From: a virus
Direction: 5' to 3' (one strand)
IMG/VR virus record: IMGVR_UViG_3300021961_000040
Location: 1-64,000 of that record
Length of the DNA: 64,000 nucleotides
Shown here: positions 1-64,000 of the stretch, piece by piece
Layout of the letters: every line of letters starts with the position of its first letter
Position numbering within the stretch: the first letter of the stretch is position 1
The notes under the pieces: generated by a model
Databases searched by the model: none
The model's input: the letters and a program-made list of their open reading frames with translations, nothing else
What the model was told of the DNA's origin: nothing
Position numbers and translations under genes: made by a program

Positions 1-1
1 A

Positions 2-1192
2 TCTCAAACTGCAGGCCCGCACGCTTATAAGTTTGTTTTACCTGCAGATTATGAGGAAAATACTGATAATGACAAAGCAGGGCTTGGAACATTTAACAAT
101 TCAAAAATTGTCCATGAAACTTTGGGTAGACTTCAGATTGTTCCACCCTATTTTTCTCAAGATGCGCCCAATCCTTATATCGTAAAGATCTACAAAGATG
201 ATGGAAACGGTGGAGTTGGTAGTGAAATACCTTTGCTTGATAATATTGACTGGAACGTAGACTATTATAATGGAATGCTCTTTGTCCAAGACTATAACCC
301 TTCAAAGATACCTTCTTTTGCTAGAGCCTTTGCTTATGTTGGCAAAATGGCCGGGGATGTTGTTAGCTCTGGCGGCGCCGGAGGATCTCTATCTGCAACT
401 GATGAAGTTGTTTTAACAGCAAACTCTCCAAACGTACCCGGAGGAAAATTACTTGTAGCGGGTGCAGGTGTAGAAATACAAAAGACATCAAACACAGTTG
501 TGGTGTCTGCTCCTGCTTTTGAAAGCTCAAGAAAAAAATTAACTTTTTTTATGACAGGTTCGATATTAGCAGGAACACCTGTAAGAGTTATTTCATCTTC
601 TTTTAATGAAGTAGGATATGATGATGAAAGAATAGACATTGTTTATAATGGACAGCTTTTACATACCGGATCTTTGACTCAGGTGACAAACGCTGAAAGA
701 GACTATTTCATTAGTGGATCTGATCATTTAGTCTTTTCTTTTCAGGTTTTTGCAGATGATATTATTGATACAATTATTAATAAACAGCAATATTCGACTT
801 TTTTAAATGCAGCTGATATTAACGGTCAGTATGTTGTTCTTTCTGCAACAGGTTCTTTGCCTCATCATAGAGTTTTGACAGGATCTAACGGAATAAAAAT
901 AATAGACTCAGGATCAAGTCAAAATGTCGTAATAAGTTTAACAAAAGAAACTGTTTTTAACGAAGTCTTAAACGGGACTGTTGATGGAATAAATACACAG
1001 TTTTCTTTAAAAAATACGCCTTTTAGTACAGGCAGTGTATCTATATTTGTCAATGGTCAATTGCAGACTCCTGATTATCTTGGTTTAGATTTTTATGACT
1101 ATTGGGTGTCAGGCAGCAATATTTTCTTTCATTCTTCATCTATTCCTGAAGAACGAAGCGTACTTTTGTCTATTTACGAAAAAATAATTTAA
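2..1192 (+). CDS. Virion structural (tail/baseplate-type) protein, 5'-partial
   Basis: Frame open from position 2; TGS/SGS-rich with repeated IxVxxNGQL beta modules typical of large-phage tail proteins. Confidence 0.6.
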   Translation, partial: SQTAGPHAYKFVLPADYEENTDNDKAGLGTFNNSKIVHETLGRLQIVPPYFSQDAPNPYIVKIYKDDGNGGVGSEIPLLDNIDWNVDYYNGMLFVQDYNPSKIPSFARAFAYVGKMAGDVVSSGGAGGSLSATDEVVLTANSPNVPGGKLLVAGAGVEIQKTSNTVVVSAPAFESSRKKLTFFMTGSILAGTPVRVISSSFNEVGYDDERIDIVYNGQLLHTGSLTQVTNAERDYFISGSDHLVFSFQVFADDIIDTIINKQQYSTFLNAADINGQYVVLSATGSLPHHRVLTGSNGIKIIDSGSSQNVVISLTKETVFNEVLNGTVDGINTQFSLKNTPFSTGSVSIFVNGQLQTPDYLGLDFYDYWVSGSNIFFHSSSIPEERSVLLSIYEKII

Positions 1193-1288
1193 TTCTAGAT
1201 TTAACGATTCTTTCTCGATATTTAGTACGTGTAAGTACGTTCGTGTTAAAGTTTTAGTTAATGCAACAAAAACTCTAAGGATCAATAT

Positions 1289-1513
1289 ATGGACAATGTT
1301 TTTAAAACGTCAGATTTGGCGATTGCAGCTTTTTTAATGATGAAAGGTAAAAAGCTTGTAGATGCAAAAGTAGAAAAAGGAGGCAAGTTTAGTTTTGTAT
1401 TTGAAGATACAGAAAATAACTGTTTTAGATACGTTATTGAATTTGCAAACAGTGAAGCAGCAAAATTTGATTCGCACATAAAAAATTTAAAAAATATTTT
1501 GTTTAAATCTTGA
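1289..1513 (+). CDS. Small protein, DUF5659-like
   Basis: TSDLAIAAFL motif; AAGGA RBS. Confidence 0.5.
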   Translation: MDNVFKTSDLAIAAFLMMKGKKLVDAKVEKGGKFSFVFEDTENNCFRYVIEFANSEAAKFDSHIKNLKNILFKS

Positions 1514-1615
1514 AAAAACGATTTGAAAGGCATATTTAATTTTGAGTTAAGTTTATGTCCTTTGTTAAGTTAGCGTAGAAGTCTAAAGCCAATTAATTAA
1601 ACAAAGGAGTATATT

Positions 1616-3340
1616 ATGGCTCGTACACAAATGAGATTAGACGCCCTTACTGGGTCTCTATCTTCAGCAGAAAATCACGTTGCATCACTTGATGCAGAAT
1701 CACTTCAGGATGTAATGGATCACCTTGCATCCGGTATTAAGCGTCTCCACGGTGGATCCGCTTACCACTCGCAGGAAGCTGGTCTGTTTTCACAAGATAT
1801 TCATATGGCAAACGGTCTCCAGGTAGATCAAGGTGCCATTGTTTCTGTTCACCTTCACGGCTCAGGAACATTTACAGCTGAGGGCGCTGCTGACTTAAGA
1901 AGCACTCTCAACGTAGATGGCGAAGCAACACTTGCTTCTGCTATTATTTCTGACATATCTGCAAAGCACGTTATGTTTGCCGGAACTGGTGGTGCCGTTG
2001 AAGGTTCTGCCGACCTTAAGTGGGACGGTCTCAAAGTTCTAGTCGGCGGAGGCTTCGGCTCAACCGGTATGAATCTCGGTGCAGACGGTACACTTGCAAT
2101 GGACGGTGCTCTTCAGGTAGAAGGTGCTGCTGATCTTAACAGCTCACTTGATGTTGCTGGCGCTGTTGCACTCGGTGCAGCTGGTGGTTCAGCTGACACT
2201 CAAATTCGCGGTGATTTGTCAGTTGCAGAAGATGCCACCATTACTGGTGACCTTACTGTTACTGGAGACTTCAGAGTTAATGGTTCATTAACTTATGTTA
2301 ACACCACTAACCTTCTTGTTTCTGATGCAAAAATCGTCATCTCCTCAGGTTCTCTTGTTGATGGTGCCGGTATTTATCTTGGCGACGAAGATGCTGGTGA
2401 AAACATCCGTTGGAATGCTGCTGACACCAAGTGGATTGCTTCAGACAAACTTGCTGCTGATACACTTCAAGCACTTGACCTTAGCGAAGCTATTGTCTGG
2501 GCTGATGCTAGCGGTAACCTTGTTGAAATCTCTGCTGCTCAATTCGGTGGATACCTTAGCGCTGGCGCCGGTATCGATTCAGTTGCTAATGGTCAGATTG
2601 ATGCCACACCTTACGTTGCTGGTACTGGTGTCACAATCAGCGCTTTCACTGCTTCAATTGGCCAGCCTGTCGGTACAACTGACAACGTTACCTTTGCTGA
2701 TATCTCTGCTGACAGTGTTAAGCTTGCTGATTTCAGCGCCGATGCCGGCAAGGCTTACAAGGTCGGTGCTGACGGAGCTGTTGTACCAGCAGCTTGGGAT
2801 GAGTTTGTTTCAATCGAAGCTGACGTCGGTCTCGAACTCACCCAAGATGGTTTCAAGGCTCATCTTGATCTAGCTCAGGATATAAGATCTTCAGCAACAG
2901 TTCAATTTGATAGACTACAGCTCGACGGTGCAGATAACTATGTTGATTCTGATGCTGGCGGTCTCGTACTTCACGCTTCTCTCGCCGGTGATTCAATTAA
3001 GTTTGAATACGATAACGGAAAGAGCATCAGCTTGGGTACAGACGACCTCGTAGGTTTCACAGCAACAGACATCATGGGCGCGCTCAACGAGCTCAAGAGC
3101 ACAGCTACAACCTTCGCCAAGTACGTCTTCGAGCCGGGTGCACAGTCCAGCGGTACACCAATTCAGGTCAACGCAAGCTTCGATCATAGCATCGCCAGCG
3201 CTGATTCTAGAATTGACGTATTCGTCAATGGTCAGTTGCTTAGAAAGACTGCCGACTATGCTTACGATGGTGACAATGACAAGTTGGTTTTCCAGTTTGA
3301 CATCGAAGTTGACGACGTTCTTTCAGTCATCGTTCGCTAA
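1616..3340 (+). CDS. Virion structural / tail fibre-like protein
   Basis: Gly/Ala/Asp-rich beta repeats, GDLTVTG motif, C-terminal IDVFVNGQLL module; strong AGGAG RBS; higher GC than neighbours. Confidence 0.65.
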   Translation: MARTQMRLDALTGSLSSAENHVASLDAESLQDVMDHLASGIKRLHGGSAYHSQEAGLFSQDIHMANGLQVDQGAIVSVHLHGSGTFTAEGAADLRSTLNVDGEATLASAIISDISAKHVMFAGTGGAVEGSADLKWDGLKVLVGGGFGSTGMNLGADGTLAMDGALQVEGAADLNSSLDVAGAVALGAAGGSADTQIRGDLSVAEDATITGDLTVTGDFRVNGSLTYVNTTNLLVSDAKIVISSGSLVDGAGIYLGDEDAGENIRWNAADTKWIASDKLAADTLQALDLSEAIVWADASGNLVEISAAQFGGYLSAGAGIDSVANGQIDATPYVAGTGVTISAFTASIGQPVGTTDNVTFADISADSVKLADFSADAGKAYKVGADGAVVPAAWDEFVSIEADVGLELTQDGFKAHLDLAQDIRSSATVQFDRLQLDGADNYVDSDAGGLVLHASLAGDSIKFEYDNGKSISLGTDDLVGFTATDIMGALNELKSTATTFAKYVFEPGAQSSGTPIQVNASFDHSIASADSRIDVFVNGQLLRKTADYAYDGDNDKLVFQFDIEVDDVLSVIVR

Positions 3341-3361
3341 TAGATTAATTTAATTTAATCT

Positions 3362-3399
3362 TGCCCCTCGTGAAGCAATTCACGAGGGGCATTTGTTTT
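3362..3399 (+). terminator. Rho-independent terminator
   Basis: TGCCCCTCGTGAA-gcaa-TTCACGAGGGGCA 13-bp stem followed by TTTGTTTT. Confidence 0.85.
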
Positions 3400-3446
3400 A
3401 TAAGAGCAATTTCAAAGATATAATTAAATTAAAATAGGAGGTTGAC

Positions 3447-3776
3447 ATGTCTTTAGAACAAAAGTATAAAGATTATTTTAAATTAAAAACGCAAGAAGAG
3501 TTATACGAACTTATTGCAAGGCTCAAAATGTTTATTGATTTATCTTTGCAAGAGTCAGCCGCTGGCAATACTGATGATAGACTAAAAAGCATGCATGCTA
3601 CAATTTTAAAACTTCGTGACTCTTTGGTTTACGAGCTAAGCATCAATAATCATAGCAAAAATTTATTAAAAATGGAAGAAGATCTTAAGCGATTTAAAGA
3701 GCTCAATGCAGCATCGCTAGAATCAAATTCTAAAAAAAACTTAGATCTAGAACAAGAGCAGGAGAAAGACCAATAA
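3447..3776 (+). CDS. Hypothetical protein
   Basis: ORF with AGGAGG RBS. Confidence 0.6.
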   Translation: MSLEQKYKDYFKLKTQEELYELIARLKMFIDLSLQESAAGNTDDRLKSMHATILKLRDSLVYELSINNHSKNLLKMEEDLKRFKELNAASLESNSKKNLDLEQEQEKDQ

Positions 3777-3800
3777 ATGTCATAAGGTCTCGCAAGTATC

Positions 3801-4217
3801 ATGAAAATTAATCAAAATGTAAATTTTGGATCTTCTCTCTCAGGAATCTCTGGCTCAATAAGATATCAACTTTTTGACACCAAAGGAGTTGCATATACAA
3901 CAGCATCGAACACTGGAGTTTACGAAGTAGGATCAAGTACGGGCTGTTACGGAGTAGAGTTTGACCTAAGTCACCAATTTAGCGGGTCTATCGTATGGAC
4001 TTCTACAGAGCACCCGGGTGTCAGCGCAATAGAAACTGTTACACTAGACCAGAAAATGGTTAGGCATATGACTGTCGGAAGATGGAAAATCATGGCTGAT
4101 ACAAAAGAAATGGTTTTTTACGAAGAAGACGGTGTAACTGAACTGGCTCGTTATTCTCTTCTCGATAGAAACGAAAGCCCGTCCTTTACAGAAGTTTTTG
4201 AACGCGTGAGAGGATAA
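3801..4217 (+). CDS. Hypothetical protein, possibly structural
   Basis: ORF in structural operon; beta-rich. Confidence 0.55.
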   Translation: MKINQNVNFGSSLSGISGSIRYQLFDTKGVAYTTASNTGVYEVGSSTGCYGVEFDLSHQFSGSIVWTSTEHPGVSAIETVTLDQKMVRHMTVGRWKIMADTKEMVFYEEDGVTELARYSLLDRNESPSFTEVFERVRG

Positions 4218-4218
4218 G

Positions 4219-4671
4219 TTGGCTGGCTTTGGAGTTGGTTCTCCTGTTCCTTTAATTATGCTTGGAATGGGCCCTAGCCCAAGACTTGTTACGGGTGGAT
4301 TTACCCCTTTAATTGTAAAAGCTGCTAGAGTATTACGCGGCGGCCGAGCTGCGTATAAAAAGCTGATAAGTGAATACGAAGAAAGATTTAAAATATCAGC
4401 AATGATTATGACTAACAACGGCAGAGAAATACTAAATCCCATATCTAATAAATTGAGTAGAATATTCTTAGAGAACAACATAAATATTAAGAAGTCCTAT
4501 GCAAAAGAACTAATTTGGAAGAGAACAAAGCGCCCAGCAGTTGAAGTTAAAAATGTTTACGTCGAACATAAAAAAACAGAAAACTTTAAAGTGACTGCCT
4601 CACACAAAAATGTTGAAGTAAAAAAGGATCTCAAAATAACTGCAAAGAGGAAAATAAATGTCAAAGATTAA
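4219..4671 (+). CDS. Hypothetical basic protein
   Basis: Tightly packed ORF, GAGG RBS. Confidence 0.5.
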   Translation: MAGFGVGSPVPLIMLGMGPSPRLVTGGFTPLIVKAARVLRGGRAAYKKLISEYEERFKISAMIMTNNGREILNPISNKLSRIFLENNINIKKSYAKELIWKRTKRPAVEVKNVYVEHKKTENFKVTASHKNVEVKKDLKITAKRKINVKD

Positions 4672-5161
4672 TCTTTTACTTGACGAAGAAAATGAAATTA
4701 CATTCGCACTTACAGTCGAAGGAACAACAAACTCACCTGCGAAGTGCAGACTTTTAGTTGAGAAAGATGATATGACTCTAATGTTCGAACCAAACTATTT
4801 CCAGAACGATGAAGTATCTGTCACAATTCCAGCACTTAAACACATTTTTAAAGAAGGAGAATGTGACCTTAATCTAGAAGTAATTGTAGAAGATAAATAT
4901 TTTAGACCTCTTTCAATGAAAGCTTACTTAGAAAAAAGTGTTGAAGTCATTGCCGAGTCAAAAGTTGTAGCAAAACCAAGAGTACAGGCTGCAGCTTCTG
5001 TTTCACAAGTCAAAGTAAATAGTAAAAAGAAACAGATACAGAAAAATATAAAAAATGAATCAATTTCACCAGTAAAAGCAGAGCCTCCGCCGAACTCACA
5101 AAAATTGTCAGATAAACAAATTATGGAGTTGATTAATTCACTTGCAAGAGGTAATCAATGA
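4658..5161 (+). CDS. Hypothetical protein
   Basis: ORF with GAGG RBS. Confidence 0.6.
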   Translation: MSKINLLLDEENEITFALTVEGTTNSPAKCRLLVEKDDMTLMFEPNYFQNDEVSVTIPALKHIFKEGECDLNLEVIVEDKYFRPLSMKAYLEKSVEVIAESKVVAKPRVQAAASVSQVKVNSKKKQIQKNIKNESISPVKAEPPPNSQKLSDKQIMELINSLARGNQ

Positions 5162-5424
5162 ATCAAATTATTGAAATCTTATTTTTAAACAAATATAATA
5201 TTTTTATATTTGTAATGCAATACATTTCTTTAAGCTTAATTTTCTGGAGCATGCAAGCAAGTTTAAAAAAGAATACAGCAGAAATAATCAAGGCCATGTC
5301 GTCTCCAAGAAGAAAAAATAAGTTAAAGGAGGATCAAGATAATCCTTTGAAGACAATTTTTCTTTCTTTAGCATGGCCTGTTTTTGTTGCAAAGAATCTC
5401 AAAAATGAGCTCACAAAAAAGTAG
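5158..5424 (+). CDS. Hypothetical membrane protein
   Basis: Hydrophobic segments; ATGA overlap. Confidence 0.5.
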   Translation: MNQIIEILFLNKYNIFIFVMQYISLSLIFWSMQASLKKNTAEIIKAMSSPRRKNKLKEDQDNPLKTIFLSLAWPVFVAKNLKNELTKK

Positions 5425-6139
5425 CAAAATAATTCTTATCGAGTTTAAGTTTCTTACAGAAGAAAAAGAAGATGTCGAAGAGCTTTGCAAAAAAGGTTTA
5501 GTAGATCTTGGCTACTGTTTGAACGAGCTTAAAGGAAAACTTTCAAAAAAAATAGATGGGCAAGTTGAAAAATTTGAAGAACAATTTTTTAATAAACCTC
5601 CAAGTATAGAAGAAGCAGCAGAAAAAGCAAAAGCTGAAGCTTTAAAAGAAGATATTGAAGAAGAAACGGTATCCGCTGCTAAAAAAGAAAAATGGGCAAA
5701 GAAGTTATATAGAGAAATTGTTTTATTGACGCATCCAGATAAAACGTCAGCAATCCCAATACCTCAGATTGCTACAAAGCTTTTAAAATTTTATAACATT
5801 GCTGTAGACGCATACGCATCAGACGACTTTTCAGAGTTATTATATGTAGCAAATGAATTGGATTTAGAAGTACCAGATGACAAGGTTCAAGAGCATGTTG
5901 GACCTAAAGTAAAAATTCTAAGCGAAGAAATAGGAAAAAAGAAGGCAACTTTCCCATATCAGTGGGAAACAATGCCAGAAGATAAGCGCGGAACTATTTT
6001 AGAAAATTATCTTAAGTCAATTGGATACATCTTTGACAAAGAAGTAATTGAAGAAGTAGTTGAAAAAGTAAAAAGAATTAAGCGCAAACCTGGCACAAGG
6101 CCTGTAAATTATATAAGGAAAAGGATAAAATCACAATAA
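5405..6139 (+). CDS. J-domain-like (DnaJ-type) protein
   Basis: KKLYREIVLLTHPDK = J-domain helix II-HPD motif. Confidence 0.6.
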   Translation: MSSQKSSKIILIEFKFLTEEKEDVEELCKKGLVDLGYCLNELKGKLSKKIDGQVEKFEEQFFNKPPSIEEAAEKAKAEALKEDIEEETVSAAKKEKWAKKLYREIVLLTHPDKTSAIPIPQIATKLLKFYNIAVDAYASDDFSELLYVANELDLEVPDDKVQEHVGPKVKILSEEIGKKKATFPYQWETMPEDKRGTILENYLKSIGYIFDKEVIEEVVEKVKRIKRKPGTRPVNYIRKRIKSQ

Positions 6140-6171
6140 GATAAATTTTAAAGTCTTAAAGTGAGGTTACA

Positions 6172-6999
6172 TTGCCAGAAGGTCCTGAGTGCGCAGCAAC
6201 TGCAAGATCAATTGATGAGTTTATGCGTGGTAAAAAAGTCTATAACGTAGAGATTCTTTCTGGAAGATACACTAAAAAAACGCCACCCGGATTTGAGAAA
6301 TTTAAGTCAATGATGCCGATTCATTGTACTGGCTGGTCAACTAAAGGAAAGTTTATCTACGGAATGTTTGGAGAACGAGTAGGTAAGCACTGTTTTATTT
6401 GGAACACACTGGGCATGACAGGGTATTGGTCTTTTAACCCACAAAAACATTCGCGTGTTCGTTTTGATTTTGAAGACGGTTCTTCTATTTGGTATACAGA
6501 CACTAGAAACTTTGGAACACTTACGTTTGCAATGACCTTTGAAGAAACTGAGAAAAAATTACTTGAACTTGGACCTGATCCGCTAACGCATGATATTCCA
6601 ATCGATCAATTCAGAACTCGGCTTTTTAAGAAAAACAAGAAAGGCGAAAAAACAATATGTGAAGCACTAATGAACCAGAAAACTATCGCCGGCGTAGGAA
6701 ACTACATTAAGGCAGAAGTTCTTTGGCTTTCTAAGGTATCACCTTTGCGAACAGTAAACTCTTTGACAGAAAAAGAGATAACTGACATCAGAGACAACAT
6801 TCAGTCTGTGATTAGGACATCATATCAAAATGGCGGTGCAACTATTAAAAGCTTTTACGGCGCTGATGGTTCAAAAGGTACATATTCTAGTAGATTTTTA
6901 GTGTACAATCAAAAGGTTGACCCTTATAATAATAATGTGATAAAAACTGCAACACCTGATGGCAGAACAACTCATTGGGTACCAGAAGTTCAAAAATAG
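6172..6999 (+). CDS. mutM: Formamidopyrimidine-DNA glycosylase (Fpg/Nei family, zincless finger)
   Basis: N-terminal PEGPE, KGK, LGMTG, DTRNFG, H2TH AGVGNYIKAE, C-terminal GRTTHW. Confidence 0.9.
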   Translation: MPEGPECAATARSIDEFMRGKKVYNVEILSGRYTKKTPPGFEKFKSMMPIHCTGWSTKGKFIYGMFGERVGKHCFIWNTLGMTGYWSFNPQKHSRVRFDFEDGSSIWYTDTRNFGTLTFAMTFEETEKKLLELGPDPLTHDIPIDQFRTRLFKKNKKGEKTICEALMNQKTIAGVGNYIKAEVLWLSKVSPLRTVNSLTEKEITDIRDNIQSVIRTSYQNGGATIKSFYGADGSKGTYSSRFLVYNQKVDPYNNNVIKTATPDGRTTHWVPEVQK

Positions 7000-7008
7000 G
7001 AGAAAAAC

Positions 7009-7227
7009 ATGACACTTAGCGATACAGTAATTGGACACATAGCACAGCTTGTGCAGATAGCAATTTTGACAGGAACAGACGTTGTTGACAATATGAGAAT
7101 GATAAGACTAGTAGACAACGAAGGCACACTTGAGCTAGATGAAGACTACGCGCAGCAAGCCAGCGATAATGTTCAGAGAATGCTACAAGAAGCAGCTAGC
7201 ATACAGTCACAGGGCACAGAGCTCTAA
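7009..7227 (+). CDS. Hypothetical protein
   Basis: AGGAG RBS. Confidence 0.6.
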   Translation: MTLSDTVIGHIAQLVQIAILTGTDVVDNMRMIRLVDNEGTLELDEDYAQQASDNVQRMLQEAASIQSQGTEL

Positions 7228-7228
7228 T

Positions 7229-7609
7229 ATGAGTTGCAATCTCACAAAAATGTTTCTGCTTAGACAGCAGTTTATAGATGAAATGAAAGAATATCATTCT
7301 GGTTCTTACCCAGAAAGACTTCCTCTTGATCTTCGTCAAAAAGAATCCCAGCAATTTTGTAGAGATCTAGCCCTGAGAGGCGTCGAAGAAATGTTTGAAG
7401 CACTTCAGCACCTTAAAAACTGGAAGCCTCACAGAATGACAGAGTTTAATGAGGCTCCTGATAGAGAAGAGTTTCTTGAAGAAATAGTAGATGCCTTAAA
7501 TTATTTCTTCTCTCTTCTGATTGTATCAGGATTTAATGATAAAGACTTGAGCGAAGCTTATGAAAAGAAACATGAAGTTATCATGAATAGACTAAAGGAA
7601 GGTTATTAG
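7229..7609 (+). CDS. All-alpha NTP pyrophosphatase (dimeric dUTPase/MazG-like)
   Basis: EEMFE...WKPH...EEIVDALNY acidic motifs; ATG 7229 preferred over 7139. Confidence 0.75.
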   Translation: MSCNLTKMFLLRQQFIDEMKEYHSGSYPERLPLDLRQKESQQFCRDLALRGVEEMFEALQHLKNWKPHRMTEFNEAPDREEFLEEIVDALNYFFSLLIVSGFNDKDLSEAYEKKHEVIMNRLKEGY

Positions 7610-8523
7610 TGAATTTTGTCAAAATGATAAAGTCACAAGCTGATTATAATAATAAAAAGTTTGGTGACTCATTATCCGAAGAAGAAAAACGTAATATCAG
7701 TAGAGACTTGGCACTCAACTCATATAATTCTATTAATAAAATGATCGAAAAAATGAGAGCTACAAATGACGTGCCTCACGAAGATGATCTAGTGTATTCT
7801 TCTATTGACGTATTAAGATATGTCATGTCTATACTTAATCTTTGGAATGTAAACCCACAGGATGTCGCAACAGCCTTTCTAGAAAAAGATATTTTTCTTG
7901 ATGTCGATCATAAAATTAATACAAAAAAATGGGAAGGCCAACCTGTTATTATTGTAGATATCGATGATGTTCTTGTAGAATTCAGATCTACTTTTGCTAA
8001 TTTCTTAAAAGAAACATATTCATTAGATGCTGATATTGAAAGTGAGCAATACTTTTTTGTCAATGAAATTCTAGAAAATGGAAATCTTAATCCAGAAAAA
8101 GTATTTGACTCTTTTGTTAATACAAGAAGTTTTAGAACGCTTCCGCTTGTCGAAGATGCTGACGTGTATCTCAAAGAAATGAAGTCAAAAGGATACTGGA
8201 TTCAGCTTTTGACAGCTCGTCCAAAAGAAGAATTAAAAATCTTTTATGACACTTATTACTGGTTGGGATTAAGCAATATTCCTTTTGATAGAGTTGATTT
8301 TTCACCTGAAAAATTAAGATGGTGCATGAATTCAGAGTACTACGACTCAGGGGCTATTGCTTTTGCAATTGATGATTCTCCTAAACATGCTATGGAATAC
8401 GCAGGGCATGGTATAAGTGTAAAAGTACCATTAAAGAGTTATAATAAGAGTATTGAAAGCGAAAATATCACTTTCTACAATAACTTTAACGAACTACTAA
8501 GTGAGGAAAATAATGCCAGTTAA
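7609..8523 (+). CDS. Degenerate MazG-like domain fused to HAD 5'(3')-deoxyribonucleotidase-like domain
   Basis: VDIDDVL, LTAR, K and IDDSP HAD motifs. Confidence 0.7.
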   Translation: MNFVKMIKSQADYNNKKFGDSLSEEEKRNISRDLALNSYNSINKMIEKMRATNDVPHEDDLVYSSIDVLRYVMSILNLWNVNPQDVATAFLEKDIFLDVDHKINTKKWEGQPVIIVDIDDVLVEFRSTFANFLKETYSLDADIESEQYFFVNEILENGNLNPEKVFDSFVNTRSFRTLPLVEDADVYLKEMKSKGYWIQLLTARPKEELKIFYDTYYWLGLSNIPFDRVDFSPEKLRWCMNSEYYDSGAIAFAIDDSPKHAMEYAGHGISVKVPLKSYNKSIESENITFYNNFNELLSEENNAS

Positions 8524-9496
8524 TAAAAATCTAGTACCTGTTAATCTTCCAATGGAACTAAAATTTGGTCAAGCACCAAAGACAACTTTTGCAAATAACT
8601 TGCATGCACTTAATGTTGAACTAGTGGACCACCCAACACGATCACAAGCTCTTAATGTTGCATGGCAGTATGTAAAGGCAACTTGGGCTGATCATCATGA
8701 TGAGACTAATCCATCAACAACTTCAATGCGAGAACTTTCACAGAATCTTGAGGATGTTCTAAATTTTAGAGCACTTCCAACTCCAATGGAGTGTCTTGGT
8801 TTCACATTTAAGCTAAGCGGACTTTCTTTTCAGGAAGTAACACATATCATACGCCACCGCGCTGGTTCTTTTGCTGCACAGTGTACCGGAGATCGTGATC
8901 TTCGCAATGATGATGCTGTTATTCCAGAAGCTGTAGAAAACTCACCTGAGTTTCTTGAGCGTTACATGCAAATTGTACGTGATTCAAAGCAGCTCTATGC
9001 TGATATGACTGACTCAAAAGACGTATCAATGATGGATGCACGCATGATTCTTCCAAAATGCTTAACTTCTTTTTATCTTATGCGTATGAATCTTAAGGAT
9101 TTACTTGGGTTTATTCGTCAGCGACAAGACCGACAGATTCAGCCAGCTGCTGATAATATTCTTGCAGCTTACATGGCACGTGAACTAATTCGTGTTTTGC
9201 CAGAAGCTTCTACTGCTATTGACTTTAATAAACCTGACATGCATTATGTCAAGACATTCCGAGTTCAGGTAGGTGATGAGCTTACTTCACGAGGCACAAA
9301 CCTTTACTGGCCCGAACCTAAGAATGATATCTTTGAGTTTCATCCAGATGACACAATTTACCAGGCACGTCGTGAAGAAATTAACGGCACAAACAACCCT
9401 GGTACGACTACTGTTTTTGAACAACTTTGGAATTCATCAATGGAAGAAATTGATGAGATGCGCAACAACTACAATACCTTTATGGGGAGAAACTGA
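8513..9496 (+). CDS. thyX: Flavin-dependent thymidylate synthase-like protein (divergent, Ser-to-Cys in RHRx7S motif)
   Basis: RHRAGSFAAQC, DARMILP, NLKDLLGF..QR. Confidence 0.7.
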   Translation: MPVNKNLVPVNLPMELKFGQAPKTTFANNLHALNVELVDHPTRSQALNVAWQYVKATWADHHDETNPSTTSMRELSQNLEDVLNFRALPTPMECLGFTFKLSGLSFQEVTHIIRHRAGSFAAQCTGDRDLRNDDAVIPEAVENSPEFLERYMQIVRDSKQLYADMTDSKDVSMMDARMILPKCLTSFYLMRMNLKDLLGFIRQRQDRQIQPAADNILAAYMARELIRVLPEASTAIDFNKPDMHYVKTFRVQVGDELTSRGTNLYWPEPKNDIFEFHPDDTIYQARREEINGTNNPGTTTVFEQLWNSSMEEIDEMRNNYNTFMGRN

Positions 9497-9948
9497 TGAC
9501 TATGAATAGATGTTACATTGCAAGCGGCTGGTTTTCACCTGAGTGGCTTGAAGAACTTGAAAATATTAAAACTACACTAGATTCTCTTAATCTTGGTTAC
9601 TTTTCACCAAAAGACGAAAATCTTTGTTCACCTGATTCTACTGTCAATTTTCAAGATGAAGTCTTTAATGGAAATATTCGAGGTATGGAAGAATGTGACT
9701 GGATGCTCTGCAACACACGAAACAAGGATATGGGAAGCATCTTTGAAGCAGGTTATTTCCACAAGCTAGGAAAGCCTATTGTCTACTTCTGTGCAGGATT
9801 GCCTCCAGGTGCACAGTTTAATCTAATGCTTGCTGCAAGCGGCGAAGCTGTATGTACATCGCTAGAAGATTTACAAGTATATCTTCAGCGTTGCATTGAT
9901 GAAGGAAACACAATTCTTGAAAGACGTTATCAAGGTAAAATAGAATAA
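9496..9948 (+). CDS. Nucleoside 2-deoxyribosyltransferase / nucleotide N-hydrolase family
   Basis: YIASGWFS, FSP, DMGSIFEAGY, FNLML. Confidence 0.8.
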   Translation: MTMNRCYIASGWFSPEWLEELENIKTTLDSLNLGYFSPKDENLCSPDSTVNFQDEVFNGNIRGMEECDWMLCNTRNKDMGSIFEAGYFHKLGKPIVYFCAGLPPGAQFNLMLAASGEAVCTSLEDLQVYLQRCIDEGNTILERRYQGKIE

Positions 9949-9974
9949 CTTAAAACTAAGTTATGAAATAACTT

Positions 9975-10010
9975 TCTCCTCAAGATAATTATCTTGAGGA
10001 GATTTTTATT
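9975..10010 (+). terminator. Terminator-like palindrome with embedded ATAATTA promoter-like motif
   Basis: TCTCCTCAAGATAA|TTATCTTGAGGAGA perfect palindrome followed by T-tract. Confidence 0.7.
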
Positions 10011-10024
10011 TAGGAGAGTCTTTT

Positions 10025-10789
10025 ATGCGTATAAAAAGAAAAATACTTAGGCAGATAATTTTAGAAGCAATAGCAACAACCAGACAAGGAACCATAGCAG
10101 TTAAAGGAATGATGCCAACAAGACAGTACCCAGAAGCAATTATGGTTACTCTAGAAGATACTAAAAAACTTATAAAGGCTTTGAGCGTTACTTCTAAGTA
10201 TAAAACAAAACCACAATACATATGGAAAGATTCAAAAGCAGGAGCTTCTGAAAAACTATACACAGTAGGCGAGTTAACAAATGGAAATGGCGATCCTTTT
10301 ACATACAACAAGGAAGGCAATAAATACAGAGTTATTTCTGGCCCAGAGCCAAAAACAATAGGAAAGCTTTTTACAATGGATCCTCCCCCGTCTATTAATA
10401 CAAATAATTTAGAAGCAGGAGGTACAGAAGTTTCTGCCAGACAAAATGTTTTAGATATGACAATGGAAGAATACAGAGAATTTTTAAATCCAAATCAAAA
10501 AAATATCTTTGATAATTGGCCAATATTTGCCACAAATGCAAAAAAAAGAGTTTTAGATTGGTTTTCAAATGATGCTGAAATAATTAGAAAAGATATGGAA
10601 GGACAGCAAGAAGCTGCCATTTATGTAAAAGACAACCCAAGAAAGGCCGGAGCTTTTAGAGCACCTATAAATCTAATAGATGCCTATGCAAAAGGTCCTG
10701 ATGATCCAGAAGCATTTGAAGAAGCCTTAAAGACAGCGTTAGACTCAATTATGACAGATGAGCTTCGTAGTTCCTTAAAAGAAGATTGA
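10025..10789 (+). CDS. Hypothetical protein with shared N-terminal leader motif
   Basis: MRIKRKILRQIILE; AGGAG RBS. Confidence 0.65.
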   Translation: MRIKRKILRQIILEAIATTRQGTIAVKGMMPTRQYPEAIMVTLEDTKKLIKALSVTSKYKTKPQYIWKDSKAGASEKLYTVGELTNGNGDPFTYNKEGNKYRVISGPEPKTIGKLFTMDPPPSINTNNLEAGGTEVSARQNVLDMTMEEYREFLNPNQKNIFDNWPIFATNAKKRVLDWFSNDAEIIRKDMEGQQEAAIYVKDNPRKAGAFRAPINLIDAYAKGPDDPEAFEEALKTALDSIMTDELRSSLKED

Positions 10790-10791
10790 AA

Positions 10792-10820
10792 TTGTAAAAT
10801 ATAAAAAACATTCATATAAT
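10792..10820 (+). promoter_or_regulatory. Sigma70-like promoter (TTGTAA-N17-TATAAT)
   Basis: One of many copies with exact 17-nt spacing. Confidence 0.7.
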
Positions 10821-10839
10821 AAAACTTTAAGGAGTAAAT

Positions 10840-11835
10840 ATGAATGTTTTTATTACAGGCGAAAAAGGGTTTATCGGAAGAAACCTTGTCAAAAAATTAC
10901 AAGAGTTTGGATTTAATCACGTATCTTCAAATGCAGAATTTAAAACACCAAATGAAATCAATCTAATTTTTCATAAACCCGGTGAGCTTTGTGTTCACCA
11001 AAATGATATTTATACCTGGAAAGAGTTTTTTTATCGTACCAAAGTTGATGTTGTAATACACAATGCTGCTGTCGTTGGAACTGATGTGGTCGCACTTAAC
11101 GCAAGTGAAGCAACATTAACCAATGTTGCTGGTACTTACAATATTTGTCGTGCAGCTAAAGGCATGGGGATTCCTGTTTGCTATATGGGCACAACTGTCA
11201 TCTATGACGTCGCCAAGTATCAAGAAGTTGATATAACAGAGACTTCTATTACGGGCCCAACAACTCTTTACGGATGCCAAAAGTTATGTGCTGAAGATAT
11301 TGTTAAAAGCCAGTCAGGAAACCGATGGATGATTGTGCGTCCTCTCTTTGCTTACGGCGGCGATGGCGACATGAACTCTCTTATCGCAAAGACTGTGTAT
11401 GGCAGTTTAAATAACCGCAGTGATATTGACATGTTCTTAGATAAAGAAAAGATAAAAGATTACATGCATGTTGATGATTACTGCGACGCAGTCTTAACTG
11501 CTATTAAGATGAAGCTGTGGAATGATGACTGGAATGTGTCCGCTGAAACGCCTATGAATACTGGCGAAATCATGACTCTACTTTCTAACATGCTGGAGGA
11601 AGAACTAGGCGTTTCTTCAAATGTATTGACTTGGCACCCAGAAACTGATTATCTGGGTAATCACCGTTTATCTTCAAGAAAGTTCAGGGCAATCTCTGGC
11701 TGGGAACCAAAAATCTCTCTTGAAGAAGGTATTCGTAGAACAATTAGAGAAATTAGAGAAAGCGAAGGTTATGACCCACTTGTCCACCTTGATGAGGCAA
11801 AAGACAAAGGTGTGGACTTGACAGACTTTTATTAA
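10840..11835 (+). CDS. NAD-dependent epimerase/dehydratase (extended SDR)
   Basis: ITGEKGFIG, HNAA, YGCQK (YxxxK), DYMHVDD. Confidence 0.85.
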   Translation: MNVFITGEKGFIGRNLVKKLQEFGFNHVSSNAEFKTPNEINLIFHKPGELCVHQNDIYTWKEFFYRTKVDVVIHNAAVVGTDVVALNASEATLTNVAGTYNICRAAKGMGIPVCYMGTTVIYDVAKYQEVDITETSITGPTTLYGCQKLCAEDIVKSQSGNRWMIVRPLFAYGGDGDMNSLIAKTVYGSLNNRSDIDMFLDKEKIKDYMHVDDYCDAVLTAIKMKLWNDDWNVSAETPMNTGEIMTLLSNMLEEELGVSSNVLTWHPETDYLGNHRLSSRKFRAISGWEPKISLEEGIRRTIREIRESEGYDPLVHLDEAKDKGVDLTDFY

Positions 11836-11846
11836 AAATTTACAGA

Positions 11847-11875
11847 GTGTAAACTTAAGCCTCACATTTTATAAT
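11847..11875 (+). promoter_or_regulatory. Sigma70-like promoter for the dnaE locus (GTGTAA-N17-TATAAT); -10 lies in the loop of a terminator-like hairpin
   Basis: Exact motif; stem AGCCTCAC/GTGAGGTT followed by T-tract. Confidence 0.7.
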
Positions 11876-11904
11876 AAGTGTGAGGTTTTATTTTTAGGAG
11901 TATA

Positions 11905-11982
11905 ATGAGTATTTTTGACATTAAAGCGCCAACTCGCTTCGTAGGTCTTCACGGCCACACAGGTTATTTAGTATCTTCGTGA
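11905..11982 (+). pseudogene. Original, orphaned DnaE N-terminus MSIFDIKAPTRFVGLHGHTGY-LVSS*
   Basis: AGGAG RBS plus promoter; encodes the PHP HxH motif, then diverges after Tyr21 at the insertion point. Confidence 0.8.
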
Positions 11983-12013
11983 ATACCTAATATTAGTTAA
12001 GCTCGGAGAAAAT

Positions 12014-12940
12014 ATGCCAAATTATGTCAAAAACAAATGTGTAATATGTGAGTCTGAATTCGAAATACTATACAAGAAAAGATCGAAAAAAACATGTTCC
12101 AAAAAATGTAGTTACAAGCTTAGAAACAAGACTAGATACACAAAGCACGAACCACTTGAAAAAACATGCAAAACATGCAAAATTTGCAATCAAGTTTTTC
12201 AAGATACGTCTAAGAAAAAATTAGTTGATACATGCGCTGAATGTGTTCGCAAAAAAATGGTTTCAACAAGAAAAAACAAAGGTTCTTATACGAGAACTGA
12301 AGAACAAAATAAAAAATTATCTGAAACATTAAAAAAGAAGTATGAAGATGGATGGAACCCTAATACTAAAGAACATAAAGAAAAACTTTCAAAGATAATG
12401 AAAAATGCTTGGGCTTCTGGTGATTTTAAAAGAAAGTCTAAAGAAACATGTCTCCAAAAATATGGAACTGATCATTGGATGAAGACCGGTGAAGCAAAAC
12501 TAAAATTTTCTGATATTTTTACAGGTAGAAAGTTTTCTATAGAGACAAGAAAGAAAATGTCAAAATCTGCAGCCGAAAGAATTCGAACAGGAAAATGCAA
12601 ACTTAATTCAAATGGCAACGGATATTTTAGAAAAGACTTAAACTGCTATTTTAGAAGCAACTGGGAAGCAAATTTTGCTAGAATATGCAATTATGAAAAT
12701 TTAAATTGGCAATATGAACCTGATACGTTTTTTCTTAAAAGTGGAAAAACATACACGCCTGATTTTAAAATAGACAATGTGTACTACGAAATAAAAGGAA
12801 GCTGGCTCGGTGAAGCTTTTGAAAAGTTTCAAAATTTTAAATTAGAAAATAAAGAGTGCAAAATTGAGTTAGTAGATGGTAAAATATATCAGCTACTAAG
12901 AAGTAAATATAAAAACTTAATTAACTGGGAAGGTAAATAA
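12014..12940 (+). mobile_element. Free-standing homing endonuclease (Cys-rich Zn and NUMOD-like DNA-binding repeats plus PD-(D/E)xK nuclease) inserted in the dnaE 5' end
   Basis: CxxC repeats, KKLSETLK / ETRKKMS repeats, FRSNWEANFA...YEP...YTPDF...EIKG. Confidence 0.8.
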
Positions 12941-14664
12941 TGACAAAAAGGAGTTCCGAGAACCCTGTGTCTATGATTGCTCCTCCGACTCGTTTCGTTG
13001 GGCTTCATGGGCACACAGGGTTCTCCTAATAATCTGTATTCGATGGACTAGGTTACCCTAAGGATCACATTGATTTCGTGCTAGAAAATGGCATGGATGC
13101 TTGGGGTTTAACAGATCACGGAAACGGTAGCGGTTTGGCACACGCTCACAAGCATGCAACCAAGATTCAAAAGAGTGGTCGCAAGTATCGACAGATTTAC
13201 GGTTGCGAGTTTTATTTTGTTCCTTCGCTTTCGGGCTGGAAAGAAGAATACGATCAGGCAAAAATCGATCGATCACTTGAAAAGCAAAAGGCACTTAAAG
13301 AAGATGATGACGCAGGTCACGTTATTGAGAACGAAGATGAAACCAAGACTGTTGATATTACAAAAGACGAATGGAAACGACGTTATCACCTGGTGATCAC
13401 TGCACAAAACCGTGAAGGTTTAGGCAATTTGTTTACTCTGATCAAACGTGCGTACACAGAGGGATTCTATCGGTATCCCCGAATTGACTTCGATCTTCTC
13501 AAGCAACACGGCAGAGGCCTCAACGTCTCAACTGCTTGCTTAGGCGGTATCTTCTCTAATCGAATCATGCGCGGAAATGCATTAGGCAAATCGGACGCCG
13601 AAATTCAAGCTGAACTTATGCAGCTGTCTGATCGCTTTGTTGATGCTGTAGGTGAAGAAAACTTCTATCTTGAGCTGCAGTTTAATCGACTTAAGCAGCA
13701 GCATCTTGTCAATCATCATCTTCTTCGTCATGCTGATGAAACAGGAATTAATCTTATCGCAACTCCTGATTCTCACTATTATAATCCAGATAAATGGGAA
13801 GCAAGAGAGCTATATAAAAAGCTAGGCTGGATGGGGAATGATCCTTCGCCACTTCCTGAATTTGAAGACTTGAAGTGTGAACTCTATCCTAAAAATGCAC
13901 AGCAAATGTGGGATGAATTTACAAGGCATTACGATGAATATAAAGAAACGTATGAAGGATATGAGCAAGTCGTTAAAGACTCAATTGAAAGAACCCATGA
14001 CATTGCTTGGGAGAAGTGCACTGACTGTTGGATTGATACTAGTGTTAAGCTACCTGATTTTAACAAACCAGATCAGACGGCTTTTCAGCAGCTGGCGCAA
14101 AAAGTTAAGACGGCTTTGGTAAAAGAAGGTCTTCATACTAAAGAAGAATACGTTGAACGCGCCAAAATGGAGTTGGCTGATATCAAGTTTCTTGGCTTTG
14201 AAAACTACTTCTTGGTTATGAACGAAGTCTTCCACAAGGCAGCTGATCATACATTGTTCGGAAGCGCCAGAGGAAGTGGCGGAGGTTCTCTAGTCAACTA
14301 TCTTCTTGGCATTACTCAAATCGATCCACTCAAATATGACCTTCTTTGGGAACGATTTCTTGGAAGGCACAGATGTGTAGATCCGACCACATATATCATC
14401 TCTAAAAGCGGCAAGAAGATGATCAAAGACGTTGAGCTTGGAGAAAAGGTTCTTACGCATACAGGTGAATTCAAGCCAGTAGTTGACAAAGAAGAAGCTG
14501 TCCATGACATGGCTATCAAGATTAAATTCAAAGGACAAGAAATCTTGTGTTCACCTAATCATAGATGGGTCATTGACAGGGGTGGAAAACAGATCGAAGT
14601 CATGGCTTGTCATCTTCTAAAAGGTGATAAACTAATTAAGTATTCTAATGGAAAGTGTCTATGA
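12940..14664 (+). CDS. dnaE: DNA polymerase III alpha N-part (PHP domain plus start of palm) with N-intein; in-frame TAA TAA at 13027-13032 proposed to be bypassed
   Basis: ATG overlaps the HEG stop; FVGLHGHTGFS**SVFDG, TDHG, GCE, YHLV, TACL, PDSHY, RGSGGGSLV, LLWERFL. Confidence 0.85.
12958..13035 (+). promoter_or_regulatory. Candidate translational bypass signal: long hairpin ending at take-off codon TCC, gap TAA TAA, landing codon TCT
   Basis: GAGAACCCTGTGT (12958-12970) is the exact reverse complement of 13013-13025; inner stems CTATGA/TCATGG and CCGAC/GTTGG. Confidence 0.65.
14374..14661 (+). other. Split intein, N-fragment (96 aa)
   Basis: Starts CVDPTTYI (block A); GEKVLT; CSPNHRW (block B); LLKGD; then stop. 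Confidence 0.9.
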
Positions 14665-14858
14665 GTGAAAGATTTAATACATGCCCAAAATGTGGAGAAA
14701 TACAGTATGATGACAATATTGTCGAAGCTCACAATCCAGACACATGTGATGATAATATGAATGTTACACTTCGATGCAATAAATGTAATCACATCTGGGA
14801 GGGATGGGTAACTTCTCCTCACTATGAGAACATGCGATATCGAGGATGGATTCGATAA
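14661..14858 (+). CDS. Small Zn-ribbon protein
   Basis: CPKC...CNKC; ATGA overlap. Confidence 0.6.
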   Translation: MSERFNTCPKCGEIQYDDNIVEAHNPDTCDDNMNVTLRCNKCNHIWEGWVTSPHYENMRYRGWIR

Positions 14859-14960
14859 AGTTTGCTACGCCAGTCTCTTTAACAAAGAGGCACATAATAT
14901 CATGTTGAAAAAATACATTAAGTAATAATTACTCCTAATAATTTAAATTACATTTATAAA

Positions 14961-15281
14961 ATGATCGACCTAGACAAACTTCTTGCGCTTGATAAGCCAG
15001 AAACTAAACACAGAATGATTGATTATCTCTTCGCAAGAATTGACGATCAACTCTTTACAGAGAACCACGATCCTATCCACGAATTTCTAAAAGAGATAGA
15101 TCTTGATAAGATCTCGATTCAACTTGGAGTGGGGATCCTGTCAATCACAAAACCTCTCGGTAGGTGTGATAGTCGCATTATCTTCTCTTCGAGATTTAGA
15201 AAAAAGATTACAAAAACAGAACCAAGAGAACGAGTAGAAAGGCTTTTGTCTGGACTAGAAGAGAAGGAGAGCGAAGAATGA
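14961..15281 (+). CDS. Hypothetical protein
   Basis: ORF track. Confidence 0.55.
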   Translation: MIDLDKLLALDKPETKHRMIDYLFARIDDQLFTENHDPIHEFLKEIDLDKISIQLGVGILSITKPLGRCDSRIIFSSRFRKKITKTEPRERVERLLSGLEEKESEE

Positions 15282-15457
15282 TCACTATTAAAAAAGGTCA
15301 CCCACTTTATTCGTTGGTCAAAGCAATGAATGAGGATGAATATTCTGAACCCATTATTAAAGAGTCTGAAACGGGCGAAATTATAGTTTATACAGGGCTG
15401 GTTAAGAAGGGGCAAAAATATGTTCCCGGATCTTCCGGCCAATTGAAGGGAAAATGA
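15278..15457 (+). CDS. Hypothetical protein (59 aa, not in the ORF track)
   Basis: AGGAG RBS, ATGA overlap, MITIKKGHPLYSLVKAMNEDEY... Confidence 0.5.
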   Translation: MITIKKGHPLYSLVKAMNEDEYSEPIIKESETGEIIVYTGLVKKGQKYVPGSSGQLKGK

Positions 15458-15500
15458 GTGGTAAAAATTGCATAAAATAAAAACACAAAGAAAGGTAATA

Positions 15501-15698
15501 ATGAATCCTTCATTGCAGCGTCGAATTGAGAAGTTGGGGTTTGTTCCCGGATCAAGAAATGCAACAGAGTGGGCTGTGTCTCAACTTGAGTTAATTCACA
15601 GTTTACTAACGTCAGAAAAGTATGTCATTCTTAATCTTGCAGATTTAAATCATCACGTCATAGAACTAAAAGAAATCTTGAAAAGAGAGGAAAAATGA
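15501..15698 (+). CDS. Hypothetical protein
   Basis: AAGG RBS before ATG 15501. Confidence 0.5.
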   Translation: MNPSLQRRIEKLGFVPGSRNATEWAVSQLELIHSLLTSEKYVILNLADLNHHVIELKEILKREEK

Positions 15699-16055
15699 AA
15701 GCATCAAAAATTTTGGTACGTTATTTCGAAGAAAAACTTAAGCGCATTGATCCGAGTACTGTCAGTCTTAGTGAAGACGACTTCGAGGATGCACTTGATG
15801 AGTTTATGTACGAAAATCGTAAAGGTCATTTTCAAACCAATATTCGCAGTCTATTCTCGACATTATGAATCTTATAGCGTTGGCGTAAAAGTGAACATCC
15901 CGGAATACAACGGGTACATTGGTTGGACATATTGGTATGGCGGTGGGAAACATGGAAACCCAGAAGAGATTGAATGGGTAAGCGATGCATATTTTCTTAA
16001 TCTAGAAAAAGAAGAAGAAATTACGATTATTAAAAGAACTTTTTCTAAAGAGTAA
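15695..16055 (+). pseudogene. Frameshifted phage hypothetical gene
   Basis: Frame 1 MKASKIL...QTNIRS stops at 15868; frame 2 continues YSRHYES...GWTYWYGGGKHG; shift near 15851. Confidence 0.55.
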
Positions 16056-16270
16056 AGAGAGTGAAGGTAGAATTCGATGCGTGAATCTGCTTGTCCTGCT
16101 AAGATTAATCCTTCTTTAATTATTAGTAGAAGTTCTTTCTGCGTTATTCTTATTTTATTCCCCATTCTTTGCTAATAACTATTTCATTCACATTCTATTG
16201 TTTGATCTTGCGTAAGAAAGTTGATTGTATATATTGTGTGTAAAAAAATAATATGCAATTGTGAAAGTCA

Positions 16271-17845
16271 TCAAAGTATAATTTCAAAAATTGAATTTGT
16301 ACATCCATAGATCTTAGAGACGTTAGCTTTTTTAGCAACGTCTTTTTCTGTTAGACCTCTAGCTTTGTCTGCTTTAAATTTAAATCTATCAAATCTTTCA
16401 CTGAAGTTTGTCCACCAAAATCTTTTAGCAGTTTCGCCTTTAAACTTCATAAATGATTTGTAACAATACCCACCAATTCTATTGTCTGAGTATGTGAAAA
16501 GAGAATTGGCATGATTTTCTTTAGCAATTTTTTTTGCCCCAGAGATTATTTTTGATACTCCTCCGTTAACGTGTGTATTTAAAGCAAAAGACATTCTAGC
16601 GATCTCTAAGACCTTTCTTTTAGAATTCCTTTTCCATCTAAGCGTACATGCCCCTACTATTTCATCTTCGTGTATAATCTTAATTCCAAAGCTTGCCGGA
16701 ACGTAACCGTCAATATGCGTTTTATCGATAAAGTCTTTTAGTTCAATTGGCATGCAATATTCAACTTTGCATTTTCTACCGTGAATTTTTTTGATATTTT
16801 TACTAGCCAGCTTGTGTGCAATCATGGACTTAACAATATTTTGTTTAAACTCCCACTCATCTTGAAATAGAAACCAAAGTTCAATATTTTTTTGCTTTGC
16901 AAGTTGTCGCTTCAGTTCAGATTTATTAGGCTTGCACCTACCAGAAGCTTCGCTATGCCAGTACAAACCATCACACTCAATGCCAAAGTTTTTCTCTGGT
17001 ACGAGTATGTCTATTTCCTTACCACTCAGTGCTAATCTATCATCAACTAAAATGTCAAATCCAAGTGTTTTTATAAAGTCATTAATTTCAAGTTGCCACT
17101 TGCTAGCACACGCCTCCCAGGGCGGGAAACATTTATGACATTTACTACCGTACGTAATCGAATGAAGTGTCTTTTTTGTTTGATGATTACATTCTAAACA
17201 TTCAATAATAATACTGTCTTGATTGCCGCCGTACTTAGACAAAAGTCTGAAGTTATACTTTCTAAGTCTTTCTTCAACGTCTTCACTTTTTAGAATTTTT
17301 GCATTCGATAACGCGATCTTATGCTCTTTTGATAAAGTTTTTCCTTTTTGTGTCAAACTAGACTTTTTAGATCTTTTTGCTATCACTTCGCTTGTCTCAG
17401 AAGTCTTTCCAACTGACCAATGCGAATTTTCTTTATAAAATGTTTTCAATGATTGTGAGATTTTCTTGCTGTTTTCTTTTATATAATCAGTATTTTCTTT
17501 TGTCTTTCCTGACGCGTGGTGACCGCTTTCTTTGTAGAATTTTTTCATTGAGTCACTTGCTTTTTTAATACTAACTGAGTTTTCTTTTGTTTTTCCTTTA
17601 TTCCAGGGAATATGATTGTTCTCTTTGTAGGCCTTTTTTCTACTGCACTTGCCACACAAATTTTTAAAACCTTTTTTCATACTAATAAACTTAAGTGGTT
17701 CTCCGCAATTGCATAATCTTGATGCAGCCGGATTAATTAAGAGGAAGATATCAGAAGCTTCTAGATTGTGTTCTTTTTTAGTGTGTATAGAAAGACCTCT
17801 GCTTGACTTAAAACATTTACTACAAACTGGACACTGAATACTCAT
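16271..17845 (-). mobile_element. Homing endonuclease (C2H2 finger, NUMOD3-like repeats, Zn ribbon, Vsr/EDxHD-like nuclease) between the split dnaE halves
   Basis: CPVC...H...H; PWNKGKTKE repeats; EIDILVPEKNFGIECDGLYWHS. Confidence 0.8.
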
Positions 17846-17917
17846 TAAAACCTCTTGTTATGATCTTACTTTGTTTGCAATACTTATACACTGAAGTGAC
17901 TTGTTTATGAGATTTGA

Positions 17918-17946
17918 GTGTAAATATAAAAAAAAGTTAATATACT
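17918..17946 (+). promoter_or_regulatory. Sigma70-like promoter for dnaE-C (GTGTAA-N17-TATACT)
   Basis: Exact spacing; AAGGAG RBS follows. Confidence 0.7.
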
Positions 17947-17967
17947 ATTACTCTTAAAGGAGATAAA

Positions 17968-18105
17968 TTGCCTCAAGAATTAATTGAAATTGAAGAAATT
18001 GAGTTTATTCCTTACGCAAAAAGTATGATCGATATCGAGGTAGAAGATGACCATACTTTTTTTGTTGCGCAGGATGAAGAAAGCGATTTTGTATTGACAC
18101 ACAAT
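17968..18105 (+). other. Split intein, C-fragment (46 aa), +1 nucleophile Thr
   Basis: IDIEVEDDHTFF (block F), VLTHN|T (block G). Confidence 0.9.
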
Positions 18106-20217
18106 ACAAGCTGGCCAGATATTGATTCTGATGCAGGCGACCGCGATGCGCTTATCAATGCAGCCCGTGAACTTTACGGTTTTGAAAGTGTAATCCCTGT
18201 TTCGAATTTCAATACCCTGAAACTTAAGTCACTCGTTAAAGACATTGCTAAGTTCTATCAAATTGACTTTGCTGAGGTCAACAAGATGACTGGGCCGCTT
18301 CAAGACGAAGTCATGGCGCAAGCACGTGATGAAAACACTGAGAAGTCTGTGTTCGTTCTTAAACATGAAGATTGTATGCAGTACTCCAAGGGTTATCGAA
18401 CCTTTATGGAAAAATATCCAAAGGTAAAAGACCATATCGAAGAGCTATTTATGCAAAACCGCTCTATTGGTCGACATGCAGGTGGAGTTATTATCGGACC
18501 AGCAGATGCTTTGGCATCTTCGATGCCTATTATCGGTGTTCGAGGTGAATTGCAAACTCCTTGGACAGAAGGAATGAACTTTAGAAACTTGGAAGATAAC
18601 GGGTTTATTAAGTTTGACTTCTTGGGTTTGACGCTCCTTAAAGATGTAGAAAACTGTATTTCTAGAATTCTTACAAGAGAAACAGGAAAAGTTCCTTCAT
18701 TCCTTGAAATCAGAGACTGGTTTGACAAGCACTTAAACTGTCGTTTTGTTGAACAGGACGACCCAAAGGTCTGGGCACATGTTTATCATCAAAGACGAAA
18801 AGTTGGCGTTTTCCAGTTTACTGCTGAAGGCGCACGACGCTTCTGTGAGGATGCAAAGCCTACATCTATTATTGAGCTTGCTGCTTTGACAGCGATTTAT
18901 CGCCCAGGCCCTTTGAAAGCTAACGTCCATAAAAAATATGTCAATGACAAACAAAGAGCAGATCAAATTGAATATGCACATCCTATTATCAAAGAAGTTC
19001 TAGGGCCTACTTTTGGACATGTAACTTTCCAAGAGCAGTTCATGATTCTTGCACAGAAACTTGCAGGATTTTCTCCAGGAGAATCTGATAAGCTTAGAAA
19101 GACACTTGTCAAAAAATCACTTGATACAATCGGAAAGAAAGGTGATGAGCGCGAAGAGGCAAGACTCAAGTTTGTAAAAGGTTCTTGGGAAATCAATGGA
19201 GTACCCGAGTCTGTTTCCCAAGAACTTTGGGAAAGAATTGAGTTCTTCTCGGTATATGGATTTAACCTTTCCCATGCAGTTGCATATGCAATTGGTTCAT
19301 ATTATTCAGCTTGGCTTCACACATATTATGAGACTGACTGGCTTGCTACAATCCTTCAGTCTGAAAACGGCAATCCTAAAAACTTGGCAAAGGCAATTTC
19401 TGAAATCAAAGCAATGGGCTATAGTGTTAGTACTCCTGATGTTAACGAGTCAGGTCTTGAGTGGGTATGGTCTAAAAACAAGAAGTCGTTTATTCCACCT
19501 CTTACATCAATCAAGGGTTTAGGCAAGAATGCTGTTAAGGAAATTCTTCAAAATCGTCCTTATACTTCTCTTAGTCAGATGCTGTATGACGAAAACGGCA
19601 AATGGTATCACTCTAAGCTTAACAAAACAGGTTTTGCCGCACTTTGTATGACAGAGTCACTTGATGCTCTTGAGGAAATGTGGAAAGGTGAAATCCAAAA
19701 CCACCGACAGCTTCATGATATTATTATTGAAAATTATAACACTCTCAAGAAAAGCAAATTTGGTATGACACTTAAACAAGCAGAAAAGCAAGATGCTGAT
19801 CCTATCCTACCTCAGCTTATTATGCAGACGTCAGGCACAGAAGACTGGACACGCATCGAAAAACTTCAGTTGTATCAAGATATGTGTTCTGCAACTCGTG
19901 ATGACTTGGCATTTCCAGAAGAACTGATGACCAAAATTCGAAGTGCTAATGTAAAATCAGTCTTGCAAATGGATCCAGGAGAGAAAGGTATCTCTTGGTT
20001 TTGTGTTGTCGAAACAATTAAAAAGACTACAAAAAATAAAAAGGTCTTCTATCGTGTTAAGATTACAGATGAAGAAAGCAATTCTGGCTGGCTTCGTGTC
20101 TGGGGAGAAGTTCCAAGCTCTATGGAGCCTTATACAATATGGTTAGCCAATGCCTCAAATGACCCCAACTGGGGAGCTTCGACAAACTCTGCAAAAATCC
20201 GCCCACTTGTCAAGTAA
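17968..20217 (+). CDS. dnaE: DNA polymerase III alpha C-part with C-intein
   Basis: IntC then TSWPDIDSD, GRHAGG, KFDFLGL, RPGP, FQEQ, YGFNLSHA, PDVN, IKGLG, OB fold. Confidence 0.92.
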   Translation: MPQELIEIEEIEFIPYAKSMIDIEVEDDHTFFVAQDEESDFVLTHNTSWPDIDSDAGDRDALINAARELYGFESVIPVSNFNTLKLKSLVKDIAKFYQIDFAEVNKMTGPLQDEVMAQARDENTEKSVFVLKHEDCMQYSKGYRTFMEKYPKVKDHIEELFMQNRSIGRHAGGVIIGPADALASSMPIIGVRGELQTPWTEGMNFRNLEDNGFIKFDFLGLTLLKDVENCISRILTRETGKVPSFLEIRDWFDKHLNCRFVEQDDPKVWAHVYHQRRKVGVFQFTAEGARRFCEDAKPTSIIELAALTAIYRPGPLKANVHKKYVNDKQRADQIEYAHPIIKEVLGPTFGHVTFQEQFMILAQKLAGFSPGESDKLRKTLVKKSLDTIGKKGDEREEARLKFVKGSWEINGVPESVSQELWERIEFFSVYGFNLSHAVAYAIGSYYSAWLHTYYETDWLATILQSENGNPKNLAKAISEIKAMGYSVSTPDVNESGLEWVWSKNKKSFIPPLTSIKGLGKNAVKEILQNRPYTSLSQMLYDENGKWYHSKLNKTGFAALCMTESLDALEEMWKGEIQNHRQLHDIIIENYNTLKKSKFGMTLKQAEKQDADPILPQLIMQTSGTEDWTRIEKLQLYQDMCSATRDDLAFPEELMTKIRSANVKSVLQMDPGEKGISWFCVVETIKKTTKNKKVFYRVKITDEESNSGWLRVWGEVPSSMEPYTIWLANASNDPNWGASTNSAKIRPLVK

Positions 20218-20470
20218 AAAGATTACTAAGAAAGCTTTTTCACAAAATAAAAGTTTTGTTCTTGAAAATCTTTATCCTGGAGACGTAATTTCTTATTACT
20301 ATTATTATGGGCCAGATGCTGAAAAAGATGTTAAGTATGCAATTGTCATAGATGTTAGCAAGGGAAAGAAGAAATGGTTAAGAAAGTATAAGATACTTAC
20401 TGAGCATATTCTTTGGGAACCATGCCACAAGGATTTAGAAAAAAACTACAGAATAGAAAAGGTAAAGTAA
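20207..20470 (+). CDS. Hypothetical protein (start uncertain)
   Basis: Fills the gap between dnaE and guaC. Confidence 0.45.
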   Translation: MSSKKITKKAFSQNKSFVLENLYPGDVISYYYYYGPDAEKDVKYAIVIDVSKGKKKWLRKYKILTEHILWEPCHKDLEKNYRIEKVK

Positions 20471-21562
20471 ATGAGAATTGAAGAAGATTTAAAGTTAGAT
20501 TTTAAAGATGTTTTAATACGACCTAAGCGGTCAGAAGCAAAGAGTAGAAAAGATGTAGTCCTTGATAGAAAATATACATTTAGAAATGGCACAACGTGGG
20601 AAGGAATTCCTATTATTGCTGCCAATATGGATGGTGTAGGAACATTTGAGATGTCAAGAGTCTTAAACAGACACGGTCTTATGACATGCTTAGTAAAGTC
20701 ATACGAGTATGATGACTACGTTGAAAATCTTTCTAAACTGGTTCCATCAACTACTATTTTGTCCACAGGAATATCTTTAACAGATCTAGAAAAAACTCAA
20801 AACATTGTCGATGCTTTTAAAGCAAACATAGAGTTTGTTTGTATAGACGTAGCAAATGGTTACTCAGAATATTTTGTTGATTTTGTGAGGCGTTTTAAAG
20901 AAAGAAATCCACACATAACACTTATCGCAGGTAATGTTGTCACTGCTGATATGACTCAAGAACTAATTCTTGCAGGTGCTGACATTGTGAAAGTAGGTAT
21001 TGGACCAGGAAGTGTTTGCATTACGCGAATTAAGACAGGTGTGGGCTACCCGCAGCTTTCGGCAATCATAGAATGTGCTGATGCAGCACACGGATTGGGC
21101 GGCCACATCATTGCCGACGGTGGGTGCACTTGCCCAGGAGACGTTGCAAAGGCATTTGCAGCAGGAGCAGATTTTGTCATGATGGGTGGAATGTTTGCAG
21201 GTCACATCGAGGGCGGCGGCGAAGTTATCACAAAAAGATTTAAGACTTCTGAAAGAGAAGTTTATGATGATGGAGAAACAGGTGACCCCGTCTTCGAAGA
21301 CAAGAAGTACGTGACTTTTTATGGTATGTCTTCAGACACCGCTATGAACAAACACTCCGGAGGTGTAGCTGAGTACCGTGCTTCTGAGGGTAGAACAGTT
21401 GAAGTACCTTTTAAGGGAAGTGTTGATGACACTGTAAAAGATTTGCTAGGCGGTTTAAGATCTACATGTACATATGTGGGAGCTTCTTCACTTAAGCAGC
21501 TTAGTAAATGTGCTACATTTGTTAGAGTAACACAGCAATTTAACGGAGTGTTTGTAAAATGA
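20471..21562 (+). CDS. guaC: GMP reductase
   Basis: [46 protein letters not shown]. Confidence 0.95.
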
Positions 21563-22473
21563 GAAGAACACCAATAAATCAAATTACGCTAGAGGGTCCT
21601 GACCTAAGTGGTAAAACTACGCTTTATCAAAAACTACATGAAAAGTCTGGGTATTACTGGAATATTCAAGATCGTTCTTCATTATCTATGATTATATATG
21701 CTCGCCTTTATGGCAGGAGTGACTATTTTCATGTAGAATCTCTGAAGCGAGAAATTTCAAATCTTAATAATATTATGATACTGCTTCTTCCTGACTGGCA
21801 AGTTATTGCTGAAAGGTTCCAAAAGCGCGGCGACGAAATTCAAAACCTAGCATCTCTTAAAAAAGTGTATGATCTTTTTTCAGAAGCAGCTGTCGAGTTT
21901 GAGAATTACCCAAATGTAATTCTAATAAAATCAGAAGTTGACGACATCATGGTAAACTACATTGTTCATCAACTTCGATCTCATTTTGAAAGAAAGTCTT
22001 ACCATGAATATGCAGACTTTTTTAAAATAGCAGCAGCTTCTTCTAAAAGTCTAGAAAAAATTGGGCTAAACTTAGTGCATTATGACGACGGAATGTTTGA
22101 TGATGTGTCAGAAGAAATGTTACGTTATGAAAAAGAAAAAGTCTATTATGACAAGATCAGAAGAAAACTCTTAAAGAAAATTAATGATGAATTAGAAGGT
22201 GCCAATGAATATGGAAGAGAAGAGACTTATGAGTCACGCCGGTTTATATACACAGATGATTCCTGTTTGTCTCTGTGCCACTTTATGCTAAGAAATGAGT
22301 TTCTATACGGAGAATTCTATTTAAGGTCTTCAGAAACAAAGCAGACATTGCAGTATGATATGAATTTTATTAAATCTTTAACTCGTGATGTTTTTTCTAG
22401 GCTTTCTGAGTTCTCTGAAATAAAAATGTGCAAAATAGATTTAAAAATTGGGTCAGGTCACATAGTAAATTGA
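21559..22473 (+). CDS. dNMP kinase fused to a truncated thymidylate synthase / dCMP hydroxymethylase-like domain
   Basis: [13 protein letters not shown]; C-terminal SRR...SC...F.LR...RSS...YD...GSGH. Confidence 0.65.
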
Positions 22474-22530
22474 TATTATATTTTTTTTTAACATGAAGTA
22501 GAATTAAATGGTTATGAAAAGGAGAATTAT

Positions 22531-23574
22531 ATGCGTAGAGCTTTAGTAACAGGCGGTTGTGGTTTCGTTGGTTCAAATCTAACAAAAAAATTAGTTCATG
22601 AAGGATGGCAAGTAGATGTAGTTGATGATATGTCTGGAGGAAGCTTAGAAGCTTTAGAAGACGTAAAGAAACGAGTCTTGCCAGCAAGCTCTTTTCTTGA
22701 ACCCTACTATCAATCTCTTAATAGGGTAGAAGGTCAAGCCGTAACTTCACCGACTGTACAATTACAAAGAGAAAAAGATCTTGTTTTAGTAATATCAGAT
22801 GACTTTGCTTCTGATCATATGCTTGCGTATATCCAGCGAGGTTTTTATGATGTAGTTTTCCATCAGGCTGCCATTCCTAGAGTTTCATATTCAGTAGAAA
22901 ATCCAGCAGAAACAACTTACACAAACGTTTTTTCAACTGTTCGACTATTTGAAGCTTGTGCAGGAAATGTCGACCGAGTTGTTTGGGCTTCTTCTTCATC
23001 TGTATACGGCGGCGCTGAGTCTATGCCTACTCATGAGTCAGAAAGAGGAAAAAATTTACCTAAATCACCTTATGCATGGCAAAAATTTACAATTGAAGAT
23101 TATGCAAAGCTAGCTGCTGACTTATACAATTTAGATATTGTTTGCTTGCGTTATTTTAATGTATTTGGTCCTGGTCAGTTAGGAGATTCTCCTTATTCAA
23201 CTGCTGTAGCTGCTTGGTGTCACGCTGTTAAAAATGGTCTTCCTCTAAGGTCAGATGGTGATGGAACACAGTCAAGAGATATGTGCTATATAGATAACAC
23301 AGTTGATGCAAATATCTTAGCAGCAAATTCTAAAATGTCTTTTAGAGGTCGAGCTTACAATATTGCATGTGGTTCGAGTGTATCTAATAATCAAATCTTA
23401 GACCATTTTAGAGCTAATTTTGATGCAGTCGTTAAACATGCTCCAGAAAGAGCAGGTGATGTAAAGCATACTCTTGCTGATATATCTCGAGCAGAATCAG
23501 AATTAGGCTATAAACCTCTTGTAGCATTCTGGGAAGGATTAGAGAAAACTATAAACTGGTGGAAACTAGATTGA
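22531..23574 (+). CDS. NAD-dependent epimerase (UDP-hexose/HexNAc 4-epimerase-like)
   Basis: VTGGCGFVGS, HQAA, ASSSSVYG, SPYAWQK, LRYFNVFGP. Confidence 0.9.
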   Translation: MRRALVTGGCGFVGSNLTKKLVHEGWQVDVVDDMSGGSLEALEDVKKRVLPASSFLEPYYQSLNRVEGQAVTSPTVQLQREKDLVLVISDDFASDHMLAYIQRGFYDVVFHQAAIPRVSYSVENPAETTYTNVFSTVRLFEACAGNVDRVVWASSSSVYGGAESMPTHESERGKNLPKSPYAWQKFTIEDYAKLAADLYNLDIVCLRYFNVFGPGQLGDSPYSTAVAAWCHAVKNGLPLRSDGDGTQSRDMCYIDNTVDANILAANSKMSFRGRAYNIACGSSVSNNQILDHFRANFDAVVKHAPERAGDVKHTLADISRAESELGYKPLVAFWEGLEKTINWWKLD

Positions 23575-23582
23575 CTAGAAAC

Positions 23583-24013
23583 ATGAAATCTGCATGGGTA
23601 ACATCGTCTGCTTCTGTCAACAAACCTTGGAGAGAAGAAACTTGTTGGAACTCACAAGGTGAAGTTACTGTAAAAACAATTACATTAAAAAAAAGGACAG
23701 TGCAACAGTTTTAAGTATAATGATATCAAGAGTGAACTCTTGATATGTGCATTAGGCACTATTAAAGCATATTTTGCTGATGAAGAGCTTATTAAAAACG
23801 ACATAGGTGACTTAAAAACAGCTGTCTTAAAAGAAAAAATGGCACTTTTCAGTACAATCTGGGTGTCCTTATCGTCTAGAAGCAATAGAAGATTCAATAA
23901 TTTTAGAAGTCTCTTCCTCTTCACGAGGACAAAAAGGCATCAATAGAATACATGACGATTATGGAAGAAAAACAATTAAAGTTTCAAAACATATTGAGGA
24001 TATTATAAAAAAA
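23583..24013 (+). pseudogene. Cupin (mannose-6-phosphate isomerase type II-like), two frameshifts
   Basis: KPW.EE...LKKGQ.S...K.E...PYRLEAIEDSIILEVS...RIHDDYGR reconstructed across A8 (23687-94) and T4 (~23846). Confidence 0.6.
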
Positions 24014-24574
24014 ATGGTTCCTAAATTAAAAATGTATGTAGGCCCGATGTTTAGCGGAAAGTCTACCAAGCTTTTACAGCAAGTTGAAAGATATAAATAT
24101 GCAAACAAAGAAGTAATTTGCTTCAAGCCCGCTATGGACAATAGGTATACTAAAGAGGGCTTGATTGTGACTCACGGTGGGATGCAAGTACCTTGCATAC
24201 TTGTAAATAGCGGCCAAGATATAATAGAATATTTAAGCAACAAAGACGTGCCTGATGTTATCGCCATTGATGAAGCCTTCATGATTGACGACGTATGTAA
24301 TGCTTGTTTGTATTTTTTGTATAATAAAAGGATAGACGTGATTATATCTACTCTAGATCTTTCTTCTTCTTTGACAACTTTTGAAGAAGTTTCAAGTCTT
24401 TTGAGTCATGCAACGCATGTAAAAAAATGCAAAGCTGTTTGCACAGTTTGTGGTCAAGATGCAACTTATACTATGCGAAAAGAAGAATTTAGAGACACAA
24501 GCTTGATTCATGTCGGAGGCGATGATATATATGAAGCAAGGTGCCTTAAGCATCACGCTGGAATTGTATTTTAG
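24014..24574 (+). CDS. tdk: Thymidine kinase
   Basis: GPMFSGKST, DNRY, IDEA, CTVC, VGGDDIYEARC. Confidence 0.93.
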   Translation: MVPKLKMYVGPMFSGKSTKLLQQVERYKYANKEVICFKPAMDNRYTKEGLIVTHGGMQVPCILVNSGQDIIEYLSNKDVPDVIAIDEAFMIDDVCNACLYFLYNKRIDVIISTLDLSSSLTTFEEVSSLLSHATHVKKCKAVCTVCGQDATYTMRKEEFRDTSLIHVGGDDIYEARCLKHHAGIVF

Positions 24575-24583
24575 GAGAGAAAA

Positions 24584-25447
24584 TTGATTGAACCCACAAG
24601 TGTAAATTGCGTAATTTTTCATGCTGACTGCACAGACGGTTTTGGAGCTGCTTATTCTGCATGGAAGTGTTTAGGAAATAGAGCTGAATATTATCCGTGT
24701 AAGCACGGTCAAGTACCACCAGACGTGACAGGAAAAAATGTTGTTATTTTAGATTTTTCGTTTAAAAACGACGTAACTAAAGAAATGATTAAGAAATCAA
24801 ATACACTTCTTGTTATTGATCATCATAAATCTGCGATGGTTGAACTACATGATATATCAAATACTCATTTTGATATGACAAAAAGTGGTGCAATGCTTTC
24901 ATGGGAGTTTTTTCATCCGGGTAAAGAACCTCCAAAGTTTATTAGATATATTCAAGATCGAGATCTTTGGAAATGGGAGCTAGAGTATTCAAAAGAATTT
25001 AGTGCAGCTTTTGATATGATACCTTTTGAATTTGAAGAATTTGAAAAATTTGAAGATGATTCTGTCTTTGACGATGCTGTAAAACGCGGAAGCTACATTC
25101 TTGCTTATTCAAAAACTGTTGTTAAGAAGGTTTGTGAAAAAGCTGCAAGTAGAAAACTCGACGGAAAAGAAGTTTTAGTCGTTAATGCATCACACTGGAT
25201 GTCTGAAATCGGTGCTCGCTTGGCACCCGATTGCGATTTTGCAATGATCTGGTATTACGATCATAATGACAATATTAACAAAGTAAGCTTAAGAGCTTTT
25301 CATGAAGCAGTCGATGTTTCAGAAATTTCAAAGAAATACGGCGGCGGCGGACATAAAAAAGCAGCAGGATTCGTTCTCCCCGGTGATTTTATAATTGATA
25401 CACTTTTTGACAAGGAAGAAGAAATTGAGCAGACCATCCTGGGATGA
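24584..25447 (+). CDS. DHH/DHHA1 phosphoesterase
   Basis: DCTDG, LDF, IDHH, SLR, GGGGHKKAAG. Confidence 0.88.
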   Translation: MIEPTSVNCVIFHADCTDGFGAAYSAWKCLGNRAEYYPCKHGQVPPDVTGKNVVILDFSFKNDVTKEMIKKSNTLLVIDHHKSAMVELHDISNTHFDMTKSGAMLSWEFFHPGKEPPKFIRYIQDRDLWKWELEYSKEFSAAFDMIPFEFEEFEKFEDDSVFDDAVKRGSYILAYSKTVVKKVCEKAASRKLDGKEVLVVNASHWMSEIGARLAPDCDFAMIWYYDHNDNINKVSLRAFHEAVDVSEISKKYGGGGHKKAAGFVLPGDFIIDTLFDKEEEIEQTILG

Positions 25448-25835
25448 AATATGGGCAAATTTTGCTAAGCAGATTGCTAGAAGAAGTGTAGACCCAAAAT
25501 ACAAAGTAGGCGCTGTTGTAGTAAATGATGAAAATACACAGGTTTTGTCAATCGGTTATAATGGAGATCAAAAAGGAGGATCAAATAAAAGAGAATCTTT
25601 GTCCATGGGTAACAGTGGTTTTATACATGCAGAAGAAAATGCTTTAATTAAACTAGACTACAACAACCCAAAATATAAAAAGATGTATGTGACGCTTTCT
25701 CCTTGCAAAATGTGTGCAAAAAAAATTGTCAATGCAGGTATAGATGAAGTATTATATTTAGAAAGATACGAACAGTCGAACGGTATAGATATACTTATAG
25801 ATGCAGGAATTGTAGTTAGACACCTAAACTTTTAG
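25425..25835 (+). CDS. dCMP deaminase
   Basis: RPSWDE, GYNG, HAEENA, SPCKMC. Confidence 0.9.
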   Translation: MSRPSWDEIWANFAKQIARRSVDPKYKVGAVVVNDENTQVLSIGYNGDQKGGSNKRESLSMGNSGFIHAEENALIKLDYNNPKYKKMYVTLSPCKMCAKKIVNAGIDEVLYLERYEQSNGIDILIDAGIVVRHLNF

Positions 25836-25844
25836 GAGATAGAC

Positions 25845-26099
25845 TTGAAACATAAAGTTATTGAATCTTTACTGGCCATAGGAGGAAAAAAAGATAAAGA
25901 AAATTCTATTAACCTTCTAGCGTCTGGATTGGTTATTCAATGCAAAGATACCGGTCATAAATATACAGTAGACAGAGTCGATTTTGATAACAAAGGAAAG
26001 CCAAGCGTTATTTGCTATAGACACTATGGCCCAACAGAATCAGATGTTGTCTATATCAAACTACAAGAAAAAGATTTTCCAAAATATGAGGCAGCATAA
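25845..26099 (+). CDS. Hypothetical protein
   Basis: AGGAG RBS. Confidence 0.55.
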   Translation: MKHKVIESLLAIGGKKDKENSINLLASGLVIQCKDTGHKYTVDRVDFDNKGKPSVICYRHYGPTESDVVYIKLQEKDFPKYEAA

Positions 26100-26800
26100 T
26101 GAGAATTGATGATTTTTTAACAGAAGAAGCTAAGAAGGTCATAAAAGATACACTAGATGTTGGCAAAAAGCCTCTTAGCGAGTCTTTTATGGCGCAACCT
26201 AAGCAATTTACCGTAAAAACAGATTTTCTATCTCCTGGAAACGTTCAAAACCATATTGATCTTTACGAAGGTTATGTAGAAAACTTTAACAAGACAAGCA
26301 TCCAGCTTGATTCTGCTGACCGATCGAACGTAAATTCTAATAACTCTCCCTACAGAGCTTATAAGATTGACGAGACTTTCAACATGAACGGTGCTTACCT
26401 TCATGAGCTATATTTTGCTAACATTGGAGATTCACAGTCAAGAATTACAATGGATTCTCTTTCGTATATGAGGCTTAATAGAGACTTCGGATCTTTTGAT
26501 GATTGGCAAAGAGACTTTATTGCCTGCGGAATGGCTTCTCGCTGCGGGTGGGTTGTAACCTATCTTAATATGTTTACTCAGTCCTATATGAATTGTGCAA
26601 TAGATCTTCACTCAGAGAATGTTCCTGTTGGAATGTACCCAGTTATTGTAATGGATGTGTGGCAACATGCTTACTATAGAGATTATTTAAAAGATGTCAA
26701 TTCTTATATGTCGGCAATGATGAAACAGCTTCGCTGGCCTGTAATAGAAAAAAGATTTGAAAAAGCTGATAAAATAATAAACATTGTAAGAGGTGTATAA
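26099..26800 (+). CDS. sod: Fe/Mn superoxide dismutase-like protein with N-terminal extension
   Basis: H...YV, LHELYF, FGSFDDW, GW, DVWQHAYY. Confidence 0.85.
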   Translation: MRIDDFLTEEAKKVIKDTLDVGKKPLSESFMAQPKQFTVKTDFLSPGNVQNHIDLYEGYVENFNKTSIQLDSADRSNVNSNNSPYRAYKIDETFNMNGAYLHELYFANIGDSQSRITMDSLSYMRLNRDFGSFDDWQRDFIACGMASRCGWVVTYLNMFTQSYMNCAIDLHSENVPVGMYPVIVMDVWQHAYYRDYLKDVNSYMSAMMKQLRWPVIEKRFEKADKIINIVRGV

Positions 26801-27474
26801 TGGACAGAAAAATAATGTCAATACTTAAAGAAATGTCAATGATTGTTGAGCAAGCAAAAGAAGCAGGCGTAAACACTCCAGAAAGCCCACTTGCATTAAG
26901 AGCGCCTAAAGCAAAAGCCAGACCTGCTGCTGATTCTGTAGATGATCAAATAGATGCATTGATTTTAAGATATGAATCAGTTTCAATTAGAAAAGAAGCT
27001 TCGTTAAACGAGTCTTTAAAAAATATGAACTTAAGATTTCTTCTTGAACAAGAAGAAGAACCTCCTGCAGATGAAGCACCAGAAGAAGAAGCACCAGAAG
27101 AAGAAGCACCAGAAGAAGAAACACCAGAAGAAGAAGCACCTGATCCTTCTGGGAGCGATGACATGACCGTAACAGCTCCTGCAGATGAACAAAACATACC
27201 TGACTTAGATGTAGATAAATTTACAATGAGAGTCGTCAGACTAGTCAATAATTATAAAAATCTTCTCAACATAGAAGAATCAATTATTAACAGAGCAAAA
27301 ACATTTTTAGATGAAAATTACGGAGAAGTTTTTGTAGAAGAGTTTTTAAATAATCTTAGCTCAAAATATGGCTTAGATATGAATGAATTTACAGACATTC
27401 CAGAAGTTTCTGATGATAATTTTGCTGTAGGTGCATTTGCAGGAGGCACCGGAGGCCTGGGCGGCGGAGCATAA
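26800..27474 (+). CDS. Acidic protein, possibly head-associated
   Basis: LNE/LLE motifs, EEEAP repeats. Confidence 0.6.
   Translation: MDRKIMSILKEMSMIVEQAKEAGVNTPESPLALRAPKAKARPAADSVDDQIDALILRYESVSIRKEASLNESLKNMNLRFLLEQEEEPPADEAPEEEAPEEEAPEEETPEEEAPDPSGSDDMTVTAPADEQNIPDLDVDKFTMRVVRLVNNYKNLLNIEESIINRAKTFLDENYGEVFVEEFLNNLSSKYGLDMNEFTDIPEVSDDNFAVGAFAGGTGGLGGGA
27073..27140 (+). repeat. 15-bp coding tandem repeat (GAAGCACCAGAAGAA, about 4.5 copies)
   Basis: Direct reading. Confidence 0.85.
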
Positions 27475-27477
27475 AAA

Positions 27478-27759
27478 TTGACACTAAGGTCAGAAAATTT
27501 CAATAAGAAGTCTGTTCATTTTAATATTTCAAAAGATGCACATGCAGCTTTTAGAATTGCATGCTTTCAAAGACAACTATCTATGCAAGAGGTTTTTGAA
27601 GATTTTGTTCAACATATATTGGCTGAAGATCCTAAAATTATAAGAATGTTAGATCAATTATCAGATGATAAGAAAAACAAGGTAGAAAAGAAATTTTCTA
27701 AACAAGATGTAGAGTCAATCTTTGATTTAATTGAAAATAATAATAGAATTAAAGATTGA
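27478..27759 (+). CDS. Ribbon-helix-helix-like DNA-binding protein
   Basis: KSVHFNISKDAHAAFRIACFQRQLSMQEV. Confidence 0.55.
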   Translation: MTLRSENFNKKSVHFNISKDAHAAFRIACFQRQLSMQEVFEDFVQHILAEDPKIIRMLDQLSDDKKNKVEKKFSKQDVESIFDLIENNNRIKD

Positions 27760-27775
27760 TAAAAAGGAGATCAAA

Positions 27776-28072
27776 ATGGAAGATGTTAAAGAAAAACTCG
27801 ATAAAGTTGTTGATACTGTCAAAGACAAAGTCGAAGAAGGTTTGACAGAAAAGGTTAAAAAGAGCCTTTATTTAGAAAGCAAAACAAAAGGTGCACTTGA
27901 CTCTGTTCAAGAAAAACTTGTGTCTAGAAAGCTTTTGGTGTTCTTAACTGCTACTGGACTTTTAATTGGCGCAGGTCTTGATCCAGATACGTGGGGTATG
28001 ATTGCTATGTTTTATATTGGTGGTCAATCTGCTATTGATACAATTCAAATTTGGCGTCATGGTAGACAATGA
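27776..28072 (+). CDS. Holin-like membrane protein
   Basis: SRKLLV plus two TM segments; AGGAG RBS. Confidence 0.5.
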   Translation: MEDVKEKLDKVVDTVKDKVEEGLTEKVKKSLYLESKTKGALDSVQEKLVSRKLLVFLTATGLLIGAGLDPDTWGMIAMFYIGGQSAIDTIQIWRHGRQ

Positions 28073-28413
28073 AGTATCTTAAAAAAGCTAAAAAAGCTAT
28101 AGTAGAATACTGGGAAATTTTTGTTGCAGCATTTATATTGCTTCTAGGTGTAATAATAGGAACATCTGGAGGTAGAGAAAAAGTATCTCAGAAAGATGCA
28201 GACGCTAGAAAAAAAGCAGCAAAGTCAATTCAAAAAGGCACTGATCGTGCTATTGAAGATTATCACGATGCAAGAGAAGAAAATGCAAGTGTAAAGCTTG
28301 AAAAAGAGCAAGAAGCAGATAAAAAAGAAAAGCAGAGAAAAGAAGATCTATTAAATAATTCTTCAAAACTAGATAAAGTATTAAAGGACAAATACGGCCT
28401 TGATGGAGAGTAG
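28069..28413 (+). CDS. N-terminal TM plus coiled coil (i-spanin-like)
   Basis: Topology and position after the holin-like gene. Confidence 0.4.
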   Translation: MKYLKKAKKAIVEYWEIFVAAFILLLGVIIGTSGGREKVSQKDADARKKAAKSIQKGTDRAIEDYHDAREENASVKLEKEQEADKKEKQRKEDLLNNSSKLDKVLKDKYGLDGE

Positions 28414-28415
28414 TT

Positions 28416-28820
28416 TTGAAAATTATTATTTTTTTAATGAGTGTGGCGCTAGCATCTGAGCCTGACTATGTTCGTGTAACAGAAGGAGATGACGCCCCAA
28501 TTAGTGGAATTCTGCTTACAGAAGAAGCGCTTGCAAAAATTATTGCTCAAAATGAAAGAGAAGTTGAGCAATGCAAAATTGATGCAGAATATGCTTTTGA
28601 AGAATATAAAGCTCAGCAAACTTTGCAATATGATCTTCTTGATGTAAGATACAGATCAGAAATACAAATGTATCAAGATATGATTGCAATAAGAGACGAT
28701 CAAATAAAAAAAGATAAGAAGCGCGATGTGTGGCAACGTTGGTCAACATACGGCGCTTTTATTTTAGGTGTAGGTACAACAGTTGGAATAACGTATGCAG
28801 TTAATCAAAACTTTAACTAA
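28416..28820 (+). CDS. Signal peptide, coiled coil and C-terminal TM (spanin-like)
   Basis: Topology. Confidence 0.4.
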   Translation: MKIIIFLMSVALASEPDYVRVTEGDDAPISGILLTEEALAKIIAQNEREVEQCKIDAEYAFEEYKAQQTLQYDLLDVRYRSEIQMYQDMIAIRDDQIKKDKKRDVWQRWSTYGAFILGVGTTVGITYAVNQNFN

Positions 28821-28867
28821 ATATTCGTTTTTATCATAATACTTACTAAAGAATTTGGAGATTTTAA

Positions 28868-31800
28868 ATGGAAGTTAAAGTTAAAAAAGAAGTTCTTTTT
28901 AATTTGCTAAAAAAAGCACTAAATGAAAATAGAACTTTTGATAATCCTAGCGGTAATTTTATTCACTCTTTTGATAGACAAGAAGCACCAATTCAACCCT
29001 CAGCACACATGGCAACACAACTTTCTGTTGAAGAGCCTCCTGTAGCTGATGAAAATTATGTGCCTGCTTCAATTGGTGAGCTTCGATCTGCTGCATCAAG
29101 AATTGCTGAAGAAGTTCCTCCTGGTCAGATTGAGTATTACTATCGTGCTCTGCACAAGCTTCTTGACTCTGCAATTGATAAAAGTCAAGAAGGTATGCTC
29201 GCCGAATCAGGCAGAGCTTTCTCTATGCGCGGAATGTTTGATGATTCTGATTATGATGGTCGCTATGATGATGCCGACGATAGTGAGTACGACGAGTACT
29301 CACTAGAAGACTTTGAAGAAAGAGATCAATCGATAGAGGATGATCAAAACTTTAAAGACGCAGTTGAAGTCTTAAAAAACATGTCAGGAAGAGATCGCGA
29401 CGAGGCGCTAGCTTTTTATGCACAATCTTTAGAAATGGAATTACCAGGCATGAGTGCTTCTACTATTGAAGTAGCACTTAAAAATGAGCTTGAAGGGAAA
29501 AAGCCTGGTCTTGAAGCCAGACCGATTGCTACCGGTGGCGTCAGGTCGACTCCGACTGCTTTGCCTTCACCTAAACCAAAGCCTACTTTAAACACTTCCG
29601 AAGAAGACAAGATTGAACTAGGCGATCCTGATTTTGAAATGGGAATGGAAATAGGACTTTTAGAAGAAGATATTACACCTGAAGGTGTTTTTGAGCTCAA
29701 TCAAGCTTTTGCTGCAATTGCAAAAGATCCTGGTCGAAAAGAAAAATTCCTTTCAGGATTTAGACTGGGTTCAACAATTGGTAATATCAAATTAGACTCA
29801 GAAGAACAAAAACCTGTTGCGGCGAGCGCGACTGACGATCGAAGAGAAAAATACTGGAAAGGTAATCTCTTGTCAAAAGGACAAGATCCTGTTGCGGCAT
29901 TTGCTCAAGTTACCTTTGACAGTGCCAGAGATGTATCCAGGCTTATTGGTACAGACGTAGGAAAAAATAACTTTTTAGGTGCCGGTTCGTCCGAAAGCAC
30001 GTTCTCAAACGAGCAGCAAGCATGGAGTGGTGTACTTTCTAATAATGTTAACTTTAATGAAGAAGTTCTTTCAAAAGCTGCAAAGAATAGAAAAGAAGAA
30101 AAATGGAAAAAGACAACTGAAGCTTTTATAGAGCGATTTTTAGAAGGCCCCGGTGGCGTTCTTCAACCACACGTCAGCAAATATAAAAGAACATTGCAGG
30201 GCGCTGCACTTTGGTTTAGTAAGAACTTTGCAGATTTTGACGGAGATCCTGAATCGGCAGTTAAAAAAATTGCTGCCTACATTGTTGCCAATACAGTTGG
30301 TAAAATTAGTGCCTCCGGGCACGGAAGCGATATTGAAAGAGACTTAGAAAATATTTCTCCGGGCGAGCTTTTAAATATAACAAATTTTGAAATCAAATCT
30401 GAAAGCCCAAATGCAATACCAGAAACAGCACATAAAAGAACAATTGATACTCTTCGAAAACTAGACGATACACTTGGAATTCCTACGCAAAATAAAATAC
30501 TCATATCAAAAGGAATAGACTTAGATCAAGATATTGAGTACTTTGGAGAATCAATAAGTCTAGAAGAAGCGTTTAGAAGAGAATTTATATTTCAGCTTTT
30601 TAGACAAGCAAAACTAATTGCTCCTCTGTACAGCAATATGGCTTCAGATCCTGCTAGTGCTAGAAGAGAAATTATGAAAATCTTTAACGAAAACGTAAAA
30701 GATTCTACTGATATCGAATATTCAGTTTCGGGTTCTAATAAAGACGCAGTTGTTAAAAAGCAAGACCTGAATTTCTCTGCTGACATGTACATCGATCTTT
30801 TAAAAGAAGCAGGTAAAAAAGAAGATGATACTGAAGAAATGTCAGAAGAAGTAATAGATGACATCATGGGTAAGCTTGAAGATCCATCAATTTCAGAAGA
30901 TCAGAAAAAGCTTATGATGACAGATGCGATCGCAACCAGAATTATGCAAACTATAGACAATTCTCAGGCCTCTTTTAGAGACTATGATTATCGAGTTTTA
31001 TCTAAAAAGCAAAAGATGGCTTTTGATGCTATTAGAAAAGAAGATGTAGATCCGGACACTTTGACTTATTTGACGATATTTAATGATACAATTTCTGAAA
31101 TTGCTCCCCAGGCTGTTCAGTCAATAAAAGAAATTGAGAAAGGACTTACACCGGAAGAAGTTGCTCAAATTTCTAAAATGGTGCCAGCGCTTGATGATCA
31201 AGAAGTAAAATCTATTGCAATGGATGTAATTAAAGCTGCAGCTAGTGATTCAGTAGGTATTGCTGCTATTGAAAGAATGGTATATGGAAAAGATGAAGTA
31301 GTTGAACTAGCAGGAGAAACAGACGCTGTCGAAAGACCTGCAACAAGAGGTGGAGAGATTTTTATGCAAAATATTGCTGAACAAGATCTTGACTTTTTGT
31401 TAGATACCGGTGCTGCTGCGCCAAGCATCGTTAGAAACATTGTAGGTAGTTTAATGGGCAAGACTCTCCGCGGCGGCGGGCTTTCTAAAATACCTGATAT
31501 TGACTTTAATAGAGTTAATCAGTCAATTGCAACTAACGCTGTTAGAAATGCTGTTCAAGTAGAAAAAGAAATGCTTAGGTTATTTAAATCAGAATTTGGA
31601 AGCGTTGATATGAGTGAAGCTCAAAACTCTTCTTTTGAAACTGCAGCTGAGCTAGGAATCAAAGAGACAAAAGCAAATTTCTTAGAAAAGAATATGAAAG
31701 ACTTACAAATAAAGACGATTTATCCTTTTGTCGCCCGGGTTAAAACAATGCCTGATTTTGAAAAAATGAATCCTGCAGCTAAAAACTTTGTATGCTGGTG

Positions 31801-32131
31801 TACAGCTATTGCTGATGCTAATCATGATGGTGCAGCAACAATGGAAGAAAAAAAGAAAACTGCAAAGAAAATATTTGACAAACTTTTATCAATAGGCGAC
31901 CGCATGCTAGGAAAAGCTAGCGAGGATACTAAAAAGTTTACAGAAGAGATTGACGACAACTTAGCAGAAATAATGAGCAAAGTTAAGACTGATTTAGAGG
32001 CCATGGAAGAATTTACCAGCAAAGCTGTAAGATCATTATCTAAAAATAAAGATCAAATGAGAAATGCAATAATTCAAGCAGTTGGAATGCACATACAAGA
32101 TATTAATATGTTACCGGTAAAAGAAGAATGA
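28868..32131 (+). CDS. Large acidic protein (1087 aa), probably virion/head-associated
   Basis: N-terminal leader ending ALNE; ATACTTA motif upstream. Confidence 0.6.
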   Translation: MEVKVKKEVLFNLLKKALNENRTFDNPSGNFIHSFDRQEAPIQPSAHMATQLSVEEPPVADENYVPASIGELRSAASRIAEEVPPGQIEYYYRALHKLLDSAIDKSQEGMLAESGRAFSMRGMFDDSDYDGRYDDADDSEYDEYSLEDFEERDQSIEDDQNFKDAVEVLKNMSGRDRDEALAFYAQSLEMELPGMSASTIEVALKNELEGKKPGLEARPIATGGVRSTPTALPSPKPKPTLNTSEEDKIELGDPDFEMGMEIGLLEEDITPEGVFELNQAFAAIAKDPGRKEKFLSGFRLGSTIGNIKLDSEEQKPVAASATDDRREKYWKGNLLSKGQDPVAAFAQVTFDSARDVSRLIGTDVGKNNFLGAGSSESTFSNEQQAWSGVLSNNVNFNEEVLSKAAKNRKEEKWKKTTEAFIERFLEGPGGVLQPHVSKYKRTLQGAALWFSKNFADFDGDPESAVKKIAAYIVANTVGKISASGHGSDIERDLENISPGELLNITNFEIKSESPNAIPETAHKRTIDTLRKLDDTLGIPTQNKILISKGIDLDQDIEYFGESISLEEAFRREFIFQLFRQAKLIAPLYSNMASDPASARREIMKIFNENVKDSTDIEYSVSGSNKDAVVKKQDLNFSADMYIDLLKEAGKKEDDTEEMSEEVIDDIMGKLEDPSISEDQKKLMMTDAIATRIMQTIDNSQASFRDYDYRVLSKKQKMAFDAIRKEDVDPDTLTYLTIFNDTISEIAPQAVQSIKEIEKGLTPEEVAQISKMVPALDDQEVKSIAMDVIKAAASDSVGIAAIERMVYGKDEVVELAGETDAVERPATRGGEIFMQNIAEQDLDFLLDTGAAAPSIVRNIVGSLMGKTLRGGGLSKIPDIDFNRVNQSIATNAVRNAVQVEKEMLRLFKSEFGSVDMSEAQNSSFETAAELGIKETKANFLEKNMKDLQIKTIYPFVARVKTMPDFEKMNPAAKNFVCWCTAIADANHDGAATMEEKKKTAKKIFDKLLSIGDRMLGKASEDTKKFTEEIDDNLAEIMSKVKTDLEAMEEFTSKAVRSLSKNKDQMRNAIIQAVGMHIQDINMLPVKEE

Positions 32132-32541
32132 AAAGTCTTTACGATATCATAAATAGCAAAAGTAAACTTGTCAAAGAAAATTTTGATTTTTCTTCAGATA
32201 TGAATCGACTTTTTTCTGCCGATTTTCAAGGAATTAGAGACATTCCTGAACTACCCATTGAAGCTTTGACAACAGAATGGGAAGAAGTATCAGACTTTTA
32301 CAAGACATCACTTGTTAGAACATTTACTTTTAATCGAGACAAGCATCTTCGCTTTTTTGTTAACGAAATTTTAAAAACATCAGAAGAAATGATGCACCAT
32401 CCAAGACTAAGCATTGAAAAAATGAAAGTACAGGTTGAACTTTATACATATGACATCAACGAAGTCTCTGAGCAAGACTTAAAGATGGCAAAATTTATTG
32501 ACGAAATCTTTGATGACATAAAGTTTATTCAGGAGTTTTAG
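32128..32541 (+). CDS. Pterin-4-alpha-carbinolamine dehydratase-like protein
   Basis: W...LVRTFTF...HHP...YT...VSEQDLKMAKFID. Confidence 0.75.
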   Translation: MKSLYDIINSKSKLVKENFDFSSDMNRLFSADFQGIRDIPELPIEALTTEWEEVSDFYKTSLVRTFTFNRDKHLRFFVNEILKTSEEMMHHPRLSIEKMKVQVELYTYDINEVSEQDLKMAKFIDEIFDDIKFIQEF

Positions 32542-32909
32542 TGTCGTTTTTTGTAAGTGATGCGCTTAAAGAAAGAGTAACTGAGAAAACTCTTTTAAAA
32601 GATGACAGTGCTTATATCGAAGTTGAAGATGAAAATACAAATTTAGTTGTAGCAATTCAAACTCTAGACAAATCTTTTCATCAATTTGAATTTATAAGTT
32701 TAAAAAAACAAAAATCAAATACAATCTTAAGTATAGAAATACCTTTGACTTATAAATACGTGCATCAAATTATTGGATCAGAAGTCAGAATTAACTTAAA
32801 AAATAATTTAAATAGTATTTTCAATGTGCACATAACTATTGACAACTTCGAGTTGATCAAACAAAACGAAAGAAGTTGCTATTTGTTAAAGATAGTTATT
32901 GATGAATAG
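32541..32909 (+). CDS. Hypothetical protein
   Basis: AGGAG RBS. Confidence 0.55.
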   Translation: MSFFVSDALKERVTEKTLLKDDSAYIEVEDENTNLVVAIQTLDKSFHQFEFISLKKQKSNTILSIEIPLTYKYVHQIIGSEVRINLKNNLNSIFNVHITIDNFELIKQNERSCYLLKIVIDE

Positions 32910-32926
32910 ATTGTTGAGGAATTAAA

Positions 32927-33607
32927 ATGATTAAAGCAAAAAACGAACAAGACCTTTTAAACATTCTTCGTGTAATTTCTAGCGAAGCTGTAGGTCTTTC
33001 TAGAAAAATAAACGAAAATGCTGATCCAACAGCTAAAAAATTTAAACTACAGTATAAAAAAGATGAAAGTATGTACGGTAGTTTATCTGAACAAGAAGAT
33101 GAAGAGTCTGCAGAAGAACCAGCAGAACAACCCGGAGAAGCGCCAGAAGAACCAGAATCTTCGTCAGATTCTGGAGCTGTAGGTGCTTCTTTTGATTCTG
33201 TCGTCCAGGCTGTAAATAATTTACGTGCAGGTAAGTCTTTGAGAGATTCTTCTATCAAGCAGCAAGCACAAGTATACTATGACAAATTATCTGAAGATGA
33301 GAGAACTACGCTTCTTGTATTTTTAGATGCTCTTTCTAATATTATTGCAGGGCAGGTTGACGGTAAAGACGCACAAGATCCGAGCGACCCTCCTTCGTCT
33401 ATTAAAATAACATCAGGAGAAGAAAGTGTAGAAACTTCTCAGGATTCTCAGCCTAGCGAAGAAGATGAAGAGACCAAGGAAGACACTACTGAAGATTCTC
33501 CTGAAGAAACATCCGAAGAAGATACTACGCCTCCGATTAAGGTCAATGAATCACAAGACATTTTGAACTTAAGAAGAAAAGTTAGAAGAGTAATGTTGCG
33601 AGGTTAA
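32927..33607 (+). CDS. Acidic hypothetical protein, possibly head-associated
   Basis: INE/LSE/VNE motifs; ATAGTTA upstream. Confidence 0.6.
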   Translation: MIKAKNEQDLLNILRVISSEAVGLSRKINENADPTAKKFKLQYKKDESMYGSLSEQEDEESAEEPAEQPGEAPEEPESSSDSGAVGASFDSVVQAVNNLRAGKSLRDSSIKQQAQVYYDKLSEDERTTLLVFLDALSNIIAGQVDGKDAQDPSDPPSSIKITSGEESVETSQDSQPSEEDEETKEDTTEDSPEETSEEDTTPPIKVNESQDILNLRRKVRRVMLRG

Positions 33608-33608
33608 A

Positions 33609-34499
33609 ATGTCTGTTGTCATTTCAGAAAAAACAATTAGAAAAATTATTCAAAAAAAAATTTTAAAAGAAGGACTTTTTAAAGACACAAGATCGTATTC
33701 AGAGGGAAGTACAGAACTCTTTAAGTGTGATTTATCAAATCTTAAAAACACTAAGGCGATGAGAACACTTGTTAAATATATTTTAGTCAAGCCAGAGTTC
33801 ACAGAAGTAAAAGATGGAAAAAGTACAACTTTTACAAGATCAATGCTTTTTAGTATGAGAGACAATCCTCTCACTTCTGAAGAAGAAGCAAAATATGACG
33901 ACCTTGTCGATAGATGGATACAAACATCTGGTAGTAAAACTGTAGAAGCATTAATTGACAGTCTAGAGTTTTTAATTACACATACTTTTGGTTATAATGC
34001 CGAGTTACTCTGTAAATTAGTCAATGAAATTCTTCTTCCCGGATCTTCAACAAGTACTGTAGCAAATCAAGATGAAGATAAAAATAAAGAAAAGATTAAA
34101 AAAGCATTTAAGCTTTCAGGTAACAATCTTGTGTTATTAAAGGATTTAAGTATGTTGCTTACGCCCGATCTTAAATCATATCACATGGTAATGTTCCCTA
34201 GAACTTTTATAACCATATCAGAAAATAAAGATCCTGTCGCTGATTTTTCTTTGGAGTACAGGCGAATTTTACAAATTTTAGAAGAAAGTAATTTTACACC
34301 TGAAAGATTTATAGAGAGATTAAAAAGAGGAGTTTACTTAAACATACCAGGAAAAAGTGAAATAATTCAGCCTTTCCAAGATCTTTTAAGAAAAATAGAA
34401 AATACAGAGTCTAATGGTGCACTAATTAAATTATTTATTAAAGAATCTGCTGAAGAAGGACTAGTTTTTCTACGAAACACGCATAATTTGTCTTACTAA
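33609..34499 (+). CDS. Hypothetical protein with shared leader motif
   Basis: ISEKTIRKIIQKKILKE. Confidence 0.6.
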   Translation: MSVVISEKTIRKIIQKKILKEGLFKDTRSYSEGSTELFKCDLSNLKNTKAMRTLVKYILVKPEFTEVKDGKSTTFTRSMLFSMRDNPLTSEEEAKYDDLVDRWIQTSGSKTVEALIDSLEFLITHTFGYNAELLCKLVNEILLPGSSTSTVANQDEDKNKEKIKKAFKLSGNNLVLLKDLSMLLTPDLKSYHMVMFPRTFITISENKDPVADFSLEYRRILQILEESNFTPERFIERLKRGVYLNIPGKSEIIQPFQDLLRKIENTESNGALIKLFIKESAEEGLVFLRNTHNLSY

Positions 34500-34553
34500 A
34501 ATATTTTAATTATTTTCAAAATATATTAATATCTTTTCTAAGAGGAGAAAATA

Positions 34554-34913
34554 ATGAATTCTAATTGGTATCCAGAAATTATGTATGAAGAAAGCGAAGA
34601 TGGAGTGAGTTCCAAAATTCCTTTTGTTCTTGTTCCCGAAGATCAAAAAATGCCTGAAGTTATTTTTATATTTGAAAGTAGAGAATCAGGGGAATACGAG
34701 CCTGGTTTAGATGGAAACCCGGTCCCTATCTTAGAAATGGACTTGCATCAATATGCTGACATGAAAATTCTAAAAGAAGGGTTGACAGCAGACCTATACG
34801 ATCAAGTTAGAGTATGTCTGGGACTTAAACCTTTAAATGAAGCAGTAGATGCAGGCAGAAAGATTTCTAGTAACATTAAAAAAAATATTGAAGAAAAAAC
34901 GTCCACGAGATGA
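34554..34913 (+). CDS. Hypothetical protein
   Basis: GAGGAG RBS. Confidence 0.6.
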   Translation: MNSNWYPEIMYEESEDGVSSKIPFVLVPEDQKMPEVIFIFESRESGEYEPGLDGNPVPILEMDLHQYADMKILKEGLTADLYDQVRVCLGLKPLNEAVDAGRKISSNIKKNIEEKTSTR

Positions 34914-34946
34914 TAATTAAATTATAGCTCTTTGTGGAGAAGTATT

Positions 34947-35444
34947 ATGAAAATTAACTTAGATAGATTATGCAAGTTAGCAGGTGTTGAAACATCTGGA
35001 GAAAACCTTTTAAGCGAAGCTTCTAATAGAAGCATGCATGAAGATCCAACACTTTCAGGAGAGGGTGATCATCGCTTTGGTGCTGGACAGCTTTCTGAAG
35101 GCGGAGACATGGATGCCATGCACGAAGAAGACGAAGAAGACGAAGAAGACGAAGAAGACGCGGAAGACATGAACGAGATGATCGAAATTGATGAAGTCAT
35201 GCTTGTTCAAGAGATTCGCAGAGCCAAGAAGATGATGGCTGAGGCACGTGAGCGCAAATCCCAACAGCAAGAAAACTTGCAAGAAACTCAGTTAAGAAAA
35301 ATGATTTCAGAAGAAATTGCTGATGTTTTTAAAGATTTAAATCTTACGAGCGGCTGGGTTTATGGAAGCAAGAAGCCACAGAATAGACATCGTGGCGCAG
35401 TGAATACAGCTTTTCCAGGCGTAGGTTTCAAAAAGTCTAAATGA
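34947..35444 (+). CDS. Acidic scaffold-like protein
   Basis: LDRLCKLAG, LLSE, MHE, LQETQLRKMISEEI; GAAGAAGAC repeats. Confidence 0.5.
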   Translation: MKINLDRLCKLAGVETSGENLLSEASNRSMHEDPTLSGEGDHRFGAGQLSEGGDMDAMHEEDEEDEEDEEDAEDMNEMIEIDEVMLVQEIRRAKKMMAEARERKSQQQENLQETQLRKMISEEIADVFKDLNLTSGWVYGSKKPQNRHRGAVNTAFPGVGFKKSK

Positions 35445-35623
35445 AGTTACACGAATCCACTATAAAAGAGCTTGTAAGAATCTTTCAGATTCACGGAGGT
35501 CATCGTGAAGAATGGAGACTTTCACATGAATTGGCAAAGTTAGACTTGACAATGTATGCTCAGAAAAATTCAGGAAAAGAAGTACTTGTTTTGACTAGTT
35601 TGCTTCAGAAAGCTTTAAAATAA
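35441..35623 (+). CDS. Hypothetical protein
   Basis: Start overlaps the upstream stop. Confidence 0.45.
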   Translation: MKLHESTIKELVRIFQIHGGHREEWRLSHELAKLDLTMYAQKNSGKEVLVLTSLLQKALK

Positions 35624-35675
35624 AAAATTAAAAATTTGATCTATTTTATGTTATAATCTCTAACAAGAGGTTAAA

Positions 35676-36137
35676 ATGGAATATAAAGTAGGTCAAATTT
35701 TTTATTTGGTAGGCGCAGAAACTGCTAAAGTAATTCCTTTTAGAGTTGTAGAAGAAGTTACTAGAACTACACTTGAAGGACAAGAAAAGTCATACGTTGT
35801 TGAGCTTCCTGACGCTAAAAGAACAAAAGTTGATGTTTCTAGATTAAAAGGTGACGTCTTTAAAGATCTAGATCAATTAAGAAAGCATATGCTTGATAAC
35901 GCTAGAAATGCTATTGATGGAATGATTGACGAAGCAGAACTTTTAGCAAACTCTGTGTATTATGTAAAAGAAAATATTATTAAAAAGCAGACTCTTGATC
36001 ATGATGATTCTGAAGAAAAAAATAATAAAGAAAGTGTGCAAAACATTAAAGAAGATGATAAAATAAATGTAGATATGGGTAATGGTCTTATTGCCAAGAT
36101 GAGCCTAAAAGACTTGGATAAGGTGACACAAATATGA
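35676..36137 (+). CDS. Hypothetical protein
   Basis: GAGG RBS, TATAAT upstream. Confidence 0.6.
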   Translation: MEYKVGQIFYLVGAETAKVIPFRVVEEVTRTTLEGQEKSYVVELPDAKRTKVDVSRLKGDVFKDLDQLRKHMLDNARNAIDGMIDEAELLANSVYYVKENIIKKQTLDHDDSEEKNNKESVQNIKEDDKINVDMGNGLIAKMSLKDLDKVTQI

Positions 36138-36934
36138 AAGTTCTTCTTTTAGATGGGTATAATTTAATTTATCGTTCAAAATCAGGTTTCACAAAAGGAG
36201 AATACCCGGTTGTGTATAATTTCTTTAGAGGAATTCGTCCTTTAATAGAAAAATTTGATCCGGATAAAGTCTACTTCGTCTTAGAAGGAAACCCAAAATT
36301 TAGAAAGCAATTATCTTCAGGCGATTATAAAAGTAATCGACCAAAGCAAGGAAGATCTTTCCATGAGCAAAAAGCAACAATTATTAATCTAATTAAAAAT
36401 TGCTTTCCTTTTGAAACAGTGAAACATCCAGACTTAGAATGCGACGATACAATTGCCACTTATGCTTCTCTGCATGCTAGGAAAGGACATGATGTAACTA
36501 TTGTATCTTCTGACTCTGATTTTATTCAGCTTCTTAATGTTTTTGAAGATAATTTTAGAATTTACCATCCGGTAAGAAAATCTTTTATAGAAAAGCCTGA
36601 CTATGATTATGTAACTTGGAAAGCCCTTCGAGGTGATAAAACAGATAATATTTTTGGAATTCCAGGTCTTGGAGACAAGACAGCAGATAAGATTTGTAGA
36701 AATTCAAGCCTCCTTGCCGAAACTTTAGAAAATCCAGAAAAGAGAGAAATTTTTACAAGAAATGTAAACTTAATCAGGCTTGTAGACTTTTCTAATGATC
36801 TAAGCCAAGGTGAGTCTCATATTGGATCTTCTGACTTTGAAACACTTAAAAGTGTCTTTGAAGAAATGGAATTTACCTCAATGACAAAAGAAAAAACTTG
36901 GCAAAAATATTGTAACACATTTCAAAAATTATAG
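36134..36934 (+). CDS. 5'-3' exonuclease / flap endonuclease (PolA N-terminal-like)
   Basis: LLDGYNL, YKSNR, ECDD, SSDSDF, GDKTDNIFGIPGLG. Confidence 0.9.
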   Translation: MKVLLLDGYNLIYRSKSGFTKGEYPVVYNFFRGIRPLIEKFDPDKVYFVLEGNPKFRKQLSSGDYKSNRPKQGRSFHEQKATIINLIKNCFPFETVKHPDLECDDTIATYASLHARKGHDVTIVSSDSDFIQLLNVFEDNFRIYHPVRKSFIEKPDYDYVTWKALRGDKTDNIFGIPGLGDKTADKICRNSSLLAETLENPEKREIFTRNVNLIRLVDFSNDLSQGESHIGSSDFETLKSVFEEMEFTSMTKEKTWQKYCNTFQKL

Positions 36935-36942
36935 GAGTAAAA

Positions 36943-37128
36943 ATGTACGTAGATAATAGACTTCAAGAAATGCTTAGAGCACAAGGTATTATTGCTGAAA
37001 ACGAAGTTGTTTCTAAAGAAGGAGATCTGTACGTTGCTGTTAACGTTATCAATAATAGTCGTAGAATAGTCAACATAGATAAAACTCTCCTAGAAGGAAG
37101 AGATCAAAAACAACTTTTAAAAGGCTGA
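36943..37128 (+). CDS. Hypothetical protein
   Basis: AGGAG RBS. Confidence 0.55.
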   Translation: MYVDNRLQEMLRAQGIIAENEVVSKEGDLYVAVNVINNSRRIVNIDKTLLEGRDQKQLLKG

Positions 37129-37135
37129 CTTTTTA

Positions 37136-38728
37136 ATGCAAGATAAAGAGATAAAAAGAAGAATTATAAGTGGAGAAGAGTTAACTTCTGGGTTGCGCCG
37201 AGGTGTTGATAAACTAGCTAACACTGTTAAAACTACAATGGGGCCAAAAGGCAAGTTAGTTTTAATTCAAAGAGAGGGTCTTCATCCAATTGTAACAAAA
37301 GACGGTGTGACAGTTGCCAATGCTGTTAATTTAACAGATTCTGTTGAAAACTTAGGCGCAAGAGTAATTAAAGAATCAGCGGCAAGAACTGCTGACACAG
37401 CAGGTGATGGTACAACCACAGCAACTGTACTTGCACAAATAATTTTTAACAAAGGTTTGCAAATGCGATCTGCTGGATTTGAAACCGAAGGTATCAAAGC
37501 TGGAATTGAAAAAGGTGTGCAGATTGCCCTTCAAGAACTTCATTCACAAAAACGTGAAGTAGAAGATGATGAAGATCTAAGAAAAGTTGCTTTAATTTCT
37601 GCAAATGGTGAAGAAGAAGTTGCAAACTTAATTGTAAGTGCAATTAAAGCATCAGGAGTTGATGGAGAAGTTATTGTCGAAGAAGCAAAAGGTTTTAAAT
37701 CTTCTTTGACTGTTGTCGACGGATACCAGCTTGAAAGAGGATATCTTTCTCCTTATTTCATTACAGACAAAGACAAGTCTATATGTGATTTCAAAGACCC
37801 GCTTATATTGATGGTTGATAAGAGCTTTTCAACCATACATGGTCTTATGAAACCCTTAGAAAAAGCACTAGATATGAACAAGCCTATTGTAATTATTGCA
37901 AATGAAATAGACGACGAGGCGTTACAAGGTTTGGTGCTTAATAAGGTAAAAGGTTCTCTTAGAGTTGCTGCAATTAAATCACCCGGATTTGGGGCAACAA
38001 GACATGAACTTTTAAACGATTTGCAGGCAATTGTAGGCGGAAAAGTTATTGATGCATCTTTTGATATGGAAGACTTTGATGAAACAATGTTTGGCACCTC
38101 CAAGCGTGCAATAATCCAAAGAGCTTCTACTCTTTTTATGACTGAAGACAAAAAAAATAATAGAATGCTTGAAAGAATATCAGCAATAAAAGATTCACTT
38201 GAAGATCCTAGTTTGACATCAGACGAAAGAGAACTTTATACATACAGGCTTAGGCAGCTAAGTGGATCAATATCTATATTAAGAGTAGGAGCTGCAACCG
38301 AAGCTGAACTTATTGAAAGATACGACAGAGTAGATGATGCTTTGCATGCAACAAAAGCTGCATTAGCTGAAGGTATCCTTCCAGGCGGTGGCGTTGCACT
38401 AGTAAGAGCTTATACATGTATACGCAAAGAAGAAAACAAAACGGAAGATCCTTCAATAAAATCAGGACTTTTTATTGTTTCGCAGGCTTGTCAAGAGCCT
38501 TTTAGACAGATTGTTATCAATGGCGGTAAAAATCCTGACAGCTATCTAAAGAAAATACTTGAACACGAAAATAATATTGGTTTTGATTTTAGAAATGACA
38601 ATTTTGGTGACATGTTTGACTTAGGAATTGTAGATCCATTCAAAGTAACAAGATGTGCTCTAGAAAATGCTTCTTCAGCTGCAATTGCACTATTGTCAGT
38701 TGGATCAGCTATGGTAGATGAAGAATAA
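37136..38728 (+). CDS. groEL: Chaperonin GroEL-like
   Basis: TMGPKG, TKDGVTVA, AGDGTTTATVLA, GILPGGG, GIVDP. Confidence 0.93.
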   Translation: MQDKEIKRRIISGEELTSGLRRGVDKLANTVKTTMGPKGKLVLIQREGLHPIVTKDGVTVANAVNLTDSVENLGARVIKESAARTADTAGDGTTTATVLAQIIFNKGLQMRSAGFETEGIKAGIEKGVQIALQELHSQKREVEDDEDLRKVALISANGEEEVANLIVSAIKASGVDGEVIVEEAKGFKSSLTVVDGYQLERGYLSPYFITDKDKSICDFKDPLILMVDKSFSTIHGLMKPLEKALDMNKPIVIIANEIDDEALQGLVLNKVKGSLRVAAIKSPGFGATRHELLNDLQAIVGGKVIDASFDMEDFDETMFGTSKRAIIQRASTLFMTEDKKNNRMLERISAIKDSLEDPSLTSDERELYTYRLRQLSGSISILRVGAATEAELIERYDRVDDALHATKAALAEGILPGGGVALVRAYTCIRKEENKTEDPSIKSGLFIVSQACQEPFRQIVINGGKNPDSYLKKILEHENNIGFDFRNDNFGDMFDLGIVDPFKVTRCALENASSAAIALLSVGSAMVDEE

Positions 38729-38782
38729 AATTAAATCTGACATTTTATATCGATTCGAATATTTATTTGCAGGAGGATTATA

Positions 38783-39145
38783 ATGTCAGATTTAAAAGAT
38801 ATTAAAATTATGCTTGAGTCATTATATAAGCTTGAAAAAAAAGTTACATCTGTTTCTTTGACTCTTAGACTAGAGTCTGATACACATGTCCCTGACTTAA
38901 TGACAAGAATAAGAATTCTTCCTTCTGTGGCAGTTGTTGCTCAAAATGATAAAGTTGCAAGATTTATGGACGGCGATGCACAACTTTCAATTGCTATAAA
39001 ATATCTTCCTAGATCAACAGAAATTTATTCATCAGTAAAGAAACTATCTATGATGATTAAAAGACTACCTGGTGTAAAGTCAATTACAGTTGATTCTTAT
39101 GATAAAAAACGATTAACGCTAAGGGGTAATAAAATTATTTTTTAG
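38783..39145 (+). CDS. Hypothetical protein
   Basis: AGGAGG RBS, ATATTTA upstream. Confidence 0.6.
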   Translation: MSDLKDIKIMLESLYKLEKKVTSVSLTLRLESDTHVPDLMTRIRILPSVAVVAQNDKVARFMDGDAQLSIAIKYLPRSTEIYSSVKKLSMMIKRLPGVKSITVDSYDKKRLTLRGNKIIF

Positions 39146-39146
39146 T

Positions 39147-39175
39147 GTGTAAATTATTCATTAATTGATTATAAT
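39147..39175 (+). promoter_or_regulatory. Sigma70-like promoter (GTGTAA-N17-TATAAT)
   Basis: Exact motif. Confidence 0.7.
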
Positions 39176-39189
39176 AAACTTATAGGAGG

Positions 39190-39381
39190 TTGAAATTGAA
39201 AATTTTAAATAGCGATCAACTAATGGTCATGAATGAACATGATCTTAAGCGCCTGATTTTATCTTTGCGTTCAAGAATCAAAGAAATAGAAGAAGACAAC
39301 AAAGATGAAAACACACTCCAAGAATTGGAGACTTACTATTGCTATGTGTTCAGAGAGCTCGAGCACAGAGGCTTAATGTAA
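39190..39381 (+). CDS. Hypothetical protein
   Basis: AGGAGG RBS. Confidence 0.55.
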   Translation: MKLKILNSDQLMVMNEHDLKRLILSLRSRIKEIEEDNKDENTLQELETYYCYVFRELEHRGLM

Positions 39382-39451
39382 GTGTGCAATTTGCAAAAAA
39401 ATAAATAATAATAATTAAACATTAAAAACTAAACATTGTAGGAGAAAAATA

Positions 39452-40189
39452 ATGAACTCATCCCTAAGTGGGTATTTTACCCATTCTAGTAATTTTGAAT
39501 TGCTTACTAGAGAAGAAGAAGTAGATCTTGCTAAAAGAATTGAAAAAGGTGATATTCTTGCAAGAAACATGATGATTGAATCAAATCTTAGACTTGCAAT
39601 TTCTATTGCAAAAAAATATTCTAAGTATGGTAGCAATCTCGAAGATCTTATTCAAGAGTCAAATATTGGCCTTATTAAAGCAGTTGAAAAGTTTGATTGG
39701 CGAAAAGGGTTTAAGTTTTCTACTTATGCAACCTGGTGGATTAAACAATCCATAACACGTAGCCTTACCAAAGAAAGTACACAGCTAAAGGTCCCTTCTC
39801 ATACACTCGAAAATGCCAGGAAAGTATGGGCACTTCAAAAAGAATACAAAGAAAATTTTAATTGCGAACCTACCATTGAAGAAATTGCTAGTATTTTAAA
39901 TATTTCAACCAGGCATGTAGAACAAGCAATTAGAAGTAGTAAAAGTAAATTTATTATTTCTATTGATACACCCGTTAATGACGAATACGGAAGAACGCTT
40001 GGCGAAACTATTGAAGATGAAAGTCTAGAATCAATTGATTCAATTTTAGATGATCAAAAAATCAAGAAAGCAATTGTTGAATCTCTATCTTCTCTTTCAA
40101 AACGAGAAGAACTAGTTCTTCGTCTTAGATTTGGAATCGAAGATGTAAGCGAAGATGATAAAAATATTTATGAAATTGAGGAGAAATAA
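39452..40189 (+). CDS. RpoD-like sigma70 factor, regions 1.2-4.1, lacking the region 4.2 HTH
   Basis: LLTREEE, SNLRL, DLIQESNIGLIKAVEKFD, FSTYATWWIKQ, EPT.EEIA; ends after LRLRFGI. Confidence 0.9.
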   Translation: MNSSLSGYFTHSSNFELLTREEEVDLAKRIEKGDILARNMMIESNLRLAISIAKKYSKYGSNLEDLIQESNIGLIKAVEKFDWRKGFKFSTYATWWIKQSITRSLTKESTQLKVPSHTLENARKVWALQKEYKENFNCEPTIEEIASILNISTRHVEQAIRSSKSKFIISIDTPVNDEYGRTLGETIEDESLESIDSILDDQKIKKAIVESLSSLSKREELVLRLRFGIEDVSEDDKNIYEIEEK

Positions 40190-40191
40190 TT

Positions 40192-40470
40192 ATGCCGATG
40201 CCTAAAGGTCACAAGATGTCAGCTGGGTACTCTACAAGCAAAAGTCTGGGTGGCGAATCTTATCATTCTATCTCTAGCAAAATGTCAGAAATGGGTCATA
40301 AGATGAATCACTCTACAGCAAGAAATATTTTTATTAATGCTCTTAAAAAAATTGCAAAAGACATTACTTCTATATATGACGTAGATTGTGATGAAAAAGA
40401 AATTATTCGAATTGCAAAAGACCCACGCTTTCAAGATGCAATCATACAATACATGAGAGAAAATAAGTGA
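40192..40470 (+). CDS. Stand-alone sigma region 4.2-like HTH protein
   Basis: SYHSISSKM...NHSTARNIFINALKKI aligns with RpoD TLEEVG...TRERIRQIEAKALRKL; own GAGGAG RBS. Confidence 0.6.
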   Translation: MPMPKGHKMSAGYSTSKSLGGESYHSISSKMSEMGHKMNHSTARNIFINALKKIAKDITSIYDVDCDEKEIIRIAKDPRFQDAIIQYMRENK

Positions 40471-40760
40471 AAAATAGTCTCGATCCATGCCAATTATTAG
40501 CTATGCATCATCAAACTGCGCTGTTAGAGTCTGTAGGCTGGAATGAAAAAGAATTTACAGAGCTAGTAAAGCATGTTACGAACTATTTAAATCATAAAGC
40601 TCAAAATTCAAAAGATATTAAATATAATGATATAACCTTGTTATTAGAGTCTGTTCATAATTTCTGGGGTCCTGATTCAAAAGAAGTTCTTGAGAGCATA
40701 TTTAATATAGAAAATTTCTATCTAAACCTAAATGTTCAAAGGAGTAAAGATGTCAATTAA
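40467..40760 (+). CDS. Hypothetical protein
   Basis: GTGA overlap. Confidence 0.5.
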   Translation: MKNSLDPCQLLAMHHQTALLESVGWNEKEFTELVKHVTNYLNHKAQNSKDIKYNDITLLLESVHNFWGPDSKEVLESIFNIENFYLNLNVQRSKDVN

Positions 40761-41106
40761 ACTAAAAGATTATCTTAAGAGAAAAAGATCTACTCTAGAA
40801 AAACTTTTAGAGTTAAAAAGAATAAAAAATTATCAACAGCTGCTTGATTATTGTAACAAAAGAGGTTGCGAGCCTATAGATGAAAAAGAGTTTAATTTAG
40901 TTATTAAAAAACCAATTTTACAAAAGCCTAGCAAAGATCTTAAAATGAAGCAGGCAAAAGAAGAATTGGTCAATGAAGAAGTCTCAAAACCCGAACCCGA
41001 ACCCGAACCCGAACCAGAAAGAAGAAAGAGAAGATCAAAAGTTTCTCGTTCAACACAGAATTCACAAGAAGAAAGGGCTTCTAATACAACCGTCGAAGAT
41101 ACATAA
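40750..41106 (+). CDS. Hypothetical protein with PE repeat
   Basis: AGGAG RBS; (CCCGAA)n at about 40990-41019. Confidence 0.55.
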   Translation: MSIKLKDYLKRKRSTLEKLLELKRIKNYQQLLDYCNKRGCEPIDEKEFNLVIKKPILQKPSKDLKMKQAKEELVNEEVSKPEPEPEPEPERRKRRSKVSRSTQNSQEERASNTTVEDT

Positions 41107-41165
41107 AGATTTTTTTGTAATTCTATGTGAAGGATCTTTAGAAGAGTGGTACATAGATAGTATAG

Positions 41166-41378
41166 ATGAGCTTAAATAATTTGTATACTTTGTCTGATGT
41201 TGCTGTTTATGATGCAGAATCCGAAGAAATAATTCTACAAATTGATAGAATTACAATTTCACTTTCTTTGGAAGAGTTTGCATTCGTAATGAGTGAATTT
41301 GAGAAATCTTTAAAAGCAATGAAGGATATTGTAATGACAACAGTTCAAAGAGTTGATCATGATCAGGAGATAAACTAA
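41166..41378 (+). CDS. Hypothetical protein
   Basis: ORF track. Confidence 0.5.
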   Translation: MSLNNLYTLSDVAVYDAESEEIILQIDRITISLSLEEFAFVMSEFEKSLKAMKDIVMTTVQRVDHDQEIN

Positions 41379-41791
41379 TGTCTATTAACCACCCGAAGGC
41401 GGGACCTAATTCAGTACCCGCATATCAGCTTTCTGCTGTTCCTTTTGTAACATCTTCAGCAGGCGGAGAAGTAAAAGCAAGTGCTATTGAAATATCTTTT
41501 CCTTATGTAACAAGATTTTTTGTAGTTCAGAATACTTCAGCAAACCCTATGAGAATAGGATTTACAGCCGATGGAGTAAATGCAGACATCACAGCTAATT
41601 ACATGGTCCTGTCAGGAAATGATATGACGCCAAGAATGGAAATAAGATGTAAGTCATTATTTTTTAGACGTGATGGTGCTTCAGATTGTAGTTTTAGCTT
41701 GATGGCTGGATTGTCAACAATCGAATCAAGTGAATTTCCTGTTTTAACAGGCTCTATTGGTGGAACTGTCGCTTTTGAGGGCGTTGGTTGA
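41378..41791 (+). CDS. Putative virion structural protein
   Basis: AYQLSAVPFVTSS...FPYVT beta-rich pattern; AGGAG RBS. Confidence 0.5.
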   Translation: MSINHPKAGPNSVPAYQLSAVPFVTSSAGGEVKASAIEISFPYVTRFFVVQNTSANPMRIGFTADGVNADITANYMVLSGNDMTPRMEIRCKSLFFRRDGASDCSFSLMAGLSTIESSEFPVLTGSIGGTVAFEGVG

Positions 41792-41792
41792 A

Positions 41793-42030
41793 ATGAAAGA
41801 AATCATGGAAGAATGGCGTTTGTTCTTAAACGTAATTTTGGTTGGAATGACGATGTTGATTTTCTTAAAAAAATTCAGTCGAAAGGTCGCAAAGAGAATT
41901 TGAAGAGACAAGTATGAAAAAGACAATTCCTCCTGCTGCATTTGATAGAATGATTGGTGGCTACGAAAGCCCAAGCGAAGATGAAGGTTTTGTAGACGTG
42001 CGTAATATTGAAGCTTGGTGGGCAAAGTAA
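41793..42030 (+). pseudogene. Internally deleted and frameshifted remnant (MKEIMEEWRLFL leader plus kinase-like C-terminus KTIPPAAFDRM...PSEDEGF)
   Basis: Three reading-frame pieces; shift at A7 41867-73. Confidence 0.45.
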
Positions 42031-42032
42031 GC

Positions 42033-42061
42033 TTGTAAAAGCTTGATAAAATTATTATAAT
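42033..42061 (+). promoter_or_regulatory. Sigma70-like promoter (TTGTAA-N17-TATAAT)
   Basis: Exact motif. Confidence 0.7.
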
Positions 42062-42079
42062 TCTTGCATAGGAGAAGTT

Positions 42080-42511
42080 ATGCAAAAATTGATTATTGTG
42101 TCTGGTTATTTTAATCCAATACACAAAGGTCACGTAGAGTATTTGCAGAATGCAAAATTGCAAGGAGACGTACTTTGTGTAATTGTAAACAGCGATCTTC
42201 AGAGAGCGTTAAAAGGGTCCAAGCCTTTTATGAACGAAGAAGAGCGAGTATTTATTGTTAAAAACATCAAAGGGGTTGATATAACATTTTTATCTTGCGA
42301 TCAAGATAGAACTGTTTGCAAATCTCTTAGAGAAATAGTAGCAATTTTTAAAGACAAATATGAAATCTTTTTTGCAAATGGCGGTGATCAAAACAATGAT
42401 ACTATCCCTGAAAGACCTGTCTGTGAAGAACTTGGTATTAAGTTAATTGATGGCTTGGGTGATAAAATTCAATCTTCGTCTTGGCTTTTAAAAGGAGAAG
42501 ATCATGCGTAA
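42080..42511 (+). CDS. Cytidylyltransferase-like (HIGH superfamily)
   Basis: SGYFNPIHKGH, NSD, ER, ANGGD, KIQSSS. Confidence 0.88.
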   Translation: MQKLIIVSGYFNPIHKGHVEYLQNAKLQGDVLCVIVNSDLQRALKGSKPFMNEEERVFIVKNIKGVDITFLSCDQDRTVCKSLREIVAIFKDKYEIFFANGGDQNNDTIPERPVCEELGIKLIDGLGDKIQSSSWLLKGEDHA

Positions 42512-43292
42512 AATTGTTTTATTTGACATGGACGGAACATTAACTCCGGCCAGAAAACAAATTGAACCAGATATGATTAGGGCTCTTAAGTTTTTAGAAA
42601 AAGAATACGAAATTGGAATTGTTACAGGGTCCGATTTTGAATACGTTAGGCAGCAAATTAAGCCTGCATTAGATATTGGCGGTATTCGATTAAGCACTTT
42701 ACATATTTTTCCCTGTAACGGAACCAAGTACTATAAATGGGAAAATAACAAATTTAAATGCCAATATTCGGCTGATATGATTAGCGAAGTCGGAGAAGAA
42801 AACTACCAATATCTCTTGCAGACGCTTTTCTCAGGTCAGCTTTTGATTTCTCTGCGTCACAAGCTACCCTACACAGGTACATTTTTTCATTACAGAGGGT
42901 CTATGCTAAACTGGTGCCCAATCGGTCGGTCTGCTAAAGACCGAGAAAGAGAAGCTTGGGTTGCTGCTGATAATGAATCAAAAATTAGAACAAAATACTT
43001 AGATTTTATCAAAGAAGCTATTGATAAGAAAAAAATGAAGCTACAAGTTGCACTCGGTGGGGCTACCAGCTTCGATATATTTCCAGAAGGCTGGGACAAA
43101 ACATACGTCTTAAAACACCTAGAAGCGTTTAAAGAGATAATTTTTATTGGGGATGCTTGCGAAGAAGGTGGAAATGACCATGAGATCTATACCCTCTTAA
43201 AGGACGGAGATGACACGCAGAGCTACTCTACAACAGGCCCATTGGTTACTGCAAAGATTGTTGAACTATTAATTCTAGGAGACTCTGCGTAG
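42504..43292 (+). CDS. Phosphomannomutase, PMM2/Sec53-type (HAD IIB)
   Basis: LFDMDGTLTPAR, GSD, R..MLN.CPIGR, SFDIFPEGWDKTY, GD..EGGNDHEIY. Confidence 0.85.
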   Translation: MRKIVLFDMDGTLTPARKQIEPDMIRALKFLEKEYEIGIVTGSDFEYVRQQIKPALDIGGIRLSTLHIFPCNGTKYYKWENNKFKCQYSADMISEVGEENYQYLLQTLFSGQLLISLRHKLPYTGTFFHYRGSMLNWCPIGRSAKDREREAWVAADNESKIRTKYLDFIKEAIDKKKMKLQVALGGATSFDIFPEGWDKTYVLKHLEAFKEIIFIGDACEEGGNDHEIYTLLKDGDDTQSYSTTGPLVTAKIVELLILGDSA

Positions 43293-43297
43293 GTCTA

Positions 43298-43885
43298 ATG
43301 AATACTTTTATACTTTCTCTAGATCCAAATGAAGCAGCAAGATTTCACTGCAACAAACATGTTGTTAAAATGATCTTAGAAAGCGCGCAAATGCTATGTG
43401 CTGCTCATTGGATTCATCTCTTAAAATCTCATAATAAGACAGTCAATGATTTCAAAAGAATTCGTGATGCACAGCAATGGGCATACGAACACACTGAAAA
43501 AGAATTGCAGCCTCCGTGGAAAATGTCTCATTTGCGACACCCGTGTACAATATGGACAGCAGAAAATATTTCAAATTATAAGTGGCAATTATCACTTTGT
43601 CAGGCTTTGTTAGCAGAATATTTTATTCGCTATCAAAGAAATCACAAGACTGAGCATGAAGCAAAATGGCTTGCAAAAAACATGCCCGTGGGTATTTCAA
43701 ATAGTTATCTGTCAGACTTTCCTGTTTGCATGAAAGATGAGTATAAGGTAGCAGACGAACATGGTATAATAAACATCGTCGAGTCTTATAGAAATTACTA
43801 TATTAAAGATAAAGTAAGATTTGCAAAATGGGAGCCCCGAGCTTCTATGCCTATGTGGTTTAAAAAAGGGATTAAAAATGAATAA
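43298..43885 (+). CDS. Pyrimidine dimer DNA glycosylase-like protein
   Basis: HCNKHVVKMILESAQML, HPCTIW, YRNYY. Confidence 0.75.
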   Translation: MNTFILSLDPNEAARFHCNKHVVKMILESAQMLCAAHWIHLLKSHNKTVNDFKRIRDAQQWAYEHTEKELQPPWKMSHLRHPCTIWTAENISNYKWQLSLCQALLAEYFIRYQRNHKTEHEAKWLAKNMPVGISNSYLSDFPVCMKDEYKVADEHGIINIVESYRNYYIKDKVRFAKWEPRASMPMWFKKGIKNE

Positions 43886-44063
43886 AGAAGATTTAGACAA
43901 GTTATTAAATTTAAGAAAAACACTTATTGATGATTATCAAAAACTAAGAGACTATAAGTCAAATAAGAATGCATTGATCAAAGAAGTTGACCATGCAGCT
44001 AAAATTCATTGGACAATTGTTCAGATAGATAATATTTTAAAAGAACACGTTAGTTTTGAATGA
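43878..44063 (+). CDS. Hypothetical protein
   Basis: Overlapping start. Confidence 0.5.
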   Translation: MNKEDLDKLLNLRKTLIDDYQKLRDYKSNKNALIKEVDHAAKIHWTIVQIDNILKEHVSFE

Positions 44064-44085
44064 TCAAGCTAATAATTAAAGTGGC

Positions 44086-44442
44086 GTGGGTATGCTTAAT
44101 TCTAATATTGTTTTCGGCGTCATGTTTGTCGTTACAGGTCATGTTCTCGCTTGGTATACACATAATCTACAGTTTGTGTACGAGTATTGGAAAACTCGCC
44201 CCATACTTTCTAATATAATTTTTGGCATACCTTGCGGGTTTGCCTATTGGTATGCTACTAAGTTTTTTATGGCGGTCACAGGTGAACTTTGGACTAGTAG
44301 ATTTATTGCTTTTTCTTTGTCATATTTAACATTTCCTATTATGACGTGGTTTTATTTGGGTGAGTCAATGTTTACTCAAAAGACGCTAATTTGTACATTT
44401 TTGGCGTTTATGATTATATTAGTGCAATATATTTACAAATAA
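44086..44442 (+). CDS. Small multi-TM membrane protein (DMT-like)
   Basis: Four hydrophobic segments, LGE motif. Confidence 0.55.
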   Translation: MGMLNSNIVFGVMFVVTGHVLAWYTHNLQFVYEYWKTRPILSNIIFGIPCGFAYWYATKFFMAVTGELWTSRFIAFSLSYLTFPIMTWFYLGESMFTQKTLICTFLAFMIILVQYIYK

Positions 44443-44872
44443 GGGCCTGACACGGTTTCGACGGGGTAGAATCAAGGGAGAGTGCAAGCAGGAAAGATAC
44501 ATCCTTAAAAGTTCAAAAACAATAGTTGCAAACAACAACACACACTTCGACGCAGTCGCACTCGCGGCGTAATCGGGTGGCCGCTTAAAGCCATCTATCC
44601 AATTTAAGCAAAACAACAGATAAGTTGTAAAAATCGAAATGGTTACCCAATATTGCTGCGGTGGTTAGACAGACAGGCTTAAATCGTACAATCTGGTGGC
44701 GCTTAGAAAGAAATTGCTAAGACAGTCAGATCAATATTGGTGGAGCGCAACAGGTCGGTAAGCGCAGGGAAAACCGACTATCTTTTCTAATTTGTGATAG
44801 TAAATTAGACAAGCTTGTGAATGACTCAAACTAAGACTGCTGCGGAAGCTGGTTCGACTCCAGCCAGGTCCA
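44443..44872 (+). ncRNA. ssrA: tmRNA; tag (A)ANNNTHFDAVALAA* at 44528-44572
   Basis: GGGCCTG/CAGGTCC acceptor stem with G3-U, GGTTTCGAC D-region, GCTGG-TTCGACT-CCAGC T-arm, resume codon GCA, tag ending ALAA. Confidence 0.95.
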
Positions 44873-44937
44873 CTATTTTTAATAAATTACTTATACAGGT
44901 GCATACTTAATAGCATGAGTGAAACGAAGAGGAGTCT

Positions 44938-45828
44938 ATGAGCGCAGAAACTTACAATAAAAACCAGTCTAGAAGATTCGGATGGAAGCCTGACTGGTTC
45001 ATACCTGATCATAAAGACTTTGATACAGTATTAACAGCTGCAATTAGAGAATTTCAGTCAGCACGAGGATTATCAGCAGACGGTATGTGCGGACCAGGAA
45101 CCTATAGAATAATATTGTCCGAAAGAGAAGCTTTAGAAGCTGCACATAATTCAGAATGGATTACAGACAATTCTGATGTTCTATGGTGGGGCGACAAGCC
45201 TATCAAGATCGATTGGCCATCAGAAAAAGTTCACACCTTCAAGGATGCAGGTTTTCCCTATCCCATTAGTAAAGGTCTGACAAAATATAACAGCCAAAGA
45301 GATATCAAGTCTTTTGTAACGCATTGGGATGTATGCCTTAACAGCATGTCTTGCGCAAAAGTCCTTGCTAAAAGAAACGTATCAGTTCACTTTTGTATTG
45401 ACAACGACGGCACAATTATTCAGCTTCATGACTTGAATGATGCATGCTGGCACGCCGGAAACTCTAAGGTCAATAGCACGGGAGTCGGTGTAGAGATTGC
45501 AAATGCTTTTTACTTAAAGCATCAAAGCTGGTATAAAAGAAATGGATTTGGAGAAAGGCCAATCATGAGCGGCGCTCTTGCACAAAATAGAAAAGTAGAA
45601 GACTTTACTTGGTTCTACCCGGTTCAAATAGAAGCTCTCAAAGCTCTTTACAAAGCAATGCACGAAGGGTGCGGTATTCCTCTAGAAGCACCTGCAGAAA
45701 AATGGGCTTATGACTCTCATGCTGCTAGCGGGAGATTTAAAGGATTTATGAACCATTTTCACTGCAGTGAGAAAAAGATTGATTGCGCAGGTCTAGATAT
45801 AGAAGAGATACTAAAGGAAATTAAATGA
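44938..45828 (+). CDS. N-acetylmuramoyl-L-alanine amidase with peptidoglycan-binding domain (endolysin)
   Basis: AIREFQ..GL.ADG.CGP.T; HWD, SVHF, WHAG, GVEI, H...KIDC. Confidence 0.85.
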   Translation: MSAETYNKNQSRRFGWKPDWFIPDHKDFDTVLTAAIREFQSARGLSADGMCGPGTYRIILSEREALEAAHNSEWITDNSDVLWWGDKPIKIDWPSEKVHTFKDAGFPYPISKGLTKYNSQRDIKSFVTHWDVCLNSMSCAKVLAKRNVSVHFCIDNDGTIIQLHDLNDACWHAGNSKVNSTGVGVEIANAFYLKHQSWYKRNGFGERPIMSGALAQNRKVEDFTWFYPVQIEALKALYKAMHEGCGIPLEAPAEKWAYDSHAASGRFKGFMNHFHCSEKKIDCAGLDIEEILKEIK

Positions 45829-46118
45829 AAATCACACGTAAAGAATTAAGAAGATTAATAGTAGAAACTGTTTTAAATGAAGACACAGTCAAGATGCATA
45901 CAGTTAAAAAAGGAGAGACACTTTCTCAAATATACAGCAGACACATGGGTGTATCGTTATCATCAGATCAGATTAATCAACTAGTACAAATGCAAAACGA
46001 CAGAGTCGACGCCGGAGACAGTGGGTTGACAAGAATAGAATCAGCTGATAGTGTCAAAGCAGGAGACAAAATTCTTTTGCCGGGTGAACAGACATCAATT
46101 GCTATAGGGGCAATGTAA
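45825..46118 (+). CDS. LysM-domain protein with shared leader
   Basis: HTVKKGETLSQI...VKAGDKILLP. Confidence 0.75.
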   Translation: MKITRKELRRLIVETVLNEDTVKMHTVKKGETLSQIYSRHMGVSLSSDQINQLVQMQNDRVDAGDSGLTRIESADSVKAGDKILLPGEQTSIAIGAM

Positions 46119-46657
46119 TGAAAATAAACAGAAGACAACTTCGTAAAATTATAAATGAGTTTCTTGATACGTCAAGGCCCATGATTGACCAACCCATTCC
46201 TGACCTCAAAGATTTGTCAAATACCTCAGTGTACGATCAACTTACAAACTCAGAGCGTGCAGCTTTTGTTTCCGCAATGGGAGTTGCAGGAGATGCAGGA
46301 GTTCCTGGAACCAGTCAAGAACTAAACGAAGGAGATATGATTCCGTTTCGTCAGCGTCAAAGAGCACTTCCAGATTTAGATGGTGATATAACACCTGACG
46401 ATTTAAGAGCTGCCGGGCTGGCGCCTGTTCACCACTTGCCTCCGACACCGGAGGAAGAAGAAAATCTTCAAAGAAAGCTGACCACTGCTAGACTGTCTAA
46501 TCTTCCTGATGATGACGATCTAGATGAAATGATTGAATTGCTTGCACAACGATATGAAAAAGAAAAAAGACGCGCCGAAGATCTTGCATCGCAAGGAGTT
46601 GATGTATTACCTTCAAGATTCATGAGAGATGCCGACGCTGATTATGATGACTATTAA
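46118..46657 (+). CDS. Hypothetical protein with shared leader
   Basis: MKINRRQLRKIINE. Confidence 0.6.
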   Translation: MKINRRQLRKIINEFLDTSRPMIDQPIPDLKDLSNTSVYDQLTNSERAAFVSAMGVAGDAGVPGTSQELNEGDMIPFRQRQRALPDLDGDITPDDLRAAGLAPVHHLPPTPEEEENLQRKLTTARLSNLPDDDDLDEMIELLAQRYEKEKRRAEDLASQGVDVLPSRFMRDADADYDDY

Positions 46658-46766
46658 AATTAAGTCAAAATAAAAGTGTACACTCTAAAAATCGTGTCTA
46701 TGTTATATTTGCGACGCCTAATGGGTCGCAAAATACTATCAAACTTGCTTAAATAAGGAGGACGAT

Positions 46767-47195
46767 ATGACACGTTTGATGATGAGAACCACACCTGCAA
46801 TTATGAGCAGCAGAGCTTTTGACCAGTTTTTTGAAGGCTTTTTTGCAGAACCCGACCACTGGGTCAAGAATTCAACAGAAGGATATCCACTGACAGATAT
46901 TTGGCGTGAAGACGATGACACCCAAGTCATTCAGATGGCACTCGCAGGTTTTGCGCGAGATAGCTTAAGCGTCGAAACTGACAAAAACCGTATCACCATC
47001 TCTTCTGCCAAAACAGACGAAGATGACAAGCGGAGCGCAAGACGCATCGCGCGTCGAGCTTTTACCAAGACCTTTGTTGATCACCAGAATCAGTTGGATA
47101 TGTCAAAGGCAGAAGCCGATTTTACAGATGGTTTACTTACTGTACGAATCCCACCCGTAATTAAATCTAAAAAGACAACAATTAAAATCAAGTAA
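46767..47195 (+). CDS. Small heat shock protein Hsp20
   Basis: YPLTDI, MALAGF, IARRAF, ADFTDGLLTVRIP. Confidence 0.9.
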   Translation: MTRLMMRTTPAIMSSRAFDQFFEGFFAEPDHWVKNSTEGYPLTDIWREDDDTQVIQMALAGFARDSLSVETDKNRITISSAKTDEDDKRSARRIARRAFTKTFVDHQNQLDMSKAEADFTDGLLTVRIPPVIKSKKTTIKIK

Positions 47196-47209
47196 TTGTT
47201 AAGAATTTG

Positions 47210-47245
47210 AACTCCTCGCTGTATAGTTATAGTGAGGAGTTTTTG
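47210..47245 (+). terminator. Hairpin with ATAGTTA across the loop and GAGGAG RBS in the 3' arm
   Basis: AACTCCTCGCTGTA/TATAGTGAGGAGTT followed by TTT. Confidence 0.7.
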
Positions 47246-47246
47246 T

Positions 47247-47888
47247 ATGCGTATAACTAGGAAAAATCTTAGAAAAATAATATTAGAAAATATTAGAGAG
47301 GCTATAGACTTACAAGCATTGCAATCCGCTACAAATTTTATATATCGATCAAATGAAATTGAAGAATACATTGACGATCCTAAAGAAATATTTAGTGCGC
47401 TTGAAGGTGTTGTGCAAGGATATCCAGCAAGCTACGTTACAAGAAGTGCAAATATAAAAGCACAAATTCTTGGAATTCAAGCAACAACAACGTTTGAGGA
47501 TAGAAAAGGCGCTACACTCGCAGAGGCTTTAGAGGTACATAGAGCGATGGGTGCTGATGTTTTAGACTCTGGCGTTCCAGGAATGCTTAGAGATAATGAT
47601 GCGAGATCTGCAGGAGGAACCATTTATGTTTCTCCTGAGTTTGTAGCCGAAGCTATGTCATGGTGGGAATCTAGTGATTTTGGAACGCCTTTTGAAAGGC
47701 ACGCTGTCTATGAGTTAATTCATCCATTTTCAGACGGAAACGGCCGGAGTGGCAGAATACTGCTGTTGTCAAATATGAATTACAACTATGCTGCCGCCAA
47801 CGGAATGATTGGAGAAGGTTATTTTGATAGATTAGATATGTTTAATGATCAATATCAAAATTACTTTGCAGAAAGAGGTTGGCTGTGA
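47247..47888 (+). CDS. Fic-domain protein with shared leader
   Basis: HPFSDGNGRSGR canonical Fic motif. Confidence 0.85.
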   Translation: MRITRKNLRKIILENIREAIDLQALQSATNFIYRSNEIEEYIDDPKEIFSALEGVVQGYPASYVTRSANIKAQILGIQATTTFEDRKGATLAEALEVHRAMGADVLDSGVPGMLRDNDARSAGGTIYVSPEFVAEAMSWWESSDFGTPFERHAVYELIHPFSDGNGRSGRILLLSNMNYNYAAANGMIGEGYFDRLDMFNDQYQNYFAERGWL

Positions 47889-48466
47889 GAATTACAAAGG
47901 AACACCTAAAAAAGATTATTAGAGAAGAAGTTCTTTTTTCAGAAGGTCTGCGTTATCACCTGAGAGAAGGCGTTTCTTTATCAGAATCTGTATACAGACC
48001 CGGGTCTAAAGCATTTTTTGATCTTATAAATGAAGCGCGCGCAAGATGTCTTGCGCACGAGATAACGCTATCTGAAACTGACATGGAGCTTATTAACAGT
48101 GATCTAGGCAAGTGGGGATTATATGAGGGCTGTGAAGTGGCACTTGACTTTCCTCTCACAGAAGAAGCAGATGTCATGCTTGAAGCAGAATATCGTGGTC
48201 GCAAAGTTAAACTTAATAATCCATCCCGAGGTGGAACAAAAAAATTCTATGTCTATGTTAAAAACCCCAAAACAGGCAAGGTAATGAAAGTTGCATTTGG
48301 CGCGAAAGGTATGTCAACAGGTCTTCGAGATCCAAAGCGCAGAAAGTCATTTAAGGATAGGCACAATTGTGAAGACAAGAACGACAAGACGAAAGCAGGT
48401 TATTGGTCTTGTAGAATCGGTAGATATCCAAAAGTGACAGGGGCACCCTATGTCACATGGTGGTAA
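47885..48466 (+). CDS. Phage conserved protein with shared leader
   Basis: RITKEHLKKIIREE; KKFYVYVKNP...RRKSF..RH.C...YWSC. Confidence 0.6.
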   Translation: MRITKEHLKKIIREEVLFSEGLRYHLREGVSLSESVYRPGSKAFFDLINEARARCLAHEITLSETDMELINSDLGKWGLYEGCEVALDFPLTEEADVMLEAEYRGRKVKLNNPSRGGTKKFYVYVKNPKTGKVMKVAFGAKGMSTGLRDPKRRKSFKDRHNCEDKNDKTKAGYWSCRIGRYPKVTGAPYVTWW

Positions 48467-48731
48467 AAAACCTTATTGGGATAAACAGCTAGATGAAAAC
48501 TCTTTTTTAAGAACGTTTTCTCTCAATTGCGACTCGTCAGAGCTTGAGTGGCATCGAGATGTGCAGAATCGTCAAGTCGAAGTTATCTCAGGTAAAGATT
48601 GGAAGTTTCAATACGATAATTGTTTACCAGAAACGATAAAACCTGGCGATAAAATTATAGTTGAAAAGAACGAGTGGCATAGAATAATTAAAGGTAGTAC
48701 AGATTTAATTTTGTTGGTACACGAAAAATGA
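48450..48731 (+). CDS. Cupin-fold protein
   Basis: WHRD...WHRIIKG. Confidence 0.6.
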   Translation: MSHGGKKPYWDKQLDENSFLRTFSLNCDSSELEWHRDVQNRQVEVISGKDWKFQYDNCLPETIKPGDKIIVEKNEWHRIIKGSTDLILLVHEK

Positions 48732-48940
48732 GATTGATAGAAAAATTTTTAGAGCATCCAAGAGAACAGGGTGAAACATATCTTGAGCACCTTTACCACG
48801 CCCTTAGGTGTGGTTTGCTTTTAAGCATTGCAAGTATTGCATGCATTATTCACTCCTTTATTCCTTTTATATTTAAGAATACTGCGACAGGTATTATGCG
48901 CAACATTCTTTACCAAAGGTGTAAAGAAGAAAAAAATTAA
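48728..48940 (+). CDS. DUF6356-like small membrane protein
   Basis: HPREQGETYLEH...IHSFIPFIF. Confidence 0.6.
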   Translation: MRLIEKFLEHPREQGETYLEHLYHALRCGLLLSIASIACIIHSFIPFIFKNTATGIMRNILYQRCKEEKN

Positions 48941-48967
48941 GTACAATACGCATAAACTGGAAAGTCC

Positions 48968-49309
48968 ATGAAAAAATTATTAATTGAAGAAAAATTTAAA
49001 AAAGCTAGACAGATTTTAGAAAAGAAAAAAGTTATGCAGCTTGAAATAGGCACTGATGAATATACAAGTGTTCTTGAAAGAATTATTAGCGATTTAAAAA
49101 ATGTCAAAAGCTCTCTTCGGACTAGATCGAGAGAGGGTGCTGTACATAGAAAAGAGGCGGGTAGAATACAGGCAGCAATAAATGCAATGAAATACCTGAG
49201 CAACAAAAGCAGAAGAATGATTAATAGTTCAACACTGAAGGAAGAAAAAATCGACCGTGAGACGTTTACTCGTTCAGACGTCAAAAACTTTTTAAAAACT
49301 TTTAAATAG
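48968..49309 (+). CDS. Hypothetical protein
   Basis: ORF track. Confidence 0.55.
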   Translation: MKKLLIEEKFKKARQILEKKKVMQLEIGTDEYTSVLERIISDLKNVKSSLRTRSREGAVHRKEAGRIQAAINAMKYLSNKSRRMINSSTLKEEKIDRETFTRSDVKNFLKTFK

Positions 49310-49317
49310 GATTTTTT

Positions 49318-49800
49318 ATGATCTTGCTATCAAATAAACCGCTTTGGGTATGTCCGGGTGGAAACCAGCTGAATAGTGAAGACTTTGCAAAAGAAGCTAA
49401 AAGCTTAATTGCTAGAGGATCTAATGTTTATGTCGGTACAGACTCTATGATCCGAGGAGAAAATTGTATATTTGTAACGGTTATTGCTTTTCACAGCAAC
49501 GAAGGAAAAATAGCTAAGTACTATTATAAAAAATTTAAGATAATAAACAAAGAATACATGAATCTTAAAAATAAAATAAACGAAGAAGTTAACCTATCAG
49601 TTCAAGCCGCTCAAAAAATAAATGAACTTTCACCTAAGACGCCTATCGAACTACATGTAGACATCGGAAGAAATAAAGAAAACAAGACCAGAATGATGTT
49701 GTCTTCTGTATCAGGTTGGGTAACTGGCATGGGTTATGATTTGAAAGTAAAACCTGATTCTTGGGCTTCGTCGTCCATCGCAGATAATCATACAAAGTAA
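49318..49800 (+). CDS. RNase H-like YkuK (DUF458) family
   Basis: VGTDS, EVNLS, ELHVDIG, KPDSWASSSIAD. Confidence 0.8.
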   Translation: MILLSNKPLWVCPGGNQLNSEDFAKEAKSLIARGSNVYVGTDSMIRGENCIFVTVIAFHSNEGKIAKYYYKKFKIINKEYMNLKNKINEEVNLSVQAAQKINELSPKTPIELHVDIGRNKENKTRMMLSSVSGWVTGMGYDLKVKPDSWASSSIADNHTK

Positions 49801-49818
49801 ATATAAGGAGGACCGTCA

Positions 49819-50139
49819 ATGTTTGGTCATTCACCTAGATCTACAATCGAAGAGCTAGTTCAAGAATCTATGCTTGGGATCATCAAAAGCAAAACAGGAA
49901 TTAAAAAGTCAGATCAGATTAAATGCTTAGAGTTTATTACTACTTTTAAAAAAGACGAAGAGGGCGTTATTAGAATTAATTCCATCTACCTTAAGTACAG
50001 AATGAAAGCTGGATACTCTAGAATATCATTAAAAGAAATAAAATTTAGCGGAGCGACAAGTAGTGAATTTGTAACTTATTTGCGCCACTGCGGAGCAAGA
50101 CAAACCACAGACAAAATAGGTTTTCTAGAAAGAATTTAG
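49819..50139 (+). CDS. Hypothetical protein
   Basis: AGGAGG RBS. Confidence 0.55.
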   Translation: MFGHSPRSTIEELVQESMLGIIKSKTGIKKSDQIKCLEFITTFKKDEEGVIRINSIYLKYRMKAGYSRISLKEIKFSGATSSEFVTYLRHCGARQTTDKIGFLERI

Positions 50140-50140
50140 T

Positions 50141-50169
50141 GTGTAAATCTTACTTATGTAAACTATAAT
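50141..50169 (+). promoter_or_regulatory. Sigma70-like promoter (GTGTAA-N17-TATAAT)
   Basis: Exact motif. Confidence 0.7.
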
Positions 50170-50191
50170 AGTGTAGCATAGGAGATTCACT

Positions 50192-51808
50192 TTGGATATT
50201 AGTAAACATTTTCCGTATCCTGTTCCACGCCCAGAACAGGAGCAGGCAATCGAAGCTGCACTTAAAGCTTTCTTAAAAAATGACAAGAAGTTTTTTATTC
50301 TTGAAGCAGGTACAGGTGTCGGAAAATCGGCGATCGGTTTAACACTGGCTCGTATCTTAAACGAACAGCTTTCACATTCTGAAGAGTTTGCAAGAGGATC
50401 CTATTTCCTGACAACTCAGCGAGTTCTTCAAGAGCAGTACGAAAATGACTTCGGACATCCGAACGGAAAGATGACGTCAGTTTACTCTTCTAAAAACTAT
50501 CAGTGCGAGTATCACAAGAAAAATGACTGTCGCACTAGTCAACAGATGCTTAGAACAGAAGATAAGTCTTCGAGATTTTTTAAGAAGTGCACTGCTGATT
50601 GTCTTTACAAGCGTGAGAAAAAGCTCTTTCTGGAATCTCCAGAATCAGTAACAAACTTTCCTTACTTTATTATGGAGTCAACTTATTCTGGAAAGATTAC
50701 TCCTCGCAACTTTTTAGTTGTTGATGAGGCTCACAATGCTGAGTCTGTTCTTACAAATTTTGTTGAGATTTCTGTAAGTCAGTACTTTTGTGATAAGGTC
50801 GTCAAATGCAACTGGCCTGAAAAGATCACGCCTGTTGCTTTCTACAAGTGGCTTCGTGATGTTTATAATCCAAAACTTCAGAAGCAAATTCTTTACTTTG
50901 AACAGCAGCTAGAAAATCTTGGTCTAAAATCTCGTGTAAAAGATTTGGCTTCAATTGCATTGAAGTATGACATGCTTAAGTCGCATTCGAATAAGCTCAC
51001 TCTTTTCTTAGAAGATTACTCTCCAGACAATTGGGTTATGGAAGTGGGCGAGACCGAAAAGCGTGGCTATGTTCGTGTAACTTATCGCGCCATTGATGTG
51101 TCGAAGTATGCTGAGACTTATCTTTTCCGAATGGGTCGAAAGGTCCTGCTCATGTCTGCAACAATTCTTAACGCGAAAGGTTTTACTAAGTCAATGGGTA
51201 TTTCTGAAGACGACTATGATTCAATTAGCATCGCGTCACCCTTTCCTGTGGAAAATCGTCCCATTATTCATGCCAATATTGGAAGTTTTAGTGCCAAGGT
51301 AATTGATTTTACTCTACCGAGAGCTAAAGACGCTGTCAAGGCAATTTTGGCAGAACACGAAGATGTCAAAGGTGTGATCCACTGTCATACTTATAAAATT
51401 GCTAATTATCTAAAGAAAGAGCTTCGATCGAAACGAATTCTTACACATAATAGCGATAATCGAGATGAGATTCTGCACAAACATATCACGTCCAAAGAGC
51501 CTACTGTTCTTTTAACACCTTCAATGACAGAAGGCGTGGACTTAAAAGGCGATGCTTCTCGATTCCAGATTATTGTCAAGGTGCCCTATCCTTATCTTGG
51601 TGATCCAATTATCAGAAAGCGAATGAACAAGAACGAAAAGTGGTATCCTATGCAAACTGCAATGACGATTGTTCAGGCATACGGCAGAAGTGTTAGATCA
51701 ATGGACGACAATGCCGTTACTTATATTCTTGACAGTGACTGGAAACATTTTTACAGCCAGAACAAAGATGTATTCCCAGCTGGTTTTCATGAGTGCTTAG
51801 TTAAGTAA
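50192..51808 (+). CDS. DinG/XPD-like SF2 helicase
   Basis: EAGTGVGKS, Fe-S-type Cys cluster, DEAH, MSAT, EGVD, QAYGRSVR, ILD. Confidence 0.9.
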   Translation: MDISKHFPYPVPRPEQEQAIEAALKAFLKNDKKFFILEAGTGVGKSAIGLTLARILNEQLSHSEEFARGSYFLTTQRVLQEQYENDFGHPNGKMTSVYSSKNYQCEYHKKNDCRTSQQMLRTEDKSSRFFKKCTADCLYKREKKLFLESPESVTNFPYFIMESTYSGKITPRNFLVVDEAHNAESVLTNFVEISVSQYFCDKVVKCNWPEKITPVAFYKWLRDVYNPKLQKQILYFEQQLENLGLKSRVKDLASIALKYDMLKSHSNKLTLFLEDYSPDNWVMEVGETEKRGYVRVTYRAIDVSKYAETYLFRMGRKVLLMSATILNAKGFTKSMGISEDDYDSISIASPFPVENRPIIHANIGSFSAKVIDFTLPRAKDAVKAILAEHEDVKGVIHCHTYKIANYLKKELRSKRILTHNSDNRDEILHKHITSKEPTVLLTPSMTEGVDLKGDASRFQIIVKVPYPYLGDPIIRKRMNKNEKWYPMQTAMTIVQAYGRSVRSMDDNAVTYILDSDWKHFYSQNKDVFPAGFHECLVK

Positions 51809-53548
51809 ACCTGCTATTTTTAACCATCGTTCTTGAAGCTGCTGATTTTGCTGTTTATTGTATTTGATAAATACTGGATTTTGCTCAATTGCTTCTCTAT
51901 ACCGCTTATTGCGCAATAAAGAATCTTCACTTCTATAAATTTGTAACAAAATATCAAGTGGCGTGTCAGGACTTTTTGCTAGCCGAATTGCAGCACTACC
52001 CTTAATGTACAAATCTTCTTTATTTAAAAGTTTTACTAAGACTTCTATCGGCGTACTACTCCTCTGTCTGGGTTGATCGGTAAAGATCCGTTCTCCATGG
52101 TTGAGCAATGCCATCGCGACCGTCATGTCTGGATCATCCGCGAGATCAAGTAATACATCAAGTGGTGTGCTTATGTTATCTGCCACTGCTGCTCGGACGT
52201 GCTTATCTTCGTCTTTAGAATATTTAATTAAGACGTCAGGTGAAATACCAGGATTCGATGCTAACCATCTATTCATTTTTGGCAAGTTGAGTTTTTCAAG
52301 CTTACGTATTGTCTTAGGTGAGATACTTGGATTTTTGGCAAGATTCAGTATAACATGGCTTTCTTTGTCATTAGCAAGATTTTCTAAAGTTTTTTTAGAT
52401 GCGCTTCTGTTGAATGCTACGGCGGCTTTCACATCAGCGTCTTCATGCCTTGAAAGTTTATCAAGTTCTTCGGGTGCAGTATTAAGATCACTTGCTGCCC
52501 GAACTAGAAGATACTTTTCCATATTTTTGTTTTGGATCGAACCGTCTCTTCTAATCAACAAATTTTTAAGAACATCTGTGTATTTTTGAAACAGTTTGTC
52601 ACTCACTGGATTGTCATTAACGTCCATAAAATGCATGTGACCGTAAGAAAACTGGTATCGTTTTCCATTATCTTCAATATAATAAAGCGGATCTTCTGGG
52701 GTGTAGTAATCATCAAAAAAATCAAGTCCCGGCGCAGCCGTGCACCAGGCAGTATCAATACCTAATTTAACAGCTGCTGCTTTGCTGTGAATCTCGCCTA
52801 CAACAAAACCGTTTTCATCAGGAATAGTATAAAAGCCCGTTTGAGGATTTTTCTGAGTCATATTTTCGGCTGCTATATTTAATCCTCCTCGGAGCGGAAT
52901 AAATCCTTTTATTACATTTTCTCCAGAAATTCTAGAGCCTAATCTCTTGTTTTCTGCATCTATTGCTTCTTCATGTGCTTCTATTATTGAAAAAAGCTCT
53001 TGCATGTCTTTTATTTTAAATAAGTCTCTTTTTTCTGGCGGGCTAATTAAGTGTTTAAACTGGCCAAATTTTTCTAAACTATTTCTAATTTTATTAACTA
53101 AAGTAACCTCTCCTAAGTTTCCGTAATTATTTTCTATTACTTCTTCTTCTTCTGTTACTGCAAAAAACAATCCTAAGTCTGACTTAAATTGTTTTATTAT
53201 CCATAAAATAGAGTTTGATCGATCAGCATCATCTACGTCTACGGGTATAAAATTATCAATATTTCTAAAAAGCTCATCGGCAGTAAGATGTTCTATCCCG
53301 TAAGAAGCTCCGTCAAGATGTGTTGGGCTTTCATCCCATTGATTTGTATATGGGCTAGGCTTGTAATTATATTTTTGAGCCGCAGATCTAATCGCTCCGA
53401 TGCCATCTCTTTTTACAACAAAAATCAAAGATTTCCAGATCTTCATTTTTTCTTTTTCAAGCTTAGCCTCAGCTTGCTCAACTGATATCGCCTCAGTAAG
53501 CAAGCTTTCTAAAATTATTTTTCTGAGTTGTGATTTCTTAATTTTCAT
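51797..53548 (-). CDS. Protein with shared leader, WCT-motif domain and LRV/HEAT-like repeats
   Basis: MKIKKSQLRKIILE; TAWCTA; VRAAVA.N..TP..L..LA.D repeats; ends LQERWLKIAGL. Confidence 0.7.
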   Translation of the reverse strand: MKIKKSQLRKIILESLLTEAISVEQAEAKLEKEKMKIWKSLIFVVKRDGIGAIRSAAQKYNYKPSPYTNQWDESPTHLDGASYGIEHLTADELFRNIDNFIPVDVDDADRSNSILWIIKQFKSDLGLFFAVTEEEEVIENNYGNLGEVTLVNKIRNSLEKFGQFKHLISPPEKRDLFKIKDMQELFSIIEAHEEAIDAENKRLGSRISGENVIKGFIPLRGGLNIAAENMTQKNPQTGFYTIPDENGFVVGEIHSKAAAVKLGIDTAWCTAAPGLDFFDDYYTPEDPLYYIEDNGKRYQFSYGHMHFMDVNDNPVSDKLFQKYTDVLKNLLIRRDGSIQNKNMEKYLLVRAASDLNTAPEELDKLSRHEDADVKAAVAFNRSASKKTLENLANDKESHVILNLAKNPSISPKTIRKLEKLNLPKMNRWLASNPGISPDVLIKYSKDEDKHVRAAVADNISTPLDVLLDLADDPDMTVAMALLNHGERIFTDQPRQRSSTPIEVLVKLLNKEDLYIKGSAAIRLAKSPDTPLDILLQIYRSEDSLLRNKRYREAIEQNPVFIKYNKQQNQQLQERWLKIAGLLN

Positions 53549-53551
53549 GGT

Positions 53552-53580
53552 GTGCAAACCTCAATAATACACATTATAAT
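53552..53580 (+). promoter_or_regulatory. Sigma70-like promoter (GTGCAA-N17-TATAAT)
   Basis: Exact spacing. Confidence 0.7.
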
Positions 53581-53601
53581 ACAACAATAGGTAGGGGAAA
53601 A

Positions 53602-54219
53602 ATGTTTAAACTTGCATGCAAAATTCCAAAGAAAGTTGAAGTCGCGTTGAGCGGAGGCCCTGATTCTGTCGCGCTTCTTGGATTTCTTGCAAAGAGTCGC
53701 AGAGATGTCTCTGCGGCTTTTGTGCACCACGGAACAAAAACCTCAGATGAGTCTGTTTATGTTGTAACAAGGCTTTGTAAGCAGCTAGATATTCCTCTTA
53801 GAATGACCACGTTGTCTTCTGTTGAACAGGAAGGACAAGGCCTTGAGGCAACCTGGAGAGCTTCAAGATATGACTTCCTGGATCAGGCAGAGCGCCCTGT
53901 GGCCACTGCACATCATCTTGATGATGCAGTTGAGTGGTGGATCTTTTCATCGCTTCATGGGGAAGGAAAGCTTATCCCGCGAATTCGTGGAAACTATCTT
54001 AGGCCTCTTCTCTTGACTAGAAAAGAAAAACTAGTGGAGTATTGCAACTATAATAATTTGCCTTTTTATATCGACGAAACCAATCTTTTGACTGATCGGC
54101 CTCGTGTTTTAATCCGCAATAAAATGATGTATGATTGTCTTGAGATTAATCCTGGTTTGCATAAGACCATTAAAAAGAAATACCTCAAGGAGATTGAAGA
54201 TGAACGTCAGGGTTGGTGA
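53602..54219 (+). CDS. tilS: tRNA(Ile)-lysidine synthase, N-terminal domain only
   Basis: SGGPDS, VHHG, RY, TAHHLDD.VE, RPLL, DETN, R..IRN. Confidence 0.88.
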   Translation: MFKLACKIPKKVEVALSGGPDSVALLGFLAKSRRDVSAAFVHHGTKTSDESVYVVTRLCKQLDIPLRMTTLSSVEQEGQGLEATWRASRYDFLDQAERPVATAHHLDDAVEWWIFSSLHGEGKLIPRIRGNYLRPLLLTRKEKLVEYCNYNNLPFYIDETNLLTDRPRVLIRNKMMYDCLEINPGLHKTIKKKYLKEIEDERQGW

Positions 54220-54403
54220 TAAAGTAGAAGCTTTATATCATATGAGCAACCGCGGTGTTGTTCAAGAAATTTATTATGTATCAGTGACTGCTGGAAATGG
54301 CGGAGGCTCATTTTCTAAGATGCGGAGAATTAAGTTTTTAAGTGAACTTGACGGTAAAGTTTATGACATGAAAGCACAAGATCTTCGTGTAATTAGAGAA
54401 TAA
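54200..54403 (+). CDS. Hypothetical protein (SH3/KOW-like)
   Basis: AGGAG RBS; VGDKV. Confidence 0.5.
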   Translation: MNVRVGDKVEALYHMSNRGVVQEIYYVSVTAGNGGGSFSKMRRIKFLSELDGKVYDMKAQDLRVIRE

Positions 54404-54422
54404 TCAACATATTTATTATAGA

Positions 54423-54629
54423 GTGAACAGTCAGACACGAGATATAACACGAAAATTCATCAGAGACATGACTGATGCATGCATCGTTACTAACATTTTG
54501 CTGATGGTTTTATCTGTCATTTTAGTCGATTGGAACCTATTTAAAATTGCGGCTTTATCTGGAAGCCTGTTAGTTTTAAGTCGGTTGTATCGTTATCATG
54601 AGCAAAAAGAAGAAGACAAAAAGCAGTAA
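54423..54629 (+). CDS. Small membrane protein
   Basis: Two hydrophobic segments. Confidence 0.5.
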   Translation: MNSQTRDITRKFIRDMTDACIVTNILLMVLSVILVDWNLFKIAALSGSLLVLSRLYRYHEQKEEDKKQ

Positions 54630-54837
54630 ACTGAAAGATCTTTACTTAGATCGTCCAACTTCACACGGGGGTTGGCCTAGCGGTCATAGTGGAAGCTATA
54701 GAGACGCTGATACACCCGTCTACAAACAAATTGCAAAATACTTAGAAGATATGGGTCTTCTTGAGTCGCCTGACCATGCTGTCTTGAGTGAACAAAAACT
54801 TAGACAGATCGTCAGGCGTTTTCTTTTAAACTCTTAA
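54598..54837 (+). CDS. Hypothetical protein
   Basis: C-terminal LSEQKLRQIVR leader-like motif. Confidence 0.5.
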   Translation: MSKKKKTKSSKLKDLYLDRPTSHGGWPSGHSGSYRDADTPVYKQIAKYLEDMGLLESPDHAVLSEQKLRQIVRRFLLNS

Positions 54838-54845
54838 AATCAGGT

Positions 54846-55367
54846 ATGTTGATGAAAAATCTAGAAAAACTTAGAGTTCTGACCGAAAATATTAGCAGAG
54901 AAGAAGAAAAAAGAATACAAGAACTTTCTCTTTATCAGTCTTTTTTTAAAGAAATTCCTGTGAAAACATTTGTCTGGTCTATAGACAAAGATCTAAAAAT
55001 AAGAGTTAAAAATAAAAAATCTTTAAAAGGTAATATCAGCGGAAAAGTTTTAAAAAACGGAACACTCAGAGACGCTTTTTCATGCAAAGACATGAATGAA
55101 ATTAATATTCAATATCATAAATCTGCGCTTAAAGGATTTAAACAAACTTATCTTAGTTATGAAGAAGATTCTACTTTTTTAACTACTTTAATTCCTGTAA
55201 AAGAAAATGATGAAAGAGTTGTTTACGGCTGTTCTTGGGACGTTACAACTATTATTGAAATTCTAGATTTGTCAAAGACATTGCCAGAAGATTGCAAAAA
55301 GTCTTTAACTCAAATTATAGAAAAAAATCCTATGTATAGCTTAGTAAGTCAATTGAGGTTAACATGA
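54846..55367 (+). CDS. PAS-like domain protein
   Basis: W.IDKDL...ALKG...P...VYG...DVT pattern. Confidence 0.5.
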   Translation: MLMKNLEKLRVLTENISREEEKRIQELSLYQSFFKEIPVKTFVWSIDKDLKIRVKNKKSLKGNISGKVLKNGTLRDAFSCKDMNEINIQYHKSALKGFKQTYLSYEEDSTFLTTLIPVKENDERVVYGCSWDVTTIIEILDLSKTLPEDCKKSLTQIIEKNPMYSLVSQLRLT

Positions 55368-55690
55368 GTTCAGATAGTCAAAATGGATGGGGCGAGTACT
55401 CTCGATTAGTTTTAAAAGAGCTTGAAACATTGGCAACGGGTATTGAATCTTTAAGATCTGAACTTCTTGATGTGAAGCAAGAACTTGCAGCAATTAGAGC
55501 AAAAGAAGACAAAATTCATGAACTGAGAGAATGGAAGTCTAAAATTGACGATGTGACTTCTCCTACACAACTTAAATCGCTTGTTAACGAAGTACAAGAA
55601 TTAAAGCTTTTTAGGACAAAAGCCGTCACAGTATTTGCTGTAGTTCAGTTCTTGATGGCTGCCGCAGTTGCGGCTTCAAAGATTTTTTAA
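55364..55690 (+). CDS. Coiled-coil protein with C-terminal TM
   Basis: Heptad pattern; GAGG RBS. Confidence 0.55.
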   Translation: MSSDSQNGWGEYSRLVLKELETLATGIESLRSELLDVKQELAAIRAKEDKIHELREWKSKIDDVTSPTQLKSLVNEVQELKLFRTKAVTVFAVVQFLMAAAVAASKIF

Positions 55691-55755
55691 AAAATCAAAG
55701 TATGTAAACTTATTTCACTTAAGTTATTATACATTTAAGAAACATAGGAATTTAA

Positions 55756-56071
55756 GTGAAAGAAGTTTTAAAAAAGTATTATCTACCGCATAGAGAGTCT
55801 AAAGAATCTGAGAAAGATCTAGTCGAGAGAATTGATAAAAAGATTATTGAAGATCAATTTAATTATATTTCTAATAGAGATATATTTATAAAAGAGGATT
55901 TTTGTGGCGATTCGCGAGAGAATTGAACTAAGAGAGATTAATGGTACGATGTACCTTATTAAATATAGCGAAGTGGATCGTCACGAAGGTTATACTAGTT
56001 ATAGCTTTTGTTTTCTTCGTGAAGCATCTGAACAAGACATTAAAGAGCATAAATCTACAAAAGGAAAGTGA
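55756..56071 (+). pseudogene. Hypothetical gene broken by +1 at T5 (55899-55903)
   Basis: Removing one T gives a continuous ORF of about 104 aa ending TGA just before the next gene. Confidence 0.5.
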
Positions 56072-56072
56072 C

Positions 56073-56459
56073 TTGAAAAAAAATAAACCAGTTCTAGAAA
56101 CACTTACTGGAAGCAGTGATGATACATCTACCATAGAAGAATTAGAAAAAAGCTTTGAGTCAATTGAAGAACTTAAAGTAAATGCTGAAGATGTAGAAGA
56201 AATGTTGCAAAAGTTACTTGATACAGACTGGGATGATGATATTGTAAATGAAATGGCCGGCCCGGCCTATATGCTCTCTTTGTCAAAGGATATAGAATAC
56301 TTCTATAGCATTAATAGAAAGACGTTTGTACCAGTTAAAAATAATATTGAAGTAATTCCTGTGAGTATTGATCAAAATACTACCTCTAATTATTTTGCAA
56401 TTAATAATGAAATATTTAGCATTGATTCTAGCAAAGTTATTTGTATTGGTTGGAACTAA
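56073..56459 (+). CDS. Hypothetical protein
   Basis: AGGA RBS before TTG 56073. Confidence 0.55.
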   Translation: MKKNKPVLETLTGSSDDTSTIEELEKSFESIEELKVNAEDVEEMLQKLLDTDWDDDIVNEMAGPAYMLSLSKDIEYFYSINRKTFVPVKNNIEVIPVSIDQNTTSNYFAINNEIFSIDSSKVICIGWN

Positions 56460-56797
56460 TGAAACTTGATCATGTCGCAGTAATTTCAACAGACATTGAC
56501 GAGTCTGTTAAGTGGTATAAGAAAATGTGGGACGACGCAAAAGTCTTGTACCAGGATAATACGTGGGCGTTTTTAGAGTCTGAAGATTCTAAAATTGCTT
56601 TTGTTACTCCTAAACAACACCCATCTCATGTTGCTTTTAGAGTAGAAAGTAAAGAGCAAGAAGATTTTTTAAATACAATGTTTCCTAATCACGGGTGGAA
56701 GCTTCATAGAGATGGTTCAAAGTCTTTTTATGCCAAAGACCCTTCTGGTAATTTTGTTGAGTTTATAAAATATGAAGAAATTAAAAAAGAAAATTAA
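56459..56797 (+). CDS. VOC/glyoxalase family protein
   Basis: LDHVAV..DIDESVKWY, HVAF, DPSGNFVE. Confidence 0.85.
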   Translation: MKLDHVAVISTDIDESVKWYKKMWDDAKVLYQDNTWAFLESEDSKIAFVTPKQHPSHVAFRVESKEQEDFLNTMFPNHGWKLHRDGSKSFYAKDPSGNFVEFIKYEEIKKEN

Positions 56798-56972
56798 AGA
56801 CTTTGTTTACGTGGTCAACTATCCAGCAGGTGTAGATGAACAATGGGATAAGGAGGCTATTGAAAGCTTTAATAAGCTTTTAGATAGCTCAAATTTGATA
56901 TTGCTTATTGTGATTTTTGGAATACCCGTAGGAAGCTTTCTTACACTATTGATACAAAATTATGGGAAATAA
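56772..56972 (+). CDS. Small membrane protein
   Basis: C-terminal TM. Confidence 0.45.
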   Translation: MKKLKKKIKDFVYVVNYPAGVDEQWDKEAIESFNKLLDSSNLILLIVIFGIPVGSFLTLLIQNYGK

Positions 56973-57067
56973 ATCAAGCCTATTTGAATACTTATTTATA
57001 ATTGCGATTATAGTGCCTATTGTGTATTATCAAGTTATTAAGTTAGCAATTAAATCTGAGTTTTTAT

Positions 57068-57289
57068 ATGACAGAATTAGAAATAATAAAGCTTCTTCTA
57101 GAAGAGCTGGAAGGACAAGCTACACACTTAAGGGTATCAAGAGGTTACGGTGTTGGGCATCCTCACTGGGAAGAAAGAGCTGGAAAGCAGATGTTGGGTG
57201 ATACTCCTTATGCACCAGAAGAAGAAGAATCAAAAGAAACAACTCAAGAATTTAAAAAAGTAAAAGTAAGTAGAGTATTTAAAAAATGA
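57068..57289 (+). CDS. Hypothetical protein
   Basis: ORF track. Confidence 0.5.
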   Translation: MTELEIIKLLLEELEGQATHLRVSRGYGVGHPHWEERAGKQMLGDTPYAPEEEESKETTQEFKKVKVSRVFKK

Positions 57290-57474
57290 ATTACCTGAAA
57301 ATGTATTGTGATATTTTTGGTTTAATACTCAAAAAAGACAGTGTCTTTGACAAAGAAAATAATCTAGTTGGGAAAGTCGAAGACAAAAAATATATCCACT
57401 TCACATATCAGAGCAACCCGGTCAAACTATCAGATCTTTGGTTAGCTGTATTTGAAAGAATTCGTGTACATTGA
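57286..57474 (+). CDS. Hypothetical protein
   Basis: ATGA overlap. Confidence 0.5.
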   Translation: MNYLKMYCDIFGLILKKDSVFDKENNLVGKVEDKKYIHFTYQSNPVKLSDLWLAVFERIRVH

Positions 57475-57492
57475 TTAAATCCAAAGTATAAT
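57464..57492 (+). promoter_or_regulatory. Sigma70-like promoter (GTGTAC-N17-TATAAT)
   Basis: Exact spacing, upstream of bS21. Confidence 0.65.
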
Positions 57493-57520
57493 AAAAGCAA
57501 CCATTTTAAAGGAGCAAAAA

Positions 57521-57712
57521 ATGGCAACCGTTAAAGCTAAGAAAAATGAAAGACCCGATTCTCTAATTAGACGTTTTCAGCTTGCAGTCGAGCAATCAGG
57601 AATTATGAAGGAACTTAAGCTTCGTCGATATTTTATGACAAATGCTGAAAAGAAAAAAGCAAAGCGTAAGGCAGCTGAAAAGCGCCGCCGCAAAGAAGCA
57701 GAAGGCAAGTAG
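57521..57712 (+). CDS. rpsU: 30S ribosomal protein bS21
   Basis: V...NE..DSLIRRF...V..SGIMKEL..RRYF....EKKK.K..AA.KR. Confidence 0.85.
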   Translation: MATVKAKKNERPDSLIRRFQLAVEQSGIMKELKLRRYFMTNAEKKKAKRKAAEKRRRKEAEGK

Positions 57713-57739
57713 AATTCCAGAAGTATATTTATATATACT

Positions 57740-58156
57740 ATGAAAATAACTAGACAACAACTTAAAAGTATCGTCAAAAAAACACTTTTTGAAAATACAT
57801 TAAGTAAAAATAATGATATTAATATCACGATGGACGTCCCTAAAAGAGAGGGCGTAACTTTTTCAGTCAAAGCTATTGGAACTAGAATAGTAGCAATTCT
57901 TGAATCAGAAGAAGGTCATCGTCGAATTGGCGACAATGATGAAGATAAGAAAATTCTTTTAGGAATTTTAAGAGCTACATTAGAAACAACTAGTAAAGAA
58001 GATACAAAAGAACACCTTGTTAGGTTGATTGCTAGACTGACAGGGGAATCTGAGTCTGAAATTGATATGCCGGCGATGATGTCTAAAATATTAAATGATA
58101 GATCTTTAGCATCTTATTCACAGCATATTCAAGACAAGAATACAAGACTAGTTTAG
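57740..58156 (+). CDS. Hypothetical protein with shared leader
   Basis: MKITRQQLKSIVKKTLFE; ATATTTA 9 nt upstream and no SD. Confidence 0.6.
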   Translation: MKITRQQLKSIVKKTLFENTLSKNNDINITMDVPKREGVTFSVKAIGTRIVAILESEEGHRRIGDNDEDKKILLGILRATLETTSKEDTKEHLVRLIARLTGESESEIDMPAMMSKILNDRSLASYSQHIQDKNTRLV

Positions 58157-58429
58157 ATGTGGTATGTTTACATTGTAGAATGCAAAGACCAATCGCTCTA
58201 CACAGGCATAACTAATGATATTGCTCGGAGAGTATCTGAGCATAATAATTCTAAGCGTGGTGCAAAATATACTAGATCAAGAAGACCTGTAAAATTAGTT
58301 GCACATTGTCTTGTAAAAGATAAATCAACAGCCCTAAGATTAGAACATAAAATAAAGTCTCTAAAGAAGAGCGAGAAAATTGCTTATTTACTAAAGGAGA
58401 AAAGCAATGAACTGGAAGACATTGAGTAA
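58157..58429 (+). CDS. GIY-YIG nuclease (UPF0213-like)
   Basis: YVYIVEC...LYTGITND..RR..EHN..GAKYT. Confidence 0.9.
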   Translation: MWYVYIVECKDQSLYTGITNDIARRVSEHNNSKRGAKYTRSRRPVKLVAHCLVKDKSTALRLEHKIKSLKKSEKIAYLLKEKSNELEDIE

Positions 58430-58796
58430 AATTGAGATGAGAAACCGTGAAAACGAAACTGAGAATTTTGTAATTCAATACGACGGTAATTTTTACCGAA
58501 TCCAGAATGAGTTTGGTAACATTAGTTTTGAGTTCGATGTTTCGTCTGGGTATGCATTTGTAGAAGAGTTGAACAGTATTATTTCTTCTGATATTGAGAG
58601 TGAGATTAATACTTTCTTGAATGAACAAAACATGCAAAATGACAATGATTGCTGCAGTGATGTTGACACCAATCCTCAAATGAACCTCTTTGATAATAAA
58701 AATATTAATTACAAGAATTCAAAGTCAGTAAAACCATCGAAGGGTCTTAATATTATCAAGAATGGCGTCGGTATTACTTTAAAGAAGAATGGGTGA
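58407..58796 (+). CDS. Hypothetical protein
   Basis: AGGAG RBS. Confidence 0.55.
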   Translation: MNWKTLSKIEMRNRENETENFVIQYDGNFYRIQNEFGNISFEFDVSSGYAFVEELNSIISSDIESEINTFLNEQNMQNDNDCCSDVDTNPQMNLFDNKNINYKNSKSVKPSKGLNIIKNGVGITLKKNG

Positions 58797-58799
58797 TAC

Positions 58800-59378
58800 G
58801 TGGGAAATCTTGCCACTGCAAAGTCTGTAACTTTTTTAGATATCGAAACAACGAATTTAGACCCTAAGAAAAGTGCAATCCTCCAGATCTGCTTTATTAC
58901 AGATTGGGAAGGAGGACAACAAGATGTTTGGTCCACAAAGATCAAACCAAAAGATATAGAGCTTAGCTTTGCATCAAAAGATGCATTAAAGATCTGTAAC
59001 TACAGTGATGATGAATGGCAAGATGCACCCAGCTTTCAAGAGGTAGCCCCAGAAATTTCAAAAAGATTGACTTGGGGCCCTCTTGTAGCACATAATATCA
59101 ATTTTGATCTTTCTCATATTCGATCTGTCTTTAAAAGATATGGGTGGACAGAAGTCGATCGGGTTGCTGAACTAGAAAAAGAAAAACGTTTTAAAGTAGG
59201 TTATCCAATTATTGATACATGTGCCCTCGCTTATCTTTTCTTGCCAACAGAAAGACAAAATCTTAATGAACTTAGAGAATATTTTGACATATCAGACGAT
59301 GGAGCACACGAAGCCGCAAAAGATACACAAGATTGTAGGCAAGTCTTTTACAGCATAATCGGAGAAAAACTAGGATAG
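58800..59378 (+). CDS. DEDDh 3'-5' exonuclease (DnaQ-like)
   Basis: DIETT, AHNINFD, IDT, HEAAKD. Confidence 0.9.
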   Translation: MGNLATAKSVTFLDIETTNLDPKKSAILQICFITDWEGGQQDVWSTKIKPKDIELSFASKDALKICNYSDDEWQDAPSFQEVAPEISKRLTWGPLVAHNINFDLSHIRSVFKRYGWTEVDRVAELEKEKRFKVGYPIIDTCALAYLFLPTERQNLNELREYFDISDDGAHEAAKDTQDCRQVFYSIIGEKLG

Positions 59379-59419
59379 CGCTGAGTGCATAAAGTTAAAA
59401 AAGGAATTAAAATACTTCT

Positions 59420-59626
59420 ATGGAAATAAAAAGAATTCTTTCTACTAAAGAAGCAGAAGAAGCATCACATGTCAAAAAAATTCAACCGATAACAGAGAGT
59501 TTTTTAAGAGAAAACTACGATATTATTTTGGAAGATATTGAGTGGGATAGGTATGCCCCGGAAAATACATTTCTAAATACGTATAGGAGACTTTATGAAA
59601 GTAGTGGAAATTCTAGAAGAAATTAA
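59420..59626 (+). CDS. Hypothetical protein
   Basis: ORF track. Confidence 0.4.
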   Translation: MEIKRILSTKEAEEASHVKKIQPITESFLRENYDIILEDIEWDRYAPENTFLNTYRRLYESSGNSRRN

Positions 59627-60836
59627 ATCAACTTCTAAGTCAACTGAAAAACTAGCAATTATGAAGAGAAATTCTAACAACATTTACTTCAAATCAGCGC
59701 TACACTATTCAAGTAACCCATTTAAACCTTTTCATGTTGCAAAAGTTCCAAGAGTAAAGGCGACTGAAAGAGCTGCAAATTTACTTTCTGAAGAAACTGC
59801 ATGGCCTGCTTTTTACTCTTTGCTAGATCAGTGTGCATCAAGATCCGTGACAGGAAATGTTGCTATTGATTTGCTACATTCTCTTTTTCAAACTGTAGAT
59901 AAAAATACAGAATCATGGATGCGAAAGGTTCTTAACAAGCATCTTGCAATTGGTATATCTGTCAAGTCTATTAATAAGGCATTTCCAGGATTTATTCCTA
60001 CTTTTGAAGTATCTTTAGCTCAAAAGTTTGACATGAAGCGAATCGGAAATAGGAAAACAGTTGCCGTCGAACCTAAGCTCGACGGCATTCGGTGTTTCAC
60101 TATTGTTGAGGGCAAATCAGCAATTATGCTTGCTCGCTCCGGAAAGCCAATTACAAATTTTAACGATACTATTTTAAAAGAAATCATTAAGATGGGTGAT
60201 GGCTGCTACGATGGCGAGCTTATGGGTAAAGACTTTATTGATCTTATGAAGCAGGCATATCGAAAAGAAGGTACTGATATTTTAGGAACATATCTTGCAC
60301 TTTTTGATTTTCTACCGATTCAAGAATGGAACTCAAAAAAGAGTACAACTTCTTGTCAAAAACGATTTGAAATGCTTTTCGATCGTTTAAGCAATCCAGA
60401 AGTAAATCTAGAGCTTATTAGACCTGTTGAAAGAATTGAGTGTTACCCTGACTATGAAGAAATTAAAGAAATACACGATTCTTATGTCAAGGAAGGTTTT
60501 GAAGGTGCCATGATTAAGTTTCTTGATGCACCTTATAAGTTTGGCCGAGGATATGAAGTTATGAAGCTTAAGGCTTTTCATGACGTTGACCTCCCTATTA
60601 CAGGGCTTCTAGAGGGAACTGGAAAACATGCAGGGAAACTTGGATCTTTTCAGGTAGATTACCAGGGGGTGGAAGTTCAAGTAGGTTCTGGGTTAACAGA
60701 CGATCTTAGAGAAGTTGTCTGGAAAGATCAAGAAAGCTTTCTAGGCAGAATCATTGAGGTTCGTTACCAAGAAGTCACGCCAGATGGGTCTCTTAGATTT
60801 CCTACTTTTGTATGCTTTAGAAATGACAAGAGTTAG
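59595..60836 (+). CDS. lig: ATP-dependent DNA ligase
   Basis: EPKLDGIR, DGEL, FD, EGAMIK, KLK, GSG, LRFP. Confidence 0.93.
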   Translation: MKVVEILEEIKSTSKSTEKLAIMKRNSNNIYFKSALHYSSNPFKPFHVAKVPRVKATERAANLLSEETAWPAFYSLLDQCASRSVTGNVAIDLLHSLFQTVDKNTESWMRKVLNKHLAIGISVKSINKAFPGFIPTFEVSLAQKFDMKRIGNRKTVAVEPKLDGIRCFTIVEGKSAIMLARSGKPITNFNDTILKEIIKMGDGCYDGELMGKDFIDLMKQAYRKEGTDILGTYLALFDFLPIQEWNSKKSTTSCQKRFEMLFDRLSNPEVNLELIRPVERIECYPDYEEIKEIHDSYVKEGFEGAMIKFLDAPYKFGRGYEVMKLKAFHDVDLPITGLLEGTGKHAGKLGSFQVDYQGVEVQVGSGLTDDLREVVWKDQESFLGRIIEVRYQEVTPDGSLRFPTFVCFRNDKS

Positions 60837-61701
60837 ATCGATAATTCTATGGCTGATATTGTTATCCTGCAACCCACAGTCTGCAAGTGAAATAAAAGAA
60901 GTTCCAGGAGTCTTACCTTCGCAAACGCTTTTTGAAGAAGTAAGAATTGATCCAAAAAGATGTTCTTATCAAGACTGTATTTGTACTGTAAGAATTCCTC
61001 CTTATCGACCACAATACGTTGAAAAGACTCGGAGATCTTGGACCAGCGTCTTTTTTCAAGAATCTGAGTACGATCTAGCAGATGGGTACAAGAGTAGAAT
61101 AAATGATTTTATGAGCGCCAGAATGAATGCTGACGCTGTTCTGGTAATAGGATATACAGATGGTTGTGGATCTTATAATTACAATACAGTACTTTCTAAA
61201 AACAGAGCATTAGTAGTTTCTAGATTTATTAGAAGTTTAGGTTTTAGAAATAAAATTGTAACCGCAGGCATGAGTGAGATAACATCAACACACTCAGACC
61301 TTGCGAAGAGAACAGATGTAGTCGCTTCTTTTGACTTTAGAATGGAAGTGCCTCCGCCTAATTTAGTAGCCGATCATTATCTTTTAGATGCTTCAGGGTC
61401 GGTGCAAGATTATTCATTTTGGGTTAATATAATTGCAGCAAATAAAAAACCTGCAAGCAAGCTGCACTTATCTTACACTCTTGCTTGTAGTGACGGTACG
61501 AACGCAAATACAGTTAGTCCTGCAGGCCCAACAGAAATTTGGTGGTCATATTGGCAAGTTCTAGACAAAATGAGCCCAGGACAAACTCTGTTGATATTAT
61601 CTGATTTTAATTCTAGATACAGTCTCACGGCAGCAGAAAGTAGTGCCTTTATGAAAAAAGTACAACAAAAAGGAGTAAGAGTTCATGCAATCAGACTTTA
61701 A
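60823..61701 (+). CDS. OmpA-like C-terminal domain lipoprotein with vWA-like region
   Basis: Lipobox LLSC; IGYTD.GS..YN..LS.NRA; LLDASGS. Confidence 0.7.
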   Translation: MTRVRSIILWLILLSCNPQSASEIKEVPGVLPSQTLFEEVRIDPKRCSYQDCICTVRIPPYRPQYVEKTRRSWTSVFFQESEYDLADGYKSRINDFMSARMNADAVLVIGYTDGCGSYNYNTVLSKNRALVVSRFIRSLGFRNKIVTAGMSEITSTHSDLAKRTDVVASFDFRMEVPPPNLVADHYLLDASGSVQDYSFWVNIIAANKKPASKLHLSYTLACSDGTNANTVSPAGPTEIWWSYWQVLDKMSPGQTLLILSDFNSRYSLTAAESSAFMKKVQQKGVRVHAIRL

Positions 61702-62515
61702 AACTGTTGAAATTACAGATGTAGAAACTTTACAGGTGCTTTCACATCCAGTTGTTCAAAATGCTTTTCGGAGCGGCGGATGGATAGCGGGAGGTTTTCC
61801 TCGATTGGTTGGACGAACAATTCTAAGACCACATCGTCTTGATAGTATTTCATCTAACAAGTCAAAACTCTTTCAATTTTATTTTCAAAATAGAGGAGAC
61901 ATAGACTTCTTTTTTCGTAATCATGATGATTTTGCAAGTGCTGTGACGAAAGGAGCTTATCATCAGTCTGCTTTTGCACATAACATGTGGCTTCATAATC
62001 GCGAAGGCGTCTTATCACTTAAAGTACAGCTGGTAAATAAATTTTACTATGACACTATTAAACAAACATTCGATTCTTTTGATTTTTTAAATTCTTGTTA
62101 CGCAATTGTACAAATTAATCGAAAATATTATCTCACATACGATGAAGCCGCTAACGATGCAGATATTGCAAAAGAGCTTGTCATTAAACATGCAAATTCT
62201 CCGTATACTCTTCAAAGAATAGTCAAATATCTTAATGACCGAGGACTAGAAAAAGTCTCAAAAAGTTCTTCAAAAAATCTTGAAGAACTTTTGATAAGAT
62301 CTGCTTCTAAAATTTTTGATAAAAAGTATTCTTTTAGTTTAGCTGAACCTTATATTAAAAAGTCAATAGATTTTATTTTCACGTCAGGGTTGGTTAGTCC
62401 TGAAAATGCTATCTACTTTATCGGTAAATATAGTAAAGTCATTAAACAAAAATATGGACCATCAATTATGTCAGACTGGGCTTCAGACATAATTGAAAAG
62501 AGTGCAACTTGCTAA
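61685..62515 (+). CDS. Nucleotidyltransferase (CCA/polyA polymerase head-like)
   Basis: IAGG..R...DIDFF, VQLV, FDF. Confidence 0.65.
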   Translation: MQSDFKTVEITDVETLQVLSHPVVQNAFRSGGWIAGGFPRLVGRTILRPHRLDSISSNKSKLFQFYFQNRGDIDFFFRNHDDFASAVTKGAYHQSAFAHNMWLHNREGVLSLKVQLVNKFYYDTIKQTFDSFDFLNSCYAIVQINRKYYLTYDEAANDADIAKELVIKHANSPYTLQRIVKYLNDRGLEKVSKSSSKNLEELLIRSASKIFDKKYSFSLAEPYIKKSIDFIFTSGLVSPENAIYFIGKYSKVIKQKYGPSIMSDWASDIIEKSATC

Positions 62516-62552
62516 AAAAAGATATATGATATAAATAAAGAAGGAGTATACT

Positions 62553-62918
62553 TTGATTAAAAAGACAAAAGTTTGCATTCATTGTGAAATTGAATTCGAT
62601 CTTAATTCTACTGCAAAGAAGTATGCTGGAGGAAAGATTAATGAATGCCCGGATTGCGTTGAAGAGCTAGGAACAGAAACAGCAGTTAAGTATCTCGGAC
62701 TCCAGGCCGGAGATGGCAAGGCTAATGCATTAAGCATTGTTGCATTCGAGTCAGATGACGACCGTGAAGCCTATTCAAGCGCATGGAAAGCAGTTACGGG
62801 GCATCATAAGGGTAAGTCCTGTCAGCTTGGTGGAGTCCAGACTAATATTGGAAATAGACCGATGCGTCATGTTGCTTATGCCGGCGGAAATGGAAATCAC
62901 AAAGGCAAAGCTGACTAA
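62553..62918 (+). CDS. Zn-ribbon hypothetical protein
   Basis: CIHC...CPDC; AGGAG RBS. Confidence 0.6.
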   Translation: MIKKTKVCIHCEIEFDLNSTAKKYAGGKINECPDCVEELGTETAVKYLGLQAGDGKANALSIVAFESDDDREAYSSAWKAVTGHHKGKSCQLGGVQTNIGNRPMRHVAYAGGNGNHKGKAD

Positions 62919-62975
62919 TCAATAAAAAGTCTCCTGATTCTATAATTACTATTAATAGATCAGGTAAAAATAAAA

Positions 62976-63791
62976 ATGAAAAAAATATTTGAAGATTGGA
63001 GAAGCTTTCTTTTAGAAAGAAAAACAGACGTTCTTTATGAAAAGATTGCAGACTATTTTTATAGTTTGTTACAAGAACATGAAAAATACTTTTGGAAATT
63101 TACAGATAATTCTCAAGATTATTTTGAACTTGCTTTGAAAAATCGTGTCATAACTAAAGAAGAATTTGCAAGATACCAAAAATTAACTGGTGATGACACA
63201 GTTATGTCAACATATACAGACTTTTATGTTGCAATGTCTAAGTTTGGAGTAAAAGCAACAAATCAAAACGTTCGTCCAGGAGCAGCAGCTGATATGTCTA
63301 ATAAAGGCAAAATGAGAATCTTTGTTAGTAGTCAGCCAAAAACTGTTTCTTCTTTTGTTCAAAATATACATCCTTTAACTTTTAGACATGAAATAGCGCA
63401 TTGGCTAAATTCAATAAGAAGCGGCTTTAAAAAATATCGTTCTAAAGGTGTTGGAAAAAGTACTTCAAAATCATTTAATCCAAGAGAAGCTTACTATTAC
63501 GCTAATAGCACAGAAGAGATACAAGCAAGAGCTGCAGAAGTTTTTAATATAATTAAAAAAGCAGTTTTTCGTCAAGTACCTGAAAATTCACAATTTCCAG
63601 ACGATCTTATTGCAAAAGATTTTCAAAATTCTTTGCGCGAAAGAAAACCTAAGATGTTTGTCAAGCATGCTATAGAAAATTACGCCTACGATTACTTTTT
63701 CTACCATCTTTTAACAGAAAAAAATAAAAGAAGGCTAATAAAAAGATTTTATGAGATGTATAATCACCTTGTAGAAAAAGAAAATCTATAA
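62976..63791 (+). CDS. Zincin-like (HExxH) protein with MKKIFEDWRSFLLE leader
   Basis: HEIAH...Y...EEIQAR. Confidence 0.6.
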   Translation: MKKIFEDWRSFLLERKTDVLYEKIADYFYSLLQEHEKYFWKFTDNSQDYFELALKNRVITKEEFARYQKLTGDDTVMSTYTDFYVAMSKFGVKATNQNVRPGAAADMSNKGKMRIFVSSQPKTVSSFVQNIHPLTFRHEIAHWLNSIRSGFKKYRSKGVGKSTSKSFNPREAYYYANSTEEIQARAAEVFNIIKKAVFRQVPENSQFPDDLIAKDFQNSLRERKPKMFVKHAIENYAYDYFFYHLLTEKNKRRLIKRFYEMYNHLVEKENL

Positions 63792-63803
63792 AGGAAAAAT
63801 CAG

Positions 63804-63995
63804 ATCAAAACTCTTAAAAAAGTTATTTTGTGGAGAATTTTATCAATTGCTTTAACTTATTTTGTAACTTACGCTTATACAGGTGATATAAAGTCTGCAA
63901 CTGGATTCACAGCTATTTTACATTTAGTTTTAATGGCTGCTAATTATATATTCGAGATTTGTTGGGAAAATACTATAGGCTCACAGAAAGAATAG
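63804..63995 (+). CDS. DUF2061-like membrane protein (no ATG; ATC at the expected start)
   Basis: TLKKVILWRILS...TGDI..A.....Y..E..W. Confidence 0.45.
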   Translation: MKTLKKVILWRILSIALTYFVTYAYTGDIKSATGFTAILHLVLMAANYIFEICWENTIGSQKE

Positions 63996-64000
63996 TTTTT

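Follow-up and report, generated by a model that had tools for sequence, protein, structure and literature searches.

In the window (the whole 64,000-nt stretch of marine phage DNA analyzed), the 5′ end of the polymerase gene dnaE is interrupted by a cassette carrying a homing endonuclease gene, and the following features were distinguished:

11846–11853: GTGTAAAC, which together with TATAAT forms the putative native dnaE promoter
11857–11888, + strand: terminator-like hairpin belonging to the epimerase gene upstream (from a terminator scan; the cassette-free sequences L001 and L002 are nearly identical here)
11870–11875: TATAAT in the loop of this hairpin
11896–11900: AGGAG, Shine–Dalgarno (SD) sequence of copy 1
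11905–11982, + strand: copy 1, the leftover of the native dnaE start (ORF MSIFDIKAPTRFVGLHGHTGYLVSS, then a stop)
11966–12013, + strand: 5′ leader of the cassette, with a conserved TAGTAT motif (11969–11974) and the SD sequence of the nuclease gene (GGAG)
12014–12940, + strand: homing endonuclease, 308 aa
12940–13029, + strand: cassette mini-ORF (copy 2), 29 codons, MTKRSSENPVSMIAPPTRFVGLHGHTGFS, then TAA
12958–12970, + strand: 5′ arm of a hairpin
13013–13025, + strand: 3′ arm of the hairpin, ending at nucleotide 2 of the take-off codon
13024–13026, + strand: proposed take-off codon TCC (Ser)
13027–13032, + strand: coding gap TAA TAA (from the alignment with L001–L003)
13033–13035, + strand: proposed landing codon TCT (Ser), after which decoding would resume at GTA 13036
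13036–14664, + strand: N-terminal part of DnaE (PHP domain and start of the pol III alpha domain), whose 5′ end has no start codon

Judging from the recurrence of a GTGTAAA-N16-TATAAT motif, GTGTAAAC and TATAAT look like the native dnaE promoter. The N-terminal part of DnaE matched the Pfam families PHP (2.1e-26) and DNA_pol3_alpha (6.8e-25) and, weakly, Hint_2, and it ended in an N-terminal split-intein half; the gene is also split downstream by the intein and a second nuclease gene, and the remainder of dnaE is intact. The first in-frame ATG, GTG, or TTG codon past the gap was GTG 13078, located 15 codons downstream.

As reported in the initial annotation, the peptide PTRFVGLHGHTG was encoded twice, at 11929–11964 and at 12985–13020, on either side of the nuclease gene. 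The 12 shared codons of the two copies had seven differences, all of them at third positions and all synonymous; assuming that approximately one-quarter of random changes are synonymous, the probability of such an outcome (7/7) by chance is ~6e-5, and therefore both copies evolved as coding sequences. Copy 1, for which the AGGAG ribosome-binding site and the stop four codons after Tyr were confirmed, was 35/40 identical to L001/L002 and collinear with the related sequences up to T 11965, after which it entered the cassette sequence and stopped. Since homology to the relatives ends at this nucleotide, the TAT codon of copy 1 is a junction artifact, and the ancestral motif HTGYSVFDG deduced earlier has to be replaced by HTGFSVFDG, which is read in the cassette-free relatives (DnaE identity of 92–95%), all close ones having TTC or TTT (Phe) at this position. 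A resemblance of the trailing sequence of copy 1 to downstream dnaE was also considered and was ascribed to the conserved leader motif TAGTATG rather than to homology; a TAGTATG-like motif was also present at the left end of the cassette in L007, L018, L019, L058–L061, and L074.

The ATG of copy 2 overlaps the nuclease stop codon (TAATG), which supports translational coupling of the mini-ORF to the nuclease gene. The cassette-supplied copy corresponds to the first 18 codons of dnaE, and its frame is closed by Ser-TAA-TAA (13027–13032) immediately 5′ of TCT 13033. Cassette-free dnaE alleles were found in the relatives L001–L003, from which the window differed at the junction solely by a 9-nt insertion, TCC TAA TAA (13024–13032), duplicating the Ser codon. 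Thus, a homing endonuclease cassette has evidently displaced the native start of dnaE and left behind a truncated copy 1, and it does supply a synonymously different N-terminus, but the polymerase does not simply continue from this N-terminus, as had been suggested, because two in-frame stops intervene. The insert borders proposed initially (11968–13032) need corresponding revision: on the left, homology already ends at T 11965, and on the right there is a clean 9-nt insertion instead of a simple fusion. With two in-frame stops between copy 2 and dnaE, the model as initially proposed would give no full-length DnaE unless ribosomes bypassed the gap. Judging from these comparisons, the best explanation, and in our opinion a likely one, is a mobile nuclease cassette that has made dnaE dependent on a short programmed translational bypass.

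The N-terminal part of the nuclease was Cys-rich and contained repeated basic modules resembling DNA-binding ones, while its C-terminal part contained a PD-(D/E)xK domain similar to that of T7 endonuclease I, with the motif PDF...EIK and the invariant residues P249, D250, E259, I260, and K261. In profile searches against the PDB, T7 endonuclease I was matched (1m0d, E-value = 1.1e-07), with residues 210–287 aligned to 1m0d, 1fzr, and 2pfj (E-values from 1e-07 to 1e-06), and the PHROG family ‘Holliday junction resolvase’ was matched at 2.6e-11. According to these profiles, the protein is assigned to the T7 endonuclease I-like PD-(D/E)xK nucleases. Its homologs adjoin the 5′ end of dnaE in dozens of contigs, including a simple form in which the nuclease gene lies directly 5′ of an intact dnaE (L038, L042, L071, L077, and L080), and the nuclease ORF was present or absent at the same site between otherwise collinear alleles (the window vs. 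L001–L003). Among GenBank phages, no full-length nuclease homolog was detected and the best dnaE matches were ~30% identical; no cultured phage carrying the cassette was found. In other contigs, more distant relatives of the nuclease preceded a sigma-like gene; an apparent frame change there, considered as a candidate recoding site, proved to be two overlapping genes.

Copy 2 was identical to the cassette copy of L006 at 39 of 42 positions and to the cassette-free L001–L003 at 30–34 of 42, whereas the 150 nt after the landing codon were closer to L002 (135/150) than to L006 (122/150), both comparisons resting on a small sample. The flanks of the cassette were closest to L001/L002. From these identities, the cassette copy is foreign, and its mosaic flanks, of the kind left by co-conversion, indicate horizontal movement.

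Viral and metagenome contigs yielded 32 non-identical sequences with the same design, which represented 19 combinations of take-off codon, gap, and landing triplet, although the junction classes are phylogenetically related and these counts overstate their independence. A stop codon (TAA, TAG, or TGA) followed the Ser take-off codon directly in all 32 sequences, at the same residue of the PHP motif; the gaps were 2, 4, 5, 6, 7, or 8 nt long (a hop of +5 to +11) with all three frames represented, and the dnaE frame resumed without a start codon. Readthrough and a single frameshift were ruled out, as gaps occur in all three frames and several hold two stops. The landing triplet was TCN in 12 of the 19 combinations (TCC to TCT in the window), and the remaining seven were near-cognate triplets only (ACG, ACG, GCG, TTG in three cases, and ACC), each matching the third base of its take-off codon, i.e., NNG only with TCG, and ACC with TCC. 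Such triplets can be accommodated by re-pairing of the take-off tRNA-Ser, with TTG recognized by the anticodon CGA via a G-U pair. If the landing triplet is skipped, the H.H..FS..DG spacing is recovered in every gap allele. A special hop tRNA was also considered and rejected: the 13 tRNAs of the genome include tRNA-Ser(UGA), whose anticodon loop has the normal size of 7 nt.

The startless codons 3′ of the gap are under strong purifying selection. In the 19 codons after the landing triplet, the numbers of synonymous and non-synonymous differences were 11 and 1 between the window and L006, 14 and 0 between L006 and L007, and 9 and 0 between L018 and L058, and these same 19 codons have no in-frame start in L007, L018, and L058. 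These data bear on the strongest of the rival explanations, according to which two polypeptides are produced, the mini-ORF peptide ending at TAA and an N-terminally truncated DnaE arising independently, through re-initiation past the stop or from GTG 13078 or ATG 13093; the HxH of PHP motif I would then be dispensable or supplied in trans by the peptide. Stop codons do normally terminate translation, the landing TTG of L069, L140, and L156 could serve as a start, and the window has its GTG 15 codons downstream; however, most alleles have no ATG, GTG, or TTG for 20–22 codons past the gap, yet show 9–14 synonymous versus 0–1 non-synonymous differences. Moreover, neither the duplication of Ser nor the co-variation of the landing triplets with the take-off codon is predicted by separate synthesis, and the mini-ORF retains the exact residues and spacing of the motif. 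The two-polypeptide explanation is thus considered improbable, and the bypass is preferred.

In the window, the outer stem of the hairpin upstream of the take-off codon was a perfect 13-bp duplex (dG = −22.7 kcal/mol). A stem of 12–13 bp was conserved, its 3′ arm always ending within 1–2 nt of the take-off codon, and 10–14 of the last 14 nt before the stop paired with the upstream arm in every gap allele. The hairpins of the gap alleles had dG values from −25 to −43 kcal/mol, and the shuffle test of 15 of them gave z from −2.1 to −5.3, whereas the hairpin was absent from 43 gapless alleles (mean dG = −11.1, mean z = +0.4). In a 10-sequence alignment, the outer 12 pairs were 100% paired, six of them being changed on both sides; for the full 19-pair structure, 79.5% were paired, compared with 32–48% when the partners were slid. 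This compensatory evolution of the hairpin indicates that it has a function. An N-terminal extension was present in every gap allele, and most of its sequence was determined by the 5′ stem arm; a nascent-peptide signal comparable to that of gene 60 was not recognized in the extensions, the nascent chain of the window being just 29 residues long. When 75 nt from the take-off codon were folded in 18 alleles, no downstream take-off stem-loop was detected (z ~0, no common structure), and the mechanism would therefore differ from that of gene 60.

The inverted repeat might instead act in DNA, as a cruciform signal for the structure-specific nuclease in mobilization or immunity, with the gap being handled otherwise. 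The homology of the nuclease domain to a resolvase of four-way junctions and the perfect 13-bp repeat of the window would suit such a role. However, the 5′ arm is missing from the cassette-free target alleles, which means that homing is not directed at a cruciform, and the repeat persists where the nuclease gene is missing (L006 and L019). The G-U pairs of several stems would be mismatches in DNA and favor an RNA structure, and the position of the 3′ arm relative to the take-off codon is meaningful for translation. A role of the repeat in DNA is accordingly held to be still less probable than the synthesis of two polypeptides.

Removal at the RNA level, in which an intron or processing would excise 11966–13032 or just the gap and the coding parts would be joined, appears very unlikely. 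Homing endonucleases often ride in group I introns, and copy 1 and the downstream part nearly rebuild the motif; however, the features of a group I intron with a homing endonuclease gene (catalytic core, 5′ U, and terminal G) were not found at the sequence level, and the splice-site bases misfit, as the last base of the putative intron would be A instead of G. No Rfam intron family was detected in a permissive scan (E up to 10) of 11700–13400 or, at gathering thresholds, in the whole window and in L007, L019, L058, and L061. The only matches in the Rfam scans were to a tmRNA located elsewhere in the window. Furthermore, only 46 + 92 nt of non-coding RNA are available, the whole L019 insert is ~190 nt, and cassettes without copy 1 (L061–L068, L074, and L006) have no upstream exon. 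The suggestion that the gene was invaded without splicing is consistent with the absence of a detectable intron. It is equally implausible that the cassette has inactivated dnaE in a phage that is defective or uses another polymerase, as might be supposed from the in-frame double stop and the additional splitting of the gene by the intein and second nuclease gene, since 32 diverged sequences share the architecture and show purifying selection 5′ as well as 3′ of the gap, dnaE is otherwise intact, and the compensatory changes in the hairpin imply a function.

Under the preferred explanation, i.e., programmed bypass, a free-standing homing endonuclease cassette would have invaded the first PHP motif of dnaE, bringing a leader, the nuclease gene, a re-started N-terminal mini-ORF, and a short gap that begins with a stop, and the native start would survive only as the 21-codon stump of copy 1. 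Ribosomes would start at the ATG overlapping the nuclease stop and translate the 29-codon mini-ORF through the strong hairpin until TCC (Ser) occupies the P site and TAA the A site. Instead of chain termination, the peptidyl-tRNA-Ser would unpair, the mRNA would slide by 9 nt, and the tRNA would re-pair at TCT; decoding would resume at GTA and give ...HGHTGFSVFDG..., the exact motif and spacing of the uninterrupted relatives, with the expected junction peptide FVGLHGHTGFSVFDGLGYPK. The forward pull is probably provided by the outer 13-bp stem re-forming behind the ribosome, which releases ~23 kcal/mol; at take-off, the ~13 nt occupying the mRNA exit path would be the 3′ arm of this stem. In E. 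coli, a TAA stop with U as the next base is a strong termination signal, and the release factor should therefore compete at the take-off site of the window. That the insertion destroys the nuclease's own target, as initially proposed, is plausible. In the DNA, the 9-nt gap at the junction of copy 2 and dnaE, the likelier determinant of immunity by analogy with T4 MobA, probably breaks the recognition or cleavage site of the nuclease and would thus render the carrier immune. It should be noted that the gap and the hairpin were kept both where the nuclease gene had been lost (L019 and L006) and where copy 1 was absent (L061–L068 and L074).

Taken as a whole, the broader proposal, which we favor somewhat less firmly than the bypass at this locus, is that these elements constitute a second, evolutionarily independent family of bypass elements linked to homing endonucleases: in marine and freshwater phages, the replicative polymerase would depend on an obligatory natural stop-hop of 5–11 nt, driven for the most part by a hairpin re-forming at the mRNA exit and used by the nuclease as a self-immunity scar. 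A full-text literature search returned no description of a bypass in dnaE. Efficient programmed bypassing in bacteria and phages has essentially one well-studied natural example, T4 gene 60, and the T4 cassette was still called unique in a 2022 survey (Manning and Atkins, 10.1101/2022.08.31.505936). The compact element of ~90 nt, which has natural variants by the dozen, gaps in all frames, and a co-varying upstream hairpin, could become a much simpler experimental system, in which it could be asked how the ribosome releases the mRNA, whether pairing on the exit side pulls the mRNA forward, and what codon matching is needed for landing. The evolutionary idea would also be generalized: with a recoding site that disrupts its own DNA target, a selfish nuclease may settle in the best-conserved motifs of an essential gene and need neither an intron nor an intein. 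A further twist in the window is that the cassette displaced the dnaE start and brought a replacement N-terminus. Gene callers will label such polymerases as truncated or as pseudogenes.

Among known systems, the terminase bypass of Streptomyces phage Hau3 and the mitochondrial byps of Magnusiomyces are likewise natural short-to-medium bypasses that neutralize inserted nucleotides, but they have another trigger (a rare UUA codon or the mitochondrial context), are not linked to a homing endonuclease, and share no sequence relationship. The free-standing homing endonucleases of T4-like phages include the Seg and Mob proteins; as in these, a conserved gene of DNA metabolism has the nuclease gene next to or within it, and the nuclease gene probably spreads by cutting nuclease-free alleles and co-converting the flanks. 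In Aeromonas phage Aeh1, MobE splits nrdA so that two reassembling proteins are formed, whereas here the displaced piece is just 21 residues long, and a replacement for it comes with the cassette, together with a recoding site. In fractured genes, a split intein is combined with a Vsr-like homing endonuclease, and DnaE is among the reported hosts (Dassa et al. 2009, PMC2677866). The same arrangement, another splicing-free niche for a nuclease in an essential gene, is found further downstream in the dnaE of the window; in contrast to the 5′ cassette, which has no intein, it occupies another site and is repaired at the protein level by trans-splicing.

In E. coli, ribosomes can perform synthetic stop-hops from one codon to a matched one (Weiss et al. 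1987, reviewed in PMC5009743), and +5 and +6 events are documented there (PMC5009743). In these constructs, as proposed here, the peptidyl-tRNA hops between matched codons flanking a stop, ~9 nt yielding one amino acid; however, they are engineered and inefficient, whereas the hop in dnaE would be obligatory for an essential enzyme and has a dedicated hairpin. As of the 2016 recoding review, no natural utilized hop over an in-frame stop was known (PMC5009743). Pairing of the mRNA leaving the ribosome has been proposed as a driver of forward bypass (10.1101/2024.12.09.627546).

The closest parallel is T4 mobA/gene 60, whose bypass belongs to the MobA element and prevents self-cleavage (10.1101/2022.08.31.505936). 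In both cases, an essential gene of DNA replication has received a free-standing nuclease gene, its downstream part has acquired a new start and a new N-terminal extension, a gap led by a stop lies a few dozen codons past this start between matching take-off and landing codons, and the bypass, a proposed one in dnaE, outlasts the loss of the nuclease gene. However, MobA elements are found exclusively in Topo2L (Manning and Atkins, 10.1101/2022.08.31.505936), and the two systems have no sequence similarity, which argues against homologous membership of the dnaE cassette in the MobA/gene 60 element. The target here is motif I of the dnaE PHP domain rather than the Toprim domain of Topo2L, the nuclease is a T7 endonuclease I-like PD-(D/E)xK enzyme by its profile rather than the HNH protein MobA, the gap is 2–8 nt rather than 50 nt, and the take-off codon encodes Ser rather than Gly (GGA). 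In place of the take-off stem-loop in the gap of gene 60, the dnaE alleles have an upstream hairpin that is strongly conserved; in gene 60, according to Manning and Atkins, conservation of the 5′ stem-loop is poor. Finally, the cassette of the window duplicates the N-terminus that it displaced, whereas that of T4 leaves two functional subunits.

The 5' end of dnaE in the window carried the elements listed below, and the gene was split again downstream by a split intein and a Vsr-like nuclease gene on the opposite strand.

11905-11982, plus strand: copy 1 ORF, the remnant of the native dnaE start, 25 codons (MSIFDIKAPTRFVGLHGHTGYLVSS, then a stop), AGGAG ahead of the start (ORF listing and sequence of 11700-13300)
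12014-12940, plus strand: nuclease ORF, 308 aa (ORF listing)
12940-13029, plus strand: copy 2 mini-ORF, 29 codons (MTKRSSENPVSMIAPPTRFVGLHGHTGFS), its ATG overlapping the preceding stop (TAATG)
13033-14661, plus strand: PHP domain and first part of the pol III alpha domain (Pfam)
14664, plus strand: stop ending the dnaE N-part, with the N-terminal intein half (split region 14374-20217)
16271-17845, minus strand: Vsr/MTES-like homing endonuclease, 524 aa, which lies after the N-part together with several small ORFs
17968-20217, plus strand: dnaE C-part, with the rest of DNA_pol3_alpha, the finger domain and HHH

The duplicated N-terminus and the nuclease ORF described in the initial annotation were borne out by sequence reading and the ORF listing, and the 12 codons common to both copies differed at seven third positions with no amino acid change. 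It should be noted that the copy 2 ORF ends in TCC TAA TAA (13024-13032); these two stops, omitted from that annotation, intervene between the supplied N-terminus and dnaE, which had been taken as continuous. The polymerase frame runs from TCT 13033 (SVFDGLGYPKDHIDF...), and its first possible start codon is GTG 13078. A GTGTAAA-N16-TATAAT motif resembling a phage-specific promoter was located at 11846-11875; it was also found between the nuclease gene and the mini-ORF in loci L018, L019 and L058-L070, and in L058-type cassettes it looks like a promoter of their own for the mini-ORF and dnaE, downstream of the nuclease gene.

Scanning of IMG/VR with the DnaE N-part yielded 55 loci, most of which encode an uninterrupted M..PTRFVGLHGHTGFSVFDGLGYP, so the ancestral residue at the junction is Phe and not Tyr, as first proposed. 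The cassette-less dnaE alleles in related phages that the initial annotation suggested as a check were found in L001-L003, whose DnaE is 92-95% identical to that of the window. On the left side, collinearity with these relatives extends through the promoter/terminator hairpin, SD, ATG and copy 1 to T 11965, and on the right side the sole difference is the 9-nt insertion TCC TAA TAA. Copy 2 was closer to the corresponding piece of the L006 cassette (39/42) than to L001-L003 (30-34/42), and the 150 nt 3' of the gap, that is, of the bases from the stop on, were closest to L002 (135/150). This pattern indicates that the cassette entered a lineage formerly lacking it as one unit, with copy 2 and the gap as parts of it. 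Copy 1 ends no more than 3 nt from the position of the gap in copy 2, which is consistent with cleavage at the Phe-Ser codons; illegitimate joining would then have linked the incoming cassette to the left end of the break, and homology would have guided repair on the right. In L060 (1574-2430), part of the dnaE N-terminus, ending in HAHI and a stop, is present a third time upstream of copy 1, with two small minus-strand ORFs in between, suggesting repeated invasion at one site.

The same design was found in L006, L007, L018, L019, L050 and many nuclease-retrieved loci (L058-L076, L137-L159), giving 32 non-identical sequences with 19 different combinations of take-off (the Ser codon before the stop), gap and landing (the triplet before the resumed codon); owing to common ancestry among the junction classes, these are not independent trials. 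All gap alleles have a mini-ORF of roughly 26-40 codons ending in [F/R]-Ser-stop at the same PHP-motif residue, followed by 2-8 further bases, with all three frame offsets represented, and then by the dnaE frame without a start codon. The landing triplet was TCN in 12 of the 19 combinations; the other seven were ACG (two), GCG, TTG (three) and ACC. Since the six NNG landings all occur with take-off TCG and ACC with TCC, each could still form two or three base pairs with the take-off anticodon, TTG via a G-U pair. The spacing of H.H..FS..DG is restored in all cases if the landing triplet is counted as not re-decoded. In the closest pairs, synonymous and non-synonymous differences in the 19 codons after the landing were 11/1, 14/0 and 9/0, and L007, L018 and L058 have no ATG, GTG or TTG for 20-22 codons after the gap. 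Because these codons are strongly constrained without a start codon, they would have to be translated by ribosomes coming from upstream, and the gap appears to be a conserved device, not an accident.

An inverted repeat, first flagged by a weak chance Rfam match, precedes the gap. Folding of the 90 nt before the stop gave, for all gap alleles, a long stem that took in 10-14 of the last 14 nt (dG -25 to -43 kcal/mol; z = -2.1 to -5.3 in the 15 shuffle-tested alleles) and ended at the second or third nucleotide of the take-off codon, whereas 43 gapless alleles had no comparable structure (mean dG -11.1, mean z +0.4). The arms are wholly different between lineages but still complementary (e.g., GAGAACCCTGTG/CACAGGGTTCTC versus GAGAAGGTTGAA/TTCAACCTTCTC). 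The outer 12 pairs were paired in 10/10 aligned sequences, with both-side changes at 6/12, and the full 19-pair structure was 79.5% paired, compared with 32-48% in slid controls. In the window, the outer stem has 13 bp (about -23 kcal/mol), and at take-off its 3' arm would occupy the path from the P site to the mRNA exit. No conserved structure was found 3' of the gap when 75 nt from the take-off codon were folded in 18 alleles. Action of the repeat in DNA, for a junction-resolving nuclease, fits less well with its codon-exact position and with the G-U pairs contained in several stems, which argue for a role in RNA.

We infer from comparative sequence that the gap is bypassed. Ribosomes would initiate at the coupled ATG, open the hairpin and reach Ser with the stop in the A site; peptidyl-tRNA-Ser would disengage, re-zipping of the outer stem behind the ribosome would draw the mRNA 5-11 nt forward, and the tRNA would re-pair at the landing triplet, decoding then resuming into a normal PHP motif. 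Separate translation of a truncated DnaE would lack a start codon in most alleles and leave the duplicated Ser codon and co-varying landing triplets unexplained. Removal of the insert by an intron is unlikely: there was no family match in Rfam (permissive scan of 11700-13400; gathering-threshold scan of the whole window and L007, L019, L058 and L061), the insert contains too little non-coding RNA, its boundary bases do not fit an intron, and some cassettes have no upstream copy to splice from. The pattern of selection runs counter to inactivation of dnaE. Neither readthrough nor a single frameshift can account for every gap length and for the double stops.

The phage encodes a tmRNA at 44443-44875 (Rfam RF00023, 82.5 bits), not called by ARAGORN on the window, which may be relevant to ribosomes failing the bypass. 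Thirteen tRNA genes are clustered outside the window (G000:C1 85233-100640). One of them, tRNA-Ser(UGA) (85408-85495), has an anticodon loop of the normal 7 nt and showed nothing unusual; the hopping tRNA could be a phage-supplied Ser tRNA.

The nuclease gave only weak matches to Pfam; residues 170-290 matched the 'Holliday junction resolvase' and 'endonuclease' families of PHROGs, and a four-sequence profile matched T7 endonuclease I structures (E 1e-07), the PD...EIK motif being invariant. Homologues were found at the dnaE 5' end in many viral and metagenome contigs, and no full-length homologue among GenBank phages, so that no cultured phage carrying it was found. In L038, L042, L071, L077 and L080, dnaE is intact and its ATG adjoins the stop of the nuclease gene directly before it, with no N-terminal extension, hairpin or gap; this is the classical free-standing arrangement and presumably a simpler state of the element. 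The gap and hairpin were kept where the nuclease gene had decayed: in L019 (3752-4000) and L006 (2400-2610) its ORF is reduced to the last codons (..WEGK), with mini-ORF, hairpin and gap intact, and L006 has lost copy 1 as well, a minus-strand gene taking its place. In many viral contigs, freshwater and marine, more distant homologues with the same C-terminal domain and the same ..NWEGK-stop end (L084-L136, e.g., L086:2501-3400) immediately precede a sigma-factor-like gene (MAAYKEQYY...), which in turn is followed by a small gene that overlaps it.

The second split of dnaE (14374-20217) matches the 'fractured gene' arrangement of a split intein and a Vsr-like nuclease (Dassa et al. 2009, PMC2677866); thus, if the bypass is true, production of the polymerase would depend on a ribosomal hop as well as on protein trans-splicing. 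Engineered stop-hops function in E. coli, and no natural in-frame case was known according to a 2016 review (PMC5009743). A preprint by Wills et al. (10.1101/2024.12.09.627546) proposes that forward bypassing is driven by pairing of the mRNA as it leaves the ribosome. The T4 gene 60 bypass is part of the MobA homing element, blocks self-cleavage and is retained where the nuclease gene has been lost (preprint by Manning and Atkins, 10.1101/2022.08.31.505936), and the dnaE gap and hairpin likewise persist after nuclease decay.

Follow-up and report, generated by a model that had tools for sequence, protein, structure and literature searches.

The interrupted dnaE locus

The window analysed here is a stretch of 64,000 nt from an uncultured marine phage. 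Its dnaE is broken by two stop codons after 29 codons, and the break arrived together with a selfish nuclease gene (Table 1). In the frame that starts at ATG 12940 the codons read CAC ACA GGG TTC TCC (13024-26) TAA (13027-29) TAA (13030-32) TCT (13033-35) GTA TTC GAT GGA. An earlier note on this DNA had stated that the frame stays open through 14664 after the break, and the sequence agrees. When TCC is joined directly to TCT, as that note proposed, the translation becomes HGHTGFSVFDG, identical to that of the closest uninterrupted relatives (L001-L003 and L005). With the 29-codon segment included, the match to Pfam PHP spans profile positions 2-162; without it, 9-162. ORF finders call the gene at 13078-14664.

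A blastn search with positions 11800-14700 against GenBank phages gave no match. At the protein level the only relatives found are ~30% identical, which leaves no cultured relative against which the annotation or the biology could be checked.

Further downstream, at 14374-18108, a split intein also divides the same dnaE, and a nuclease gene separates its halves. This resembles the published "fractured genes," which are split inteins with a nuclease gene between the two parts (PMC2677866). Protein trans-splicing is no translational event, unlike the hop considered below, and the split is separate from the feature at 12940-13050. One dnaE here holds two different selfish-element solutions.

Table 1. 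Features of the dnaE region, with positions in the window.
Feature	Position	Strand	Remarks
Copy 1, original dnaE start, MSIFDIKAPTRFVGLHGHTGY	11905..11982	+	cut after TAT 11965-67, stop 4 codons on
TAGTAT box	11969..11974	+	5′ end of cassette
Free-standing homing endonuclease gene, 308 aa	12014..12940	+	ends WEGK-stop; stop overlaps next ATG (TAATG)
Replacement DnaE N-terminus, cassette-borne, 29 codons, MTKRSSENPVSMIAPPTRFVGLHGHTGFS	12940..13026	+	carries PHP HxH metal-ligand motif
Shine-Dalgarno-like AGGAG	12949..12953	+	4 nt 5′ of stem
Hairpin 5′ arm	12958..12970	+
Hairpin 3′ arm	13013..13025	+	ends on second base of putative take-off codon
Putative take-off codon TCC (Ser)	13024..13026	+
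Coding gap, tandem stops TAA TAA	13027..13032	+
Putative landing codon TCT (Ser)	13033..13035	+	first and only TCN triplet past take-off
Resumed DnaE: remaining PHP, part of polymerase core, N-half of split intein	13036..14664	+
Second, unrelated homing endonuclease gene	16271..17845	-	PHROG 3339, E = 7e-51; between split-intein dnaE halves
DnaE C-terminal half	17968..20217	+	begins with split-intein C-half

The mobile cassette and its nuclease gene

The break is part of a cassette with three components: a homing endonuclease gene of the PD-(D/E)xK type, a dnaE N-terminus that replaces the original, and the gap itself. The N-terminal modules of the nuclease are Cys-rich, and its C-terminal domain is PD-(D/E)xK-like (..TYTPDFKI..YYEIKG..). 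The protein matches Pfam DUF7487 weakly, and its matches in PHROGs are endonuclease, resolvase, and homing-endonuclease families. A single-protein query found no nuclease homologs in IMG/VR, and they were retrieved only with a query built from an alignment. These homologs are located directly upstream of interrupted dnaE alleles, which bears out the suggested link between the break and a homing endonuclease, as for T4 gene 60 and mobA. Nuclease identities fall as low as ~42%, and the HxHxxFS motif is kept in every cassette lineage. Among the best 80 relatives, 63 are uninterrupted and 17 are interrupted at the dnaE site. Where the nuclease gene has decayed or is gone, dnaE is open for at least 518 codons. 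Judged by presence and absence among close relatives, nuclease fold and co-conversion of flanking markers, the cassette appears to be a free-standing homing endonuclease element.

A shortened second copy of the N-terminus (copy 1, 11905-11967) precedes the nuclease gene and is the left homology arm and remnant of the cassette insertion. Equivalent remnants are found upstream of the nuclease gene in ~20 related loci, and they are missing in L074, L080, L087, L088, and L095. Relative to copy 1, the replacement N-terminus (copy 2) has synonymous changes at third positions of codons. It had been claimed that these changes fall mostly in the stems of an mRNA hairpin; some are indeed in predicted stems, and others are at unpaired positions. 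A TAGTATG-like box occupies the same position in most cassettes, including those that lack a copy-1 remnant, and is a possible -10 element for the nuclease gene.

Copy 1 raises the question of removal at the RNA level. Splicing of the cassette from copy 1 (after TAT 11967) to TCT 13033 would also give the native protein (HGHTGY + SVFDG), and phage group I introns often carry nuclease genes; otherwise, the short gap itself might be edited or cut out. The five loci without a copy of the 5′ exon have no upstream piece to splice. Copy 2 retains coding capacity and the HxH motif, neither of which an intron would need, and the flanks of the nuclease ORF are just 46 nt and 92 nt. The last base of the cassette is A, not the G of canonical splice sites, in nearly all variants. 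A search of 11000-21000 with Rfam at E-values up to 1 found no intron and only a chance sRNA match. To our knowledge, no bacterial system excises 2-12 nt from an mRNA. We regard RNA removal as highly improbable.

Junctions in related phages

Searching other phage dnaE genes for matched codons around stops, as the earlier note had advised, yielded 51 interrupted alleles (independent metagenomic loci broken at the same motif) with 23 distinct junctions, which we compared with 69 uninterrupted alleles. The putative take-off codon is a TCN Ser codon followed immediately by a stop in all 23. L087 is an exception, with GAA in place of the stop, and counts against a hop. Gaps are 2-9 nt long, or 35-37 nt with a hairpin of their own, and frames 0, +1, and +2 are all represented. 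The landing codon is TCN in 19 of the 23 junctions; in the other four it is ACG, GCG, or TTG and keeps two of the three bases of the take-off codon. In the short TCN junctions the landing codon is the first and only TCN triplet past take-off (15/15). Hopping across every junction, whichever the frame, would give the native PHP spacing of the 69 uninterrupted alleles. The predictions that the Ser-to-Ser hop makes for the sequence all hold in the window and in the 23 junction variants, which share ancestry and hence are not independent trials.

The gap of the window is in frame, and readthrough of both its stops would add three residues to the protein. Stop readthrough, whether plain, by a suppressor tRNA or through an altered genetic code, is difficult to reconcile with the 13 of 23 junctions that are out of frame. 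The stops in the window are tandem TAA codons, the neighboring nuclease gene also ends in TAA, and the 13 phage tRNAs include no suppressor. Readthrough is scarcely credible as an explanation.

The landing position is Ser in 69/69 uninterrupted alleles. The non-Ser landing codons would be silent if hopped, but would be substitutions under any model that decodes them, which favors a hop. In addition, AGY Ser codons are absent from the interrupted alleles vs. 46% in the uninterrupted ones. This absence is suggestive of a hop and is not taken as strong evidence because the junctions share ancestry.

Another reading is that the gene is damaged. DnaE would then be made without its first strand, from GTG 13078 or ATG 13093, or another polymerase would be used, and the gap would be tolerated junk of the nuclease cassette. 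The coordinates called by ORF finders fit such a start, many DnaE PHP domains are catalytically inactive, and, with the record only ~48% complete, a further polymerase might be encoded outside it. In the interrupted alleles, however, purifying selection is strong on the codons that separate the landing site from the next start. The 22 codons past landing hold 697 synonymous vs. 98 non-synonymous pairwise differences, a signal that could partly pre-date recent cassette invasions. The retention of HxHxxFS and the covariation of the hairpin (see below) also speak against damage, and neither PolA nor PolB was found in the 108 kb of the record. We consider a damaged gene very unlikely.

A conserved hairpin and a Shine-Dalgarno-like box

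The 13-bp stem described earlier for the window is present, as 12958-12970 (GAGAACCCTGTGT) is the perfect reverse complement of 13013-13025 (ACACAGGGTTCTC). The two inner stems that had been proposed with it are predicted by RNAfold as well (fold of -38.1 kcal/mol, z = -4.8). Across the variants, 94.9% of cells at the 13 stem pairs are paired, compared to 31-49% in slid controls, and 8/13 pairs have compensatory changes on both sides. The stem is 10-15 bp long in the family and ends at the take-off codon. Fold z-scores range from -4.3 to -6.2 in interrupted alleles vs. -0.1 in the uninterrupted L001. In L086, L085, and L211 the take-off codon is three codons earlier (HxHS|), and the stem has shifted along with it. 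L080 has no hairpin (z = -0.5) and counts against a hop.

The window is part of a single metagenomic contig, and the stops might be suspected to come from assembly or sequencing. The same architecture is found in 51 loci from many samples, with covarying stems, and the closest relative, L006, has the hairpin and N-peptide of the window but a different gap. The probability of an artefact is negligible, and chance does not account for the break either. Frameshifting, readthrough, a suppressor tRNA, copy-1 splicing, and assembly error were each considered as causes and rejected.

The AGGAG box is invariant in 12/12 aligned variants, though the encoded residues vary. It is located 5′ of the hairpin, 4-8 nt from the stem across variants and outside the gap, and closing the stem puts it ~10 nt from the junction. 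Perhaps it aids a hop. A hairpin-bridged Shine-Dalgarno (SD)-like box is also what a restart site is expected to look like, which counts against a hop. Hairpin-bridged ("split") ribosome-binding sites occur in T4 genes 38 and 25, where initiation is at AUG. As in those sites, the dnaE hairpin would bring a distant SD to the site of action; unlike them, most dnaE junctions have no start codon.

Termination followed by restart is the main rival to a hop. The 29-residue peptide would be freed at UAA and would supply the HxH strand of the barrel in trans, so that the PHP domain would consist of two pieces. With the hairpin-bridged AGGAG holding it in place, the same ribosome would resume at or beside the landing codon, using initiator tRNA on a weak start or else the deacylated tRNA-Ser, which would re-pair there. 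The invariance and spacing of AGGAG are consistent with this, as is the conservation of the HxH peptide in all variants. Three relatives have canonical starts that overlap or abut the stop, namely L067 (TCGTGA with GTG AAG TTG GTT), L074 (TAATG AAG TCC), and L088 (TAG GTG TCT). These restart codons count against a hop and leave room for termination and restart, a correction to the earlier note, whose reading of a hop is supported.

In the window and at most other junctions the right frame contains no ATG, GTG, or TTG. No canonical in-frame start exists between the last stop and the DG motif in the window, L007, L018, L057, L095, L085, L086, L213, and others. The codon ahead of landing varies (TAA, AAA, ATA, GTA, AAC, and others), with no start in common. 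A restart would also leave three things unexplained: the peptide invariably stops right on a TCN Ser codon, resumption is always at the next TCN, and non-Ser landing codons keep two of three bases at a position where Ser is invariant. Two Asp of the conserved N-terminal PHP motif are replaced in L068, which is related to L067 and has no matched landing codon. We rate termination and restart as unlikely.

A proposed short stop-hop

The reading that we regard as probable is that the window gap is passed by a programmed short stop-hop of peptidyl-tRNA-Ser, which would be a miniature counterpart of T4 gene 60/mobA. We infer the hop, and the parts played in it by the hairpin, the SD-like box, and the nuclease target, from the anatomy, conservation, and comparative rules of the cassette. 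By analogy to MobA and gene 60, the cassette would have entered between the F and S codons of the PHP motif HxHxxFSxxDG, probably the target of its own nuclease, and the gap would destroy that target and make the carrier immune. From ATG 12940, where initiation would be coupled to the end of the nuclease gene, ribosomes would make the 29-residue peptide and, at TCC, meet UAA in the A site. The peptidyl-tRNA-Ser would leave UCC with the chain not terminated. The mRNA would slide by 9 nt, aided by the 13-bp hairpin re-forming as its 3′ arm exits the ribosome and perhaps by AGGAG, which the hairpin would bring near the anti-SD. The tRNA would re-pair at UCU 13033-35 and decoding would resume from GTA. 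The product would be one polypeptide with the native ...HGHTGFSVFDG..., and the junction peptide expected from the hop is FVGLHGHTGFSVFDGLGYPK.

The hop had been assigned to tRNA-Ser(GGA) as reader of both codons. The record encodes 13 phage tRNAs at 85-101 kb, including a tRNA-Ser(UGA) that could read both, and tRNA-Ser(GGA) is not required as the actor. ARAGORN found no tRNA genes inside the window. Two points of background count against a hop. The tandem stops of the window are followed by T, and UAA UAA then U is a strong terminator in E. coli, where unaided stop-hops are also inefficient.

For the family as a whole, we lean toward a large natural set of programmed short-range hops (5-12 nt; 38-40 nt in two members) independent of T4 gene 60. 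The hop would measure 11 nt in L007, 12 nt in L095, and 40 nt in L085. A hairpin re-forming behind the ribosome would pull the mRNA by about the length of the gap, and a PD-(D/E)xK homing endonuclease would have spread the hops as a form of self-immunity within the catalytic motif of a replicative polymerase.

Comparison with known bypass systems

T4 gene 60 has a 50-nt translational bypass inside a MobA homing-endonuclease element. In cassettes of this kind the codons are paired, a stop follows take-off, and an SD, RNA structures, and a mobile nuclease are present; all published ones are in topoisomerase genes; pairing of the exiting mRNA has been proposed to drive forward movement (bioRxiv 10.1101/2022.08.31.505936; bioRxiv 10.1101/2024.12.09.627546). 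The dnaE cassette has much in common with them. The first coding segment is short and directly preceded by a free-standing nuclease gene, the take-off and landing codons are paired with a wobble base that may differ, a stop follows take-off, and an mRNA stem-loop 5′ of take-off is accompanied by an SD-like element. Both cassettes are present or absent among close relatives, and in both the nuclease gene may decay while the gap stays. L085 and L211 strongly resemble gene 60: their gaps are 35-37 nt, the stop is followed at once by a GC hairpin, and this hairpin hides a cognate codon.

There are also differences. The host gene is dnaE, in its PHP domain, rather than a topoisomerase subunit, and the nuclease is PD-(D/E)xK-like with DUF7487 modules, whereas MobA is an HNH enzyme. 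The paired codons encode Ser and not Gly or Asp. The dnaE gap is mostly 2-9 nt, too small to hold a take-off stem-loop or an SD, and the SD-like box is instead 5′ of the hairpin. In gene 60 the 3′ arm of the stem is 9 nt upstream of take-off, whereas the dnaE arm adjoins the take-off codon or overlaps it. The nascent chains are short (~14-35 residues), have only the native PHP motif in common and carry no recognizable gene 60 peptide signal. The element had been described as independent and minimal. It is not isolated, being a member of a widespread cassette family. The dnaE cassette and the gene 60/MobA cassette have no sequence homology. Judged by its sequence, host gene, and nuclease family, the dnaE cassette is an analog of the gene 60/MobA lineage and not a member.

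Synthetic stop-hops in E. coli use matched codons around a stop, so that 9 nt are read as one residue; they are of low efficiency and unprogrammed, and a review states that natural in-frame stop hopping has no known occurrences (PMC5009743). We found no natural stop-hop in the literature searched. The dnaE junctions have the same order of codon, stop, and matched codon. TCG TAG TCG in L213 and L215 is an exact natural counterpart, and the window differs from the synthetic constructs only in having two stops. Unlike the synthetic hops, the dnaE hop would be one on which an essential enzyme depends, and a conserved hairpin and SD-like box accompany it.

Blocks of inserted nucleotides called byps are found in Magnusiomyces capitatus mitochondria, with 81 inserts (PMC5009743). 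Like the dnaE gaps, they are mobile, short, non-coding inserts in essential genes that are (or, for dnaE, would be) skipped in translation. Unlike them, byps are mitochondrial, have no nuclease gene attached, and follow other sequence rules. Byps are also longer than most of the dnaE gaps.

Implications

Programmed translational bypassing is a very rare way to read a gene, and for decades it rested on one case in bacterial viruses, T4 gene 60 with its direct homologs in topoisomerase genes. If the hop is real, dnaE would provide a second, independent and much simpler system. The variants form a natural mutational series with dozens of members, in which gaps range from 2 to 37 nt, each of the three frames is represented, there are two take-off sites, and junctions occur with and without a restart codon. 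Such a series is suited to asking why the ribosome lets go of a codon and where landing falls, and recoding elements this compact (~100 nt) may be of use in reporters and synthetic biology. The cassette would show how a homing endonuclease can settle in an essential gene, even in its most conserved motif, while the carrier survives. It also serves as a warning: in many phage genomes dnaE is mis-annotated as truncated, and the same probably holds for other genes. If the hop holds, bypassing would be a recurrent solution for selfish elements entering essential genes, and one that gene finders routinely miss.

Structure of the interrupted dnaE

The break in dnaE is confirmed as observed (see table; L-numbers denote related loci). 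As the earlier note had claimed, a TCC codon (the take-off codon) is followed by tandem TAA stops and TCT (the landing codon), after which the same frame continues as VFDGLGYPKDH... and stays open to 14664. The ORF after the break encodes the PHP domain and pol III alpha core of DnaE. The perfect 13-bp stem ending within the take-off codon, also claimed there, was recovered by reverse-complement match, and RNAfold gave a window fold of -38.1 kcal/mol (z = -4.8) with two further inner stems, likewise as claimed. The last part of the downstream ORF is the N-half of a split intein.

The same dnaE is also divided by the split intein, whose halves are separated by a minus-strand gene for a 524-aa homing endonuclease (PHROG 3339). 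The intein C-half and the remainder of DnaE lie beyond this second nuclease gene. Intein halves with a nuclease gene between them have been described as a "fractured gene" arrangement (PMC2677866).

Features of the interrupted dnaE region and gap junctions in related loci (window positions unless stated)
Feature	Position	Strand	Description
Copy 1 of the DnaE N-terminus	ATG 11905		own AGGAG, terminator-like hairpin upstream; ends after TAT 11965-67, stop four codons on
TAGTATG-like box	11969-11974		~40 nt before nuclease start
Nuclease ORF, 308 aa	12014-12940		Cys-rich modules and C-terminal PD-(D/E)xK-like nuclease motif
dnaE first segment	ATG 12940	+	frame MTKRSSENPVSMIAPPTRFVGLHGHTGFS, then TCC 13024-26, TAA, TAA, TCT 13033-35
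Stem 5′ arm	12958-12970
Stem 3′ arm	13013-13025		exact reverse complement of the 5′ arm; finishes at second base of TCC
Split intein region	14374-18108		halves with 524-aa nuclease gene between
Intein C-half and DnaE remainder	17968-20217
tRNA-Ser(UGA) gene	85408-85495 of record, outside window		could read both Ser codons
Window junction			TCC-TAATAA-TCT
L006 junction			TCT-TGAAAAA-TCT
L007 junction			TCG-TAATAATA-TCA
L018 junction			TCG-TAGATA-TCT
L057 junction			TCC-TAGGTA-TCT
L074 junction			TCC-TAATGAAG-TCC
L095 junction			TCG-TGACCTAAA-TCG
L213 junction			TCG-TAG-TCG

The nuclease cassette

The DnaE N-terminal segment PTRFVGLHGHTG is encoded twice, upstream (copy 1) and downstream (copy 2) of the 308-aa nuclease gene, whose TAA overlaps the copy 2 ATG. 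This layout places the break at the right edge of an inserted cassette consisting of the nuclease gene, the replacement N-terminus and the gap. The nuclease has a weak match to Pfam DUF7487 and matches endonuclease and homing-endonuclease families in PHROGs. The left junctions of the cassettes vary by 0-2 codons around F|S, which would fit nuclease cleavage at F|S with the gap conferring immunity as in MobA, for which immunity from the gap has been shown.

The 5′ boundary of the cassette is marked by the TAGTATG-like box. An equivalent box is conserved in L007, L057, L074, L080, L087 and L088, and may act as a promoter belonging to the cassette itself. The nuclease has more distant homologues (38-45% identity) directly 5′ of uninterrupted dnaE in L093 (2236-2330) and L090 (downstream of 2265). 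The dnaE motif behind them has diverged (SANDGLGYP, SIGDAIGTP), and immunity in these loci may be through target divergence instead of a gap.

Junctions in related loci

Matched codons flanking stops, which the earlier note had suggested seeking in other phage dnaE genes, recur among the ~220 loci that four collection scans gave. Among the best 80 IMG/VR DnaE relatives, 63 are uninterrupted and 17 interrupted; uninterrupted alleles, e.g., L001-L003 (92-95% identity), read ...HGHTGFSVFDG... without a nuclease gene. All loci pooled gave 51 interrupted alleles, among which 23 junctions are distinct. A TCN Ser codon immediately followed by TAA, TAG or TGA is found in 23/23. The gap is 2-9 nt in 20 junctions and all three frames are represented. 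The landing codon is TCN in 19/23, the other four having ACG, GCG or TTG, and in 15/15 short TCN junctions the landing TCN is the first and sole TCN triplet after take-off in any frame. In every junction, the native PHP motif spacing, claimed earlier for the window, returns when the first Ser codon is joined directly to what follows the landing codon.

In the L087 junction (1803-1898), TCA-GAACAAA-TCT, take-off is followed by the sense codon GAA and not by a stop; its zero frame is open for >25 codons. Possible explanations are a defective allele, an indel error or a stop-less hop.

Three loci use an earlier Ser. In L086 the break is three codons earlier (HAHS TCG-TGAACCAAC-TCA GGA TTC), making it the 21st short-gap junction, and a 10-bp stem (ACGAGTGGGC/GCCCACTCGT) and AGGAGG box have shifted along with take-off. 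The gaps of L085 (935-1052) and L211 (junction near 1440-1500) are 37 and 35 nt, respectively; each gap begins with the stop, followed by a GC-rich 8-11-bp hairpin, and has a cognate TCN hidden within it.

The interrupted genes appear to be in use. In the L018/L057 clade, pairwise codon differences over the 22 codons from the landing codon to the next canonical start number 697 synonymous and 98 non-synonymous. HxHxxFS is retained by all cassette lineages. With the N-peptide, the protein matches Pfam PHP over profile positions 2-162, and over 9-162 when that peptide is left out; thus the N-peptide provides the HxH strand. dnaE remains open for 518 to >820 codons despite a decayed or missing nuclease gene in six loci (L006, L019, L185, L213, L206, L211). 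We did not find a family A or B polymerase in the 108-kb phage record (~48% complete).

Hairpin and SD-like box

Covariation of the stem was scored in an alignment of 12 divergent variants. Across its 13 pairs, 94.9% of cells are paired and eight pairs have changed on both sides, against 31-49% and 0-3 pairs in controls slid by 1-3 columns. The L074 and L095 stems contain G-U pairs, as an RNA structure would predict. Interrupted alleles fold with z-scores of -4.3 to -6.2, against -0.1 for uninterrupted L001; stemless L080 scores -0.5. The 3′ arm is constrained by the xxFS codons and the 5′ arm lies within the cassette-specific N-terminal extension, so the requirement for pairing sets the sequence of that extension. 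The AGGAG found 4-8 nt 5′ of the stem is invariant in the 12 variants despite differing encoded residues (KRS, ERR, KGG, KEK).

Hop, restart and other readings

A ribosomal hop from Ser to Ser, as proposed earlier, is probably how the gap is crossed, and is supported as far as sequence comparison permits. Readthrough of the stops was rejected because the gap shifts the frame in 13/23 junctions and the window carries two stops in a row. Splicing from copy 1 was also rejected, since Rfam gave no intron, the cassette's 3′ end is A, and copy 1 is entirely missing in L074, L080, L087, L088 and L095. All readings other than a hop or a restart are improbable, even taken together.

Termination with restart, giving a split PHP domain, is unlikely. 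It requires a start codon, but the stretch from the last stop to the DG motif has none in frame in the window or in L007, L018, L057, L084, L095, L080, L085 and L086; in L006 and L087 an ATG of the new frame lies 12 codons upstream. Three junctions do supply a start codon (GTGA overlap in L067, TAATG overlap in L074, TAG GTG TCT in L088), so restart stays a genuine rival for part of the cassette family.

The landing codon would separate a hop from any model that decodes it. Ser occupies this position in 69/69 distinct uninterrupted alleles, with AGY codons in 46% of them; AGY is never found there in interrupted alleles. The non-Ser landing codons, ACG (L080, L223), GCG (L050) and TTG (L067), keep 2/3 bases of the take-off TCG. 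They would be silent if peptidyl-tRNA-Ser only re-pairs there, and would replace an invariant Ser if translated. L068 (downstream of 1058), a relative of L067, lacks a matched landing codon, and its TAA, where L067 has TGA, removes the GTG restart. Its motifs are VCGG and AGH, vs. VYDG and ADH in L067. This single case suggests decay where the hop was lost, in what may be a cassette with failed recoding.

Proposed mechanism and relation to gene 60

Under the hop, ATG 12940 would be the start, its use coupled to the nuclease gene's end. Once UCC occupies the P site and UAA the A site, peptidyl-tRNA-Ser would unpair, and the 3′ arm leaving the ribosome would pair with the free 5′ arm and draw the mRNA forward, a role also proposed for exiting-mRNA pairing in gene 60. 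The 3′ arm spans approximately -11 to +2 of the take-off codon, so full closure would require a shift close to the observed hops (5-12 nt), after which the tRNA would re-pair at the first UCN. AGGAG, brought beside the junction by the closed stem, may bind the anti-SD, as does the gene 60 GAG that lies 6 nt before the landing site. The record has 13 tRNA genes (G000:C1:85233-100640, outside the window), including tRNA-Ser(UGA) and no suppressor. With its tmRNA search on, ARAGORN gave no tmRNA in either the window or the whole record.

The gaps of L085 and L211 closely resemble that of T4 gene 60, in which ribosomes do not scan a cognate GGG in its 5′ part; they too hide a cognate codon. In layout they are the nearest natural look-alikes of that gap, yet lie within dnaE. 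A 2016 review notes that synthetic stop-hops exist and shorter natural counterparts have long been presumed, with no known occurrences of natural in-frame stop hopping (PMC5009743). A full-text literature search found no dnaE hops. The gene 60 cassettes described to date are all in topoisomerase genes of myoviruses. Judged by comparison of alleles, the dnaE feature is probably likewise nuclease-linked translational bypassing, but in a new gene, with a new architecture and far shorter gaps.
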